A program made the translations under genes and the position numbers. The notes under the pieces were generated by a model. That model had not been told where the DNA came from. It saw only the letters and a list, made by a program, of their open reading frames with translations, and searched no databases. Source: Tetramitus jugosus (taxonomy: Eukaryota; Protista; Heterolobosea). From it: a DNA stretch of 64,000 nt. Location of the stretch: assembly GCA_937625935.1 (NCBI GenBank), contig OW569350.1, forward strand, positions 62,001-126,000, read 5' to 3'. This document shows positions 1-64,000 of the stretch, in pieces (within the stretch, counting starts at the first letter, position 1; each line of letters opens with the position of its first letter).

Positions 1-584
1 CACGATTGATGAAGGCTCTCGTGACCATGTCTACGGATCCCGAGAGAAACGTACGAATAAGCGCTATTCAGGGATTGGGTCGCCTAGCATTGAATATCTC
101 TGCTCAGGGCGACTTGGATCGATTAGGTCTGCAGTTTGACAACTTTTTCGCCTCTCCAGATTATGAGATTCGGTATGAAGCACTGAAAATCTACTCGCAG
201 ATTATTCCAAAGGTTGAGACTTATTTCCGAGATCAATACATACTTAAAAAGTTGGTTAAGGTGGGCTCTGAAAACAATTTGAAGAGTGACCAGAGTGATA
301 GAAAGAGAACTGCTCTACTGTTGTTTGATTGCTACAGAGCACTCAACGGTTGTGTCCTGACCAGGGATGCCGTTTCTAAGTACATTATCGGTGGTCTGGA
401 GATGCTCGAAAGAGATTGCCACTTGCTAAACGACTCCACTCACAAGACCGTCAATGACATGATCAGAGATATGAAGCGAGGTCTCGATCCAAACTATGGC
501 AACGAACCAAAACCAAACAACACTACCACAGACCCTAACAACAGACTGAAACAAATTTTCACACTCGGATTGGGAGGTAAATAA
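1..584 (+). CDS. C-terminal part of a HEAT-repeat protein, RELCH/KIAA1468-like (5' end outside window)
   Basis: ALVTMSTDPERNVRISAI...FRDQYIL...LLFDCYRAL...GLEML resembles the C-terminal HEAT region of RELCH as recalled (ALVTLSSDPE.SVRIA.I...FRDEFVI...LFEAYSAL...GLRCL). The frame is open from the window edge. Confidence 0.65.
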   Translation, partial: RLMKALVTMSTDPERNVRISAIQGLGRLALNISAQGDLDRLGLQFDNFFASPDYEIRYEALKIYSQIIPKVETYFRDQYILKKLVKVGSENNLKSDQSDRKRTALLLFDCYRALNGCVLTRDAVSKYIIGGLEMLERDCHLLNDSTHKTVNDMIRDMKRGLDPNYGNEPKPNNTTTDPNNRLKQIFTLGLGGK

Positions 585-779
585 TCAGTAGATGCTAGTC
601 GCGTCAACCGTGTAAAAGTTACAAAAATTTATCTGTTCTTTATCTCGCAAAAATAGAACCCTAAAGTCTGGATACAATAAATACTATCCGGGTACCCAGT
701 GCGACAAGATCTTTAAAGCTTTCCTTCACTCACATACCCTAAAACCAAAGCACTCTGGCTGTCCAATTGAATTGAAAAC

Positions 780-1673
780 ATGAAACAATTATCTCAAAAC
801 TTGACAAACGAGGCGATGCGACAAGTCAAGTCCCTTCCTCCAAGCATGACCAATGATATAATGTGCGGAGTAAGAGGATTCTGGATTGCAGCATCGAGCA
901 TGTACAAGAATGTGATGAGTGATAGCCCTGCGCATACACGTGTTCGAGCTCAACTAAAGAATTATGTTCGAGGAACATTGCCTCTCATTCTCACCATGTA
1001 CGGCCTACTCATTGCTCTCTGTATCGCAATGTTCCCAGTGTTCCTGGGAATGTTGCTCATCACTCCTGGAATTGCTTGGTCTCTGTTTGCTACGATTCCC
1101 CTGTGGTCGCTCAACATTTACAAGCGACTTCATCCAAAGGACTCTGGTAACTTGTTCATTGAGGAATTGAAGACTGTGAATCCTTCATTGGCCAAGCAAA
1201 TGTCAGATCGAATCGCTGCTCCGTTTAATGAACTACCCAGTAGTCGACGCAAACCATTCTTCCTGGTGCGCTTGTACCATGCCCTTCGAACCAGTTTGAA
1301 GCGATCATCTCACTTTACAAGTTGGTCATTCATGCTCTTCCTCATCAGCTTTATACCCATCGTGGGCAGCATCGTTACAGTGATTGGTCAGACTTACTTG
1401 GTCAGTGAGAGTCTTGGTGCTCAGTTGATGGAAGTGTACACAAAGGACTATCAGAGATGGGATCACAGTAAGAGAGAGGAGTGGCGCAAGGATCACAGAT
1501 GGGAGCTCTTTGGATTCTCTCTGCCGTTTACACTATTGTTGTCCGTTCCGTTCGTTGGACCATTTCTGCTCGCGTTTGCACAAGCCGGAGCTGCAGATCT
1601 ATTCCAGCAAGTTATTATCAAGCGAGACCAAGAGAAACAAGCCAGAGAGTACGTTCAGCAAAGCAATCCTTAG
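780..1673 (+). CDS. EI24/CysZ-like multi-pass membrane protein
   Basis: 297-aa ORF with hydrophobic blocks. The ISFIPIVG...LFGFSLPFTLLLSVPFVGPFLLAFAQAGAA pattern is typical of the EI24 family. Confidence 0.65.
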   Translation: MKQLSQNLTNEAMRQVKSLPPSMTNDIMCGVRGFWIAASSMYKNVMSDSPAHTRVRAQLKNYVRGTLPLILTMYGLLIALCIAMFPVFLGMLLITPGIAWSLFATIPLWSLNIYKRLHPKDSGNLFIEELKTVNPSLAKQMSDRIAAPFNELPSSRRKPFFLVRLYHALRTSLKRSSHFTSWSFMLFLISFIPIVGSIVTVIGQTYLVSESLGAQLMEVYTKDYQRWDHSKREEWRKDHRWELFGFSLPFTLLLSVPFVGPFLLAFAQAGAADLFQQVIIKRDQEKQAREYVQQSNP

Positions 1674-1724
1674 GATTAATAATTGCGATGGCGTAATAAA
1701 ACTTCCCACCGAAATTCAAAACTT

Positions 1725-1806
1725 TGCATGCGGTGAGATTTGAACTCACGCATCCGGAGATATCCGAACTTGAGTCGGACGCCTTAGACCACTCGGCCAC
1801 GCATGC
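1725..1806 (-). tRNA. tRNA-Leu(CAA), intronless
   Basis: The reverse complement folds as a cloverleaf: acceptor GCATGCG/CGCATGC+A, D arm TGGCCGAGTGGTCTAAGGC, anticodon arm TCCGA-CT CAA GT-TCGGA, long variable arm, T arm GTGAG-TTCAAAT-CTCAC. A T4 run lies just downstream. Confidence 0.95.
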
Positions 1807-2041
1807 TGGATATTTGTGATATTCTCATTTTCGTATTTTTATTAAAAGTATTCAAAAAATTTTGTGTCTGTGTCGTTGTTGCAACTGTCGTCCAAAGAGC
1901 GAAGATTGTCTTCATTGACTTCTCTCCTTGCACATCACCACTATCAAAATGAAACGAACTGGCAACAGATGGAGTTTAACATTAATGTTAAAACTCCGTG
2001 TGTGAAAATTCCACAACCAAAAATCATCCGCCAAAACAAAA

Positions 2042-2683
2042 ATGAATGGCCATCCCAACAATGAACCACAGCAACAACACTATCAATCACCCAACAGAAT
2101 AGTAGTAGCCACCCAACAACAGAATCAAAATAATAACCATCATGAACAACAACAACAATTTAGATCACTGACAGAAACTCCACTCCAGCGGTTCCAAGAC
2201 TACAACCCAGACTACCTCCAACAACAAATGACATTTGTCAAATATGCCAACAAGGTTGGAGAAAGTTGTTTTACCAAAATGGTCATGGCCACCGTGGGTG
2301 GTTCAGTTCTCGGTGTAGCATCAGGCATCTTCCTCACGGCTCTCGAGTCTGGTGGAGGTCCATCTGCTTACAATGTGCCTCAACCAGAACTCAAAAATCC
2401 TTCGCAATACAAGGCAATTAATGTGTTGAAACAGACGGGAGTTCAAATGTGGGATCGGTCCAAATTTTATAGCAAGAGTTTTGCGCTCGTCGGTGGCATT
2501 TATTCCACTTTTGATTGTGCTGTGGAAAAGTATAGAGGAAAGCATGATCGGATGAATTCATTGTACGCTGGATGTATGAGTGGTAGTGTTTTGGCGTACA
2601 ATACGGGACCAAAGGGCATATTGATTGGTTGTGCTGGATTTGCTGCATTTTCAGTTGTGATTGATTCGGTTATGGGTCACTAG
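2042..2683 (+). CDS. TIM22: Mitochondrial inner membrane translocase Tim22 (Tim17/22/23 family)
   Basis: ESC..K.VMA.VGG..LG...G.F and KSFALVGGIYSTFDCAVEKYRGKHD..NS..AGC.SG...GCAGFAAFS..ID motifs, with a Q/N-rich N-terminal extension. Confidence 0.85.
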   Translation: MNGHPNNEPQQQHYQSPNRIVVATQQQNQNNNHHEQQQQFRSLTETPLQRFQDYNPDYLQQQMTFVKYANKVGESCFTKMVMATVGGSVLGVASGIFLTALESGGGPSAYNVPQPELKNPSQYKAINVLKQTGVQMWDRSKFYSKSFALVGGIYSTFDCAVEKYRGKHDRMNSLYAGCMSGSVLAYNTGPKGILIGCAGFAAFSVVIDSVMGH

Positions 2684-2845
2684 CCAATGAGAGATCAAAA
2701 CTAATGTGTGTCTGTGTGTGTAGTGCGAACAACAAACAATTGAGTGACCATTGCCCAACATTTTAGATAATCATGGTTGGACTCGATTTAGCACACTGGT
2801 GCGAAGAAGAACTGATTGATTCTATGAATAAAGTGTTTAGGTCAT

Positions 2846-5800
2846 TTACTTTTGCTTAATGAGAGAGACAAGGAACTTGATGCCCTTGATAAAGTCCTTG
2901 GATTGTTCCCAATGCTCCTTCGTTATCTTTTGTACAACATTGTTAGCGTGCTTAATGTCGTTGTTATCGATGGCGTTGGCCAGTGCAGCCAGATCATGTC
3001 CCAAACCAACACCAATTCGTCCCTCATTCATCAGCTTGGACAAGGCACTCAGACCGTTCTCGATCATACGCTTCTTGGTCTTGTCTACAGCTGATACCTC
3101 TCCAGAGAAGATCTTTTCTGATGAAGCCTGCAGAGTGTTGAATGCATTGGACAGATCAACATCTGACACTGGTGTGCCACTGCTGGATGGTGATGAAACT
3201 GACTCAGCTTTCTCAGATACACTGGTTGTTGGAGGCTCACTGATTGGAGGCTGAGAGACTGGTGGTGGTGAAATTGGATTCATTGGTGGCTGAGTGAAAG
3301 TAGGTGTTCCCACGGAACCTGTGGTTGGAGGTGCGCCGAATGATGGCATTCCAAATTGTTGGCTTGGTTGAGGAGAGAAACTTGGCTGCATAAATCCTCC
3401 TGATGTAGTTGGTGGTGGCAGCTGTTGTTGTGACACTTGTTGAATTGGTTGTCTGAATCCAGTTGGAGGAGCACTTGCCGAGTATGGAACATTCATGCCA
3501 CTCATTGGAGAAACACCAGATACTGCAGGTTGGTTTGTAGGTGGAGGTCCCATTGTTGGTACATTCGTCATAGCAGGAGCGGAGCCATAAGGGGCGTTCA
3601 TAGGAGGGAATCCTGTATTTGTGTGTTGTGGTGGCACACCCATTGGCACAGATGAAATTGGTTGGACAAAAGTGCCTGTTGGTTGAATAGGTCGCAATCC
3701 ACTAACAGTTGCTGAAGTAGGTGGAGGAGCACGACCAGTTTGTGGACCAACCTGTCTTGGTTGTTGTTGCTTTGCCAACTCCTTGATCTGGAATGGAGGT
3801 CTAGGAGAAGGACCAAATGGTTGAGACAGTGAATTGTAGATTCTGTATCTGAGAGCAGCAGTTTCTTCTGATTCAGTAACGACACCCATGTTCAAATAGT
3901 GAAGAGCAACAGGTAGCAGATTTGATCCTTGCAATGACAAAATTTGTGCATATTGAGCATAGAATCTTGCAAGTTCAGGTTGAGATTGGATCAATGATTC
4001 GTCATTGGTGTTTGTTGCAATCTTGAAAATGGTTACCTTTTCAATCAGAGACAACAGGTCTTCGCGAGGCAATGGTGCAACAGTTTCTTCTGCTTCTTCC
4101 TCTTCGTCTTCGTTCTTTGGAGGAACAACACTGGATACCCAGATAGATACAGTCTTTTCTACATTACCAGACAACATGTAGCACAAGGTAGCAGCGCTAA
4201 TGTCATTCTTTTCGTCCTCTAATCTAATGGCTAATCGGTTGCACAAATTCTTGAACAAAGTGCTGTCTTGGCATGATGCAATAACTGATAGTGCATCCTT
4301 CCAATTGTCCAAATCAGCTTCATCAACAACATTATCGAATTTGTTGTTAAGCATCGATGCAACAATCTTCATGTCCTTACGGTCTTGAAGGGAGAAATAA
4401 GTTTGTCTTGTCTTCTCCCACAAATCAGCACCACCGCAGGTAGAGAGAATCAAAGCATCAGCCAATCTTCCAGCAGCAATAGCAATATTGACAGCATCCT
4501 CATAGTTTTGAACAAGAACGGACTTGCGAATCAATTCGTCAACACTTGATGTATCCAAATCAATCTTGCTAGTAATATGCGCATCGCTCACAGTTCCGTC
4601 CTCAAGTGGTTCAGCAGATAATTTTTCTTGAACTTGCTCACTGACGACATTCTTGTCCAAACCAAGATACTTCAACAAAGTAGAAGATCGATCAGATGCG
4701 AATAGCACCTTCATCACGCTCCAAACGTCGCTATCGGTTCGCGCCTTCTTTTCACAGTACTCTTCCAATTGCTTACTCTTCTGAGCGTTCTCCAGTTCGA
4801 GAGCTCTTTCTGATGTCTCTGGTTCAGAACCGACACTGTACACAGTCACAGTCTTACCAGTCTTTGCATCCTTACCGAATGTGACAAGTCGACCACCAAA
4901 ACCAAAAACAGCTCCAGCTGGTCTTTGCAACCATTTTGGAGCAGTCTTGAAGACATTCTTTTGAATGACAGGCTTGGATTCAAGACCGAGAGCATCACGA
5001 GCATACTCGCCAACATCAGCAGTTGCACTGGAATCCTGGAGTGAAATGATCGAAATCTTTCCATCGTAGGAGCTAGTAGACAAGATGGATGGTCTCTTGG
5101 ACCACTGAACATCATACATCCAATTGTTGGATGTTGGGAGTTCACCCAGAACCTCACCAGAGTTTGGATTCCAGATCAATGTTCTGTTATCCTTACCACA
5201 TGAAACCAACAGATTACTATCATCTGGGCACCATGAAACAGATAAGATACCCTTGGTGTGACCAACATATTCTCTGACTGGAGCATAAGCCTTTCTCAAG
5301 TCCCACAATTCAATGACTGGAGTATTGTCATCCTCTGAGGCCGTAACCAACTGAGTGGAGAGCTCTGGGTTCCATGCGAGTGATGAGTATCGCTTCTTAC
5401 TCTGAGAGTTGGTAAATGGTACAATTGGTCGCTTTTGCTTCAAATCCCAGACAACAGAGGTACCATTGTAGGATGTTGTTGCCAAAATCTATTCAGTGAC
5501 AATGATGGAACGAAAATGAACATGTCTGGGGTTAGTGACTGATCCCGGGATGAAAAAAAAACACGAACGGGAGGTAAAAAATTCTTGGTACATACATATT
5601 CGTAGACTCTATTCCATGCCAATGCACTAATGGATTGGTTTTGATGAGGATTCTTACCTCCTAATGTTACAGGAGTAGGGGCAGAAGGGTTCTTCAAATT
5701 CCAAATGTACAACTATATATCGAGTTTCAAAAATTGGCAAAAAAACAAGGAACAAATGTGTGTTAATGATGACCATTCTCGCACTTGCATGAAGAAGAAA

Positions 5801-6364
5801 AATGTACGTACGTTTGAGTCCTCACCAGCAGATGCCAACAAATTGGTTTGAGAGGGATTGAATTCGAGTCCCTTGACAGAACCAGTGTGTTTCTCAAGAG
5901 TTGACACGATAGCATTGGTAGATCTAAAAAAAAGTAGTCAAAAGAAGAAGAAAAAAATGTTTTGTGTGAGGTGAGTGTCACAGTCAAAGATATTGTTTTG
6001 CAAGAGATATGTATACATACTCTTCACCTTGATTTCCAACAATTTTCGATGCATCGTACAGGGCAATGGAACCATCGATCATAGAACCAGCAATAATACC
6101 CAACTCGTAATCAGAGTTTGGTCTACCCCATGCCAATCGATCAAATCGATCAGCAAGTGTCACCTTACCAATCAGTGTGTCTTCAGTGTCGCTAATTGAT
6201 TTGTGTGTGCAAGATGCAGGATCAGTTGTGAAAATTTCCAACTTTAGCTCTGATGAAAAATCTTCGAGAGAACCAGCAATACTGCCAGCGGCTATATAGT
6301 TGGAGTAGGCAGGAAGAGGACACCAAGTTGTGACGGCTGTTCTTGAAATTTCATTCAATTTCAT
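2846..6364 (-). CDS. SEC31: COPII coat protein Sec31, 4 exons
   Basis: Starts MKLNEISRTA; has WD40 repeats, the APKWLQRPAGAVFGFGGRLV hallmark, a Pro-rich linker and a helical C-terminus. GT-AG introns at 5924-6020, 5713-5811 and 5489-5595 join the frames cleanly. Confidence 0.95.
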
Positions 6365-6822
6365 CTTTTTGGTGTGTTGATTGAAAAAAAGTAAGATTGA
6401 AGAATCAGGTGGGATAAGAGTGCTGCTTCGCTAGCTGATGATTTGATTGTGTTTTGTGTTGTGTGTTCTTCTTGGACGATGACGAAAAAAGTTTTTTCTC
6501 CTACTGGCTGATCCCGCCTCGATTGTGTATTTTTGGAATCGAAAAGCAATGTATTGTTCGACACACGCGTTCAGTTTGACGTCAAAGTGAGACCTCTGAT
6601 AAGATTGGGTGTGGAAAACAAGAACCCAATGGTACCACCGTTGTCCTATCTTCACGGCCGAATGACATTTGGCCATTGAACCACGTCACAGGAATCGGAG
6701 AAAATAAAAAATACCTTTACAAAAGATCAGAACTTCACTTTTTCCAAAGAAGTTGCAATCAATTCGAGCATTCGTGCACAAAACGGAAAAAACTAAATCA
6801 ATCAGATTAGCGAAAATCAACA

Positions 6823-8265
6823 ATGTATGGCAGTAGTAGTCACACGAGCAATGCATCAGGCAGTCAGTTTGCAAATTCACAAACCTTATGGATCGGAGAC
6901 CTGGAGCCCTATATGGACGAAGACTTTGTAAGACGATTATTCGGTGCAGACGTTCAACCGTATCTGGTCGCAGTGAAACTGATCAAGAAGGATGGTCGAT
7001 TTGCTGGTTATGGATTTTTAGATTTCAGTAGTCGAGAAGCAGCACAACAAGTTTTGAACAATTACAGTGGAAGACCGATTGCCCTTGCTCCGAACAAGGT
7101 GTATCGATTGAACTGGGCCAGTGGTCACATTACAGGTGGAACTGGACAAGCAGCGAAACAACTTGCAGGGAATACCGGGGGAGAATTGTACTCTGTTTTT
7201 GTTGGTGATTTGTCTTCGGATGTGACGGATTATGTGCTATTGTCTGCATTCCAACAGAGATATGCATCTGTCAAGGGAGCAAAGGTCATCATGGACAACA
7301 ACACACAGCAGAGCAAAGGATTTGGATTCGTCAAATTTTCAGAAGAAAATGATATGATGAGAGCAATGGAGGAGATGACTGGCCAGTTCATTGGCAGTCG
7401 ACCTGTCAAGGTTGCTCCTGCTTCCAACAGCAAGAAGCCAAGTGGACCAATGGGCGGTTATGGAGGTGCATCGACTTCTTCCTCATCGTACGGATCAAGT
7501 TCAATGAATAGTGGTGGATACTCACAGTACGGTGGCGGCGGTGGTTCATATCATCAACCATCGTCGGGTCATTCAATGTCACATCGTCAACAAGATGCTG
7601 ACGGAGGCAATACGACAATCTATGTTGGTAATTTAGATGGTAACACTACTGATGAGAATGTTCTGAGACACACTTTTTCGATATATGGACCCATATTGTC
7701 CGTTAAGATTCCTTCGAACAATCGTCACTGTGGATTTGTACAATTTGCTGATCGATCTCAGGCAGAGAGGGCAATGATGGAAATGAATGGCGCCAGAATA
7801 CAGGGAAATGTTGTTCGGGTCAGTTGGGGAAAACAAGGGAGCAAGAAACCTCAACAGTCGCAGCATCCATACCAGCAGCAGCAGCAACAACAACAATACC
7901 AAAGCTATCCAACAACATCCATGATGCCTACGACTGGTGCCTATTCTGTATCTCCTGTACCTGTTCAAGCACAAGCACCTTCTCCAGCACCACAAGTCAC
8001 CACTCCTCAGCAATCACAGCAACAACAGTATGCTGCCTATATGCAGTGGCAACAACAAATGTTGGCTTATAACCAAATGCAACCTCAAACTACTCAAGAG
8101 TCCACAGCAGAACCAAACCAACAATCTGTGATATCAGAGTATCAAGATAGCTTACCGTCAGACTATTTCACGAAGCCTTTTAACGTGGAAAACGATAACG
8201 CAAATTTTATTCAGCATTATGGTGCCGTATTCACAAGTAGCTCTCTCGTTTTGGAATACACATGA
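6823..8265 (+). CDS. Triple-RRM RNA-binding protein (NAM8/RBP45-47/SECp43-like)
   Basis: Three RRMs (TLWIGDLEPYMDE...GYGFLDF...YRLNWA; SVFVGDL...SKGFGFVKF; TIYVGNL...CGFVQF...VRVSWG) and a Q-rich tail. Confidence 0.9.
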   Translation: MYGSSSHTSNASGSQFANSQTLWIGDLEPYMDEDFVRRLFGADVQPYLVAVKLIKKDGRFAGYGFLDFSSREAAQQVLNNYSGRPIALAPNKVYRLNWASGHITGGTGQAAKQLAGNTGGELYSVFVGDLSSDVTDYVLLSAFQQRYASVKGAKVIMDNNTQQSKGFGFVKFSEENDMMRAMEEMTGQFIGSRPVKVAPASNSKKPSGPMGGYGGASTSSSSYGSSSMNSGGYSQYGGGGGSYHQPSSGHSMSHRQQDADGGNTTIYVGNLDGNTTDENVLRHTFSIYGPILSVKIPSNNRHCGFVQFADRSQAERAMMEMNGARIQGNVVRVSWGKQGSKKPQQSQHPYQQQQQQQQYQSYPTTSMMPTTGAYSVSPVPVQAQAPSPAPQVTTPQQSQQQQYAAYMQWQQQMLAYNQMQPQTTQESTAEPNQQSVISEYQDSLPSDYFTKPFNVENDNANFIQHYGAVFTSSSLVLEYT

Positions 8266-8480
8266 TGATTGTGAGGAATATTTCACGAAACCTCGCGGCA
8301 CTTCCCAGATTCATGGTGTGAAAGACGGATGGTACACTCGGAAAGGCTCCATTGGTCAATGATGAGGTAAGTACCTTGTTACTGTCCTGAATAAATTTTA
8401 TTACATCAGAAATATAATGAGATCAGTGCAGACATTTGGCGCCAAAAACGACCAGAGCGGTAAAAGCTACGAGAATCAAC

Positions 8481-11400
8481 ATGAGGAAAACACAGAATTC
8501 AATGACATCTTTTGAAAGATCGAGAGGAGTGAGAACAAGTAGTATGAATGACTCAATTGATGCAGGTTATTTTGTCGCCAATGAGCAAAATATTACTGAC
8601 TTGGACTCGAAGGATCATCATATGGTAGATGACGAATTTGAAATGGAGGACGACAAGCGTCGAATTATTCAACAACTGACAGAAAAGTATTCAGATTTTG
8701 ATTCCTTAAAAACTCAGGATCCTATGACATCTCTCTCTGAGATTCTTTTAGAGTTTGAACTTGAAAAGATGTTGAAACAGAAGAGATCACTTATTCAACA
8801 GAGAGCATCTCAACATTTGAACATGAATGTTAAGCAATCTATTTCATCTATCAATGATATGGACTGTGATTACAAAGAGTACCGTAAGAGGAGGATGTCC
8901 GAGATTGATAACATTACTGAAAGGCCGCAGGTCAAATTTCCTCGTAGTAAATGTAAACGAAACGAGCAGGAGGTATAGACAAAAGATATTTTAAGGATAA
9001 TTTTCTCTAGCTTTGTTTCTAACTTCATACTTTCCTTTAGGTTGCTTTAGCAGTCGAGAAACGAAACTCTAAACAATCAGTGACCAACTTGATCAAGGAT
9101 CATTATGATACCTGGTTGAAAAACCTAAGGTTAAAGAAATACAAGCTTATGCACCGGTGGCAGAGATTTAATCATAGGATAGAATCAATAGAAAAAACCG
9201 AGGAAGTATATCATTCTCGATTGAATAGAATCGACAAATATATGGACTTTGGAATTAAGAGGAAGGCAGGACTTGAGAAAGTGCCTCAAGGAGTTCAAAG
9301 CAAAATCAATACACTGGAGGAACAGGATTTTCAAATTTATCTGCGTACCACGGTTATGGATTTCAACAATACGAGAAGATTAGATATGTTCTTCAAGAAA
9401 GTTCAGTGGATATCCTTCTCTGAGCGACAGAACTTGTTTCATCGGGCAGTATGTATCACTATTCTTTTTGATTCAATATGTCAAATTTACTCATTGTCAT
9501 CCCATAAAGTTCGATTCGATTCCTAGCCAGGATCAAGGATGCCCAACAATGACTCTTTCTTTAATTGAAGTAGAGAGTCAGTTAGAAGAATTGAAACATT
9601 GTTTTGATTTAACACAAGCTTATGATGACAATGGACAAGAATTTTTGTTTAGAGTGAGCAAACGGTTTTCGGCAGTATTCAATGCCCAGACCGAATCTTG
9701 GAACTTTTCACCATATCCCTTTATTGATTCGAAAAATCAGAATAGTGTTCATTCACATGAACGATTATCAACAATGATCGATGGGGAAGGAAATGTTGTA
9801 AACTCAAATTCAGGAACGGAGGTAATTTACTTAAAACCTGAAACCTGGATCAATCACATCCGGATAAACCCAAGAATACCGACTTGGCAAGACCAACAGA
9901 CAGTCTTCTTGAGGAGCATGAGTGAAATCGACGTAAGCTTGAGTGTTGAAGCCGCATTTTTGCAGTCATCGGACTTGTTATATGCAACCAAACGGTTAAA
10001 AGAGCAAGCCGAGTCTCATCCTCAAAGAGCCCTGGTCAAGAAGATGTACGATAATGACAATGGGATTGACATGGAAGAATTCGAGATAGAGGGCGGTAAA
10101 ATTACTAGTAACAAGTTGTCTGCTGTACATTTGTTGAGGTACATCAGGATTCGAGAATTTAGAAGAAAGTTGCTCGATATCATGAATTATTTCAGATCTG
10201 TTGAGCGAAGGTTAACTATGGACTCATATGGTACATCTCACCAAGAACATGACGCATCATTCATCAAGCAATTTTTTATGGATCCCACCGATTTGAAGAT
10301 CCACACGAACAGTACAGGGAATTTCGAAGTGAATCGAGATGATGTCTATTATTTGAATAATAAGAAAGATCTTATTATCATGGATTCGTTTAATATGAAT
10401 ATAATGTATGATATTTCTTTACAAGACTTACAACAACTAGAAGATCGTTTGTTAAGGATCGGTACACATTTTATTTCAAAGAATATCGATTCCAAGAGAG
10501 AGGAGGTACAGATTGACAGAACGTTAGTACTAGAGGATTTATATGAGAGCGAAACTTGGTTCCAAGACAGTAAGAGGAAGTTAGTAGATTGTTATTTAGA
10601 AGCGTATGAGCATTGTCAAGATTTTGAAGATCAAGCGAAACTTGGACAAATCATTGTTGACATCATACATAGTCAACCAAACGTGGACTTCAATTCCTTC
10701 TATTTCTCAGAGAGCTATGCATCTGAAATTATCTCATTGGAACTTTTAGTCAGTTTGCTGAAGGATATCACCAAATTTCAAATGAGAGAAGAAAGGTTGT
10801 ATGTCAAGGACGTTTTAAACAATCAAACCATGAAGCCTCAGGAGAGGATGAGCGATCCAGGATTGCCCGACGAATTCCAACCGGCGAGCGATAATCAATT
10901 GATTCGAATTTTCCCGGGATGCGTCCCAGTTGCACCTTTAGATTTCTACTCCTCTCTCTCTCACTTGAGTCACTTACACGAGTTAATACAAGAGTCTGTT
11001 AAGGAGATAGTGGATAGTTTTCATATTGAGAATTCCATTTCTATCGCCTCTTTGAGGCGCACTATCATTCAACAAGCCATTGTTGAATGGAAGTTGTTAA
11101 CAAAGGAGGAGAAAATACATAAGGACCTCAGACTGAAAATGGAAGATTCAAGGGCAAACATAGAGGAAATGGTACTACTAGAACATCCGGATAACTTTCT
11201 TCATCTGTTGTGCGATGTTATATCTGACGAAGAAAAACTCGGGAATGGGAGTAGTTCATTGCACCTCGGGCGGGAGGATCCAACATTAACAGAGGGGGGA
11301 TTTGATATTACTCAAAAAGATTCCATTTCATGTCAGGTCTATTCAAATGCAATCGAACTTTTGTTAATATGGAAGAATCTAATAGATCAACTATATGAAA

Positions 11401-14400
11401 CAGATATTTTGTCAACAGTATATACCAATCAAGCGAACTTAGCTGGATTTAACCTTTCCTCAACATCATTGAAGCCGATTGATTTTGATGAGTTGGATTC
11501 AGAACAACAACAGGAAAGAAATACTGAGCCAATAGCTCTAAATGCACACAGGTTATGCAACTTGGCAATGAGCGAGTTTGATCACAAGTCGACAGATTTC
11601 AATTTAAGTAGTTTAAGCGGAGTGAAAAAAGTTCTTCACAGGAATGGACTTGATTCATTGCGACAGGCATTTCAATTTCAAATTGCTCAAAGAATTATGT
11701 TGGATATCGCAGTCCGATACAACCAAATACCAATCGATGAATTTTATGTTGCTTCCAACTTTTCGAACTTTTTTATCACATCAATGCATCAAAAAGATCC
11801 ACGAGATATCAACAGATCATCTTCAACGAGTGTCAAAGTACTCAAGGATATATTTTTCGATATCAACGTAACAAAACACATTTATCAGAAAAGAGCACTA
11901 GAGCAATATCAACGAGTCTCATCTGATAAAATGACGAAGGGTGCAAGACCGACAATGATTCGAAAGCGTCTAAGAGAGTTAAAGTTCAAGTTGTATGACG
12001 ACTATTGTCGAAGTATTGTTACTTCGGCTCATTCCTATGTACTCAAGTATGACATTATTAATATTTGTAATGAATTCAGATCATTAATCAGTCAAATGAG
12101 AGAGGATAGTGGATTCACACTTGGGCAGGAGGATCACCTAGCAATCAATCACCTAATGGCTATGGACGGGCAGATCATCAACCCACTGTACATTCCACAT
12201 TACATGCAGATTATCAACTTACAGTTCGGTGATCTGCACAATGAAGATGAGGAGCTGGAGGACGATCTCTCAGTTCAATACTTAACTCGTATTTATGATA
12301 TACTTGAAAGAGGTTATATTCTTACTCTCTTTACAGCGTTTCATCTTCAAATGACTCATAGCGAATCAACAACAAACCTCTCTGTTTGGTCCTTGGAACC
12401 AATGGCGAATTTTTCAAAAAGGTTAGAAAGTGAACTCAATCATCTGAGGCAGCCAAACAATGCTCAAAGTATATGCCAGTTTCTATCGATGAAGTGTGAT
12501 CTTCTATTCGAAAAAACTCTATTAACTTTGAGGAATTTGGAAAAGAAGTTTTCTCTATCTGATCATCATCTTGGAATCTCTGTCATTAAGGTAGGAATCA
12601 ATCGACTGCTGTCTCTTGACCACAAATCGAAATCCCTTTTCTGGAAATATTGGCCTGCGGTGCAATACTTACCCGTAGAGAAACAAGGGAACTACTCAAC
12701 ATTACTCGAAACAGAGGAAGTAATATATGAGAATAGATTGCCCTTCCAATATTTGAAGAATTTTCTCCATACTTTAACAGAAGCAGACAGAAATTACTAC
12801 TCAGTGGAGGAAATGAACATAGAATTGTTGTTGGAGGATTTATTACAAGAGGAGGGACTGTATTCAACGAGTAATCCCGAACGATCAACACAAGTTCAGA
12901 TAGAATTCTTGGAGCAATCGGTTGTTATTTTTCAGCTCAAAGATCGTTTTATCGAGTTATCTGTACGGGATATGCAAGAAAGCGACAAAAAAGATGCTCG
13001 TGTCTTGGAAGATTTGTTTAATATTTCTATCACAAGAAAAGCAAAGAGATTGTACGATAAAGAAATCAAAATTAGGGAGGTATTAATCCAACAACGAGAT
13101 GGCTCTCAACCAGGATTCCAATCAAGGAATGAACTAAATGCGAAAAGAAGGAGAGAAACTGATTTTCGGAAGAAACAAATGACTGTTCTCATTCAAGAGA
13201 TTAACAAAATTATGATTAATGACTCTATCAATGAGATTCAATCAGAATGTAATAGAATGGCAGGAGAGTTGAGAGAGACCCATTCATTGGTCACGAACGA
13301 TTCAATGAATTTTAATTATAATGAAAAAGAGAGAATATTTCATGACTTTGTCACCACAATTATGTCTAGAGGGGTGAGAACCCGAAATAAACTGGGGGAA
13401 ACTGAAGTGACCATGTTTGAAAGTGATATAGATCTGGCAATGGACTTAGTGGGGCAAAAGATTGTTGTTTGGCAGGAAACCCAAGTAAATGAGATATCCA
13501 AGAACGCTCTATCCATGATCGAGCATCTGAAGAAGCAGTGCTTTAATTTGGAGATGAAACTGCAACATAATCAATATTTTAGGGAAGTTGAAAAAAAATC
13601 ATTCAAGAGAAGAATACAATCAGAGCTAGCTGACAAGAATTATGATTTAGTGTTCAGAGTGGATTCTTTGACTCGAGAGAATAATGAATTAAGAGAAGAA
13701 TTGAGCACTCTTTCCGAGAAAATTCGCAAGGAAGAACAAGCAAAGTATGAGGATTTAGTGACAAAGTTGCAGAAAGAAGTAATTCTGACCAAGGGTCAAT
13801 TCTCAGAGTACAAGAGACAAATGTATAAGGAAATGCAAAAGAAATTTTCGGAAGTCAAAGAGAATGCCCTAATGGATATAACCAATTACAAAGGCCCGAA
13901 TAGCTCATTCAGCACGAAAGCTATTGAGATCGTCATGGAAGAAAATTCTCTCGCTGATCTGAAAATGCGCATTGAAGATCTCAAGGCCAGCCGAAGTCAG
14001 ATGCAAGTGTTGTTCAAACTGAAATTACTTGCACAAGAGTCCAAATACTTAAAACAAATAAGACAAGCTGAATTGGAAAAAGAAACCGTCAAGAAGAGGT
14101 TCTTTGGAAACACGGAGCAGATCGAGGCTAGAGAACAGATGCTCCGAAAAGAACTGGTCAAGACACAAGAACAACTCAGCAACACAGAAATGGAGGTGGA
14201 ACAACTCAAGAAGGATCTCCAACTTCAAATCAAGAACAAACAGAAGCTCGTAACTTGGAAGGTTAAGAACGCCCAGCTGCTGGATGAGCTCGAAGACAAA
14301 GTTGATAAATATGAGAGATGGAACCAGTTTGATGTGGATAAGTTGGTACTCGAGCTGGAAAAAACCAAGAAAGAAGTTCAACAGCATAATCGAATCAAGG

Positions 14401-15104
14401 AAAAGTTGGACAAGAAAGCACAGATGATCGAGATTCGAAGCCAGAAAACTATGGAACAGTTGCAGAAAAAGCTGCAGAGAGAACAACAACTAAAGAGAAA
14501 CGCTCTCTCGAAGCTGAATACCGCAAGGGAGATGCACGAGAATGACGCAGAGAATGCAGACTGGCAGAAACGGTACTTGGATACTAACACTGAGTTGCAA
14601 TACACTCAACGAGAACTCGATATCCTCCGAGATTATTTGGAGGTTGCTGGAGTAGAGATGCCTGACTCAGAGATACAAGAGGGATCTATTCACCTCTCAC
14701 GACCTTCATCCGCGACAACGATCCGCAGTTTATCTGCCCGAACGCATAGTGGAAAACAAAGCAACTTACAGGGTATTGACTTGAAATCCAGTTCAAGGCC
14801 CTCGAGTAGGAATGGAATGAATGCTCCAGCTTATTTAAATCGGCCAATGTCTCTCAAGCCTACCTACAATACTTTAAGTCGACCCTCGAGTGCCTCATCC
14901 ACAAAAAGTGGACGAAGAAGTTCTGTTGTGGCTTCCCCAATGTCACAACCAGTTCCACTACAGAGACCAAGTACCACAGTCAGTCAGAGCAGGAGCGAGC
15001 GTACTGTACCAATACTACGGAGAACGGCGAGTGCCGGTGTTTCTCGACCCAACTCGCAAGTGCAACCTCCAATACTGATTGCTCCTCATATTCCAACATT
15101 TTGA
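8481..15104 (+). CDS. Very large (~2150 aa) coiled-coil protein, possibly CCDC162-like; 3 exons
   Basis: ORFs 8436-8978, 9080-9526 and 9468-15104 join in frame via introns 8973-9040 and 9449-9530. There is a long C-terminal coiled coil and an RPSSA-rich tail. LRYIRIREFRRKLLDIMNYFRSVERRLT recalls CCDC162 from memory only. Confidence 0.6.
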
Positions 15105-15129
15105 AGCGTAAGATTTCTAGGTGTAATAT

Positions 15130-16269
15130 TTATTTCTTAGAGGCATAACGAGAAGCAGCATCTTGAATCCACGGAGATCGGTAGTATGACGAATATCTTT
15201 GATGTTCCAAATCTTGCTTGTTTGAGAGCATCAGTAATTCACGAGTTTGTGAATTAATGAGCCGGTGAATAAAATTGATTGGATCTTGACTGAATCCCAG
15301 CATAAAATCTCTGTTCTTCTTGTGATCCTCAATACTCTCTAACGCTTTTTGGATTTGAGTCTCAAACTTTAGTACATCAGGCAAGGGCTTCTCACTCAGG
15401 AGTGCTTCTACAACACCTTGGTGCGTTTTAGAAACATTGACATCAATAAAGAATGTCTGTTCAAACGACTGTCCCATCTGAGTCCTGCATATCGTGTAAT
15501 CAATGTGCTTGGGTTCCGGCAAGAGCAAATGTTGCTTTGTCTGTTGGAGCACATTGGCAAATGTGACTGAATCACTGCCAAACAGTTCCTTCAATCGAGC
15601 ATCGCAATTGATTCGATTCTTCTCATTCTGATCCTGCAGTTTGTTCACTTTGATATAGTCCCACACACCAGTCAATATATTGTTCAATGACAGCGGCGGT
15701 GGAGCACTTGTTTCCTCACTGGTGCCACTCTTCTTCCTCAACATGCCATCTGTTTTCTTCATGTGGTGATCACCACCATCACCAGTAATACCACTACTAC
15801 TACTACTACTACCACCACCACTGCTTCCACTACTACTGTTGTGTGCTGCCAACAACACAGATCCCGAAGGAGACAATTCCAGGATTTGAGTGAGAGCAGG
15901 TGATGTGTGATACAGTGGTGGATCATCCCGTATACCCAACAAAATCTTCATTGGATAGCGATGATTGAGAGCAATGGACGAATTTTCAATGCGTACTCTT
16001 CGAGTAAACACAAATCCTTCGCAGTCTTCGAATCCATGAGTCCTGTGCCACTCAATCAATCGATCTGATTTGTTCAGTGGGAACAAGTCTTCGTCCATCT
16101 CTACAATGACACTCTTGAGAAAATGAGTAAATTTGAATTCGTGATCCTCTGCTTCACTACTGTTGTTGTTGGCAGTGGTAGTGTCACTCGTCAGTAGAGC
16201 ACCTTGAATATAAATGGTCCAATTTTCTTCAATGTACGATGATTTGTTTGATGTTGTTGTAGTACCAGT

Positions 16270-16300
<31 letters not shown>

Positions 16301-17087
16301 GTAGTAGTAGTATCAGTGTTATTCACTCCACCAACTGAAGGAGTAGTGCCATCAGTAGGTGTTGTTGTTGTTGTCATATTGGTAGTGTCAGCATGAGTAG
16401 TAGTAGTAGTAGTAGTAGTAGGAGCAGTAGTGGATGGAGCAACACCAACAATAATATTGGATGCCGGAGCAGCAGTCGTCGCAGTTGTTGTTGATGATGT
16501 AATGGTTTGTTTTTCACAATAAATTTGAATCCTCAGTGTTCGTTTAGTCTATACAAACAAATAACCACACATATGCGTGTAAGCAAACACACCACATCTC
16601 TTTTCAATGAGAAACAACAATGATCGTAAATTGTACAAAAAAAAACACACACACAGATCATCATGTGAAAAACAGCAAGCACACACACACACACACATAC
16701 ACTCTTGGGATCAGTCAACAATTGTCTCATCTTCAATTTTTTGTCAGACAGAATTCGATCCAATCGATACTCAAACGATTGTAAATCATTGAGAATTTGA
16801 CTCTCTGGAACGAGATTGACAATGGTGGAGGGTAGAGAAACGAGTCTTCGTTTTTTGAGTGGTGGTTGTAGTTGAGTGTCATTGTATGATGATGATGATG
16901 ATGAAGCAAAGTTTGGATGGTTCATGTGTAGTGTCGGAGTATTATTATGATGATTGCTGTACTGTTGATGCTGTTGTTGTTGTTGAGCGAGATGAGATGT
17001 TGTGGGAGTAATGACAGAGAAGGAAGTGGTGCTGTTGGGACGTTTGCGTGATTGTTGTTGTTGCTGTGTGATGGCAGCTGGATTCAT
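15130..17087 (-). CDS. SWI/SNF BAF60/SMARCD subunit with SWIB domain, 2 exons
   Basis: LVPESQ..NDLQSFEYRLD, intron 16549-16700 (DPKS|TKRTLRIQIY), KFTHFLKSVIVE, LIEWHR, WDYIKVNKLQD..EK..INCD..L..LF (SWIB), RDFMLGFSQDP. Confidence 0.9.
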
Positions 17088-17238
17088 GGAAGGAAACAAG
17101 AAAACAGTTTCGCGCGGTTTTGTTGTTGTGGTTGGGAAATCAAAAAGTTTTCATTGGCGGAAATTTAGAGCGAACGGACTTTTAGAACAAACACGAGAGA
17201 AGTGACATTGAATCTGTAGATATCACAGATTGAAGAAG

Positions 17239-20115
17239 ATGATGGCAACGACAAGTAGTGTTGACAATAACCTTGAGGCTCATGAAGACAACCTTCTCAA
17301 GAAAACAACAGTAGAATTTACTTTGCACGAAGGTTGGTTGTACCACAAGATTCATTACCAACAACAGCAACCACAGGCAACTCCATTATTGAGTGACAGT
17401 GGAAATTGTCGCAACAATGACACCATGAATGAGCATCATCAGGGCAATGATACTACAACAACGATACCACAATATGGTTGGATTAAGAAATGGTTTCAAA
17501 TCAAACAGGGAAAATTGATTCGTTTGAGTCAACCGTGTGCTCCAGTGCCTATTCAACAAGGTGGCAACAGAGATGAAGAGTGGCGGACAGTAATTGATTC
17601 TAGCATGACTGTTTTCATGGAACAACAGATTCCATCTGATGATTTCCTAGTGTTGATGGACAGTGTGGAAGAACAGCAGCCACAAGAGCAGAAACAGCAG
17701 GAGGAAGGAAGTCGATCATCATCCGTTGCAAATGGTGGTTCTGTCAACAGTGTCATCAGTGAAAATTACTTGGATAAAAATTGTAATTCCGTTGAGAGCA
17801 GTGTACGAAAGTTGGAGAGTGAAAGACGACCAAAAATGTACGGATTTTGCATTCGTGTATCTGCTTCTGTTTCTACCATGTCACAAGATCAAGATATGAG
17901 TGATAATAATATTGATAATAACAACAGTAGCACCAACAATGGTGGTAGTGATTGGGAAGACGAGTTTTATCATTTTTGTACCGAATCAGAGTTGTATTGT
18001 CGAGAATGGTATGCAGCATTACAGATTGCCATTCAATCCGCTTCTAATGCCCAATATCTACAGGATAGTGCATCCTTGTACGATATGGATGACACAAGGG
18101 ACAGAAACAGTGGTATTGTTGGTGAATTGACGGATCATGTTCAATCAAATATCTTAGATTTACTGTTGGCACAGCACACCAACCTCCAGCAGTTTAGAGC
18201 ATCGAGTTGCACAAGTTTCAAAGAGATGGAACGAATAATCAAGCAAGAGTTTGAAGAAGAGAAGAAACAAAAACGATACATTGCCTTTTATGACAAATCT
18301 CACAAAATAGAACTGAAGCTCATTGATAGTATATTGCGAGTCTTGAATGTGGCATGTTCTACAATTAGAGACGAAATGAATAGGTGGAGCATCAATGGTA
18401 TTGATTCAATACTTGCTTCAATGTGGAAAAACGCATCGACAACAGGCGAGGAGGCTCTAATGATTTACTTGGACACAGTAATGAAGAAGAATGACAAGTT
18501 TTACTCCTCTCTCATGACAACACAGAAGCTTCATTTACAATATGAATATATATTGAGTGAAAACATCCATTCACTTACTGTACATATGCTTAATTTATTT
18601 TATAGGTGGAACGATGAGCTGGTATCACTGTGCACCGACCGAATCGAAATTCAGAATCATTTGCTGTTTTTGGACTCTGTAAAGCCACGTGGATCTGAAC
18701 TCTTGCGCAATATCAAAGCAGTGATACTTGAAAGTGTCAAGTATCAAACGAGCTTACTTTGTGCTCAGACTGAATTTTTGGAAGAACAAATCTTGGCAAT
18801 CAGACGATATATGAGTCATAAGCTGGATTGTCCCGACAGAGACAGTTTCTTGATTATTCACTCTGTATTGAATGACACGGAGTTCATTATTGAAAGATGC
18901 ACACACCAAAACATTGAACCAAAATGGTTGTCAGATTGTTGGGAGATGCATATCAGTCGAATCATGAACGCATCATCAGATTTATATGCAAACAACACGA
19001 TTGTTCAATTCGTGAGATCAAAGTTGGAAGAGTCTCGAGAGTCTCACGTACAACTCTCTATTGAGAGCATAGGCGAAAACAGTGCCAAAATGAAACATGC
19101 CGTTGAAAAGATTGTCGAAAAACAGAACATGGATATCATTATCGCGAACACAGAGACTCAGATGCGAAACAAGCTAAATGAGTTACTTCATTCATCATCG
19201 AGCCTCTATCATCAGAAAATTGCCAAGTATACGAAAGCTCTAATCAGACAAAACTATAGTGAACATACAGCAAGAAAAACATCCAAATTCGATTTGTTTA
19301 ATGTCCAAATATTTATCAAGTCGCTGGTTGACTCATTGATGCAGAACGAGCTTGAATCCTTCTTCCTCCTTGAAAATTCGATAGAATTGGATGGAAAGGA
19401 TCTATATGTGGAGATTGAACGTTACATGTTTGAACAGCAGCAACTACAAGTAATAGGTAGTGGCAATCAATCGAATACAGGTCTCTTCAAGAACTATTCA
19501 GAGTCACCAATGTTGTCACCCTTCTTCTTCTACAACTTGTTTATGGACAAGGTGAAGAGGGAGTCCAAGATCATTGATCGAACATTCCAGAGATATTGCA
19601 TCCAGGTTTCACACAACTTAATTACCTCGCTTCTGCGTGATCAAGTAAGCAGTGACGAGAAGTCTGACGACCGTATCCTACTTCAGGAATTCTATCGGGA
19701 CTACGCACTGTCGATTGCAATTTTAAAACAACTCAGCGACCATCGAACAATCAATGTTGGCAATGTAAGCAGTCGACGTAGTCAAAAATTGCAGCAATCA
19801 TACGTGTTGAGTCCGACCTCCAAATTGAATACGATAACTCACGCCGCACGTAATGTGATGCAAGTGATTACTGACCGAAACACTGAGAAGAATCTGAGAA
19901 AGGGACTACCTGCACCAGAGGGAATCTCAACAGATGAATTTCTGCCTGTTTTCATTTGTGTTGTTTGTGCTGCGGAATTGCCAGACATGTTCTCTGAGCT
20001 CAACTTTATCAAATCATTTTCTCTGGAGGATATGATGGCTGGTGAAGGAGGATTCTACTTCTCTTCCTTCGAGTCCGCAGCTTGCTTCATTTTGGCTTTC
20101 GATTCTGAATGTTGA
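17239..20115 (+). CDS. PH-domain + VPS9-domain Rab5-family GEF
   Basis: The N-terminal PH domain is split by low-complexity inserts (HEGWLY...WIKKWFQI...YHFCTESE..CREWYAALQ). C-terminal VPS9 motifs: SPTSKL, STDEFLPVFICVV, GEGGFYFSSFESA. Confidence 0.85.
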   Translation: MMATTSSVDNNLEAHEDNLLKKTTVEFTLHEGWLYHKIHYQQQQPQATPLLSDSGNCRNNDTMNEHHQGNDTTTTIPQYGWIKKWFQIKQGKLIRLSQPCAPVPIQQGGNRDEEWRTVIDSSMTVFMEQQIPSDDFLVLMDSVEEQQPQEQKQQEEGSRSSSVANGGSVNSVISENYLDKNCNSVESSVRKLESERRPKMYGFCIRVSASVSTMSQDQDMSDNNIDNNNSSTNNGGSDWEDEFYHFCTESELYCREWYAALQIAIQSASNAQYLQDSASLYDMDDTRDRNSGIVGELTDHVQSNILDLLLAQHTNLQQFRASSCTSFKEMERIIKQEFEEEKKQKRYIAFYDKSHKIELKLIDSILRVLNVACSTIRDEMNRWSINGIDSILASMWKNASTTGEEALMIYLDTVMKKNDKFYSSLMTTQKLHLQYEYILSENIHSLTVHMLNLFYRWNDELVSLCTDRIEIQNHLLFLDSVKPRGSELLRNIKAVILESVKYQTSLLCAQTEFLEEQILAIRRYMSHKLDCPDRDSFLIIHSVLNDTEFIIERCTHQNIEPKWLSDCWEMHISRIMNASSDLYANNTIVQFVRSKLEESRESHVQLSIESIGENSAKMKHAVEKIVEKQNMDIIIANTETQMRNKLNELLHSSSSLYHQKIAKYTKALIRQNYSEHTARKTSKFDLFNVQIFIKSLVDSLMQNELESFFLLENSIELDGKDLYVEIERYMFEQQQLQVIGSGNQSNTGLFKNYSESPMLSPFFFYNLFMDKVKRESKIIDRTFQRYCIQVSHNLITSLLRDQVSSDEKSDDRILLQEFYRDYALSIAILKQLSDHRTINVGNVSSRRSQKLQQSYVLSPTSKLNTITHAARNVMQVITDRNTEKNLRKGLPAPEGISTDEFLPVFICVVCAAELPDMFSELNFIKSFSLEDMMAGEGGFYFSSFESAACFILAFDSEC

Positions 20116-20515
20116 ACATCCTTGCACAAACAATCCCATTTTCTGATTTCACACATGACGAGCAGCGACGTCGGAGAACCTTTCTTCCATAAAAGGTCAT
20201 ACGGCGCTCCGCTTCCACGTCAATATTTTTATTCCAATTAGAATACACTGTCTAAGGATGCATTTTTGCACAGTGAAAAACGCGCATGATTCGTTTACAG
20301 TCATGAAAACTCACGCCGTTGGTGGCGATAGCTTTAGTGGTTGTCCCCAAAAGTCCTACCCCTGAATGAACCCCACATATGACATTGACATCACTTGAAT
20401 TCAATATCCGGGACAGTGAACGACAACATTCTCACTCACCTCACAAAAACCAAACCACATCAACCTGCAAACATTAAAAGTTGGTTCTTTTCGTTTTCTT
20501 TTTTGACTCTAAACA

Positions 20516-23300
20516 ATGAAAGGATCGACCACCCAAGAGATTCAACTTGAAGTCACCGGGGACAAATCGAAACCCAACTCCAGCTCGGCCGCTAGTGGTA
20601 ACGATATGAGTTCAAAGTCCACCTCCTCGAAACTTCGAAGCACACTCAACGGAACCATACTGTGGAGCATTAACACTCTCCTGCTTATTTTTCCAATCCT
20701 AATTCTCGTTCTCATCCTGTTCATCGGTCTATTTGTTTGGTTGTTGTCCTATGTGAACACTGAGAGATCTTTGAGAGATTTGTCCACTCAATTGCGAAAT
20801 GAAATGACATTGAGAATCATTACCAAGAATAATGCTATTCTAAGTGTTCCGCCTCTGTCCACAGATGTCGTAGTGTCAGATTACAATCAAAAGTTGATCA
20901 ATGTGACAGACTTTGAACAAACGAGAAGGCTTTCTTGGGATTATTTTAATATTTTCTCCCAACTGTCTTTTCTGACCATTAGTACTCGCTTGCAGACGTA
21001 CTATGCCTATGAGAGAACCACAAACGGAACAATTAACTTGTATAGATCAGACAGTGACACGGGTATTCGAAGATTGACTTATCACGCAGATCCATCGACT
21101 GGTGAACCTGTGGCCAATTGGGGTCCAGTTGCGATTCGTAACAACTATATTGTTACGGATAGAGGTTGGTATCAGACTGCCTCACAAGCCAATGGAACAG
21201 ACTGGACCGACGTATACTACTTTTCAACTGGTACATTGGGTTTAACTAGGTCCAATGTATTTAGAGATGATTCAGGGTCAGTGTTTGGTGTTGTGACAGC
21301 TGACTTTGTCCTAGGAGAGTTAAATCTCATGATGAGATCAACCAAAGTGTCAAAGAGCGGTAGAACGTATATTGTAGACAAAGCTGGTTTATTAATTGCG
21401 TCATCGGCTGGATCCATTGATGACGGAGCACTACAGAATCGCTTAGCAGCGTCCAATAGCTCCGATCCTGTTATCGCCTCCGTATCTAGAGCTATTGTCA
21501 AAAAATACGGCTCATACTCCACTGTATTTACAAATGGACAAACATCGTTGAGTACGTACAGCATGAGGAACAACAAGAAGCTGTTCCTTCAGATATCAGA
21601 ACAGAATATAGATGACTCGCTGAACTGGATCATCGTTGTTATAGTGCCCGAAAGTGATTTGATGCAGCGTGTGAAAACAACGACCTCTATTACAATGTCT
21701 ATTACAGCTGTCACTATTGTGCTGAGTTGTATTTTGGCACTATCTGCCTCCATTCTACTGAGTCGAGTTATCGCAGTACCACTTGAGCGAGCATCGAAAC
21801 AGATGGATCGGATTGCACTCCTAGATTTCGATGAACTGTCGAGAGCGAGTGAGATATCTTCCCTATTCGAGTTTAGAAAGATAGAGAGAGCGTTGCGTCA
21901 TATGAAGGTCGGTCTTTCTCAATACAAGCGATTCGTTCCCATGTCTTTCCTCAAAGAAATGAAATGCGAAAAAGCAACAGATGTGGTTCTGGGACATTCT
22001 GAAGTACTTGATGTTGTTCTACTTCGAGTGGAGATCACTAATTTCTCAACTTGTGTATTGACCAAGAAAACGACTCTCTTGTTCGATAGTACAAATAGGT
22101 TTCAGAGTTATATCTCTTCGATCATGAGACAGAACAAGGGATTCTTAGGACAGTATGTATGCCCAAATTTTTTTGTGAACGCGGTGTCACAAATCTAACA
22201 CTCTCCTTTTTTGTGCAGATACAACGGTGCTTCTTGTACAGGAGTGTTCCAAGATGTGAAACAAGCTCTCAATGCCGCTAAAATGATCCAAAGCCGTACG
22301 GATTCAGAACACATGCTTTCCTCCAAAATTAAACTGTCATGTTCAATGTGCAAGGGTGAAGTGTTTGCTGGAATGATAGGAGACGAAGATTTTATGACAT
22401 GTTGTCTCTTGTCTGATACAAGTAAGTTACTCTATTTCAATCATATTACTCTTGAATTTATTCTGACACTCTCTGAAATTATTAGTGTTCGTACTGGATA
22501 TGATGAGTTCGCTAGCTAAGAAATATCAAGTTTCATTATTGGTCACTGATCAGATCGAACAATCCAAATTGGTCCGTGGTGTGTTCAACAGCAGACTGAT
22601 TGGAATATACTCCGTTAAACAGAGAGAGAATCAAGTAATCAAATTGTATGACATCAGAGAAACTTCTGAAGAGTTCCTAAAGAGATCCAATGAAGTGTCA
22701 GATATTATGTACAGTGAATATGGCAACATCCAACATGCCGCTGCATTGTTGAAGCAAATATTGTTCACTTCGTCGGATGTTCTCTCCAGTGAGCAATATA
22801 GACAGTGTCAGAAACTGTTGAACATCAATGCCACTGTGCAGGAAGAAATGCACGTGCATGAAGTTCTAACGGAACCTAGATTGAAACCATCGTTCCAAAA
22901 GTATTGCGTAGAGGCTCATGCACAAGAGAATGTGGATCTTTGGATACATTTGAACGAAATGAGAAGCATTGGCGATTCAGTTGAACTCAAATCAGCCGGG
23001 CAGTCAATCTATGACAAATTCATCAACTTGCAATCGCCTCATGCAGCCAATGTAGGTAGTGACATTGCTAAAGCAATTCAAGAATCACTGAACAATCCTA
23101 ACGCAGAGATTGACATTGCACTCTTCATCTCTCTGCAGTTTGAAATTCAAGTGCTGCTAGAAACTGCACTCAAGTCGTTCAAGCAAACCAAAGAGTTTTC
23201 TGAAACGTTCTATGCTTCCAACAAAGCTATTCGACCAGCTCAACAGTTCCTGGACTTGGATTCACAGAGCATCACCAAATCTCGTCGTCCTCTCCTGTAA
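20516..23300 (+). CDS. TM-Cache-TM-HAMP-(degenerate class III cyclase)-RGS fusion protein, 3 exons
   Basis: Cache motifs (DRGWYQTA, WTDVY, GVVTADF, GRTYIVD..GLLIASS, WIIVVIVPESD), then HAMP and YKRFVP. Introns 22153-22218 and 22422-22485 restore the frame. C-terminal RGS: FQKYC...AQENVDLW...IYDKFI....P..ANV. Confidence 0.85.
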
Positions 23301-23400
23301 GTTTCAGGTCAAGTGAGTGACAACATCAAATAAATACCCAATCTAAGACACCCAAAAGCAACCACACCACCAACAAAGTCAAACCAAAAAAAAAGATAAA

Positions 23401-23865
23401 ATGAGTAGCTTATTCTCCCACAAGGATCACAACAACAACAACAACAACACAGTTCATCTCTCACAACTCATCAAGGAACACAATCAAACACAGGCACAAC
23501 AGAGAGAAGAAAATGATCGACAAAGAAAATTGGCCAAACTGTCCATGAACAATCTCACCAATGAACTCGTTCATTCGACCAACGAAAGCATTGCAATTGT
23601 GTTTCGCAATCAACAAGCTCTCGGAGCAGAAACCAAAGCCCTCTCCCACAACACTCAACTCTTTATCAAGAATAGTCAATCATGGATCCAATCGTTTCAA
23701 CAAATGAACAATGCGTTGAAAGAGTTGGGAGATGTTGACAATTGGGCCAATCATTTGACTAGTGACGTGGATCAAGTGGCAAATCACGTTTCTCAAATCA
23801 TTTCACATCAGAGAGGAAAACAACAGCAACAGCAACAACAAGTAGAAGAACAACCATCATCATGA
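23401..23865 (+). CDS. BLOC1S1: BLOC-1 subunit 1 (GCN5L1)
   Basis: LIKEH, NQQAL..ETKAL, and the hallmark NNALKELGDVDNWA. Confidence 0.9.
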   Translation: MSSLFSHKDHNNNNNNTVHLSQLIKEHNQTQAQQREENDRQRKLAKLSMNNLTNELVHSTNESIAIVFRNQQALGAETKALSHNTQLFIKNSQSWIQSFQQMNNALKELGDVDNWANHLTSDVDQVANHVSQIISHQRGKQQQQQQQVEEQPSS

Positions 23866-24285
23866 TATGCTAGTTGGTGGTGGGTGATATGCATAGTGGA
23901 GTGTGTGTATGTGTGCGTAGATGTCTATTCGTGTGAGTGAAATAGTGAGTGATCATTGCCTTGTAACACAAAATGTACGAATGATGATCTTGTTGAGGAG
24001 ATTGTTATTCACACCACCAAACAACTTGTATTGGGCCCATGAATCTAAATGATGTTTGTGTGTGCTCTCCTATATTGAGAAGAAGAACGAATTCTTGTCA
24101 AGGTTTTTATAACAATAGAATAACTCTGATGTGTGGTGAAAATAATTTATTAGTGTAAAATGATTAGAATAATGATAGTTAGTCATAGTAGTGATGTAGT
24201 GGTGTAGTGATGATGTAGTAGTTACAGTAGAGATCGTGGTGGTTGGTGGTCGTTATTGGTGTTCTTGTTGTTGTTATCCATTCGT

Positions 24286-26871
24286 TCACCGAGTTTTTGT
24301 TGCTCTCATTCGATTCAATTGTTCCACAATGAGAACTTCCTTGATAATCATGAGAGTGGCCTCTCTTGTGTTCATTCCTTCGATGGCATTGGTTTCGAGG
24401 TAGGGCAATTTGAGTTGTTTGGCCAATTGAACTGCTTGAAGTGCATTGACAAAGGCACTTGCATTCATGCATTGTTCTACCATTGTCTCTGCTTGCAAAT
24501 CAACCTTGTTTCCCACGAGAGTCATTGGCTTTTCTCCAGCAGATGAATGATGCATGATGAGTTCATGCAACTTTGTGGCTTGGTGCAAGGATGAGAGATC
24601 GTTCAGACTAAACAACAGCAGTACTCCATCATATGCATCCAAGTGCTTGTTCAGAATGGCATTTTGATCCAATACTTCAGCACGTATCTCTATGGGTATC
24701 ACTGTATCCATAGTCGCACCACCTGTTGCCTTCTTGTTTTTCTTATCGTCGTTTGACGCATCAAGGTCCCGTGATGATGGTGTAGGTATCTCTAAGCCAA
24801 ATGATCGATTGGGGAAGTATGGGTCATCGTTTGGAAAGAAACTTCTGATTTCTTTGACCATTGTTGACCGGCCTGATCCTACAGAACCAATCACTGCTAT
24901 CTTCACCAGCTTTGTCTGTTGACCATGCTTGGATCTGGGTTGACGTCTCGGTAATAGTTGCTCCAAGGTGACTGATTTGAAAATTCGCCTATTCCATATC
25001 AATTGATACTGTGTGCGCAAGTGTAGCAAAGGTACACTCTCTCGCAATTCTCGAAAGTATTTCTCTTCTGGAGTGGAGCCAAAAGGACTTATTCGCCCAA
25101 ATTGATCAATTATTCGTGGGTACATGAATGCCATCTTATACAAACATAATTCAGTTAGCTGATAATTTGAATTCTCATTCTGGATCCGTAATTCCTCAAA
25201 TATATTGTCCTCGGTTAGTCTGTCATAAAAAGTTTTAAGACAGAGAGCTTTCAGTCCAGGGACTCCATAGTCAATTGCTAATGGTAATAGTTCAGGCAAT
25301 AATGATTCTAGCTCCTCTCGAATCGTATCAGTATATAGATAGTGTACAAAAGCTTTCAGAACAGGAAAACTGAGATTCGAGGGCATATCGACGACATCAC
25401 TCAATCGTTCACTTCGAAAATAATCCTTAAAATATTGTGACCGAGCATTCAGTATGCTCTTATGAACTCGAAAGAGTTTTCTAGAAGACAATCGAGGTCC
25501 AAATTGCATTGAACCTCGCGCTCCAGAAGTGGCAGGTTTTGGGAGAGCAACAGACAACTTAATATCCGTATAATCAGCAAGCGAGAGATTTGTCATACTG
25601 GATGTGTTACTCTGAATATACATTTTCTCAAAATCCTTCTCTAACTGTTTCTTGGACTGCATAGGAGAATAGAAGCACTTCCGTTTGACCTTTCGATGTT
25701 CGTTAAACACATGTTCCACATCCAAACAGACTTTCACTTCTCGTTTCAAGTTGCTTAACGGAATTGATGGACATAACGCTGTCATAAAGGTCTTAAATTC
25801 TGAATAGTCTTGGAGGTTCTTCTCGACTAAATCGCACATGTGGAACATTGCACAATTTTTGAGTTGGGGCACAGAGAAGTAATGAGCCAAAGTTAACACT
25901 TCAATCAACATCTCTAAATTATTCTGCTCTACCCAGTTTTTGAACTTTGCACCAAATTCTGGTCTGAACAATCCCGTGTAAATGTACTCTAGAAGAATAA
26001 GAAAACTGTCCGGATTCCGCACAACAATGGGTAGTTCGAACTCTAAATCTACGGTGCAGTTCGAATGCATAAATTTTGTCATGCGCTCAGGCAACGATTG
26101 GCGAACATTGATGTAGTTGGAGCTTTCCAAGGGATTGATATTGGAAACTAGTTGTTGATGAGATACCGTTCCTATTTTCGAGCTAAAAAACGTGCTTCGG
26201 GCAGCCAGAACAGCTCTGTGAGCAAATGCTAAGAATTTTCTCTTTTGATTATTTTCGTCCTCTGTTAACAATACGATGATAATATCAAACAACTTGTCAT
26301 TACCTTCTGGAGCATGCTTCCAACCATGTTTTTCGTTCGAGTGAATCTCGACACAACTAGTACACAATAGAGATTCTAAATCTTGCACCAACACTTTATC
26401 TCTACGTGAGAGAAAGTTGAACATCATATCTTCGATCGGTTTTAGTGACAATCCTGTGAAACTGCTCAAAATGTTATCGTAATCATTTTCACTAGCTGAA
26501 TCGTTCCCCTTGACTTGCATCGTGACAGTTGAACAACGATTGAGAAGCTTTGATTCTCCATTTGGAACAGACTTGCGGTATGACAAGGTTTGTAAATCCG
26601 TCTTTTGTGGTGACATCCGATCTTGTTTAAGGGGTGTGGTCCTCGGATCTTGTATTGTGTTCTTCGACAACGAAGCAATCACCATCATTGCACTTTGAAA
26701 TATATTTTCTTGGGATCTAGTAGGGCTACTATTGTGTCGCCCTGGATGTTCTAGCTGAAATTGATCAAATTGCTGAACAATCTCATGTGGAATGGAGTGA
26801 ACGTAACCTTCGCGATTGTTATTCTTATCATTTCTCTTGATGGTACTGGGCAATGATATTCCACATCCCAT
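24286..26871 (-). CDS. Tandem BTB + C-terminal degenerate Ras-like GTPase domain protein
   Basis: Probable start MGCGIS. BTB1: DIII...AHRAVLAARSTFF...FLILLEYIYTG. BTB2: TDIKL...FRVHKSILNARSQYF...FVHYLYTD. G domain: KIAVIGSVGSGRST, DGVLLLFSL, LVGNKVDL, YLETNA. Confidence 0.8.
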   Translation of the reverse strand: MGCGISLPSTIKRNDKNNNREGYVHSIPHEIVQQFDQFQLEHPGRHNSSPTRSQENIFQSAMMVIASLSKNTIQDPRTTPLKQDRMSPQKTDLQTLSYRKSVPNGESKLLNRCSTVTMQVKGNDSASENDYDNILSSFTGLSLKPIEDMMFNFLSRRDKVLVQDLESLLCTSCVEIHSNEKHGWKHAPEGNDKLFDIIIVLLTEDENNQKRKFLAFAHRAVLAARSTFFSSKIGTVSHQQLVSNINPLESSNYINVRQSLPERMTKFMHSNCTVDLEFELPIVVRNPDSFLILLEYIYTGLFRPEFGAKFKNWVEQNNLEMLIEVLTLAHYFSVPQLKNCAMFHMCDLVEKNLQDYSEFKTFMTALCPSIPLSNLKREVKVCLDVEHVFNEHRKVKRKCFYSPMQSKKQLEKDFEKMYIQSNTSSMTNLSLADYTDIKLSVALPKPATSGARGSMQFGPRLSSRKLFRVHKSILNARSQYFKDYFRSERLSDVVDMPSNLSFPVLKAFVHYLYTDTIREELESLLPELLPLAIDYGVPGLKALCLKTFYDRLTEDNIFEELRIQNENSNYQLTELCLYKMAFMYPRIIDQFGRISPFGSTPEEKYFRELRESVPLLHLRTQYQLIWNRRIFKSVTLEQLLPRRQPRSKHGQQTKLVKIAVIGSVGSGRSTMVKEIRSFFPNDDPYFPNRSFGLEIPTPSSRDLDASNDDKKNKKATGGATMDTVIPIEIRAEVLDQNAILNKHLDAYDGVLLLFSLNDLSSLHQATKLHELIMHHSSAGEKPMTLVGNKVDLQAETMVEQCMNASAFVNALQAVQLAKQLKLPYLETNAIEGMNTREATLMIIKEVLIVEQLNRMRATKTR

Positions 26872-27160
26872 TCTTCTCAGAAAGAAGGATATGATAGATT
26901 GAGAGTGGTTTGTTTTGTTGTTTGTGGTCTTTGGTGTTGGTTCGAAAAGGATTCGCGCCTCCAGAGATTGGAAGGATTCAACTGTAGATGGATCCACCTG
27001 CTCACGCGCAAGTAAGTTCACCAATTTCAATCAGACACGAAAATTTTACTGTACGCAGCAACGGATATGGTCGAATGATTTCTTTTACCAAAGATAGAGA
27101 TCCTGGTACGCTGGTATGATATGAATGACTTATTATTCGCATTGAACATTTACTATATTA

Positions 27161-28922
27161 TTATTCAATCTTTGGCCTTTTTGCTTCTTCATCTTCTGCG
27201 TCCTCTTCAGCTTGGCGCTTTCGTTTCTTGTTTTCTGACACTTGGTCACTTGATCCATCGACTTGTTGGTCGTCGTCTTCGGTGTTCTCATTGTCTTCAT
27301 CATTTTCTTCGTCTTCACCCTCTTCTCCTTCTTCGTACTCTTCCTCTTCATCGTACTCTTCGTCACCGTCATTGAAATCGAGGTCTATTGGATCTTCAAA
27401 CTCTTTCCATGCATCCTGTCCCATCTTCATCTCCTCATCCGTCAACAGACACTCATCCAAAACTTTTATAATCTCTTCTTTGTTCAATTGGATTCCAATA
27501 AACACAAGCTCCTGTCTTCTGTCTCCAAAGTTTTCATCCCATATGCCCTTCTCTTTCAGTGACTCAATTTCTTTCTTGTCCTGTTCTTCGAAAATGTGAT
27601 CATCTGGCACAGACGCCCAATAATGTTCTCCTGATTGAACTCTGAGTGTTCCTCCAGCCTGACTCCATATTCCATAATTGTCCATCTTGGTACACAACCA
27701 AAAGAATCCCTTGGATCGCAGCACTTGACCCAACAAGTCTGCATTACCAATAAAGTTTTCAGAGAGACGCAATGGATGGAATGGACGTTTCCTTCTATAA
27801 ACAAAGCTAACAATACCATACTCTAGTGTCTCTGGATTGTGCTCCTTCTTCTCCAACTCTTCTATCCAATCATTTCTGGTCATTGCCTTATCAAAGTCAA
27901 ACAGACCCGTGTTGAGAATTCTATTGAGTGGAACTCGACCAAACGAAGCCTCCAACAGTTGTGCCTCAGGGTTCATACTACCAATAATGTTCTTCAATCT
28001 TTGAAGTTCCTCCTTTGAGACCAAATCGATCTTATTCAAAATAATCACATCAGCAAACTCTACTTGATCGGCCAACAGATTCACAACACTTCTCTCATCT
28101 TCTTCTCCACTGCTCATCTCTCTCGTCTTTAGTGTATCTTCGCTCGTATAATCATCCAAAAAGTTTCTACAGTCCACAACGGTGACCATCGTGTCCAATC
28201 GAGCCAAATCTCTCAAGTTGGGCACTTCGACACTCTCTTTTGTTTCTTCTTCCGTTTCAGTCTCTTGTTGTTGCTTCTCTGTTGAAGCAGTACTACCACT
28301 ATCATCAGTATTTGTGTTCGTTTCATGCTTTTCTTCATGCTTTTCTTCATGTTCATGATCGTGTTCATGGTCGCAGTCGTCACAGTCATCCTCCTCTTCT
28401 GCTTCTTCCTTTGCTTTCAAAAAGTAATCGAGATCGAATGAAAAGGTTTGTGCAACGGGGATAGGCTCCGATATGCCCGTACTCTCAATCACCAAATAAT
28501 CAAATGCATTCTCCTTGGCCAATTCTGCCACATGCACCATTAAATCAGCTTGAAGTGTACAACAGATGCAACCATTGCTCATCTCAACCATCTTTTTTGT
28601 CAATTGTTCACTCTGTTCCTTCTTGTCACCCAGTTGAACCAACTTGGCATCCACATTGACTTCGTTCATATCATTGACGATCACTGCGATCCTAAGCTTG
28701 TGATTTGGATCATTGAGAATATAGTTGAGCAGAGTAGTCTAACAAGTTTTATTCAAACAAATAAAGATTCGTTAGTCTGAATGACATTCAAAGTGAACAG
28801 AAAAGGACTCTTTTAATTGCAAAGTTTAGTTGCAAAATGAAGGTTTGACTTACCTTGCCTGCACCTAGGAATCCACTGAGAACAGTGACTGGTAAGCGTT
28901 TGTGTTCTTGTTCAGATGTCAT
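27161..28922 (-). CDS. COG0523/CobW (ZNG1-type) G3E GTPase metallochaperone, 2 exons
   Basis: LPVTVLSGFLGAGK|TTLL across intron 28739-28853, IVNDM.EVNVDA, EMSNGCICCTL, IESTGISEP, NKID, RPFHP.R, LRSKGFFW, GDRRQELVFIG. Has a His/Asp-rich insert and an acidic tail. Confidence 0.95.
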
Positions 28923-29092
28923 TTGTTGTGTGTTTGTATTGTGTGTGCTTACTTGCTCTTGGTTGGTTTTCTTTTTCGATAGCGAGTTGCGCTCTGAATG
29001 CGCAGTGTGAATGCGGAGGTTGGCCCAGAATGTGAAAAAAAATGCGGGGTGCACGTTTTTGTTGAATACAAATGCGAAGCCCCGCGTATTTT

Positions 29093-31714
29093 TTATTGCG
29101 AAGAAGGGGTTTTGATCCGCACATATACAATGAAACGGTCCTTGGGCACTGGACGATACTCTTCAGAGTTTCGTATACTCTCTTGAATCTCAAGTCCTTG
29201 GGCGTCCTTGTCCACTCTACGAACACTGACTATTTCTGCCCCGATTGAGCTCAGTTCTTTCATCGCATAGGGCTGCAGTTCATCACTCAAGTCATCACCA
29301 GTGTAGGATGCATCCCGAAGCAGCATTCGAACAGTGCTGACTGAATCGTACATATCATTTGGAATGGTACCATCTCTAAATAAAATATTAAAACTAGGTT
29401 TCAACAACCGAAAATCTAAAAACACAGTCAGCGAGTCAACCGGATCTGGCGTTTTGGACGTTGTTTGGACAGCTTGTGGTGCTGCAGACTCCATTTTCAC
29501 TTCTATTTGATCCGTATCCGACGTAGAATCAGTGGTTTTGTTGGGACTAACAGATTTTGATGTCACTGGGATCTGCTCTCCATTCTTTTCCATCTTCGCT
29601 TTCAACTTCTTTGCCTTGACATAGCAATTACCACACACTTTCAATGAATCGTTCAGAGGAGAATTGGGGAACAATATTTTGTACACATCCTTCTGTGTGT
29701 CGTACGATAATTGTTGTTGGCCGAGTGTTCCCTGACAGCAACAGCACTTAATATTTTCCTTCTCTGCTTTGAACTTTTTGCACTTTTGGTAGCATGTGTA
29801 GCACACTCTCCCTGGTTTCGAGCTTGGAAACAACTCTGTATAGAATTCAGCGTACGTAGAATACAACGCTCCTGTTCTGCTACCCATGTCCTGATAGCAA
29901 CAACAGCAGGTATTCGGTGGGTCGTGCTGCTTTTGTTTTTCCGGAGAAACCTTGGCAAGGCTTATCTTCTTTTTAGTAACAGTCCTGCTCTCGGTATCCG
30001 AGTCATCGGTCTCGCTCCCCTTGCTTTCCTTGATATTGTTCACTTTACCTTGCTTTTTATGTCTAGCCATTTTCAAATAGCAATTTTGACAAACCTTACC
30101 AGAGTCTGTCACTGGCGACTCTGTAAATACGCCCTTGTATGAATCTGAGTACTTATATTGCTTACGAGTTAAATTTGAGGCACAACAGGCGCACTTTAAA
30201 CCTTGTTTCTTGGCAACATGCTCCCGACAATTCTCATAACACGATTGACAAACATAACCCTCTTTTGCATGAGGATAGAGTTCGCGATAGTATGGAGCAT
30301 AGCCGTTCTGACCTGTGTTCAACATAAATCGCGACTTACTACCGATCGTTTCGTTACAGCACACACATACTAAGGGAGCAGTTCGGTTGGGTGTTGATTT
30401 CTCATTCACCATTGACGAATCCTGAGTGTGAAGTGGATAATCCTGTACAACGTCCTTCTTCACTGGCGTATTGCTAAAATCACTCAAATCAGTGCTGCTG
30501 TCCTCAGTCACATCACCACTATTTTGGAATGTTGACAAGTGATTACCACTTGTCGTCAAATGGTTATGATTATTACTATCATGATCGGTATTATTATTAT
30601 TATTATTCACATCGTCGGTACTATTGTTCATATCTACATCTGATTCTTCTGTATCATAATCTGACTCAAGATCACTGTCGTCATCATAGTTCACTGTCGT
30701 AAATTGTCGCGATTCAAAATATGCCTTCATGTAACAATTGCTGCACACTGTTCTTGATCCACCAACAGGAGAATCTGGAAACAGTTGCTTGTAGATGCTC
30801 TGATGCTTCTCATAGGGTTTCTGCTTCTTCTCCAATTGAGATGCACAGCATGCACACGTCGTGTCTATACTTCTCTTCTTTGATATTGAGAAATCAATAT
30901 CATTGTCTTGATCAATGTCCTTATTTACATCGGCAATGACTGGTTTTTGATCTGTTTCTTCCGATGTTCTCACCTTTTTACTCGGAGGTGAAGATGATAG
31001 TCGTTCAGCAGAATCGTCATGGTTTTTCCGCTTTGTACCTACCGCGGCACTATTCATCTCACTGCTGTTATTGTTACTATTAATACTGCTTTTCGCTGTT
31101 GTGGAGGATCCAGATTTCGCGTACAGTATCAACTTTTTTCGATTCTTTGGTTCGGATACCGCAGTACTGCCGTTCTTATTTGAATTCGGACTATTCGTAT
31201 CATCGCTCTTCTTTTTTGGGCTCGTCTTTTTCTTTCTCTTCTTCTTCTTCTTTTTGAGTAGCTTTGATTCGGCATCGCTGTTTCTCTTACTGCTACTTGT
31301 TTCGCTACTACTACTACTGTCACCACTACTGCTGTGACCACCATCACCATCTGTTTTCTGTTTGCTGCTTGCTGGTTTTTGTTTCTCTTGCTTCTTCATG
31401 TACGATCTCGCTTTGACATAACAATTGGCACATGTCTTGCCAGAGTCACTGAGTGGTGAGTTGGGAAAGAGTGCCTTGTACGCGACTTCCAACGAAGAAT
31501 AGAGCAATTGTTTGGCGCCTAGAACATTGCCACAACATGCACACTTGACTTGATTGACTCTTGCGATATGTGCTCTGCACTTGTCATAACACATGGGACA
31601 CACTTGACCTGTTGTTGACTCTGGAAACAACTCCTTGAAATATTTGGCATGCGTAATGGTTGTGTAACCAGCACTTTTGAACTTTGTTTTGCAACAAGCA
31701 CAATCTACTTCCAT
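29093..31714 (-). CDS. Basic, probably nuclear protein with seven CxCC-x(27-35)-CxxCY putative zinc-binding repeats
   Basis: Seven internal repeats are visible in the translation, plus a poly-K stretch (KKKKKKRKKK) that may be an NLS. No recognised family. Confidence 0.7.
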   Translation of the reverse strand: MEVDCACCKTKFKSAGYTTITHAKYFKELFPESTTGQVCPMCYDKCRAHIARVNQVKCACCGNVLGAKQLLYSSLEVAYKALFPNSPLSDSGKTCANCYVKARSYMKKQEKQKPASSKQKTDGDGGHSSSGDSSSSSETSSSKRNSDAESKLLKKKKKKRKKKTSPKKKSDDTNSPNSNKNGSTAVSEPKNRKKLILYAKSGSSTTAKSSINSNNNSSEMNSAAVGTKRKNHDDSAERLSSSPPSKKVRTSEETDQKPVIADVNKDIDQDNDIDFSISKKRSIDTTCACCASQLEKKQKPYEKHQSIYKQLFPDSPVGGSRTVCSNCYMKAYFESRQFTTVNYDDDSDLESDYDTEESDVDMNNSTDDVNNNNNNTDHDSNNHNHLTTSGNHLSTFQNSGDVTEDSSTDLSDFSNTPVKKDVVQDYPLHTQDSSMVNEKSTPNRTAPLVCVCCNETIGSKSRFMLNTGQNGYAPYYRELYPHAKEGYVCQSCYENCREHVAKKQGLKCACCASNLTRKQYKYSDSYKGVFTESPVTDSGKVCQNCYLKMARHKKQGKVNNIKESKGSETDDSDTESRTVTKKKISLAKVSPEKQKQHDPPNTCCCCYQDMGSRTGALYSTYAEFYTELFPSSKPGRVCYTCYQKCKKFKAEKENIKCCCCQGTLGQQQLSYDTQKDVYKILFPNSPLNDSLKVCGNCYVKAKKLKAKMEKNGEQIPVTSKSVSPNKTTDSTSDTDQIEVKMESAAPQAVQTTSKTPDPVDSLTVFLDFRLLKPSFNILFRDGTIPNDMYDSVSTVRMLLRDASYTGDDLSDELQPYAMKELSSIGAEIVSVRRVDKDAQGLEIQESIRNSEEYRPVPKDRFIVYVRIKTPSSQ

Positions 31715-32110
31715 GTTCACTTGTTGTATTGGTTGGTAAGGATGATGCTTTTTGTATTTGAAGTTGTGTTGGTGGTGTGAATGTTCGTGTTGTATTGTGC
31801 TGATGTTGATTTGTAGTTTTTATATGTTGTGGTTTTGTTTGAGTTTCTTGTTTCAGAACCAAAACATTCAGCACACAAACTCTCAATGAATGTGATGTTA
31901 TTAATAGCTAAATGTAGCCACAACTCCTTGGTCGTTGATGTGGGGCAATCTTCCCAACACAAGAAGAATAATTTCCAGAGCAGAAGATATTTTGCCGCCT
32001 TTTATTGTAACACAAAAAAAGCTCAAACACAACAACAATCGACAACAAACAACAACAATAAGTTATTTGATTTTTTCTGAACAAAAACACAGATCTGCAC
32101 ATCAACAACA

Positions 32111-34956
32111 ATGGGCTATACCGCATTTGAGCTTCACAGCGTCATTGAAAATATTCCACTCAAGATTGAGTCGATTGCTGTTTGGGGTGACACATTGTTC
32201 GTTGGCACAGACTCTGGCGTACTACTCGTCTACAACATTACATACACCAGTATCAGAGAGTCCGCCAATCCTAAAAAACGATTCACCTATGCACTCACCT
32301 CCTCTCGCAAAGACTTTTCCAAAAAAGCGATCAATCAACTGTGCACCGTACCAGAATTAGGCATATTGGTCAGTTTGTCCGATGGTCAAATACGATTGCA
32401 CACATTGAGTATGCTCAGAGAGATTGATGTGCTCAAGAATGCAAAGAGTCAGAACATGAAGGGCATTGAAGAGTTTTCACTCAAGAAGCACCATGGTCAA
32501 TTCACCATTGCACTCACAATGTCAAAAAAGTTGGTCATTATGCAATACAGCAGCAAAGAATCAACATTCAAGTTTGAACAAGAGCTGACACTGCCTGACA
32601 ATGCAAAATCAATCAATTGGTGCGGTGAGAACATTTGTATCGGTTTCAAGAGAGAGTATTCGTTGGTGGATCTAAAGAGCACGAGTCCACCAAAGAAATT
32701 GTTCAATACGGGAGCAAGTCAACAAACTACACTCGGCTGCAGTTTGCCCAATGAGATTGTTGTTGCCATCAACAGTATGTGTGTTTTTGTGTCTATTTTT
32801 CAATCTATTTCCTCTATTCTGTGCTCAACAACTTACCATCTTTGATAGATATTGGTATTACTGTGAATTTCGAGGGAAAACCAACAAGAAAGTATGGTAT
32901 TGGATGGGGAGAAATGCCACCATGCATTGGCTACTTGGAACCATACTTGATTGCACCTGTGGGCATGTTTGTCGAGATTCGAATTCTGAGCAACTCGGGA
33001 CAGAATGATCCATTTGTTCAAACTGTTCCCGTCAATGGAATCACAAAGATTTCTCAATCCAACTTTGTGGATTATGATGACCTAGTGTTGGATCATGGAC
33101 TCGGTGTCGCCTTCCGAACAAAAACCAAATTGGATCTCGAAGATGAAATTGATCCCGAGAATAGAATATTTTTGTGTACAAAGACCAATGTGTATGCGTT
33201 GACAATGAGACAGTTTTATTTGCAGGCGTTTGAATTGCAACAGAACAAGGAATTTGAGCAGGCATTGCATATTTGTGAGATTGTTGATGGAACAAAGTAT
33301 CAAATCGAACAGAGACGTGTGCGCAGTATCCACCTCGATTATGCCTATCAATTGTTTGCCAAGGGAGAATTCGACTTGTCTATGCATCACTTTAAGCTAA
33401 GTAATGATGATCCGAGAATGGTTCTGGGATTGTTCCCTGATTTGTTGCCATCCACCTCAAAATCATACAAGCAAATGGCACCTTTCTCACCCGATGAAAA
33501 AGCAAAGGTTGACAAAATGCTCAAGGATGTCGAGCAGCGCAATAATGCACTCAATGCCTTGATTCAATATTTGAGCTGTAAGAGAGTGCCTGTTACTACT
33601 GAGATTGAAAAAACTGAGCTGCAAATTGCTGAGGCTGTTGATACAGCATTTTTGAAGGCGCTCTTGTACAGTAACGATGAATTTGTAACAAACTTTTTGC
33701 AGAATCCAAACAGATGTATCATAGCCGACAGCGAAAGAGTGTTGCATCAGCATAAGAAATTTGCAGAATTAGTCCTCTTCTACAAATCAAAGGTATTGCA
33801 TGAGAGAGCTCTCGTTCTTCTCAAGCAACTTGGAAAGGGCGATAAAAATAAGGAAGTAGGATTCACTGATCTCAACGGAGTGAGACCAACTATTAAATAT
33901 TTGCAAGAATTGAAGGGAGATGATAAATTCATCCTCAAGTTCAGTCGGTGGGTGTTGAAGAGGGAACCAATCCTCGGTTTGAAAATTTTCCAGACCAAGG
34001 ACTGCCCATTCGACATTTACCAAGTATTGGATCACCTGGAGAGCATCAACGGACAAAAGAACACGATGGCTATCGCCTATTTGGAACATTTGATTCGAGT
34101 GGAAAAGATGACAGACTCAGAGTTGCACAACCGTCTCATCGTTTTGTATTTGAACTATATTACAAGTACACCGGATGCACGAGAAATCAATCCAACAACA
34201 GGAAAGCCAACGTACGATCTAGGTGACGTACAGAATCGATTGAAACAATTCTTATCCGAATCTCAACATTATAACGCTGAAAGAATGCTCTCAAAGTTCC
34301 CATTTGCCAGTTTGTACGAAGAAAGAGCAATTTTGTTGAGTCGAATCAACAGACATTCGCAAGCACTGAATATTTATGTACACAAGTTAAACAGACCGGA
34401 TTTGGCAGAAGAGTACTGTGTTAAGCACTTTGATCCATCTCCAACAGCACCGGAAGAGAGCAGGGAAATTTTCATCACACTTTTGAGAATGAATTTGCAG
34501 CCCCCAGGTTCTGATGAATCGCCAAAAATTGATGATGCCATTCGTCTGCTCGAGAAACATCACCACAAAATTGATGTGAACAAGGCGTTGAGACTGTTGC
34601 CAGGAGATGTACCTGTCACCAAATTGAACAGATTTTTGGAGAGTGTGCTGAGATCGCATGTGACCAAGAGACGCACACTCCAAGTCACTAAAAACCTCTC
34701 CCGAAGTGAAAATTTGCAGGTACAAGAGAAGCACATTCAAGAAAGGAAGAGAGTTGTAAAGATCAAGACTGGGAGATTGTGTCAAGTGTGTAACAGACCT
34801 CTTGGACTGTCAGCTTTTGCGTGCTATCCCAACGACGTAGTTGTGCACTATGTGTGTACGAAGAACAATATTCACGTGTGTCCCGTGACAGGAAAGCAAT
34901 TTTTGAAGGATGAAATTTCACTGCAATACTCGGATTTCAAAGACGAACAACAATAA
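32111..34956 (+). CDS. VPS39: HOPS subunit Vps39/Vam6 (CNH + clathrin repeat + C-terminal Zn finger), 2 exons
   Basis: CNH start (IESIAVWGDTLFVGT..G.LLVY), intron 32775-32848, VDTAFLKA, LHERAL.LL, LHNRLI.LY, LYEERAILL.RI.RH..AL, C.VC.R.LG.SAF..YP...VVHY.C. Confidence 0.92.
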
Positions 34957-34976
34957 ATTATAATAGTAGTAATTAT

Positions 34977-35603
34977 CTACAGGTTTACAAGGTGTTCAAC
35001 CCGAACCCACTCAAGACTATCTTGACTCTTCTTTCTCTGTTCTTTTCTTGTTTGATAGCTGGATTCGATTTTCTCTAGCTCAGAGTTACCAACCAACGTT
35101 TCAAACATGCTTCTATAAAGTTGGTCCTGCAAACTTGCTCTCTCTTGTCTCCTGATGTGATAGTTCATCGTATTTGGATGACTAGTCTTGCAGCTCTTCC
35201 TTGATCTCTTTGAGATCTTGTTTCTTGAGTTGCTGCTACTCGCTTTGTTCTCTCTTAAAAATTTTCTTGTTGTATTGTTTCCTGACGACTGTATTGTCCA
35301 ATGACAGGCGAACCCTGTGCCTAAGTTTCTCTGTTCAATCGTGCTGGAAGGCCGAGCAGAAGATGAAGCAGAAAGATAAGAAGAGGAATGTGCTTGGATT
35401 AGAGGAGGGCTTGAATTCTTTGAGTGTCGGTGAAAGGCAGGAGATGGTGGTCTTGGTTCGGGGCAAGGTATGACTTCTATTTGAATGGGCGACTGGTGGC
35501 GATCAGACCATTTGTTTGAGAAGGCAAAGGAGGACCTTACGAACTCGGAGTGACTCATCTGGTTCTGGACCATGCTATTGTTCATCGATACAGCTTCTGT
35601 CAT
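34977..35603 (-). CDS. Hypothetical Ser/basic-rich protein
   Basis: 208-aa ATG ORF with an A-rich start context (CAAACACTATG), convergent on VPS39. No recognisable domain. Confidence 0.55.
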   Translation of the reverse strand: MTEAVSMNNSMVQNQMSHSEFVRSSFAFSNKWSDRHQSPIQIEVIPCPEPRPPSPAFHRHSKNSSPPLIQAHSSSYLSASSSARPSSTIEQRNLGTGFACHWTIQSSGNNTTRKFLRENKASSSNSRNKISKRSRKSCKTSHPNTMNYHIRRQERASLQDQLYRSMFETLVGNSELEKIESSYQTRKEQRKKSQDSLEWVRVEHLVNL

Positions 35604-36082
35604 AGTGTTTGTTGAATGTTGATGGGAACAAAGGTTGTCGAGGTGTTGTTCTTTCTTTGATTGGCTTTGTTTGCAGAATTTAGTGTGAAAATGATGGCTA
35701 TAAATCTGTTTAAGAGATGCGGATCACTAACGTGTGACGAACTGGATGGGTAGGTGGGAATCATTCGTCCTTGGACTAATCGCCTAGATACAAGCCAAAC
35801 AAGTCAGAAAACAAAAGTGCACACTGGCGGCGAAGCTGTGAATTCGAGGTGATGGCAGACAAGCAAATCTTTCCGGTACACACCACTTCCATTCGAAGAC
35901 ATCAATAATCCCTCTCCGCACTATGATTCGTAGGTGACATGCCAGAAATTGGGCACATTGCAGGATTCGGCAAAGCCCAAAGTTCCCTCTCGAAAGTGAA
36001 AAAATGGCAGTAGCTCTATTATTACAGTAAGTGTATTCACAACTGATTCCAATGTGGAAGTTGAACATTGCGTCAAGTAAAT

Positions 36083-36769
36083 CTACAGTGAATTTGTATT
36101 ATTCGGGGCAACTTTGTCGGTGACCGGCTGTAGGTAACTGGAGTAATGCCTGTATCTGTCTGACGCTCTTGCAGGAGAATGGCCGGGCCCCCGGTTGTTC
36201 AGTATCCGATCATCGCAAGTATTATTATTCTTGTTGGCATTGCCTTCCAATTGGTCATTCGTTGTTGTTGTGTACATGAGTGGTACAGTCACTAGAGTTG
36301 CAGGGGATGAATAATAAGACTTTGGAACAACACTCACAGGTTCTACTTCATCGTCCTCTGCCAATAAAACTTGAATGGCCAATTTGGTCAAGTTCTCTCT
36401 ATTAAGTGAGCTTGTCCGCTCCGGGAATGTTAGAAGAGCATTTTCGAAGGAAACTTTCGCGCCATTCTTTTTTTTCTCCGTCTTCTTCTTAGAGTTTTGG
36501 TCTCTGCTCTTCTTGTGTTCTTGCTCACTCTCAGAATCTGTTCCACTGTCATCAGACGATCCACTATATGAACCATCGTCATCACTTCTGTTCTCATCTG
36601 AAGAATCATCATCACTGAAATGATCATCGGAGTAACTTTTTTCACTGTTTGTCTCTTCCTCAGAGCTTTGACTTCCTCCTGAAGAACTTGAGCTAGAATC
36701 CTGTTGTGAATCGTAGTCGTCCTCATCACTGTCACTTGATGCTTTCAGACTATCAGACGAAAAGACCAT
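36083..36769 (-). CDS. Hypothetical Ser/Asp-rich low-complexity protein
   Basis: Likely start MVFSSDS, with an acidic Ser-rich block followed by a Lys-rich block. No domain recognised. Confidence 0.55.
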   Translation of the reverse strand: MVFSSDSLKASSDSDEDDYDSQQDSSSSSSGGSQSSEEETNSEKSYSDDHFSDDDSSDENRSDDDGSYSGSSDDSGTDSESEQEHKKSRDQNSKKKTEKKKNGAKVSFENALLTFPERTSSLNRENLTKLAIQVLLAEDDEVEPVSVVPKSYYSSPATLVTVPLMYTTTTNDQLEGNANKNNNTCDDRILNNRGPGHSPARASDRYRHYSSYLQPVTDKVAPNNTNSL

Positions 36770-37247
36770 TTTGATTTTTTTTCCGAGCTCCCGTTTGGAA
36801 GGTGACAATGACTCAAGAAATCGCGCCTGGTGGTCTAGAGGGGAAAAACACACACAAGCAGAGAAAAAAACGCAAAACATTTAGTGAAGGAACATTGCCA
36901 AATCTCTTTTTTACAATTCTGTCCCTGTTCACAAACTGAAACTCAATCACCCACCACCACCACTATTCTCACCGTTACCACTGTCATCGTCAATAGCGAG
37001 AGATGAAATTGGATATGAATGCCAACAACAACCACCTTGATCCTTCATCCCCACAAATACAACCATCTTCATCATCATCATCATCCACAATGAATCAGAC
37101 AATGAATAATCAACAATTTTCTGCCATAGGTTCGTTCGTTTTTTTTTTGAATGGTCATTGACAAAATTTTTTTTGGTTTTGGTGATTGCGCCAATCACAA
37201 CAACAAAACACTCATGCAAACTTTTTCACACCATTAAAACACACAAC

Positions 37248-40076
37248 ATGTATAAACACAATTATGCACATGTAGCTTGTGTACACTGCAGAAAAGCGCA
37301 CCGCAAATGTGATCGAAAACTTCCCTCTTGCAGTGAATGTGTTTGCAGAGGATTCGGAGAATCATGTACCTATGCCGCTCCAAAGAAGAGAGGCCCTAAA
37401 CAGTCTTCTCTACTCATTCCTTCCTCTCCTTCCACTCCGATGATTGTTTCAACAGGTGCATTGTCATCATCATCATCACCATTATCGTCATCTTCCATGG
37501 TATCACATGCAGCAAATATTCCGACCACAACCATAACAGCAACCAATGTATCTATACCCAGTAACAATATGTCAAGTAGTAGTAGTAGCAGTAATACGAA
37601 TAACAACAATGGCAGCAGTCATCAACATCCTCATCATACGAATGTCAACAGTGGTAATAGGTCATCATTGACATCATCCTTCTTTTCATCTCTGTCAAAC
37701 ACGATTAGCAATATTCGATCAAAGAAGAGAACAATGGAGCAAAAAGTTCCATCGACTGGATCACCGCCGCCACCATCATCACAATCACTGTCTATACCAT
37801 CCAGTTCTTCAAAAGAAGAATTATCATCCTCATTGTCCAACAACTACAACAATACTATGGTAGACAATCAAACAATGGAAGATTCTTTGCGGCCAACAAC
37901 AACAGTAACATCTGCGTCGCATCATACGAATCCACCACTAATCTTTGTCGAAAATACGAGCAGTGGTATCAATCATGTGAATAGCGAAACAGATGTAATG
38001 ATGAACAATAATAACAACACTGACTACAGTAGTGATGACAATGAAATGAGTGGAGGAGAGGAGAGTGATGATCATGCAGAGTCCGCACTCTTTCGCAAAG
38101 CAAAACAACGCAAATACTCTGCCAATACGACTGCAAGATTGAATCAACAGCAACAGCAACAGAGACAATTGGACAGTGCTGCACCTCTATCTTCTAACAA
38201 TAATAATAATAATATGGATAATAATATGGGTGGTAGTAGTAGTGTTCATTATCAACAACAATCACATGCTTCTTCTATTCCCTCTGTTTCTACTACCACT
38301 GCTGCTACTGCGAACAATGATGGTGGTGATTACTTGTCCACACCTTCATCACAACAATATCACTATCATCATCAATCATCGCAGTATCACCATCATCACA
38401 ACAACAACAACAGAAATGACAACAACAATCACCACTTTCACTCTCACCCTTCTCATCACAATCAAGTATCTCTCCCATCCATCAGCATGTCACAACACTA
38501 TCCAATGTCTCAACAATCAACACAACCACCACCACCATCGTCCTCACATCATCATCATCACCAGAATCACTCGCATCCACAGCATCATCATCATCAGCAC
38601 CACCACCAACAACAACCTCATCACCAACATCACTCCACTCCTTCGAACGATTCTCTCTCTCATATTTATAACAATTATGCACAACATTCGCACCAATTCA
38701 ATCCATCTTCTCACAGACAACAACAGTATGAACAAATACCGTTGGACATTGGACAGATTGAACTGATTCATCAATTGAATTTCCGGTTGCATGTGAGTGC
38801 ACTATTGGAGAAATACTTTGGATTTTTGGGTTCTGTTTTTCCATTGTTTGACCGAGCTTCCATGGAGGAATTGGTCATGACAACTTTCAGTTCAACCAAT
38901 GAGATACTGAGTTCAAGCGTGAAAGAAGAACAAATGATTACACTATTGTACGCGACTTGTGCCGTTACATTTCAGAAAATGGGCAAGAAAACGTTGGCAC
39001 TGCACTCGTTCCAACGGTGCAGAGAATTATTGAGTCGGCATTTCGATTGTGTCAATGTTTCTTTCCCAGTGTCTGCTTCTATGGCTCTCGCATCCTATTA
39101 CCTGATTGGATATGGGGATTTTACAAAGGCTCGGTTTTATTACAAGAGCATGAAAATGTTTTTGAAGGAGGCGACCCGAGAACAGATGAAAACAACCGAA
39201 TACCGAGCTCTATCCGACTTTAGTCTCTATCCGCACTTTTTACTGAGCGATTCTCGTTTGCTGGATCAGATTGTAAGTTTCAGTAGAGTGTTGACAGTAA
39301 TGTACACTGGCACCGAGATTGACACCTCGATGATCGATATGCGAATACCTGTTGAGAATCAGATTGGCCTCTGCCTCGATTTGATCACAAACACAATGAA
39401 TCGCGTGATGTCTGGTATCGATGCGCGAATACACGACACTGCTGGTGGACCTACTCATCTACCTTCATTGAGATTGACTTATGAGATTGTGCTTCTTGGT
39501 CTAAAACTAAAAATTATGTCTCATGACAGTCAAAACATTATGCATAACTCCCGGATGATTGCAGATCAAATCTCCAATCTATTGGGCAGTCCCCTGATTG
39601 GAAATTGCTCACTGCTTATTCTAGAAGCTGTAATCTATACTTCATCTCTCCACTTGCACGACAAAAATCCGCCTGTGGAACTGATGAAACACGATATGAA
39701 TACTCTACAACTGATGATATCTAGATATAATTTAGTGTCATCGAAGTATGCCTATATTATGACCGGATTGGAGGATCGACTGCGGCAGATACAAACTCCG
39801 TTTCCTCGACACTCATCCTGGGCTACAACAACAACAGTGACACCTACAACACCGAGGAGCAATCCTAGTTCCACTCAGTCCTCATTATCTGCAACATTTT
39901 CATCTCCATCTAATCCATCAGTCAACAACGATTCGACTCTTCCTCCGATACGGAGTGATTTCTATGGTTCAAGAGCTCAGTTTAGAACCGCTGAGATGTC
40001 AAAGAGTGATGCTGTTCCCATGTTGACAGCCGAACAGGACTTGCCGGCCGCTAAACTTGGTAGGAACGAACTGTAG
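37248..40076 (+). CDS. Zn(II)2Cys6 binuclear-cluster transcription factor
   Basis: ACVHCRKAHRKCDRKLPSCSECVCRGFGESCTY..PKKRGP, a long S/N/H/Q linker, and a middle-homology-like region (LLEKYF......FPLFDR). Confidence 0.9.
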   Translation: MYKHNYAHVACVHCRKAHRKCDRKLPSCSECVCRGFGESCTYAAPKKRGPKQSSLLIPSSPSTPMIVSTGALSSSSSPLSSSSMVSHAANIPTTTITATNVSIPSNNMSSSSSSSNTNNNNGSSHQHPHHTNVNSGNRSSLTSSFFSSLSNTISNIRSKKRTMEQKVPSTGSPPPPSSQSLSIPSSSSKEELSSSLSNNYNNTMVDNQTMEDSLRPTTTVTSASHHTNPPLIFVENTSSGINHVNSETDVMMNNNNNTDYSSDDNEMSGGEESDDHAESALFRKAKQRKYSANTTARLNQQQQQQRQLDSAAPLSSNNNNNNMDNNMGGSSSVHYQQQSHASSIPSVSTTTAATANNDGGDYLSTPSSQQYHYHHQSSQYHHHHNNNNRNDNNNHHFHSHPSHHNQVSLPSISMSQHYPMSQQSTQPPPPSSSHHHHHQNHSHPQHHHHQHHHQQQPHHQHHSTPSNDSLSHIYNNYAQHSHQFNPSSHRQQQYEQIPLDIGQIELIHQLNFRLHVSALLEKYFGFLGSVFPLFDRASMEELVMTTFSSTNEILSSSVKEEQMITLLYATCAVTFQKMGKKTLALHSFQRCRELLSRHFDCVNVSFPVSASMALASYYLIGYGDFTKARFYYKSMKMFLKEATREQMKTTEYRALSDFSLYPHFLLSDSRLLDQIVSFSRVLTVMYTGTEIDTSMIDMRIPVENQIGLCLDLITNTMNRVMSGIDARIHDTAGGPTHLPSLRLTYEIVLLGLKLKIMSHDSQNIMHNSRMIADQISNLLGSPLIGNCSLLILEAVIYTSSLHLHDKNPPVELMKHDMNTLQLMISRYNLVSSKYAYIMTGLEDRLRQIQTPFPRHSSWATTTTVTPTTPRSNPSSTQSSLSATFSSPSNPSVNNDSTLPPIRSDFYGSRAQFRTAEMSKSDAVPMLTAEQDLPAAKLGRNEL

Positions 40077-40242
40077 TGAGTACGCGCGCCCCTAACGATA
40101 TAAAATGTGAAATAACAACTTGTTACCTTTTTCGAAATGGACCCTTCACCTCACACGCAATCACACACAGGCACATTACGTGCTCTCTACATCACATTCG
40201 ATTCCCATCAGAGAACAAAACCAAGTCAACAACCTAGTTAAG

Positions 40243-41847
40243 ATGTTCATACTTATTCATGATGATATTATTAGAGAGATATGCCAGTGGCTGAACTGCG
40301 AGGATCGATGGTACAGTTGTAGAGCTGTGAATAAGACTTGGCGTCGTATTAGCCTGATGAATGCATGGTGGGAGCAATCTTACAAGCAAACATGGGACAA
40401 TGCTCATTTTCCAACTGACTCTGAGGAGTATCCAGACTTCTCATGGAGCTTCCATTACATTGAGAGAAGGAGGTATTTGGCATTTTCGAGCACTCTCGGA
40501 CTGGTCAACGAAGCCCAAATTCAACAAGAAATCCTACAGCCACCCAACAGCAAAGACGATCGATTCCCTACCGTGGTATCAGATCAGATCGAGATACAGG
40601 ACAAGGACAATCGTTGTACAAGCTTCTTCAAGTCTCTATTCCAAAGGATACTAGACACAGACCAGAAACTCCAAAGAAGACTGCTACGTGAAATAGTAGA
40701 GTTAGAATCGGATTCGAGCACCTACGAGTCGAGAACAAAGCTTGCCAAGCTGGCTCTTCATTGCTTTAAGTTGTTGAGAATGAAACCAGATTCAGTGGAC
40801 GCTCTCTATTGTCTAGCCAAAGTATACTCAAGTGTATCAATGCACTCAAGGGCTCTTATCTACGCGAGTGAGTGCATTAACCATATCTCTCTCGATGATG
40901 CGTTGATAGAAATGTCAATAGAGAAAACACCATCCAAATTGGTCATCAGAACTTCAAACTTGCTCAGTCTTCTCGGGATTGCCTCGTTCAAGTTGAGAAA
41001 CTATCGTACTGCTCTCTTCGATTTGGATCGAGCGATTGAAATTGGATACAATAGATTTCATATTCAATACTACCGTATGCTCAATTACTTGAAACTGAAT
41101 CATATGGACAAGGTTTTAGAGGATGTCAAAGAGTTGGAGGGAAATTTACCCAGTACCAAAACAATTCCCTATGGAAAGATTGGTGAATGGCTCTTCACCA
41201 ATGGCAAGTATTTGGAGGCGAGAAAGTATCTTGCCAAGACTTCAAACGACAAGAATAAGTTGTCTGTGTTACAGAGACTCATTATCATCGATTATTCCTT
41301 GAAAGACTATGAATCTGTTCTTTCACACATGAATGAGCTTCATTACTATCTAATGAAAGAGAATAAGGTGGATATCTTCAGGAATCTTCAAGTACAATTC
41401 CGAAAACCTATTAGAAACTCCAACAAAGAATTGGGGATTCAGAGCTTCACGAGGGGGAATATACTAGAAGCTCTAAAGTATTTTTGTCATGCAGTTATCG
41501 TGGATGCTCGTTGTATGAGACATGAATGTATAAGCCGTATGACGTCGAGTGATCTCAAAGTTCTGTTTGGCAACGAGTTTGTAAAGGCGCACAGATTGGC
41601 TTCATGTGCTCATAATCAGTTCCAACAACAACAGTGTGAAAACATGGAACAACTAGCAAAATCATACTATTATCTACTGTATGCACTATTTTATCACTGG
41701 TTATCATTGAAACCAGAATTTCTAGCGAGTTCAGATGTACCTAACGGAACAATTGAACCTCGAAACTCTTCGATTCTTGCTCGTCTCTATCTGGATAGAG
41801 CGTTCGAAATCAATCCTCGTTTGTCAATAAAAGTAAACGATTGGTGA
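40243..41847 (+). CDS. F-box + TPR protein
   Basis: IHDDIIREICQWL...CRAVNKTWRRIS....WWEQ (F-box), followed by TPR-like helices (LGIASFKLRNYRTALFDLDRAIEI; YLDRAFEINP). Confidence 0.75.
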   Translation: MFILIHDDIIREICQWLNCEDRWYSCRAVNKTWRRISLMNAWWEQSYKQTWDNAHFPTDSEEYPDFSWSFHYIERRRYLAFSSTLGLVNEAQIQQEILQPPNSKDDRFPTVVSDQIEIQDKDNRCTSFFKSLFQRILDTDQKLQRRLLREIVELESDSSTYESRTKLAKLALHCFKLLRMKPDSVDALYCLAKVYSSVSMHSRALIYASECINHISLDDALIEMSIEKTPSKLVIRTSNLLSLLGIASFKLRNYRTALFDLDRAIEIGYNRFHIQYYRMLNYLKLNHMDKVLEDVKELEGNLPSTKTIPYGKIGEWLFTNGKYLEARKYLAKTSNDKNKLSVLQRLIIIDYSLKDYESVLSHMNELHYYLMKENKVDIFRNLQVQFRKPIRNSNKELGIQSFTRGNILEALKYFCHAVIVDARCMRHECISRMTSSDLKVLFGNEFVKAHRLASCAHNQFQQQQCENMEQLAKSYYYLLYALFYHWLSLKPEFLASSDVPNGTIEPRNSSILARLYLDRAFEINPRLSIKVNDW

Positions 41848-41950
41848 CCTACCAACACTTAAGTACTAAGAGAATACGCATTTGCGCACGTTTCTTTGAA
41901 AGAAACGAACAGCAATTCCCGAACAAAACAATCATCCAAAGACCAGAAAA

Positions 41951-43396
41951 ATGACATCCCAAGAAGACAGCAAAACGATCAGAGAATTGAATGTTTATGG
42001 TGCTGGACTCTCTCATTTTCATCAAACAGGTTTCAATCACTCGTACTATGAACGAATGGGCAACAAAAGTGATTATCTAATGAGCTCAGCAGGAACCGGG
42101 TCGCTTGATACTGTCAAGCCATTTACGCAGGTGGTGCAATACGGCTCGATCGGGAAGGAGTTTATTTCTGAGCAGGAACTGATGCAACATGGTGAATTCG
42201 TTGTCAATGTGGCCTGTGGTGAGCGTCATTCACTGTTTGTGACAAATCTGAGGCGCGTGTTTTCTTGTGGTGATAACTCGAATGGGAGTTGTGCAAAGTC
42301 TCGTGCGATATCTCTTGTGAATCAAGTGACATTGATATCAGAGCTGTCCCATTGTAATATTGTTGAAGCAAAGTGTGGCACTCTCCATTCGATGTTCATT
42401 AGTGAGGGATATGCGTGTGTGTATGGGTCAGGATACAATACACATGGGGAGTGTGGATTGCCTACTGGAGCAAATATTTATGGTGTTGAAAAGATGGAAA
42501 ACATTGAAGGCAAAAGGTTGAAATGTGTTGCACTTAGTGCATATCACACAGTGTTTGTCACGGTTGATAATTGTGTTTATACTTCAGGATACTGTGCATT
42601 TGGATCCCTGGGCCAGGGATATCAGAACCAACATTGTCCTCTTCCAGTCAAAGTGGATAATCCTGATATGGCCAATGGATTGAAAGCAATCAAGACTGCT
42701 GTGTGTGGCCAGTGGCATACCATTGTGATCACAGAGGATGGATCCGCTTACTCTTGGGGCTACGACCATCATGGTCAATGCGGTTTAAACTCTTCTGCAC
42801 CCAGTAATGTGGTCAGTCCTGTCTTGGTGACTGGTCTTCCTTCGTTTGAGAAAGTGGTTGACGCAAGATGTGGAGATTGGTTCACAATATTTCGTACAGA
42901 ATCAAACACCTTTTATGGTTGTGGAGACAATTCTCATGGTGCTCTGGGACTTCATACTGTCAGTCGGGTATCAATCATCACTGAGATTCCTCTTTCAATT
43001 GGAACTGTGCTCGACTACAGCTGTGGGGCAAACTTTACAGTGTTTACAACAAAAGATGGAGGCGTCTACACATGCGGTTATAGAAAGTATGTGTATTTGA
43101 TAATTTGATTTGCTCTCTTTGATCCACTAACCCCTTATCTTGTTCTATCTCTGCTCCAAAGTTCAAGCAGACTCAGGGAAGTCTTTCAATTTACAGGAGA
43201 CAGTCTGTTTACTGAACTCCATTTGCCTAGTGTTTCTCGAGATGATAAGTACCAAGAAGTATGTGTGGCATACGGTCAAACATGTTCTCACATCATGTTG
43301 TATACAGTGCCAAAAATTCATTGCATCTTCCCAAACAAATTATTCACTGTTCAACAGAAGGGGTTTCTGTGTGATATCACTGTCGTATTCGAGTAA
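41951..43396 (+). CDS. RCC1-repeat protein, 2 exons
   Basis: Repeated VACG..HS.F.T....V.SCG.N..G motifs. Putative intron 43087-43161 gives a final exon ending ...QQKGFLCDITVVFE*. Confidence 0.85.
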
Positions 43397-43443
43397 AAAA
43401 CCAAGTATTACCTCATCCCTCTTCACAACAGAATTGAGAGCGC

Positions 43444-43477
43444 AGAGCCTTTCCGTGCCGTGGTCCACACTACATAA
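43444..43477 (-). pseudogene. Unit A: 34-bp remnant of the element ORF 5' region
   Basis: agagcctttccgtgccgtggtccacactacataa matches 48394-48427 at 32/34 positions. Confidence 0.7.
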
Positions 43478-44511
43478 TTTTTTTTAAAATACAACATTGC
43501 GGTTGCTCTTTTTATTGACTTTCGTATACATTAACCAACGTTCGCAGAGACTTGCCCCTGGTTATCTGTACATTATTTCCCAATGAGGCTCGTAAACGTC
43601 ATTGCTTCTGTTTCTCTTTGGTTGACGTGAACAGTGGATGGAGGGTCGTGAGACATCATTCGTGAAGGCTACTGACTTCTTCATCCTTTAGCACCAATCC
43701 ATCTTTGAAGGTATTCTTTGCTGGTTTTCTTGATTGGTCTTGGCGACAATTTGCCTTCCCTCAGTCGCCAATGGTCAACCAGATATCGATAAACTCGGTC
43801 GTGCAACTTCTAGCTCCACTACCTTTTGGCAGCTCAATTGTTCAGATCACCCAGTGTGATTCGAGTGCTCCACTTGTTGTCATTGAGTTGTGGACTCCAA
43901 ATCTCCTTTTCGGAGTCGTCATCCACATCCACAATGATTGGTTCATCCTCAATCAAACCATACCTTTTGCGTGCAGCAGCCAGCGCCAATGCAGCAATTT
44001 CCTTTTTCACTCTAGCGAACACTGGAGAAGTGGCATTCATTTGCTCCAGGATTTGCCGGTTCTCAGCACTGAGCTGTACAACAGACACTGATGGCAGTGT
44101 TGCTACAGTCCTCTGTTCTTCTACCTCCACTAGCTCAGGAGTAGTCTCCATCCTGGCAGTGGCTTGGGCAACTTCTGGTTCCGGCATTGGAACCGGTTTG
44201 TTGCCCCCTTGACGCTTTGTCTTTCCTAATTCCTTGGTGAGTTCTGTGACCTGTCGACGCAGTCCGTCAACCACCGTAAGCAGCTCCTCATACATCTGGT
44301 CAAATTCTTGTTGACAGCTTTGAGAGGATCATGTGGCCTCTCGACGTATCGAGTGACCGTGGCTTTTACACTGTTCTCTCCACTGCTCGTGCATAGGTTT
44401 CATCGACCATGACCACGAATGTAGTGTCACGTTTCTTCAGCACACTGGCTACCTTCTCAGGTCCCAGTTGCTTGATGTCGTCCCGTGACATGTGATTCCG
44501 TTTTTTCTGAG
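43478..44511 (-). pseudogene. Unit B: decayed element copy
   Basis: T8 tail at 43478-43485 and ATG at 44491. A 366-bp deletion relative to unit E lies between GACATGT direct repeats, and there are frameshifts. Residual ORF 43834-44295 is homologous to unit E. Confidence 0.8.
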
Positions 44512-44527
44512 TTTTGATCAATTGATC

Positions 44528-44618
44528 TTTTTTTTAATACAACACGAGGTTGCTCTTTATTACTCTGTCCTACTTTCTTTTAGTTTCTCGGATCGTCCTT
44601 GTGACGCTCGCAGAGCCA
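44528..44618 (-). mobile_element. Unit B': ~90-bp 5'-truncated element (3' end only)
   Basis: Minus strand reads ...AATAAAGAGCAACCTCGTGTTGTATT(A)8, similar to the 3' end of unit B. Bounded by GATCAATTGATC (44516) and TTTTGATCAA (44619). Confidence 0.7.
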
Positions 44619-44628
44619 TTTTGATCAA

Positions 44629-45736
44629 TTTTATTTTATTTTTCCATACAACCATGTGTGCTTGCGCAGCAAGCACACGATTGCTCATTTATTGACTTGT
44701 TTTGTGTGTGACGACCCGTAGGGCGTCATTCACTCTTCTTCTCTTGTTGTCCCCGACGGTGCACCTACAGGTTGGAAGAATCACTCTGGTGAGTGTTTTG
44801 GTTGATGCCCTTCATCAAAGAGCGTAACCTTGTAGTAGGACCGTCGATGGACACAGAGCCATCTGTTGTTGTTTTCTTGTTTTGGGCCTTGTTGCTCATC
44901 AGATCACCCAGTGTGATCCTAGCACTCCTCTTCTTGTTGTCATTGAGTTGTGGGTTCTGAATCTCCTTTTCGGAGTCATCATCCACATCCACAATGACTG
45001 GTTCGTCCTCAGTCAAACCATACCTTTTGCGTGCAGCAGCCAGTGCCAATGCAGCAATTTCCTTCTTCACTCTTGCAAACACTGGAGAAGTGGCATTCAC
45101 ATGCTCCAGGGTTTGCCGATTTTCAGCGCTGAGCTGTACAACAGGCACTGTTGGCAGTGTAGTTGCATTCCTTTGTTCTTCTGCCTCCATTAGACCAGGA
45201 ACAGTACTTTGTGCAACTTCTGGTTCCGGTATCGGAACCGGTTTGTTGCTCTCTTGACCCTTTGTCTTTGTCAATTCCTTGGTGAGTTCTGTGACCTGTC
45301 GACGCAGTCCGTCAACCACCGTCAGCAGCTCCTCGTACATCTTCGTCAACCTCTTGTTGACGGCCTTGAGAGGATCATGTGGTCTCTCGACGTATCGAGT
45401 GACCGTGGTCTTTACCTTGTTCTCTCCGCTGAGCACTGCTCATGCATAGGTTTCATCACCCATGACCACGAAAGCAGTGTCACGCTTCTTGAGCACACTG
45501 GCAACCTTCTCAGGTCCCAGTAGCTTCTTGATGTCGTCCACTGACATGTTCTTCATGCCATGGACGACCACCTTTCTTGTACAATCAACACTGCGCTTGG
45601 GTGCAGCAGTGCTGTTGCCTCTCTGTCACTTGGCCTAGAGCCTTTCCGTGCAGTGGTCCACACTGCATAACGGCTGTTGCCGTATTCCTTCACCAAATTT
45701 GTTGAATCACCAGACATGTGATGCCGTTTTTTCTGC
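44629..45736 (-). pseudogene. Unit C: pseudogenised element copy
   Basis: ATG at 45717 with the same N-terminus as unit E. A 196-bp frameshifting deletion (equivalent to 48181-48376) and an in-frame CGG->TGA stop near 45441 break the ORF. The tail is degraded (ttttattttattttt). The 3' region is near-identical to unit E. Confidence 0.85.
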
Positions 45737-45888
45737 TTTTTTTGATCAATTGATCTTTTTTTTTTAATACAACAAATGGTGCTCACGCACCACGTTGCGG
45801 AACTTTTATTTTTCTTTTGCGTGAGAGCAGGCTTGCCTGCTCTCAATTGTCTAACATGATGTGATGCTTGCCCAGTGGAGTGGCAGGC

Positions 45889-47133
45889 CTACGCAACAGG
45901 ATTCATTCTCTTCTTGGAATGTTGTTTTGATCCCTTCTTCAGGGATTCGTTGCGAGGGCCTCCACTACCATCTGGAGCACCACTGGTGAGGTCAGATGGC
46001 TCCGTAGTCCTAGCCAGTTGGTAGGACCTACGGAGAGCACCTGACTTGATACTGGCCAACCTGGCCGGGATCTTGTTGGCAGCAGTGTCACCAACGGTGA
46101 CACGTGCTGATCGCTTCTTGTGTTCGTTGAGTTGGGGACTCTGTAACTCACAGTCGGGGTTACTGAGATCCAACTCAACTGGATCTTCTTCGGTGGTTGT
46201 GCTTCTTGCACGGTCCACCATGATTGCTCGGGCAGCAATCTCTTTCTTGACTTTCTTGAACACCTCGGAGGTGTTCAATACTAGCTCGAGGATTGCTCTG
46301 TTACGAGCATCCTCATCAATGGTGTTGTTGGTTGGCTCTTGGGTGACCGTAGTTGGAGTGGCGGGATGGGACTCCGGCATGATCGACTCCCGATCATCGG
46401 TCGTAGACGGAGTCGAAGGTTCGAATTCGGAGATTCGCTCCGGCGTCCTTGGAGACGGGGATGCGAGGGGGATCCGATTGACGGAAGCCATATCTTTTAA
46501 CACACTGACTTGGTGGCGCAGGTCGTCCACCACAGCCAGTAGCTCTTGGTACATCTTGGTCAGCCTCTTACTGACAGCCTTGACCGGATCACGTGGGCGT
46601 GGAAGGAAGCGCTTTGCTTCCACCTCCACTGGCATGGATTGGACGTTTCGAAGCAAAGCTTCGGCATACGTTTCGGACTCCATCACAACAAAGGCGGTGT
46701 CGTGCTTCTTGAGCACGTTCTTGACCTTTGTTGTGCCAAGCATGGCCTTGATGTCGTCCTCCGTCTTACCTTTGACACCGTGGAGGACGACCTTCTTGGC
46801 ACAATCTACGTTGTGCTTGAGTGCTGCCTTGCAGCCACTCATCTTCTTGTTGCGGTTGAAGGACTCAACAAATGGGTAAATGTTGTCATCAACAACAGTT
46901 ACCCACGCAACAAACCTCTTGGGGCCCTTCTTGATGACTTGGACCCTGGTGAGCAAATCACCAAAATCCAAGCCAATCTTCTTGGCCAAGGCAGCCTTGG
47001 GAGAGTCATCACACTTTCCAGTGATGATGACCTCTTTGCTGCTTGGCGCAGTTCCTCTTGGTGCTGTGGTCCACACAGCATAGCGTGGATTCTCATACTC
47101 ACGAACAACAGGGGTGTGTGTTCGTTTTTTCAT
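45889..47133 (-). CDS. Unit D ORF: divergent intact RRM-RRM-coiled-coil protein (element 45756-47138)
   Basis: 414 aa. Shares RYAVWTT, EV.ITG, RVQVIK, RFVAWVTV, VDC..KVV.HG, DTAFVVM, RP.DP.KAV.KRLTKMY.ELL.VVD.LR.QV, VKKEIAA and PQLN..KKRSAR.T.GD with unit E. T10 tail at 45756-45765. Confidence 0.85.
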   Translation of the reverse strand: MKKRTHTPVVREYENPRYAVWTTAPRGTAPSSKEVIITGKCDDSPKAALAKKIGLDFGDLLTRVQVIKKGPKRFVAWVTVVDDNIYPFVESFNRNKKMSGCKAALKHNVDCAKKVVLHGVKGKTEDDIKAMLGTTKVKNVLKKHDTAFVVMESETYAEALLRNVQSMPVEVEAKRFLPRPRDPVKAVSKRLTKMYQELLAVVDDLRHQVSVLKDMASVNRIPLASPSPRTPERISEFEPSTPSTTDDRESIMPESHPATPTTVTQEPTNNTIDEDARNRAILELVLNTSEVFKKVKKEIAARAIMVDRARSTTTEEDPVELDLSNPDCELQSPQLNEHKKRSARVTVGDTAANKIPARLASIKSGALRRSYQLARTTEPSDLTSGAPDGSGGPRNESLKKGSKQHSKKRMNPVA

Positions 47134-47307
47134 CGGCGTTTTTTTTTGATCAATTGATCAATTTTTTTTTTTTTTTTTTTTTTGTTCCATACAACCATGT
47201 GTGCTTGCTGCGCAAGCACACGATTGCTCATTTATTGACTTGTTTTGTGAGTGACGACCCGTAGGGCGTCATTCACTCTTCTTCTCTTGTTGTCCCCGAC
47301 GGTGCAT

Positions 47308-48474
47308 CTACAGGTTGGAAGAATCACTCTGGTGAGTGGTTTGGTTGATGCCCTTCATCAAAGAGCGTAACCTTGTAGTAGGACCGTCGATGGACACAGA
47401 GCCATCTGTTGTTGTTTTCTTGTTTTGGGCCTTGTTGCTCATCAGATCACCCAGTGTGATCCTAGCACTCCTCTTCTTGTTGTCATTGAGTTGTGGGTTC
47501 TGAATCTCCTTTTCGGAGTCATCATCCACATCCACAATGACTGGTTCGTCCTCAGTCAAACCATACCTTTTGTGTGCAGCAGCAAGTGCCAATGCAGCAA
47601 TTTCCTTTTTCACTTTGGCGAACACTGGAGAAGTGGCATTCACTTGCTCCAGAATTTGCCGGTTCTCAGCACTGAGCTGTACAACAGGCACTGATGGCAG
47701 TGGTGTTGCTACAGTCCTCTGTTCTTCTGCCTCCACTAGCTCAGGAGTAGTCTCCATCCTAGCAGTGGCTTGGGCAACTTCTTGCTCCGGCATTGGAACC
47801 GGTTTGTTGCCCCCTTGACCCTTTGTCTTTCCCAATTCCTTGGTGAGTTCTGTGACCTGTCGACGCAGTGCGTCAACCACCGTCAGCAGCTCCTCGTACA
47901 TCTTCGTCAACCTCTTGTTGACAGCCTTGAGAGGATCATGTGGTCTCTCGACGTATCGAGTGACCGTGGCCTTGACCTTGTTCTCTCCACTGAGCACTGC
48001 CCGTGCATAGGTTTCATCACCCATGACCACGAAAGCAGTGTCACGCTTCTTGAGCACACTGGTAACCTTCTCAGGCCCCAGTAGCTTCTTGATGTCGTCC
48101 ACTGACATGTTCTTCATGCCATGGACGACCACCTTTCTTGTGCAATCAACACTGCGCTTGGGTGCAGCAGTGCTGTTGCCAATCCTCCTCTCTTTGTTGA
48201 ACAACTCAACAAAGTCATAGATGCGGTCACCCTTGACCGTCACCCATGCAACAAAGCGTTGCTGGCCTTTCCTCTTGATGACCTGGACTCGGTTGAGCCA
48301 GTCACCAAACTCCTCTCCTATCTTTCTTGCCAAAGATGACTGAGAGACACCATTACCGTTGCCAGTAATGACGACCTCTCTGTCACTTGGCCTAGAGCCT
48401 TTCCGTGCAGTGGTCCACACTGCATAACGGCTGTTGCCGTATTCCTTCACCAAATTTGTTGAATCACCAGACAT
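47308..48474 (-). CDS. Unit E ORF: intact RRM-RRM-coiled-coil protein (element 47162-48495)
   Basis: 388 aa. RNP2/RNP1-like KVVVHGM...KRDTAFVVM.DETYARAVL, followed by a heptad coiled coil. Uninterrupted T22 tail at 47162-47183. Flanked by a GATCAATTGATCAA direct repeat (47148-47161 / 48501-48514). Confidence 0.88.
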   Translation of the reverse strand: MSGDSTNLVKEYGNSRYAVWTTARKGSRPSDREVVITGNGNGVSQSSLARKIGEEFGDWLNRVQVIKRKGQQRFVAWVTVKGDRIYDFVELFNKERRIGNSTAAPKRSVDCTRKVVVHGMKNMSVDDIKKLLGPEKVTSVLKKRDTAFVVMGDETYARAVLSGENKVKATVTRYVERPHDPLKAVNKRLTKMYEELLTVVDALRRQVTELTKELGKTKGQGGNKPVPMPEQEVAQATARMETTPELVEAEEQRTVATPLPSVPVVQLSAENRQILEQVNATSPVFAKVKKEIAALALAAAHKRYGLTEDEPVIVDVDDDSEKEIQNPQLNDNKKRSARITLGDLMSNKAQNKKTTTDGSVSIDGPTTRLRSLMKGINQTTHQSDSSNL

Positions 48475-48495
48475 GTGATTCCGTTTTTTTCTGCG

Positions 48496-48517
48496 TTTTT
48501 GATCAATTGATCAAAAA
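48496..48517. repeat. Perfect 22-bp palindrome TTTTTGATCAATTGATCAAAAA, putative insertion target
   Basis: Read directly. Its core recurs at the unit junctions; it lies 26-47 bp upstream of the tRNA-Tyr +1. Confidence 0.85.
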
Positions 48518-48542
48518 TCAAGTCGAAGTATCGAAAATATCT

Positions 48543-48615
48543 CCTCTGATAGCTCAGATGGTAGAGCATGAGACTGTAGATCTTGTGGTCGCGTGTTCGA
48601 GTCACGCTCGGAGGA
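48543..48615 (+). tRNA. tRNA-Tyr(GTA), intronless
   Basis: Acceptor CCTCTGA/TCGGAGG with C1-G72 and A73 (eukaryotic Tyr identity), D arm GCTC/GAGC, anticodon loop CT GTA GA, T arm GCGTG-TTCGAGT-CACGC. T5 terminator at 48618-48622. Confidence 0.93.
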
Positions 48616-48757
48616 ACTTTTTGGTTTTGTCTTGCTGACTGGAACTCCTTGTTCCATAAACGACTCTAAAAATAAGTTCGAGATCTGTGAAAAACAAGTT
48701 CTAGGTGCTCGGTCAAAATCCAATCACATTACTACCTTTTTTACAACAAAGCAAGAC

Positions 48758-49471
48758 ATGTCTCAACCACCACCATACGGCACAGGAGCACCACCCATGT
48801 ACTACAACCAACAACCACCTCAACAGCAGCCTTACGGAGTTGTTCCTCAACCACAACAACAACAGTATGGCGCACCACCTCCATCCACTGGCATGTACGG
48901 AGGCATTCAACAACAGCCCATGATGCCTCCACAACAACAGATGCCACCTTATGGAACGGGCCCTGCTTATGGTGGTCAGCCACCTTCAAGCTATCCACCA
49001 TCCACCGGTTATCCACCTCAACAACCATATGGCCATGGTGCTCCTCCTGCGTATGGTAGTGTGGCTCAACCACCAGTCGCTCAGCCTCAGCCACTGTACC
49101 CATCTCAAATTCCACAGTTTGTCTGGGTGTATCAAGCCTCTGATTTTTCCTTTGTACCCTTTAGTCAGCAAGCATCGGACTTGTTGGAGCAAACTTATCG
49201 AACCAATTCAACTGGAAGTGTTCAAGTGCCTGTTCCCGGTGCCATCTCTTCTCAACGCGTGATACACATTGATCTGAGCAGAAGAATGTTTTCTGATGAC
49301 AGAGGTAACGATCGATTTATTGCTAGAATCGACATGGCATTGTTCACTACTGGTCAACTCAATGAATCATCCATTGTCTCTATTCAGCAACCAATCAAGG
49401 TCAAGAAGTCAAAGAAGGATAAGAAGGACAAGGACAAGAAGAAGGACAAGAAAGATAAGCATCACTACTAA
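48758..49471 (+). CDS. P/Q/Y/G-rich protein with WWE-like domain and polybasic KKDK tail
   Basis: Repeated PPYG motifs. VWVYQ.....FVPFS...SDLLEQTY.......V.V.......IHIDL..........RFIAR matches the WWE pattern. Confidence 0.7.
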   Translation: MSQPPPYGTGAPPMYYNQQPPQQQPYGVVPQPQQQQYGAPPPSTGMYGGIQQQPMMPPQQQMPPYGTGPAYGGQPPSSYPPSTGYPPQQPYGHGAPPAYGSVAQPPVAQPQPLYPSQIPQFVWVYQASDFSFVPFSQQASDLLEQTYRTNSTGSVQVPVPGAISSQRVIHIDLSRRMFSDDRGNDRFIARIDMALFTTGQLNESSIVSIQQPIKVKKSKKDKKDKDKKKDKKDKHHY

Positions 49472-49558
49472 GCTGAATACTCTGACAGTTTGCACATGTT
49501 TTCACAAGAACTCTTGTGCTGGTAATAAATTCTTCGAATTTTCTTCACACAAAAAAAC

Positions 49559-50782
49559 ATGATTATCATCAGACAAGGAACACATGCCATTCAAAAGGCA
49601 ACACGCAACATCAGAGTGAACAATCAGTTTTCATCATCACTCTCCACCTTGTCGTCAAACTATGGTCGTCGATCCTTGTCATCGTCGATAATCATGCCAC
49701 CGTCATCTGACATCATTACTCCACCACCAATGTTGATCCCTCAGGAAATCATGCAAAGAATTCCAAAGGCCGAATTGCATCGACATTTGGATGGAAGTTT
49801 GCGCTTGGAGACCATTCTTGATTTGGCGAACCGCCAAAATCTGTCCTTTCCCGCCAAAACATTGGATGAACTACGGTCGTTGATTGTGGTGCCAGAGCAC
49901 TGTCAATCATTGGTAGAGTACTTGAGAGCGTTTGAATATACGATTGCAGTGTCTCAGACAGAGTATGCACAGACACGTATCATGCATGAAGTGTGTGAAG
50001 ATGCAGTATTGGATGGCGTAAGCTATTTAGAGGTGAGATTTGCTCCTAATTTGCACACGATGAACGGATTGACGCCCAGTAAGGTGTTGGAGTCTGTTAT
50101 TCTGGGAGCTCGAATGGCTGAGCAAGCGTTCAAGGGCTTCCATGCACGAATCATCGTGTGTGGAATACGATCTGACGATGTCTCTGTTGTGAATGATATG
50201 GCCCGAGTGGCAGTTCAGTACAAGAATCAAGGTGTCGTTGCGTTTGATATCGCAGGACCAGAACTCGGTTTTGTTCCATCAAAGTTCAAAGATGCCTTCT
50301 CGCTCGTGCACGAAGAGCTATTGAGCTCGACGATTCATGCAGGTGAAGCAGCCGATCACCAGTATGTGCACGAGGCACTTCACGTCTGTAGAGCCATGAG
50401 AATCGGTCATGGTGTCAATATGAAGAATGATCCTTCATTGATCCAATTTGCATTCGAGAGACAGATTCCGATTGAGATGTGTCTCACGAGCAACTTGCAA
50501 ACCAAAGCTGTGAGTCATTATTCTGAGCATCCATTGCCAGACTTTTTCCGTCGGGGATTGATGGTCGTTCCATGTACAGATAACACACTGATGAGTAATA
50601 TTACCTTGAGTCAGGAGTACATGAAGATTCAAGAACTGTTCCTCTTCAACAAGACAGAATTGCTTCAGCTGGTGGATAATTCGTTTAGAGCTGCGTTTAC
50701 TCACGACGAGTTGAAGCAAGAGCTGCGAGAAAAGGCTCAACAAGTTGCAAAAGAGTTATTATTCGATCATGCTGTCCTGTAA
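49559..50782 (+). CDS. ADA: Adenosine deaminase
   Basis: PKAELHRHLDGSLR, DGVSYLEVRFAP, FDIAGPE, TIHAGEA, RIGHG, EMCLTSN, TDN. Metal ligands appear intact. Confidence 0.92.
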   Translation: MIIIRQGTHAIQKATRNIRVNNQFSSSLSTLSSNYGRRSLSSSIIMPPSSDIITPPPMLIPQEIMQRIPKAELHRHLDGSLRLETILDLANRQNLSFPAKTLDELRSLIVVPEHCQSLVEYLRAFEYTIAVSQTEYAQTRIMHEVCEDAVLDGVSYLEVRFAPNLHTMNGLTPSKVLESVILGARMAEQAFKGFHARIIVCGIRSDDVSVVNDMARVAVQYKNQGVVAFDIAGPELGFVPSKFKDAFSLVHEELLSSTIHAGEAADHQYVHEALHVCRAMRIGHGVNMKNDPSLIQFAFERQIPIEMCLTSNLQTKAVSHYSEHPLPDFFRRGLMVVPCTDNTLMSNITLSQEYMKIQELFLFNKTELLQLVDNSFRAAFTHDELKQELREKAQQVAKELLFDHAVL

Positions 50783-50870
50783 ATAAAGTCAGTACATTGG
50801 CAATGGTTGCTCGAAATTGCATCACTTGCGCATCAAACATTTGGTTCCATCAAAAGAACTCGATAATCAC

Positions 50871-52226
50871 ATGCAAGAAGAAAAACTGATTGCCTCACTC
50901 AAGTTAAAAGTGTCATGCTTGGAGAGGAGTATGAAAAGTGAATTGGCCAAACAAAAGGCTAACAGATTGACAACAACCATTGAAGTTTTGCAAGAACTGT
51001 TATTGCTGCAAGAAGAACAACCAGAACAAACAGAGAGAGCAATCATAGAAAAAAATTGGGATGAAAACAACAGAAGAGATATATTGAACTTGTGCTTTCA
51101 GCTCTCTCAAAAACATGCACCAACAGAAGTTTTTTCTCACGCTGTGTCCCCAATCTCATGCGATGATGTGACAACCAAGACTGAGAATACTAGTGTTGAT
51201 CAACAAACGAGTCAGAGCATTGAAAGCAAGCAGAGCAACAACAAGCCAAAAACCAAAGGCAAGAAACAACCCAAAGACAAGAAAGCTGCCGCATCAGAGG
51301 ATATTGAATATCGGACACTTTATCAATCCATTATAACCGATGCACAGCTACCATTCAAATACATTGCTGTGCGTTGTATTGAAAAAACAATGCTCAACAG
51401 CAAAGTTGTACGATTGAGGCTGAGAATTGAGGATGAGTCGATTCCCTTTATTTACCGTGGTGGTCAATACATTCATTTGACTCGTGCTAGCGATGGGTTA
51501 ACTCGGCGCTACTCGCTTGCCAGTTGTCCTGGAGAGGAGTGCGACGGGAGAACACTTGAAATACAGGTACGTGTCGTAGCCAACGGTTTAATGACCAACT
51601 GGCTGGTCAATACGGACGAATATGTGGACGACAATAGTGATACACATCACCTCCTCATATCGGGTCCAGATGGAACTGGATACTATAGAGAGCCACCACT
51701 GGTGGATTATGGTCTACCATTTTTATATGATGGACATGATGATACTTCACTAACTGCTTCAAAAGCAAAGTCTCCGCACCGAATCATCATGGTTGGTGTT
51801 GGCACAGGGCTGTCTCCACTTTGGGCCATCATGAGAGAAGCTCTTCTCATTCATCAAAATCGGAATAGTCACATCCATCTGTTCCATCTTAATTTATCAA
51901 TGGATACAGCGTACTATGTGCAGGAACTCAGAGCATATGAATCCAAGTTCAACAACTTCCACTATTATCCATGTGTCAAGCTTGAGAATGGAGATATTGA
52001 GAACGCATATCCAGAACACAACTATGCAATCACAAATAACCGAGTGTACGTGCTCACCAAAGGTGCAACATTCCAGACAGTCACGAATCACTTGTTTGAT
52101 AATCAATATGACAATAGTGATATTTATCTGTGCGGTTTGGACAAGAGAATGCAGAATGTGGAGCGAGATCTGATATCCATGGGTGCTGATCCAAAGCGAA
52201 TATTTAGAGATCGGTTCTGGAAGTGA
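50871..52226 (+). CDS. FNR-like FAD/NAD(P)-binding oxidoreductase with N-terminal extension
   Basis: Y.GGQYI.L, RRYSLAS, G.MTNWL, ISGPDG, VGVGTGLSP, IYLCG, IFRDRF. Confidence 0.85.
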   Translation: MQEEKLIASLKLKVSCLERSMKSELAKQKANRLTTTIEVLQELLLLQEEQPEQTERAIIEKNWDENNRRDILNLCFQLSQKHAPTEVFSHAVSPISCDDVTTKTENTSVDQQTSQSIESKQSNNKPKTKGKKQPKDKKAAASEDIEYRTLYQSIITDAQLPFKYIAVRCIEKTMLNSKVVRLRLRIEDESIPFIYRGGQYIHLTRASDGLTRRYSLASCPGEECDGRTLEIQVRVVANGLMTNWLVNTDEYVDDNSDTHHLLISGPDGTGYYREPPLVDYGLPFLYDGHDDTSLTASKAKSPHRIIMVGVGTGLSPLWAIMREALLIHQNRNSHIHLFHLNLSMDTAYYVQELRAYESKFNNFHYYPCVKLENGDIENAYPEHNYAITNNRVYVLTKGATFQTVTNHLFDNQYDNSDIYLCGLDKRMQNVERDLISMGADPKRIFRDRFWK

Positions 52227-52572
52227 AGGATGAGGGCCTTATTTTTCCTCAGATATCTTTCACTTGAGTTCCAAAGCACTTCCCGCGGAGTCGGATTTTT
52301 GTTTCGAATCTTTGACCGTTGAAGGAGGCGGCAAATAAGAGGCCAAAAAAAGAGCTGCATAAAACGTATCTGTTGTTTCGAAAAGAAAACCCAGTGCAGA
52401 TCCCATTCAAAGTAACCGCGCATCTTGTCGTAATATCACCACAACTCTCTTCAAATTTTGTTCTTCAGTGAGCCCTCACACTGTTCACACACATAAGTTA
52501 TTCGTAAATAAGGTAGCCATCATCCAAGTAATAATACTAATCATAAAATACTAAATAATAATAATAGTAAGA

Positions 52573-55461
52573 ATGCCTTCATCAGCAAACAAGATCGTGA
52601 TATGGACCAGTGACCACAACAAACTGTTCAAGAATGTGTGCAAGAAGGGACCCAACAGCAGCCTCGCGGACCAACTGACAGAAGTCGCCACACTACTCGA
52701 CAGTGAATTCACTTTTCAATTTGACAAATCATCCACTTATTCCTCTCTATTCACAATCACACAACCCAGTTCACCATCCTCCACTTCACCACTCTCTGCC
52801 GTTACTACTAACAACAACAACAACAACAACAATCCTCTTGGCAAGAGTCCTAGCTCTCCTCCTCAATCATCCAACAGTAGCAACAATTCTGCATTTTTGG
52901 GATTGAGTTCACCATTTTCAGCTTCTTCCTCTGCATCTTCTTCCTCGTCATCACTGTTTCAAGGCAGTAACAATGACTCTGCTCTGATTCAATCCTCACA
53001 ACAAGAGAAGAGAAAACGGTTACAGGCAACACTCTTGTTCTTGGATGTGTGGAGGCACTTGTTGTCCATTATTGAATCTGTTTCATATACGGAGAGAAAG
53101 CTCTTGTTTCGAGTGATTGTCGGTTTAATGAAGAGAAGAGAGTTTGATGTCATTCATTTCAAATCGTCCAACATGTACCCTGATTTATCGAGCAATACTC
53201 CACCACAACAGACACTAACAATTCCACCAGCGACAGGTGGTCGTAATCGAAGCAACAGTGGTCAGAGTGGTTTCAGTGGACTCAAGCGATCAAAACCCAT
53301 CTCCATTGGCACAGGTGACCCATCAATATCACCAAGAGAAGGAACGAGCACTCTATCTAGTTTGTTTAGTGTGTTTGGAAACTCGAGTTCAGCATCCAAT
53401 GAGAGCATGAACGACAAGTTGGAAAATCAAGTGTTGCGACAATTCTTGGAGCTTTCATACAAGACACAAGAGTATGTGATCAAGAATGTGTTGAGCTCTA
53501 AGCAACATGATGCCATCTATGAAGAATTGTATCAATTCTGTGCTCAAGTCTTGGCCATCAATTGCTTCCGATTGTTTTCTCCTAGAGACACTCAATTCTT
53601 TGTAGAGGCGTTGTGTTTCAAGAGCTTTAACGCAAAGTTTGTCTCTTCTGAGTCTCATGACACCATACGGAGAAATGTCGATGGCGATGAAACAAGACAA
53701 ATCAGTTTAACATACACACCGTCCACTGAGTCATTCCGTTCACTACTCAAGAACAAGAAACAACAAGTGATGAACCGTTCTCTGAGTACGAGTGGTGTCA
53801 ACAGTGAAGAGACAGAAGAGTCAAAGCACATTGTGAATCGGTTGTTCCGATGCTATCGTGTCTTCTTCACCAATGAACTTCAGTCGATACGACGAGTGCT
53901 GACAGATGATGAGAAGAGTAACCTAATAATGGCAGTTCAATCTGCTCAGACATACCTACCAAGATTCGGTAGTAGCCACCTTTTCTTCTTCACCTTCTTT
54001 ACCGAATTTGTAAGACAGATTAGTCGCTTGATGAGCACTGAAACTGTGGATTATTGGCAATATGCACCTGGATATAAGCTCATTTTGGGACACTATGTTG
54101 AAATTGCTGTTCAGAACGTGAAGAACTACATGAAGAAGGATCTATACCCCGAACCAACATCAAACTATGGAAAAAGTTCCTCCAATTGGATTGGTTGCTC
54201 ATTCATTGCCATGAAAAATCCAGTGTTCTTAAATGTGTTGATGGAACTGGTGTTCAAGTATACGAGTGCATATAATTTGGATCAAGTCTTCTTCAGTTTG
54301 GTCTGGGTGGAGAGCTGGTTCAGAGAACTCAGTGTTCTCCAGCACAGCTTCCAACAATTTTTGCTCAACAATCACAGGTTACGCGAGCGATATCTCCAGG
54401 CACCTGATGGTACCAAGAACAAGATTGAAATATTTATTGGAGAATTGCCACCAAACTTTGATTATGATTTCTTTGAACGAGCTATTGATGCACTTCTCTC
54501 GACGCACCATTTCCAAATCATCACTCGAACACTCATTTTCTTGTATGAGGTGATGGATCTATTTAATGGCAAGGAACGATTGAAGCTCATTTATGAGTTC
54601 TTATTGAAGAAGCACTTCTTCTCGCTATTCTTGCACTGGAGTGAAGACGCTCGAGCGTGCTTCCATCGAATCCTGACATACAAGGTACAAAGGTATTCAA
54701 GAAGTGATTTTATCAATAATTCGCTGCCGAAACCAAAGTCATCAAACAAGCTTCCAGCAAGGAATGACAATTCATCATCAGTGCTCACTCAACCAATTTC
54801 TCTCCCTCAAGCATCACAACAACCGTCTGATCCATCATCTGACTCTGGAGAAAGACCAAGAAGAACTTCAATGTCTGGACCGCGACCAGTCGTGACAGAG
54901 GAGACAAACTATCATCACCAAGATGGTGGTCGTCACTCTCTTGATCTCCCATCTCGTCATCGACCGCTCACTGAGGAGACCATGTCAGCTCCAAAGAGCA
55001 AATTATCACTATGGCAGAGAGTTAGTCTTCGAAAGTCCAACAAAGAACCTAAAAAGAAAGTGTCTCAACAAACACTTCTGGATGAGCACTTGTCGTCAGA
55101 GTTTCAACGAACGGAAGAATCCATTGATATGGTGCTAAAGTCCAAAGCAGACTCTTATATCTCAGTGCTCTCCTCCTATGCAGACCAAGAACGAAATGCA
55201 CAATCAGTGGACTGTCAATTTTTTGCTGCAAACGGTCTACAGGTTCCCATGGAGCTCGTCAACTACATACCAAAAGCACTAGAGCAATATTCAAAGATTG
55301 AGAAGGAGAGTGCTCTGTGGCGCCAGAATACAACACAACACTTGATGGAACGTGAGAAGAAAATGGCCCAAACAGGACAGAGTGTATATTTGCGGCGAGT
55401 GCCCTATCCTCGCATCTCCTTCCCAAAGTTTGTGCTCAAATCCGACAACAGCAATGTGTAA
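52573..55461 (+). CDS. DUF1765-like domain protein
   Basis: LPPNFDYDFF..AI..LL...H......TL.FLY and FFSLFLHWS..AR..FHRIL.Y match the DUF1765 pattern as recalled. Confidence 0.7.
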   Translation: MPSSANKIVIWTSDHNKLFKNVCKKGPNSSLADQLTEVATLLDSEFTFQFDKSSTYSSLFTITQPSSPSSTSPLSAVTTNNNNNNNNPLGKSPSSPPQSSNSSNNSAFLGLSSPFSASSSASSSSSSLFQGSNNDSALIQSSQQEKRKRLQATLLFLDVWRHLLSIIESVSYTERKLLFRVIVGLMKRREFDVIHFKSSNMYPDLSSNTPPQQTLTIPPATGGRNRSNSGQSGFSGLKRSKPISIGTGDPSISPREGTSTLSSLFSVFGNSSSASNESMNDKLENQVLRQFLELSYKTQEYVIKNVLSSKQHDAIYEELYQFCAQVLAINCFRLFSPRDTQFFVEALCFKSFNAKFVSSESHDTIRRNVDGDETRQISLTYTPSTESFRSLLKNKKQQVMNRSLSTSGVNSEETEESKHIVNRLFRCYRVFFTNELQSIRRVLTDDEKSNLIMAVQSAQTYLPRFGSSHLFFFTFFTEFVRQISRLMSTETVDYWQYAPGYKLILGHYVEIAVQNVKNYMKKDLYPEPTSNYGKSSSNWIGCSFIAMKNPVFLNVLMELVFKYTSAYNLDQVFFSLVWVESWFRELSVLQHSFQQFLLNNHRLRERYLQAPDGTKNKIEIFIGELPPNFDYDFFERAIDALLSTHHFQIITRTLIFLYEVMDLFNGKERLKLIYEFLLKKHFFSLFLHWSEDARACFHRILTYKVQRYSRSDFINNSLPKPKSSNKLPARNDNSSSVLTQPISLPQASQQPSDPSSDSGERPRRTSMSGPRPVVTEETNYHHQDGGRHSLDLPSRHRPLTEETMSAPKSKLSLWQRVSLRKSNKEPKKKVSQQTLLDEHLSSEFQRTEESIDMVLKSKADSYISVLSSYADQERNAQSVDCQFFAANGLQVPMELVNYIPKALEQYSKIEKESALWRQNTTQHLMEREKKMAQTGQSVYLRRVPYPRISFPKFVLKSDNSNV

Positions 55462-55939
55462 GCAGTGCCATCATATTCGCTATTGATGTTATTCGACACA
55501 TTGGAAGCGTGCATTACGAACGAATCCTGTTGCATCATCCATTACAAGCTTCTAACCAGAGTTCGCTGCCCCAGTTCTGCAGTTTTCTGTAAGCTGTCAC
55601 ATTCTACGGAGGAAAAATTGCGCGCGAAATTGACCTCACTAGGGCAAGACGCGCCGCTTGCACGAACGTGTAGTTCTCAACAACTCAAATAAATAGTCGT
55701 TGCTCGTTTGAATTGTCCGATTTTTCTCCTGGACTTCGACCAATTTAGATGAGTCAAGCATGGTGTGTTGTGAATAGGAATATATCACACAACACACCGA
55801 CTCCTCCAGAGGCTTGCATCCCACACACATCCAAAGGGCTCACAAAAGCAACCTCAACTTTGTGTTTAACATACGAGAGGCACAAACAACAACCAACAAC
55901 AAAAAACAAACAACCATTGTTTTCACACAAGACATCCGG

Positions 55940-56883
55940 ATGTCGAATTTTATCGCAACAACAACAACAGCAACGACGATAATCGGCAGATCGGTACCGA
56001 TACTGTGGATGGATCAAGTTGAAAATGCCAATCTCATCACATCCTTCTTCTTTTTCGTTTGTCTCTTTGCTGCCGTTCTACTCGTTCTCGTTCTCGTCAA
56101 ACAAACCATTGTCAATTGCTATATACCACAGTACTTGTCCTATTTATCAACATCTGTCGTCAACAATCACAACAACAATCACAACAATCATAGCAGCAAA
56201 TATTTGTTGACGAATTTACCAGTGCTATCATCACTCGCTGCAGCAGCAGCATCTACTCTTACTCCTCATACGACAAGTACTACCACCAATACTACTCCTA
56301 CTACTACTATTGCTACTCCTACTACTCCATTGCTTCTCTCCACCAATGCAATAACAACTTTTGCTACTACAAGTGTCAAGAATGATGCTGATGCGGATGA
56401 GGATGCTGATGATACTGATGATACAAATAACACTCTATCAACACCACCTACATCCTCTCTCTCATCACCACCAACAACACCAACAACACCAACAACAATA
56501 GCATCAACAACAGCATCACATCATCATCAACAACAACAACAATCAACATCACTGTTCAACTACTCGGCTGCAACAGCCGTTCTCAGTCAATTCACATCCA
56601 GTACCATGAGTTCCATTTGTCTCATCCATGCCATTACGAGCATGGTTGAATATTTGTGCATTTTTTTGACCAATGAATTGGATTTACAGTTGGTAGTCGG
56701 AGGATTCAAGATTTATTATGGAGTGATTCATTTCATTTATTATGCGTGTGAGATGAGTGTAGCATATTGGATTGTGTTTCATGTGTTTAGAAATCGATTC
56801 ATGTTGAATGGAATGATTCAACAGTATTTTTCATTGTCAACATCTTCTTCATCATCTCAACAGCATGCTGCTGCAAATAGTCA

Positions 56884-56918
<35 letters not shown>

Positions 56919-58243
56919 ATAATAGTAATATAAGTAGTAATAGTGTGAGTAGTAGTGTAAGTAGCAGTAGTAGTAGTAGTAGTAGAAGCAATGCTGCGAC
57001 TGTTATCAACAAGAGACACAATAGTAGTAGTTTGCATGATGCAGAGTATGATGTCATGATGTCATCATCACCTTTATTATCATCATCACCAACACCACCA
57101 CCAACACCACTACTATTATCATCACCAACAACAACAAGCAATGATGAAAAGAATCATCATCATCAGCGCACACAATCCTCATCATCCCCATGGAAGAATA
57201 ATCAACAACAACAACAGCAGCAACAGGAAAACACATTTCAACAACAGTATTTGCAACCATTGGAGTTGAAACGATTGAATCGTATTCGCTATCTCTTTTG
57301 TTCATGTGTGATTATTGGTTCAGTGTTGAGTCGATCATTCATCTATATCATGTGGAGTGAGGATGATGTGTCTCTTTTGATGCACGAGGGAGCATCGTAC
57401 AAGCTGGGGAGTGTGCGATCTTGGGTGTTTTTATTGTTTTCTGGATTGCCATCAGCGTTTTCACTCTATTATTCGGCTCAAATTCTGTATCGACTGATGC
57501 AGAGCATATCAGACATTTTGTCCAGCAGAAGTAGTAGTGGTAGTAGCAGCAGCAGCGGCAGTAATAGTGGTAGTAGTATGATAAACAATGGAAGTATTAA
57601 TGTCAGTAGCAGTGGTAGTATCAGTATTAACATTGGTGGTGGTCATAGCAGTGAGTCGAAGCGACGCAATGTTTCTACTTATGCAGTTGTGAGATTTTGC
57701 AATCGATTGCGTCACTTGTGGAAAGTTGTCTGTGCTTCCTTTTATTTTGTTCTCATGCAAGAGTTTTGCTTGGTTTCTGTAAGACAGGAGACAGCTGCTT
57801 CTCCGTCGAGTGCAGGTGGTCACAGCCGAAAGAATATAATTGTGGACGTGACGGATGATACGGCGCGTGGTTCAATTATTACACCATCTTTTAATTCGAC
57901 AGAGAGAACCTTGGCCACTTCGGCAGCTAGTATTCTCAAGTCAACATTTATTTATTTTATTTTGTCAATCATTCTGCAGTGCAAGAATGTAGTCGAGTTT
58001 GTGGCTGTTTGGACAATTAACTTCCGTTCTCAATCAAATGCCATTGGAACAGTTATGAATTATGGTCCAATACTATCCAGAGGAATTCTCTGCTGCTTGT
58101 TCATTTCATTCTCAATGCTCTACTTTTTGCCCTTTAATCGAACCAGAGGTAGAAAGGTCAAATCAGCAACAGCAACATCTTATCTAATCTTGTCCCATTT
58201 CAGTCAATCTAATAAACCAAGGCAGAAGTACTTGCCTTTTTAG
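55940..58243 (+). CDS. Multi-pass (about 7-8 TM) membrane protein with very large low-complexity loops
   Basis: Hydrophobic segments are separated by T-, S- and Q-rich tracts. Exact start uncertain. Confidence 0.6.
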
Positions 58244-58274
58244 ATGATAAATCATAGTAGGGAGGTCTTGTTTG

Positions 58275-60709
58275 CTACGAGAAATATTTATTGAGGAGAT
58301 CTCGAAGTGGCTGCAGGGTATCACTTGCAAATTCATGTCTCGATTTCAACAGCAAAGGAGTGGAAGGCGAACCGTAGGAGCTGGAGGAGTGGGTAGAAAA
58401 AGATTCTTGCTCAGAGCAAGGACTATAACGAGGCACTTTGGGTACGATGAGGACGGTATCTCCTCCTTCAACTTCCCTCGAGAGCCGTTCTAGCGAGTGC
58501 AAGGAATTAGTAGATAAACAGCTGCTCGATCTTGAAGAAGTTGTTTGAGTCGAGGAGCACCTTCTCGAAGATACTGATTCCGTTGTTGGGAAATAAGTGG
58601 TAGAGAATGGTTTGTCAAGAGATGTACCATCAATTGTGCTCAGGTCATAGTTGTCGGTCTGTGAAGCATTATCAATGGAGTCCTTATGATGGATCGAATG
58701 TTGTTGGGAATTCTTTAGAGAGTCCAGCGATACCTCGACCTTCTTCAACCGGTGCTCTGCATTATAGATATTAACAGCTATGGCACATTGTGAGTCATGG
58801 TAAATTGATGAATCAGGAATCTTGCTAACAATGTTGCATGACTCTGTTTGAACTTCGATTTCCTTCGCATGTTGAGGCAGTGGTTTTGATGAGTTATCCC
58901 TTGTTGTGAAGTTTGCAAAACGATTAGGCGTTGAGAATCTTGTTGAAGTCTGATCAGGCTCAATCGTTTCGGATATGGTATGACTTATCTTCTCTCCAGC
59001 TGTTTTCCGTTTGGCAGGGAAACGAGATCGATGTTGAATCCATTCCTGTACATCGCTTTCTGCATCAGGGGAGTAGCTTAAGTGGAAACCGGAGGAAATA
59101 TGCGAAGGAACAGAATTGCTTCTCTGTGATGCAGTGGACTGAGGAGTTGGTGGCAATAGGGGTGAAGGAAGAGGCGATGGAAGCTTATGATTCGTGGGTT
59201 GGTTGAACGTTTCGATGGGTGTAGGAGCATAGCTGCATTCATGAACTTCAGAGAGATGCTTTTCCTCTATCTTTTCCGGTTGTTCAATTGTCTTGTTGGG
59301 ACTGTGTTTCTCAGAGATTCCACAATCTTGATTGTTGACTGCTGAAGCAGTTGGAGCCTCTGAAGATACTTCGGACGTTCGATCGTTATAATCCAGCAGG
59401 GATAGAGAATTTGACAATACACTCAGCCCTTGCCCTCCTCCAGGAGAGTACCACGATTGTAGACTATCAGGAGATTGTAGTGGAGTAATTTTCTTCGTTG
59501 GGGATGGAGTTTCCTTCTTGAACGAGTTCATGGGAACCAGCTTTTTAGGAGAGTACTTCTTCTGGAATACTGGTGCCATAACTTCTGAATTCGATATGAG
59601 AGGGTTGTTCATTCCATTCTTCACTTCGTTGAACAACTTAAGAACTAGTTGTTGTCTCCTCATCTTCGATTGTTGAGATTTTTCTATCAAAATCAGAGCT
59701 TCCTGCGATACTTCCTCATCATATGTTGTTTCCTCCTGGCTAGAGTTTGATTGATTCGCATTCTTTCTCAAATTCTTCTTTGAAGAGCGAGTGCTGAGAG
59801 ATCTATAATTCAATTTTTTACCCTTACTTCGGAGCGAGTTCGCTGAAGATAAACTTGTTCTGCTGGTCGATGTTGAGTTCTGTGTTGAATTGCTGCTCCG
59901 ACTGCTGGAACGACCTGATTTGCTCGAATTGATTGTACGTACACTTGTTTGCTGAGAGTTATTCGTTGACTTATGACGTGGAATAGAGGATCTACTGCTA
60001 CTATGATCGGTTGAAACATCCCCTTGATCAGATAAAGACTGCGCCAGTCGAGTAAGCTCCACATGAATGGAGTCGTTCAGAGTTGAGTTGGAATTGGTGA
60101 CCATAGTTACTTCAGTCACATCATCCTTTGTTTCAATGTTGCTCTGATCTATGTAAGCTCTCTCTTCGTCATAAAGTGTTCTACTCGGGTGTTTGGACAC
60201 GGAGCTAAGAGAAGATATGTATTGTGAGTTGGTGAAACATAAGCATTAGATAAAATCATAAATCATCCATACTTTTCAGAATATTTCCGTATGTAGGCAT
60301 CCAGTAACTCAGATACTGACTCTGTTGAGATAGTGGAGGTTTGGGTAAACGATCTACAATTCGCAAACAAAAGGATTGTTAGCTCTTCGAACACCTCCTA
60401 TGCATTAACACACACTGGTTGCTAGCTGTGAACATACCTGTTCGATGACGCATTGGTTGAAAAGGAGGAGTTTGAAGAGATAGAGGAGTCAACACAACTA
60501 GAATTAGAGCTACGACGCGAGATTTCTAAAGCTCTATAGTGCATTGTGTCCACAGCTCGACGCATATGTTCCAAGTGGAAAGACAAGGAACTGTCTTTGA
60601 TACCACTCTTGCTCTGGTGTCCACACGTGCTATTGCCATCATCTGAAGTAGAACTTGGAAGAATAGATGAGTTGATTGAGGAAACAGAGGAGCAAGAGCT
60701 GTTCATCAT
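58275..60709 (-). CDS. Ser-rich, largely disordered hypothetical protein, 3 exons
   Basis: ORF 60422-60709 joins ORF 58275-60200 via GT-AG introns 60354-60437 and 60205-60272. The middle exon reads SFTQTST...LLDAYIRKYSE. Confidence 0.65.
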
Positions 60710-60844
60710 ATATTTTAGTCACTAGTTTGTTCATGAAACGTTTTCTGGGTGGCGCCAAAACAGGCGCGCTTCTGCTTACGAAGTCCCGACTGAAGGACGA
60801 AAAATCGAAATGTGTGTTCGTTTCAAGGAAACGTATCAGAGTCC

Positions 60845-63571
60845 TTAATAACTTGGTTGTAAGGATCTTATCGTCAAGTACTTGACGAACAATTGTTCAT
60901 CAATGGGCGACTTATTTAACGTGAAAAATGAAACAACTTTCGGTCCATCCATTGGGATGATTGCGAAACCATTGTCACTGAATCTTCCCCGTATTTCATT
61001 CGTGTCTAAATCGAGCCACGTAAAGAGAGCTACATTATCCGAAATTAGTGTGATATCTAGACTGTGTGGCGTGGTTCTGGTGAGTCTCAATACTTGAATG
61101 TGAGCCGGACGTAGCTCCACTTCCAATAAACTCTCACTTGGATAAAAGATGTTCTCTGATACAACCATGGATTGATTATGATAATCACACAAGGATAAGT
61201 GAAGAAAACATTGGCTTCTTTTCGTACAGGAACCGTCCGATAAATACTCGTCCAATTTTTGCGATAAAACCCTGGTTGATGTCAATGGAGCAACTGTAGC
61301 CACTTGGCTTGCACTCGATAGCAACTTGCCTGAATGATATTCGATAAAACGAATCCTATAGATCGCTGTGCGAGGTTCAAGCTTATCACTAGTTATGAAT
61401 GCGGAATACTGGCCATCTTGCTCATAGGAACTGATCAACATGCTGCTAAAAAAGTTTCGAGCAAAGTACTGAAGCAATTTCCACTTTCCGCCGTACTCCA
61501 TGCTACTCCAATCAACGGTTTGCCAAATACTATTCAACTGCCAATAGAGGGCACCCATAGTTTGCGCATCTTGCTGATTTCTATTTGTTCTGTAGTACTC
61601 CGTCTGTGCTTTTATGCATATAGCCTGAATAATCTGACTCAGGTAAATAAAATCTGAGAGCTTAGGACTGTCGGACACTGTGAAGTAATTTTGAATCTGA
61701 TTCAGTATCTGTTGTTGTCCATTTCTGTGATGTTGTCGATGCATCATCAAATTTGAAAAGGGGCTGAGTAATTCTGATTCATTTCTTGCTATCGTTCTCA
61801 AGGAAACCATTGAAGGAAATGATTGCCAACCATATTCACTTATAAATCTACCTCGAGGAAAATTTGAAACTTGTGTACACAGTGCATTATAATTATAGTA
61901 GTGAACATCTCCCATATTCGTTGAGTATGGATTCGTCCAGTATCCGACTAAGGGATCCTCAGACACAATGCCATTTGAAGGAGAACTGATCCAAAATTCT
62001 CTTGTTTTATCGACACTCTTCACTGCGTAATAAACTGTGTCAAAATAGAGAGCAGCATAATCAACTTCATATCTTGCCTTATTCTGGCTGTTCATGTCTG
62101 GACCATACCATGTCTCACCCCACAAGCTGGCCTCGTTTTCATTATTTCCAGACCAAAGAGCGATCGACGGGTGATGATGCAACCGTTCTATTTGTTCAAT
62201 GACTTCTATCCTAATATTTTCGAGAAACTGGGAATCTCTTGGATAGTTGGCACAAGCAAACATCATCTCCTGCCAAACTAAAATGCCCAATTGGTCGCAC
62301 CGTTCATAAAAGTAATCCGATTGATAGAGCCCACCACCCCAAACCCTAATCATATTCATGTTTGAATCTCTAACGCTATCCAATAAGTCATCAACATCTC
62401 TGTTTGTGACCCTGTCTAAGAATGAGTCCATGGGAATGAAGTTTGCACCTTTGGCGAATATCGGTATTCCATTCACATTGAAGTAAAAGCTTCTACTATC
62501 TGTTTGTTCTTCACTGTCGATTAGATCCGTAACTAGCTTAATATCTCTGAATCCGACAGTAATCAATCGATAGTCGATTGGTTGTCTATCTGGCGATGAC
62601 AACTGAACCGTAATGTTATAGAGAACCGGATTTCCATACCCGTTTGGCCACCAGAGTTCCACATCTGAAACCACCTTAACTGTATCAAGTTTATTGACAC
62701 CAGGGTTTAGCTTCATGAGAACGGTAGAATTCTCTTTTGGGAGCAGAATGTCAATTCGTACATCTCTCGGCTCATTTCCTGCTAGGAACATATAGGTTGC
62801 GATTGAAGTTTTAAATTGCTTGTATGAATGCATTGCTTCAGTTTGAACAACAACCTTGTCTATTCGTGCTGACTTCTTGGGAAGCAATCGTATGTATATA
62901 TCTTTGTGAATTGCTTGAGTTGGGAACGATGGACCCCAGTCCCAAGCAAATGAACTCTGCATCTTTCGGATATAATTCCGATATGGCTCTCCAGAGAATG
63001 CTTCAATATCATCACTACTCGGCACAAAATATGGATACTTATTCCTTCTGTCTCTGGAGTATGAAAGCGCAGATGTGAACGATATGGATAGACGTGATCC
63101 AACCTGAACATTTTTCAACACTGGCAATGTCCATCGTCTGAACATGTTGTCACTCTTTCCCAGAATGACATTATCCAGTTTAATTTGTGAAACAGTGTCC
63201 AATCCATCACAAACAATTTCACAAACAAACTCTTGCTCGCAGTTGAAAAATCGATCAAATGAGTACTCATATGTCCAATTGTCATGAACGATCCACTTTT
63301 GCAAAAGGTCATTATAACCAAAGTAGGGTTCAGATATCAAACCGTGCTTCAACAGATGCATATGCACAGATCCAGGTATGCGGATGTCTCCTTTCAACAC
63401 AATAGACTCGTTGGCATTTCTCAACATCCACAGGTCTGGATCGTTGAGCATGAATGTAGATGTGCCAGATTTGTTTGTTGCCCATTTGGATGTTGTTCCT
63501 TGGCCAAATGGAACAATGAAACAACAGATCACAAAGCAAAAAAGACACAAGTTCTGAACGGCAGATTTCAT
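60845..63571 (-). CDS. MANBA: Secreted/lysosomal beta-mannosidase (GH2)
   Basis: Signal peptide, GLDTV, IRKMQSSFAWDWGP, WWPNGYG, KGANFIP, NMIRVWGGG.Y, WSGNNENE (acid/base), RFISEYG (nucleophile), GALYWQLN. Confidence 0.95.
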   Translation of the reverse strand: MKSAVQNLCLFCFVICCFIVPFGQGTTSKWATNKSGTSTFMLNDPDLWMLRNANESIVLKGDIRIPGSVHMHLLKHGLISEPYFGYNDLLQKWIVHDNWTYEYSFDRFFNCEQEFVCEIVCDGLDTVSQIKLDNVILGKSDNMFRRWTLPVLKNVQVGSRLSISFTSALSYSRDRRNKYPYFVPSSDDIEAFSGEPYRNYIRKMQSSFAWDWGPSFPTQAIHKDIYIRLLPKKSARIDKVVVQTEAMHSYKQFKTSIATYMFLAGNEPRDVRIDILLPKENSTVLMKLNPGVNKLDTVKVVSDVELWWPNGYGNPVLYNITVQLSSPDRQPIDYRLITVGFRDIKLVTDLIDSEEQTDSRSFYFNVNGIPIFAKGANFIPMDSFLDRVTNRDVDDLLDSVRDSNMNMIRVWGGGLYQSDYFYERCDQLGILVWQEMMFACANYPRDSQFLENIRIEVIEQIERLHHHPSIALWSGNNENEASLWGETWYGPDMNSQNKARYEVDYAALYFDTVYYAVKSVDKTREFWISSPSNGIVSEDPLVGYWTNPYSTNMGDVHYYNYNALCTQVSNFPRGRFISEYGWQSFPSMVSLRTIARNESELLSPFSNLMMHRQHHRNGQQQILNQIQNYFTVSDSPKLSDFIYLSQIIQAICIKAQTEYYRTNRNQQDAQTMGALYWQLNSIWQTVDWSSMEYGGKWKLLQYFARNFFSSMLISSYEQDGQYSAFITSDKLEPRTAIYRIRFIEYHSGKLLSSASQVATVAPLTSTRVLSQKLDEYLSDGSCTKRSQCFLHLSLCDYHNQSMVVSENIFYPSESLLEVELRPAHIQVLRLTRTTPHSLDITLISDNVALFTWLDLDTNEIRGRFSDNGFAIIPMDGPKVVSFFTLNKSPIDEQLFVKYLTIRSLQPSY

Positions 63572-63683
63572 TTCTTTTGGTTTTTTCTAATTCACCGATT
63601 CAAGCAGACCAGAACTCAAGAAACTTGACAAACTAGAATGATACAGTATTTACATTTATTAATTTGTGAGAATCGAGAGTATT

Positions 63684-64000
63684 CTAGATTGGACAACACC
63701 AAACAAAAACCGTGACGGGGGCAGGTGTAGAAGTGGTAGGATTGATACATTCACCTCTTCTTCCTACTGGGAAGGCACCTCCAAACGGAGCGTCTTGTCT
63801 CAAGACTCCTGGAGGTGTGCACTGACTTCCTCCTTCCAGCGCGAATTCATTTGCTAGGCAATTGACAACCACTACACCAGCACCATTGGATTGCCTCAAC
63901 GTACACCGAGTGACATCTACTCCCTTTGGACCTGGTGGACCTTGTGGACCGATTGGACCGGCAGGTCCGGGAATTCCATTTGGACCTTGTGGACCGGGTG
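63684..64000 (-). CDS. C-terminal part of a collagen-like (Gly-X-Y) protein with Cys-rich globular domain
   Basis: The frame is open from the window edge: PGPQGPNGIPGPAGPIGPQGPPGPKGVD-VTRC...NCLANEFALEGGSQC...GEC...VFVWCCPI*. Confidence 0.85.
   Translation of the reverse strand, partial: PGPQGPNGIPGPAGPIGPQGPPGPKGVDVTRCTLRQSNGAGVVVVNCLANEFALEGGSQCTPPGVLRQDAPFGGAFPVGRRGECINPTTSTPAPVTVFVWCCPI

Follow-up and report, generated by a model that had tools for sequence, protein, structure and literature searches.

Upstream of a tRNA-Tyr gene of Tetramitus jugosus (Heterolobosea), we found a head-to-tail array of poly(A) retroposons, all in one orientation on the minus strand, at positions 43444-48517 of the window (the whole stretch of 64,000 nucleotides of contig OW569350.1 that was analyzed). 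The sequence, the repeat analysis and BLAST searches against the two intact units confirmed that the stack is real, and the array far exceeds chance. We consider it very likely that it arose from at least seven separate retrotransposition events at this single site, by non-LTR retroposons directed to RNA polymerase III (Pol III) genes. This is a new example, in a non-dictyostelid, of the tRNA-gene targeting known from the TRE5 elements of Dictyostelium. From the tRNA gene outward, the features are the following.

48542-48617, plus strand: tRNA-Tyr gene, anticodon GTA (ARAGORN), the Pol III gene that defines the insertion site.
48501-48514, minus strand: target-site copy TTGATCAATTGATC nearest the tRNA gene, with edges at 26 nt (left) and 40 nt (right) from the tRNA 5' end.
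47162-48500, minus strand: unit E, a full-length single-ORF retroposon (BLAST, sequence); terminal branch 0.0087.
47148-47161, minus strand: second target copy TTGATCAATTGATC (sequence).
45756-47147, minus strand: unit D, a full-length single-ORF retroposon of the second family (BLAST, sequence); terminal branch 0.0073.
45744-45755, minus strand: third target copy GATCAATTGATC (sequence).
44629-45743, minus strand: unit C, E-type but of a different subfamily (BLAST); terminal branch 0.0217.
44619-44628, minus strand: shortened target copy TTGATC (44623-44628), then AAAA (read from the sequence).
44528-44618, minus strand: unit B', a 91-nt 5'-truncated LINE 3' end with an A8 tail at 44528-44535 (LINE identity).
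44516-44527, minus strand: fifth target copy GATCAATTGATC (sequence).
43842-44515, minus strand: unit B, an old E-type copy (BLAST); terminal branch 0.0700.
43478-43831, minus strand: a decayed 354-nt 3' end belonging to a second LINE family, 5'-truncated and with an A8 tail at 43478-43485 (LINE identity).
43444-43477, minus strand: remnant A, a 34-nt piece of the E-type ORF and the outermost trace (repeat analysis, family D9).

The 5' ends of all units are directed toward the tRNA gene, and the polarized stack described in a sequence-only reading of this DNA was borne out. That reading had distinguished at least two subfamilies; we count four families in the stack, namely the E type, the D type and two kinds of LINE 3' end. 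In unit C, unit positions ~131-326 are deleted, there is one stop, the longest ORF spans 191 aa and the tail is interrupted (44629-44643). The shortened target copy beyond it appears to have lost one TTGATCAA repeat unit through slippage, judging from its letters. Unit B' is 5'-truncated, as had been described, and is not a relative of D: it matches the 3' end of the RT-encoding LINE in L036 at 90% identity and that in L021 at 87%. Unit B is indeed a deleted E-type copy. It keeps the 5' end and the ATG, is missing most of the initial ~390 nt (the first RRM-like segment), and is truncated at unit position ~1064, with the last ~300 nt missing; it is tailless, with a longest ORF of 151 aa. The T8 tail formerly assigned to it belongs to the separate 5'-truncated LINE fragment at 43478-43831, which shows 88% and 83% identity to the L021 LINE 3' region following an ORF2 C-terminus. 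Remnant A corresponds to E unit positions 79-112, and both its ends are missing.

All the hallmarks of target-primed reverse transcription (TPRT) that had been proposed are present: poly(A), locus-specific duplications and 5' truncation. The same locus-specific 12-14 bp duplication (TTGATCAATTGATC) stands between units at five junctions, and three elements in L056 are all flanked by one 16-bp sequence: the target is regenerated at each insertion. Head-to-tail units with one short repeat between them, a possible recombination substrate, might also have come from a single ancestral unit, through tandem duplication, unequal crossing-over or gene conversion. However, four families alternate in the stack, and E and D share only about 47-50% amino acid identity, with saturated dS. 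Units E, C and B of the window fall in three clades of the E tree, each nearer to copies on other contigs, and E, D, C and B' each have their own poly(A) directly before a duplication copy. Simple tandem duplication, already discounted from the sequence, is ruled out by the four stacked families and the own tail on each full-length unit, and we give very little credence to any derivation from a single ancestral unit.

Separate insertions would be mimicked if part of the stack were an assembly artefact, with copies from different loci joined at poly(A) or duplication junctions. The units are multi-copy, their junctions are of low complexity, and the public short contigs all break at poly(A) tracts, none of them crossing a unit-to-unit junction. 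Nevertheless, the five junctions with a target copy share a duplication found at no other examined locus, and similar stacks occur on at least 10 other contigs. Moreover, the unique B-to-LINE junction (43618-43982) recurs without change in another sample of the organism, and a groundwater metagenome carries it with a single difference. A misjoined stack is thus improbable, though somewhat less so than duplication of one unit.

Separate insertion events at a Pol III gene are also what we found in the rest of the genome. It contains at least 110 matches to E/D units, 35 of them full-length and nearly all open, together with numerous 5'-truncated copies; a profile search for E/D-like units gave 511 first-look candidates, of which only the best were scored. 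Tabulating distance and orientation genome-wide, as had been suggested as a check on the tRNA association, placed all the full-length E copies examined at Pol III genes (30/30, counting five that adjoin a tail). Twenty-one are upstream of a tRNA gene, with 17 different anticodons and a median distance of 43 bp. Their divergent orientation is constant and their distances to the tRNA 5' end span 32-46 bp, except for a single copy at 5 bp; for the copy in the window the distance is 40-41 bp. Another three lie ~40 bp upstream of Rfam-confirmed 5S genes, one lies at a tRNA-like sequence, and five sit directly behind another retroposon's tail. The element 5' end faces the gene in 21/21 tRNA-associated and 3/3 5S-associated copies, and every unit in the 12 stacks examined holds this orientation. 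The suspected TRE5-like placement and orientation upstream of tRNA genes was therefore found well beyond the window. Tails of E copies measure 9-38 A. Among the 24 full-length E copies neither of whose ends adjoins another tail, 23 are accompanied by a locus-specific 11-21 bp duplication. Recent activity is indicated by two identical E copies on separate contigs.

The palindrome beside the tRNA gene is present, but it is the local target rather than part of the element, and it differs at every other locus. Since the five window junctions use exactly the palindromic site GATCAATTGATC, one could propose sequence-specific elements whose endonuclease recognizes it, with the tRNA gene being incidental. 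Against this, flanks and duplications are unrelated at the 29 other full-length E copies, which have in common their fixed spacing and orientation relative to a tRNA or 5S gene; recognition of the palindrome is accordingly hard to believe. The sequence between the tRNA gene and the element also differs at all other loci compared. The Pol III gene, not the DNA sequence, defines the target. An R1/R2-type sequence-specific element was rejected, as target sequences differ at every locus.

Units E and D are single-ORF elements of 1.36-1.39 kb, and reverse transcriptase and endonuclease domains were absent from both in Pfam. Unit E has a ~26-nt A-rich 5' UTR, a 388-aa ORF (47308-48474), a ~125-nt 3' UTR with hairpins and a GGTTGTATGGAAC end, and a pure A22 tail (47162-47183). 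Unit D has a 414-aa ORF (45889-47133), its own 3' UTR with a TGTTGTATT end, and an A10 tail (45756-45765). The complete unit, conserved from the 5' end to the tail, measures ~1.36 kb in at least 30 E copies and ~1.39 kb in at least eight full-length D copies. With dN/dS values of 0.21-0.39 among E subfamilies and 0.26 between E and D, the ORF is, as judged by its substitution pattern, under purifying selection. The predicted fold (model mean pLDDT 46) is beta-alpha-beta-beta-alpha-beta twice, then a helix at 181-219, and its top PDB matches are all tandem-RRM proteins. With low confidence, this model suggests a protein with two RRM-like domains followed by a long helix, plus a variable tail. 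A SINE identity was rejected, given units of 1.36-1.39 kb with a selected protein and no tRNA-like head.

Intact ORFs, purifying selection and an RRM-like predicted fold are also what a tandem family of ordinary host RRM-protein genes with A-rich intergenic spacers would display. Host genes would not, however, be expected to be dispersed at Pol III genes in at least 110 copies, two of them identical on different contigs, or to show poly(A), 5' truncation and locus-specific duplications. Furthermore, a search among 5.8 billion proteins retrieved only three metagenomic copies of the same element as relatives. We regard the host-gene explanation as the least credible of those considered here, and E and D as retroposons.

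Regarding the age of the insertions, the earlier interpretation of the stack as an insertion-by-insertion chronological record is supported. The proposed comparison of tree and array position gave the shorter terminal branch to the gene-proximal copy in 13/14 informative adjacent pairs (p=0.0009), and in 11/11 pairs outside the window. In four stacks (L043, L050, L051 and L053), the initial 8-17 nt of the distal E form part of the proximal D's duplication, which means that E was already in place when D inserted. The ORF is intact in the proximal unit of 8/12 stacks, in the second unit of 3/12, and in none farther out. Older copies lie farther from the gene genome-wide, as had been claimed for this array. 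Within the window, divergence does not put E and D in order (0.0087 vs. 0.0073). The D copies differ mainly at synonymous sites (dN/dS 0.02-0.14), so that part of each terminal branch predates the insertion and branch length is an imperfect clock. Tail length does not follow age.

This order very likely has a simple mechanism behind it. The insertion site is measured from the gene, so a new insert enters the gene-proximal duplication copy, and each insertion recreates the substrate at an unchanged distance while older inserts are displaced outward. The stack accordingly runs from newest to oldest with distance from the tRNA gene. We propose that the first nucleotides of the unit contain an internal promoter from which it is transcribed, and that the E/D protein binds its own RNA in cis. 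The protein may dock on the TFIIIB/TFIIIC/Pol III complex, by analogy with what has been proposed for TRE5-A ORF1p, while the endonuclease and reverse transcriptase would be supplied in trans by the APE-RT LINEs of the genome. The outer stack, with the tailless B and with remnant A lacking both ends, would require later deletions.

The closest parallel is that of TRE5-A.1 and TRE5-A.2 of Dictyostelium. TRE5 elements integrate 40-54 bp upstream of tRNA genes; for 5S genes the upstream distance is 37-41 bp (PMC5911963). TRE5-A.2 of Dictyostelium discoideum is a non-autonomous ORF1-only derivative mobilized in trans, and de novo TRE5-A insertions were found at most already-occupied tRNA genes, where the authors infer tandems (PMC5391098). 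The distance upstream of tRNA and 5S genes, the 5' end toward the gene, the ORF1-only elements and the tandems at occupied genes are all shared with the elements described here. A chronological stack is to be expected from position-specific integration and has been published before as one of its consequences. The likeness is claimed without common descent, since no sequence relationship to TRE5-A was detected by the ORF1 search, which retrieved only copies of the same element, or by the ORF2 search. The TRE5-A A-module promoter has no counterpart in the ~26-nt 5' UTR of our elements. Unlike TRE5-A.2, there are here two ORF1-only lineages that have diverged to about 47-50% amino acid identity with both ORFs kept open, and the candidates scored included no parent LINE whose ORF1 matches. 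In vitro work cited in PMC5006619 describes contacts of the TRE5-A ORF1 protein with TFIIIB subunits.

Other retroelements reach the same neighborhood. NLTR-B of Polysphondylium (Heterostelium) pallidum, a non-LTR element with no relationship to TREs, inserts 39-64 bp upstream of tRNA genes and has been published as the case in which this preference evolved convergently (PMC5006619, PMC5911963). One LINE family of the genome studied here (L031) likewise carries an RNase H domain after the RT; E and D have no reverse transcriptase. Ty3 and Ty1 of Saccharomyces cerevisiae integrate safely upstream of tRNA genes by using the Pol III machinery as a landmark (PMC5911963), but these are LTR elements with integrase, at other distances and without poly(A) or TPRT marks. 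Spaller et al. (2016) left the origin of TRE-type targeting undetermined, and a non-dictyostelid case bears on convergence versus antiquity.

These findings leave unchanged the known picture of how such elements work. They provide a well-resolved natural example, from a compact genome, of retroelements that land safely at Pol III genes. By one protein, the host is distant from its nearest named relatives: its closest named adenosine deaminase homologues share less than 51% identity. As insertions stack in order, a relative chronology of family and subfamily activity can be read at each occupied tRNA gene without a molecular clock. The commonest elements encode only a tandem-RRM ORF1-type protein, selected through deep divergence; it is therefore the leading candidate for the targeting factor and is readily accessible to experiments.

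Half-a-LINE (HAL1) elements of mammals are likewise non-autonomous LINE derivatives that carry ORF1 only and use ORF2p in trans. HAL1 is dispersed, untargeted and a recognizable deletion derivative of L1; the elements here are position-specific, and among the scored candidates no parent was seen. Potential partners are nevertheless at hand: APE-RT ORF2s of about 1150-1330 aa are numerous in the genome, and LINE fragments occupy the same stacks as E and D. Among the matches listed, for which the best candidates were scored, no ORF2 N-terminus is directly preceded by an E/D-like match. The ORF2 search returned unnamed matches only, at no more than 31% identity, with no named TRE among them. A 3' module of hairpin, AATAAA, GAGCAAC, GTTGTAT and poly(A) is common to E, D and at least six LINE 3' ends, and is also found in B'. 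We tentatively suggest, as a possibility that we rate well below even, that E and D form an old self-sustaining ORF1-only lineage rather than recent LINE deletion products. Their own tandem-RRM protein would target Pol III genes, several LINE families would be parasitized through the conserved 3' module, and the system would have arisen outside Dictyostelia. If so, TRE5-like targeting would have had a further independent origin or would be much older than dictyostelids.

At the structural level, sequence reading, BLAST with the two intact units, repeat finding and ORF listing confirmed the stack of poly(A) retroposon-like units proposed upstream of tRNA-Tyr by the sequence-only reading, and corrected two of its units. 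On the minus strand, moving away from the tRNA gene, the units lie head-to-tail with an A-run closing each.

Features of the retroposon stack, in order from the tRNA gene (window positions)
48542–48617, plus strand: tRNA-Tyr(GTA)
47162–48500, minus strand: E, with an A-rich 5′ UTR of ~26 nt, a 388-aa ORF, a 3′ UTR of ~125 nt and a pure A22 tail
45756–47147, minus strand: D, with a 414-aa ORF, an A10 tail and ~47–50% amino acid identity to E
44629–45743, minus strand: C, E-type, with an internal deletion, a stop and an interrupted tail
44528–44618, minus strand: B′, 91 nt plus A8, matching an RT-encoding LINE 3′ end at 90% identity
43842–44515, minus strand: B, E-type, most of the first ~390 nt and the last ~300 nt lost, tail absent
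43478–43831, minus strand: LINE fragment behind B, 354 nt with an A8 end, decayed and 5′-truncated, 88% identical to another LINE 3′ end
43444–43477, minus strand: remnant A, a 34-nt piece of an E-type ORF

Four gaps (tRNA/E, E/D, D/C, and B′/B) contain the local target sequence TTGATCAATTGATC, either whole or as its last 12 nt, and the C/B′ gap holds only half a copy, TTGATC. B′ had been taken for a relative of D, which its match to the RT-encoding LINE at locus L036 does not bear out. The T8 tail credited to B belongs to a separate 5′-truncated LINE 3′ end (matched at L021), leaving B tailless. Since B′ and the fragment behind B are both LINE-derived, the stack comprises four families and must reflect at least seven insertions. 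The proposed distinction between D and the E-type units was kept, and the two LINE 3′ ends come on top of the two subfamilies first named.

B (43832–43850) and an old E copy in L050 (~3860–3875) are cut at nearly the same unit nucleotide (~1064–1067, GGTGATCTGATGA). Both join sequence resembling their own local duplication, which also has TGAT. This suggests that the 3′ end and tail of these two copies may have been lost via microhomology, or by internal priming.

At the genome level, we searched the 26.35-Mb, 56-contig assembly in six frames with the E protein and obtained at least 110 matches, with 35 full-length copies (91–100% identity, nearly all open) and ~25 D-type ones. A profile search gave 511 first-look candidates. 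The E and D matches formed 87 clusters, and 10-kb context was taken for 14 regions, among which no LINE complete with its ORF1 was seen. For the insertion targets, we analyzed 30 full-length E copies and their 1.5-kb flanks. They share a conserved 5′ end (an A-run followed by ACGCAGAAAAAAACGGAATCAC and the ATG), and the sequence immediately upstream is unlike between all loci. Thus, the palindrome next to the tRNA gene is local target sequence and not a constituent of the element. In 24 of the 30 copies neither end lies against the tail of another retroposon, and 23 of these 24 repeat 11–21 bp of their upstream sequence directly after the tail, which measures 9–38 A across E copies.

Tabulating distance and orientation to tRNA genes bore out the association that had been suspected. 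The 5′ end of a tRNA gene lies 32–46 bp from the element 5′ end in 21 of the 30 copies (median 43), except for one outlier at 5 bp in L011, where only 8 bp are repeated after the tail. All 21 are divergent to the tRNA, and 17 different anticodons are represented. By Rfam, three further copies have a 5S rRNA gene ~40 bp away, with the copy upstream of it, and one is placed at a tRNA-like sequence; five directly follow the poly(A) of another retroposon, being second in a stack. Therefore, targeting of Pol III genes accounts for all 30 full-length E copies. D is a discrete 1.39-kb unit, full-length at a minimum of eight loci and in the same position as E. Minimal E copies also follow the rule: an extremely 5′-truncated 3′ end of 83 nt (L051:7864–7946), oriented as usual, lies ~52 bp upstream of tRNA-Leu(AAG).

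The second tRNA gene of the window, tRNA-Leu(CAA) (1725–1806, minus strand), has an upstream site free of insertion, and a host ORF, Tim17/22-like by eye, begins ~140 bp from it (1725–1950). Some tRNA genes are unoccupied, perhaps where an insertion would strike a neighboring promoter. Two further ideas about the target site were rejected. Family-specific distances, hinted at by L043, L052, and L054 (about −53 to −55 for D, about −41 to −43 for E), failed in the window, where both E and D inserted at −40. An A-rich 5′ end of the insert recreating the first-strand nick site was discarded as well: the tail directly adjoins the duplication at its left edge, and on the primer strand that edge lacks T-richness.

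If the site is set by its distance from the gene, each new insert would fall between the gene and the earlier insert. We assessed this chronology in 12 stacks, namely the window, L043, L047, L050–L056, L009, and L014. Terminal branches came from maximum-likelihood trees, one type comprising 40 E-type copies and the other 14 D-type copies. Across all stacks, the gene-proximal unit had the shorter terminal branch in 13 of the 14 adjacent pairs that were informative, and one pair was tied (p = 0.0009, one-sided binomial); with the window excluded, this was so in 11 of 11 pairs. A nested-duplication test, independent of any clock, was also applied. In L043, L050, L051, and L053, the duplication of the proximal D includes the first 8–17 nt of the 5′ end of the distal E; therefore, E predates D at these loci. 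The two duplications of L052, and likewise those of L054, have a few bases in common, as expected with the proximal element second. In L056, one 16-bp duplication is common to three elements (a LINE fragment, D, and E), which resembles the situation in the window. Intact ORFs were found in the proximal unit of 8 of the 12 stacks, in the second unit of 3, and in none farther out. Branch lengths, nested duplications, and ORF integrity thus agree with the proposed age order by distance from the tRNA gene, and the interpretation of ordered, repeated insertion is supported.

Within the window itself the order was recovered in part. The terminal branches of C (0.0217) and B (0.0700) are longer than those of E (0.0087) and D (0.0073), and divergence does not set the order of E versus D. 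Full-length D copies (window 45892–47133, L045, L051, and L052) differ by 11–14 synonymous versus 1–6 non-synonymous changes (dN/dS 0.02–0.14). Since these differences are mostly synonymous, part of each branch predates insertion and belongs to active source lineages, and most differences between D copies date from such selected lineages rather than from the time after insertion. Poly(A) length was tried as an age proxy and rejected, as proximal and distal tail lengths overlap fully and show no trend with position.

The likeness to Dictyostelium TRE5 that had been pointed out, based on upstream position and orientation, held at the 21 tRNA and three 5S loci. TRE5 elements insert 40–54 bp upstream of tRNA genes and 37–41 bp upstream of 5S genes, with the element 5′ end toward the gene (PMC5911963), and TRE5-A.2 is an ORF1-only, non-autonomous form mobilised in trans (PMC5391098). 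E and D are similar in four respects: tRNA distance, 5S distance, orientation, and the ORF1-only form. They thus belong to a kind already known, non-LTR retroposons that target Pol III genes and have ORF1-only partners, and the ordered stack is an expected and already published consequence of such targeting. NLTR-B of P. pallidum demonstrates that the preference for sites upstream of tRNA genes evolved more than once (PMC5006619). Because neither an ORF1 search among 5.8 billion proteins nor an ORF2 search found a sequence link to TRE5, the likeness is one of behavior and we do not claim descent from the TRE5 lineage. Unlike TRE5, E and D have a very short 5′ UTR and a protein that, in a low-confidence model, is of the tandem-RRM type. 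They also form two ORF1-only lineages, both still open, with synonymous sites saturated between them. A parent LINE with an ORF1 matching E/D, a further difference, was absent among the matches listed, a weak negative with only the best candidates scored.

Regarding the E/D protein, Pfam gave no significant match, with RT and endonuclease absent, and a PDB sequence search gave no usable one. The only relatives among 5.8 billion proteins were three copies of this element family from metagenomes, and the ESM Atlas offered just a weak RRM lead (0.77). The ORF evolves under purifying selection, with dN/dS of 0.21–0.39 between E subfamilies, 0.26 for E versus D, and the strongest selection in the first 215 residues (0.11–0.17). 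An AlphaFold model from a 10-row alignment was of low confidence (mean pLDDT 46; 60–71 over most of residues 31–140). It presented the RRM strand-helix order at 33–105, most of a second RRM at 114–161, and then a helix at 181–219 and two conserved helices at 265–304. All top Foldseek matches in the PDB were tandem-RRM proteins (for example HuR, hnRNP A1 UP1, U2AF65, and nucleolin; E about 1e-5). From the secondary-structure order and these consistent matches, we tentatively suggest a tandem-RRM fold, which would fit an ORF1-type RNA-binding protein. In full-length E (48470–48500) and D (47133–47147), ~14–26 nt precede the ATG, with a common A-run and then ACGC; we assume transcription from an internal promoter.

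Many APE-RT ORF2s of ~1150–1330 aa, from several families, are present in the assembly, some with RNase H or zf-RVT motifs; their RT is similar to R2 and L1 enzymes. Their 5′-truncated fragments populate the same stacks as E and D. The 3′ ends of E, of D, and of at least six LINEs are built alike: a GC-rich hairpin comes first and is followed by AATAAA, GAGCAAC, (G)GTTGTAT, and poly(A). Through this common module, E and D may take ORF2p in trans from LINEs, and their own protein could bind RNA in cis and dock onto the Pol III complex.

Two E copies on different contigs, L006 (C4:56844–58178) and L007 (C21:453385–454731), are identical over ~1335 nt, including an 8-nt duplication in the 3′ hairpin, one being at a tRNA-Leu gene and the other at a 5S gene. 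Their identity suggests that a single source gave rise to both very recently. Together with the zero-length terminal branches of several E copies, it shows that the E family is active, or was until very recently.

We compared contigs from four runs: two of the organism, one groundwater metagenome, and one rhizosphere metagenome. The contigs of all four were short and ended at the poly(A) tracts of the stack. None of them spanned a unit-to-unit junction, and no empty or shorter allele was seen among them. The stack flanks and the unique B-to-LINE junction were recovered in public contigs, the junction being exact in the second sample of the organism and carrying one difference in the groundwater metagenome. 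A 1393-nt contig of the rhizosphere metagenome equals one whole D unit. Soil, rhizosphere, groundwater, and freshwater are the origins of the runs in which the sequence occurs. The host adenosine deaminase reaches no more than 50% identity to its best named homologues, which are from Naegleria, Acrasis, and Heterostelium.

An old E copy in L056 is interrupted by a 195-bp insertion (4896–5090). Its terminal inverted repeats are 19 bp long and perfect (GGGAGCGTCCAGATATTAT), and its target duplication is the 3-bp TCA, so that it resembles a MITE-type DNA transposon; further copies were not seen in the window or the locus regions examined. Finally, the 3′ UTR hairpin of E-type copies has a 9-bp stem (GTGTGCTTG / CAAGCACAC) and a 5-nt loop (window 47199–47221 versus 44656–44678; loci L001–L030), and is shortened in a younger subfamily. 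Copies differ in the loop, which reads either CGCAG or the reverse complement of this, CTGCG, an inversion of the kind produced by template switching inside a hairpin.
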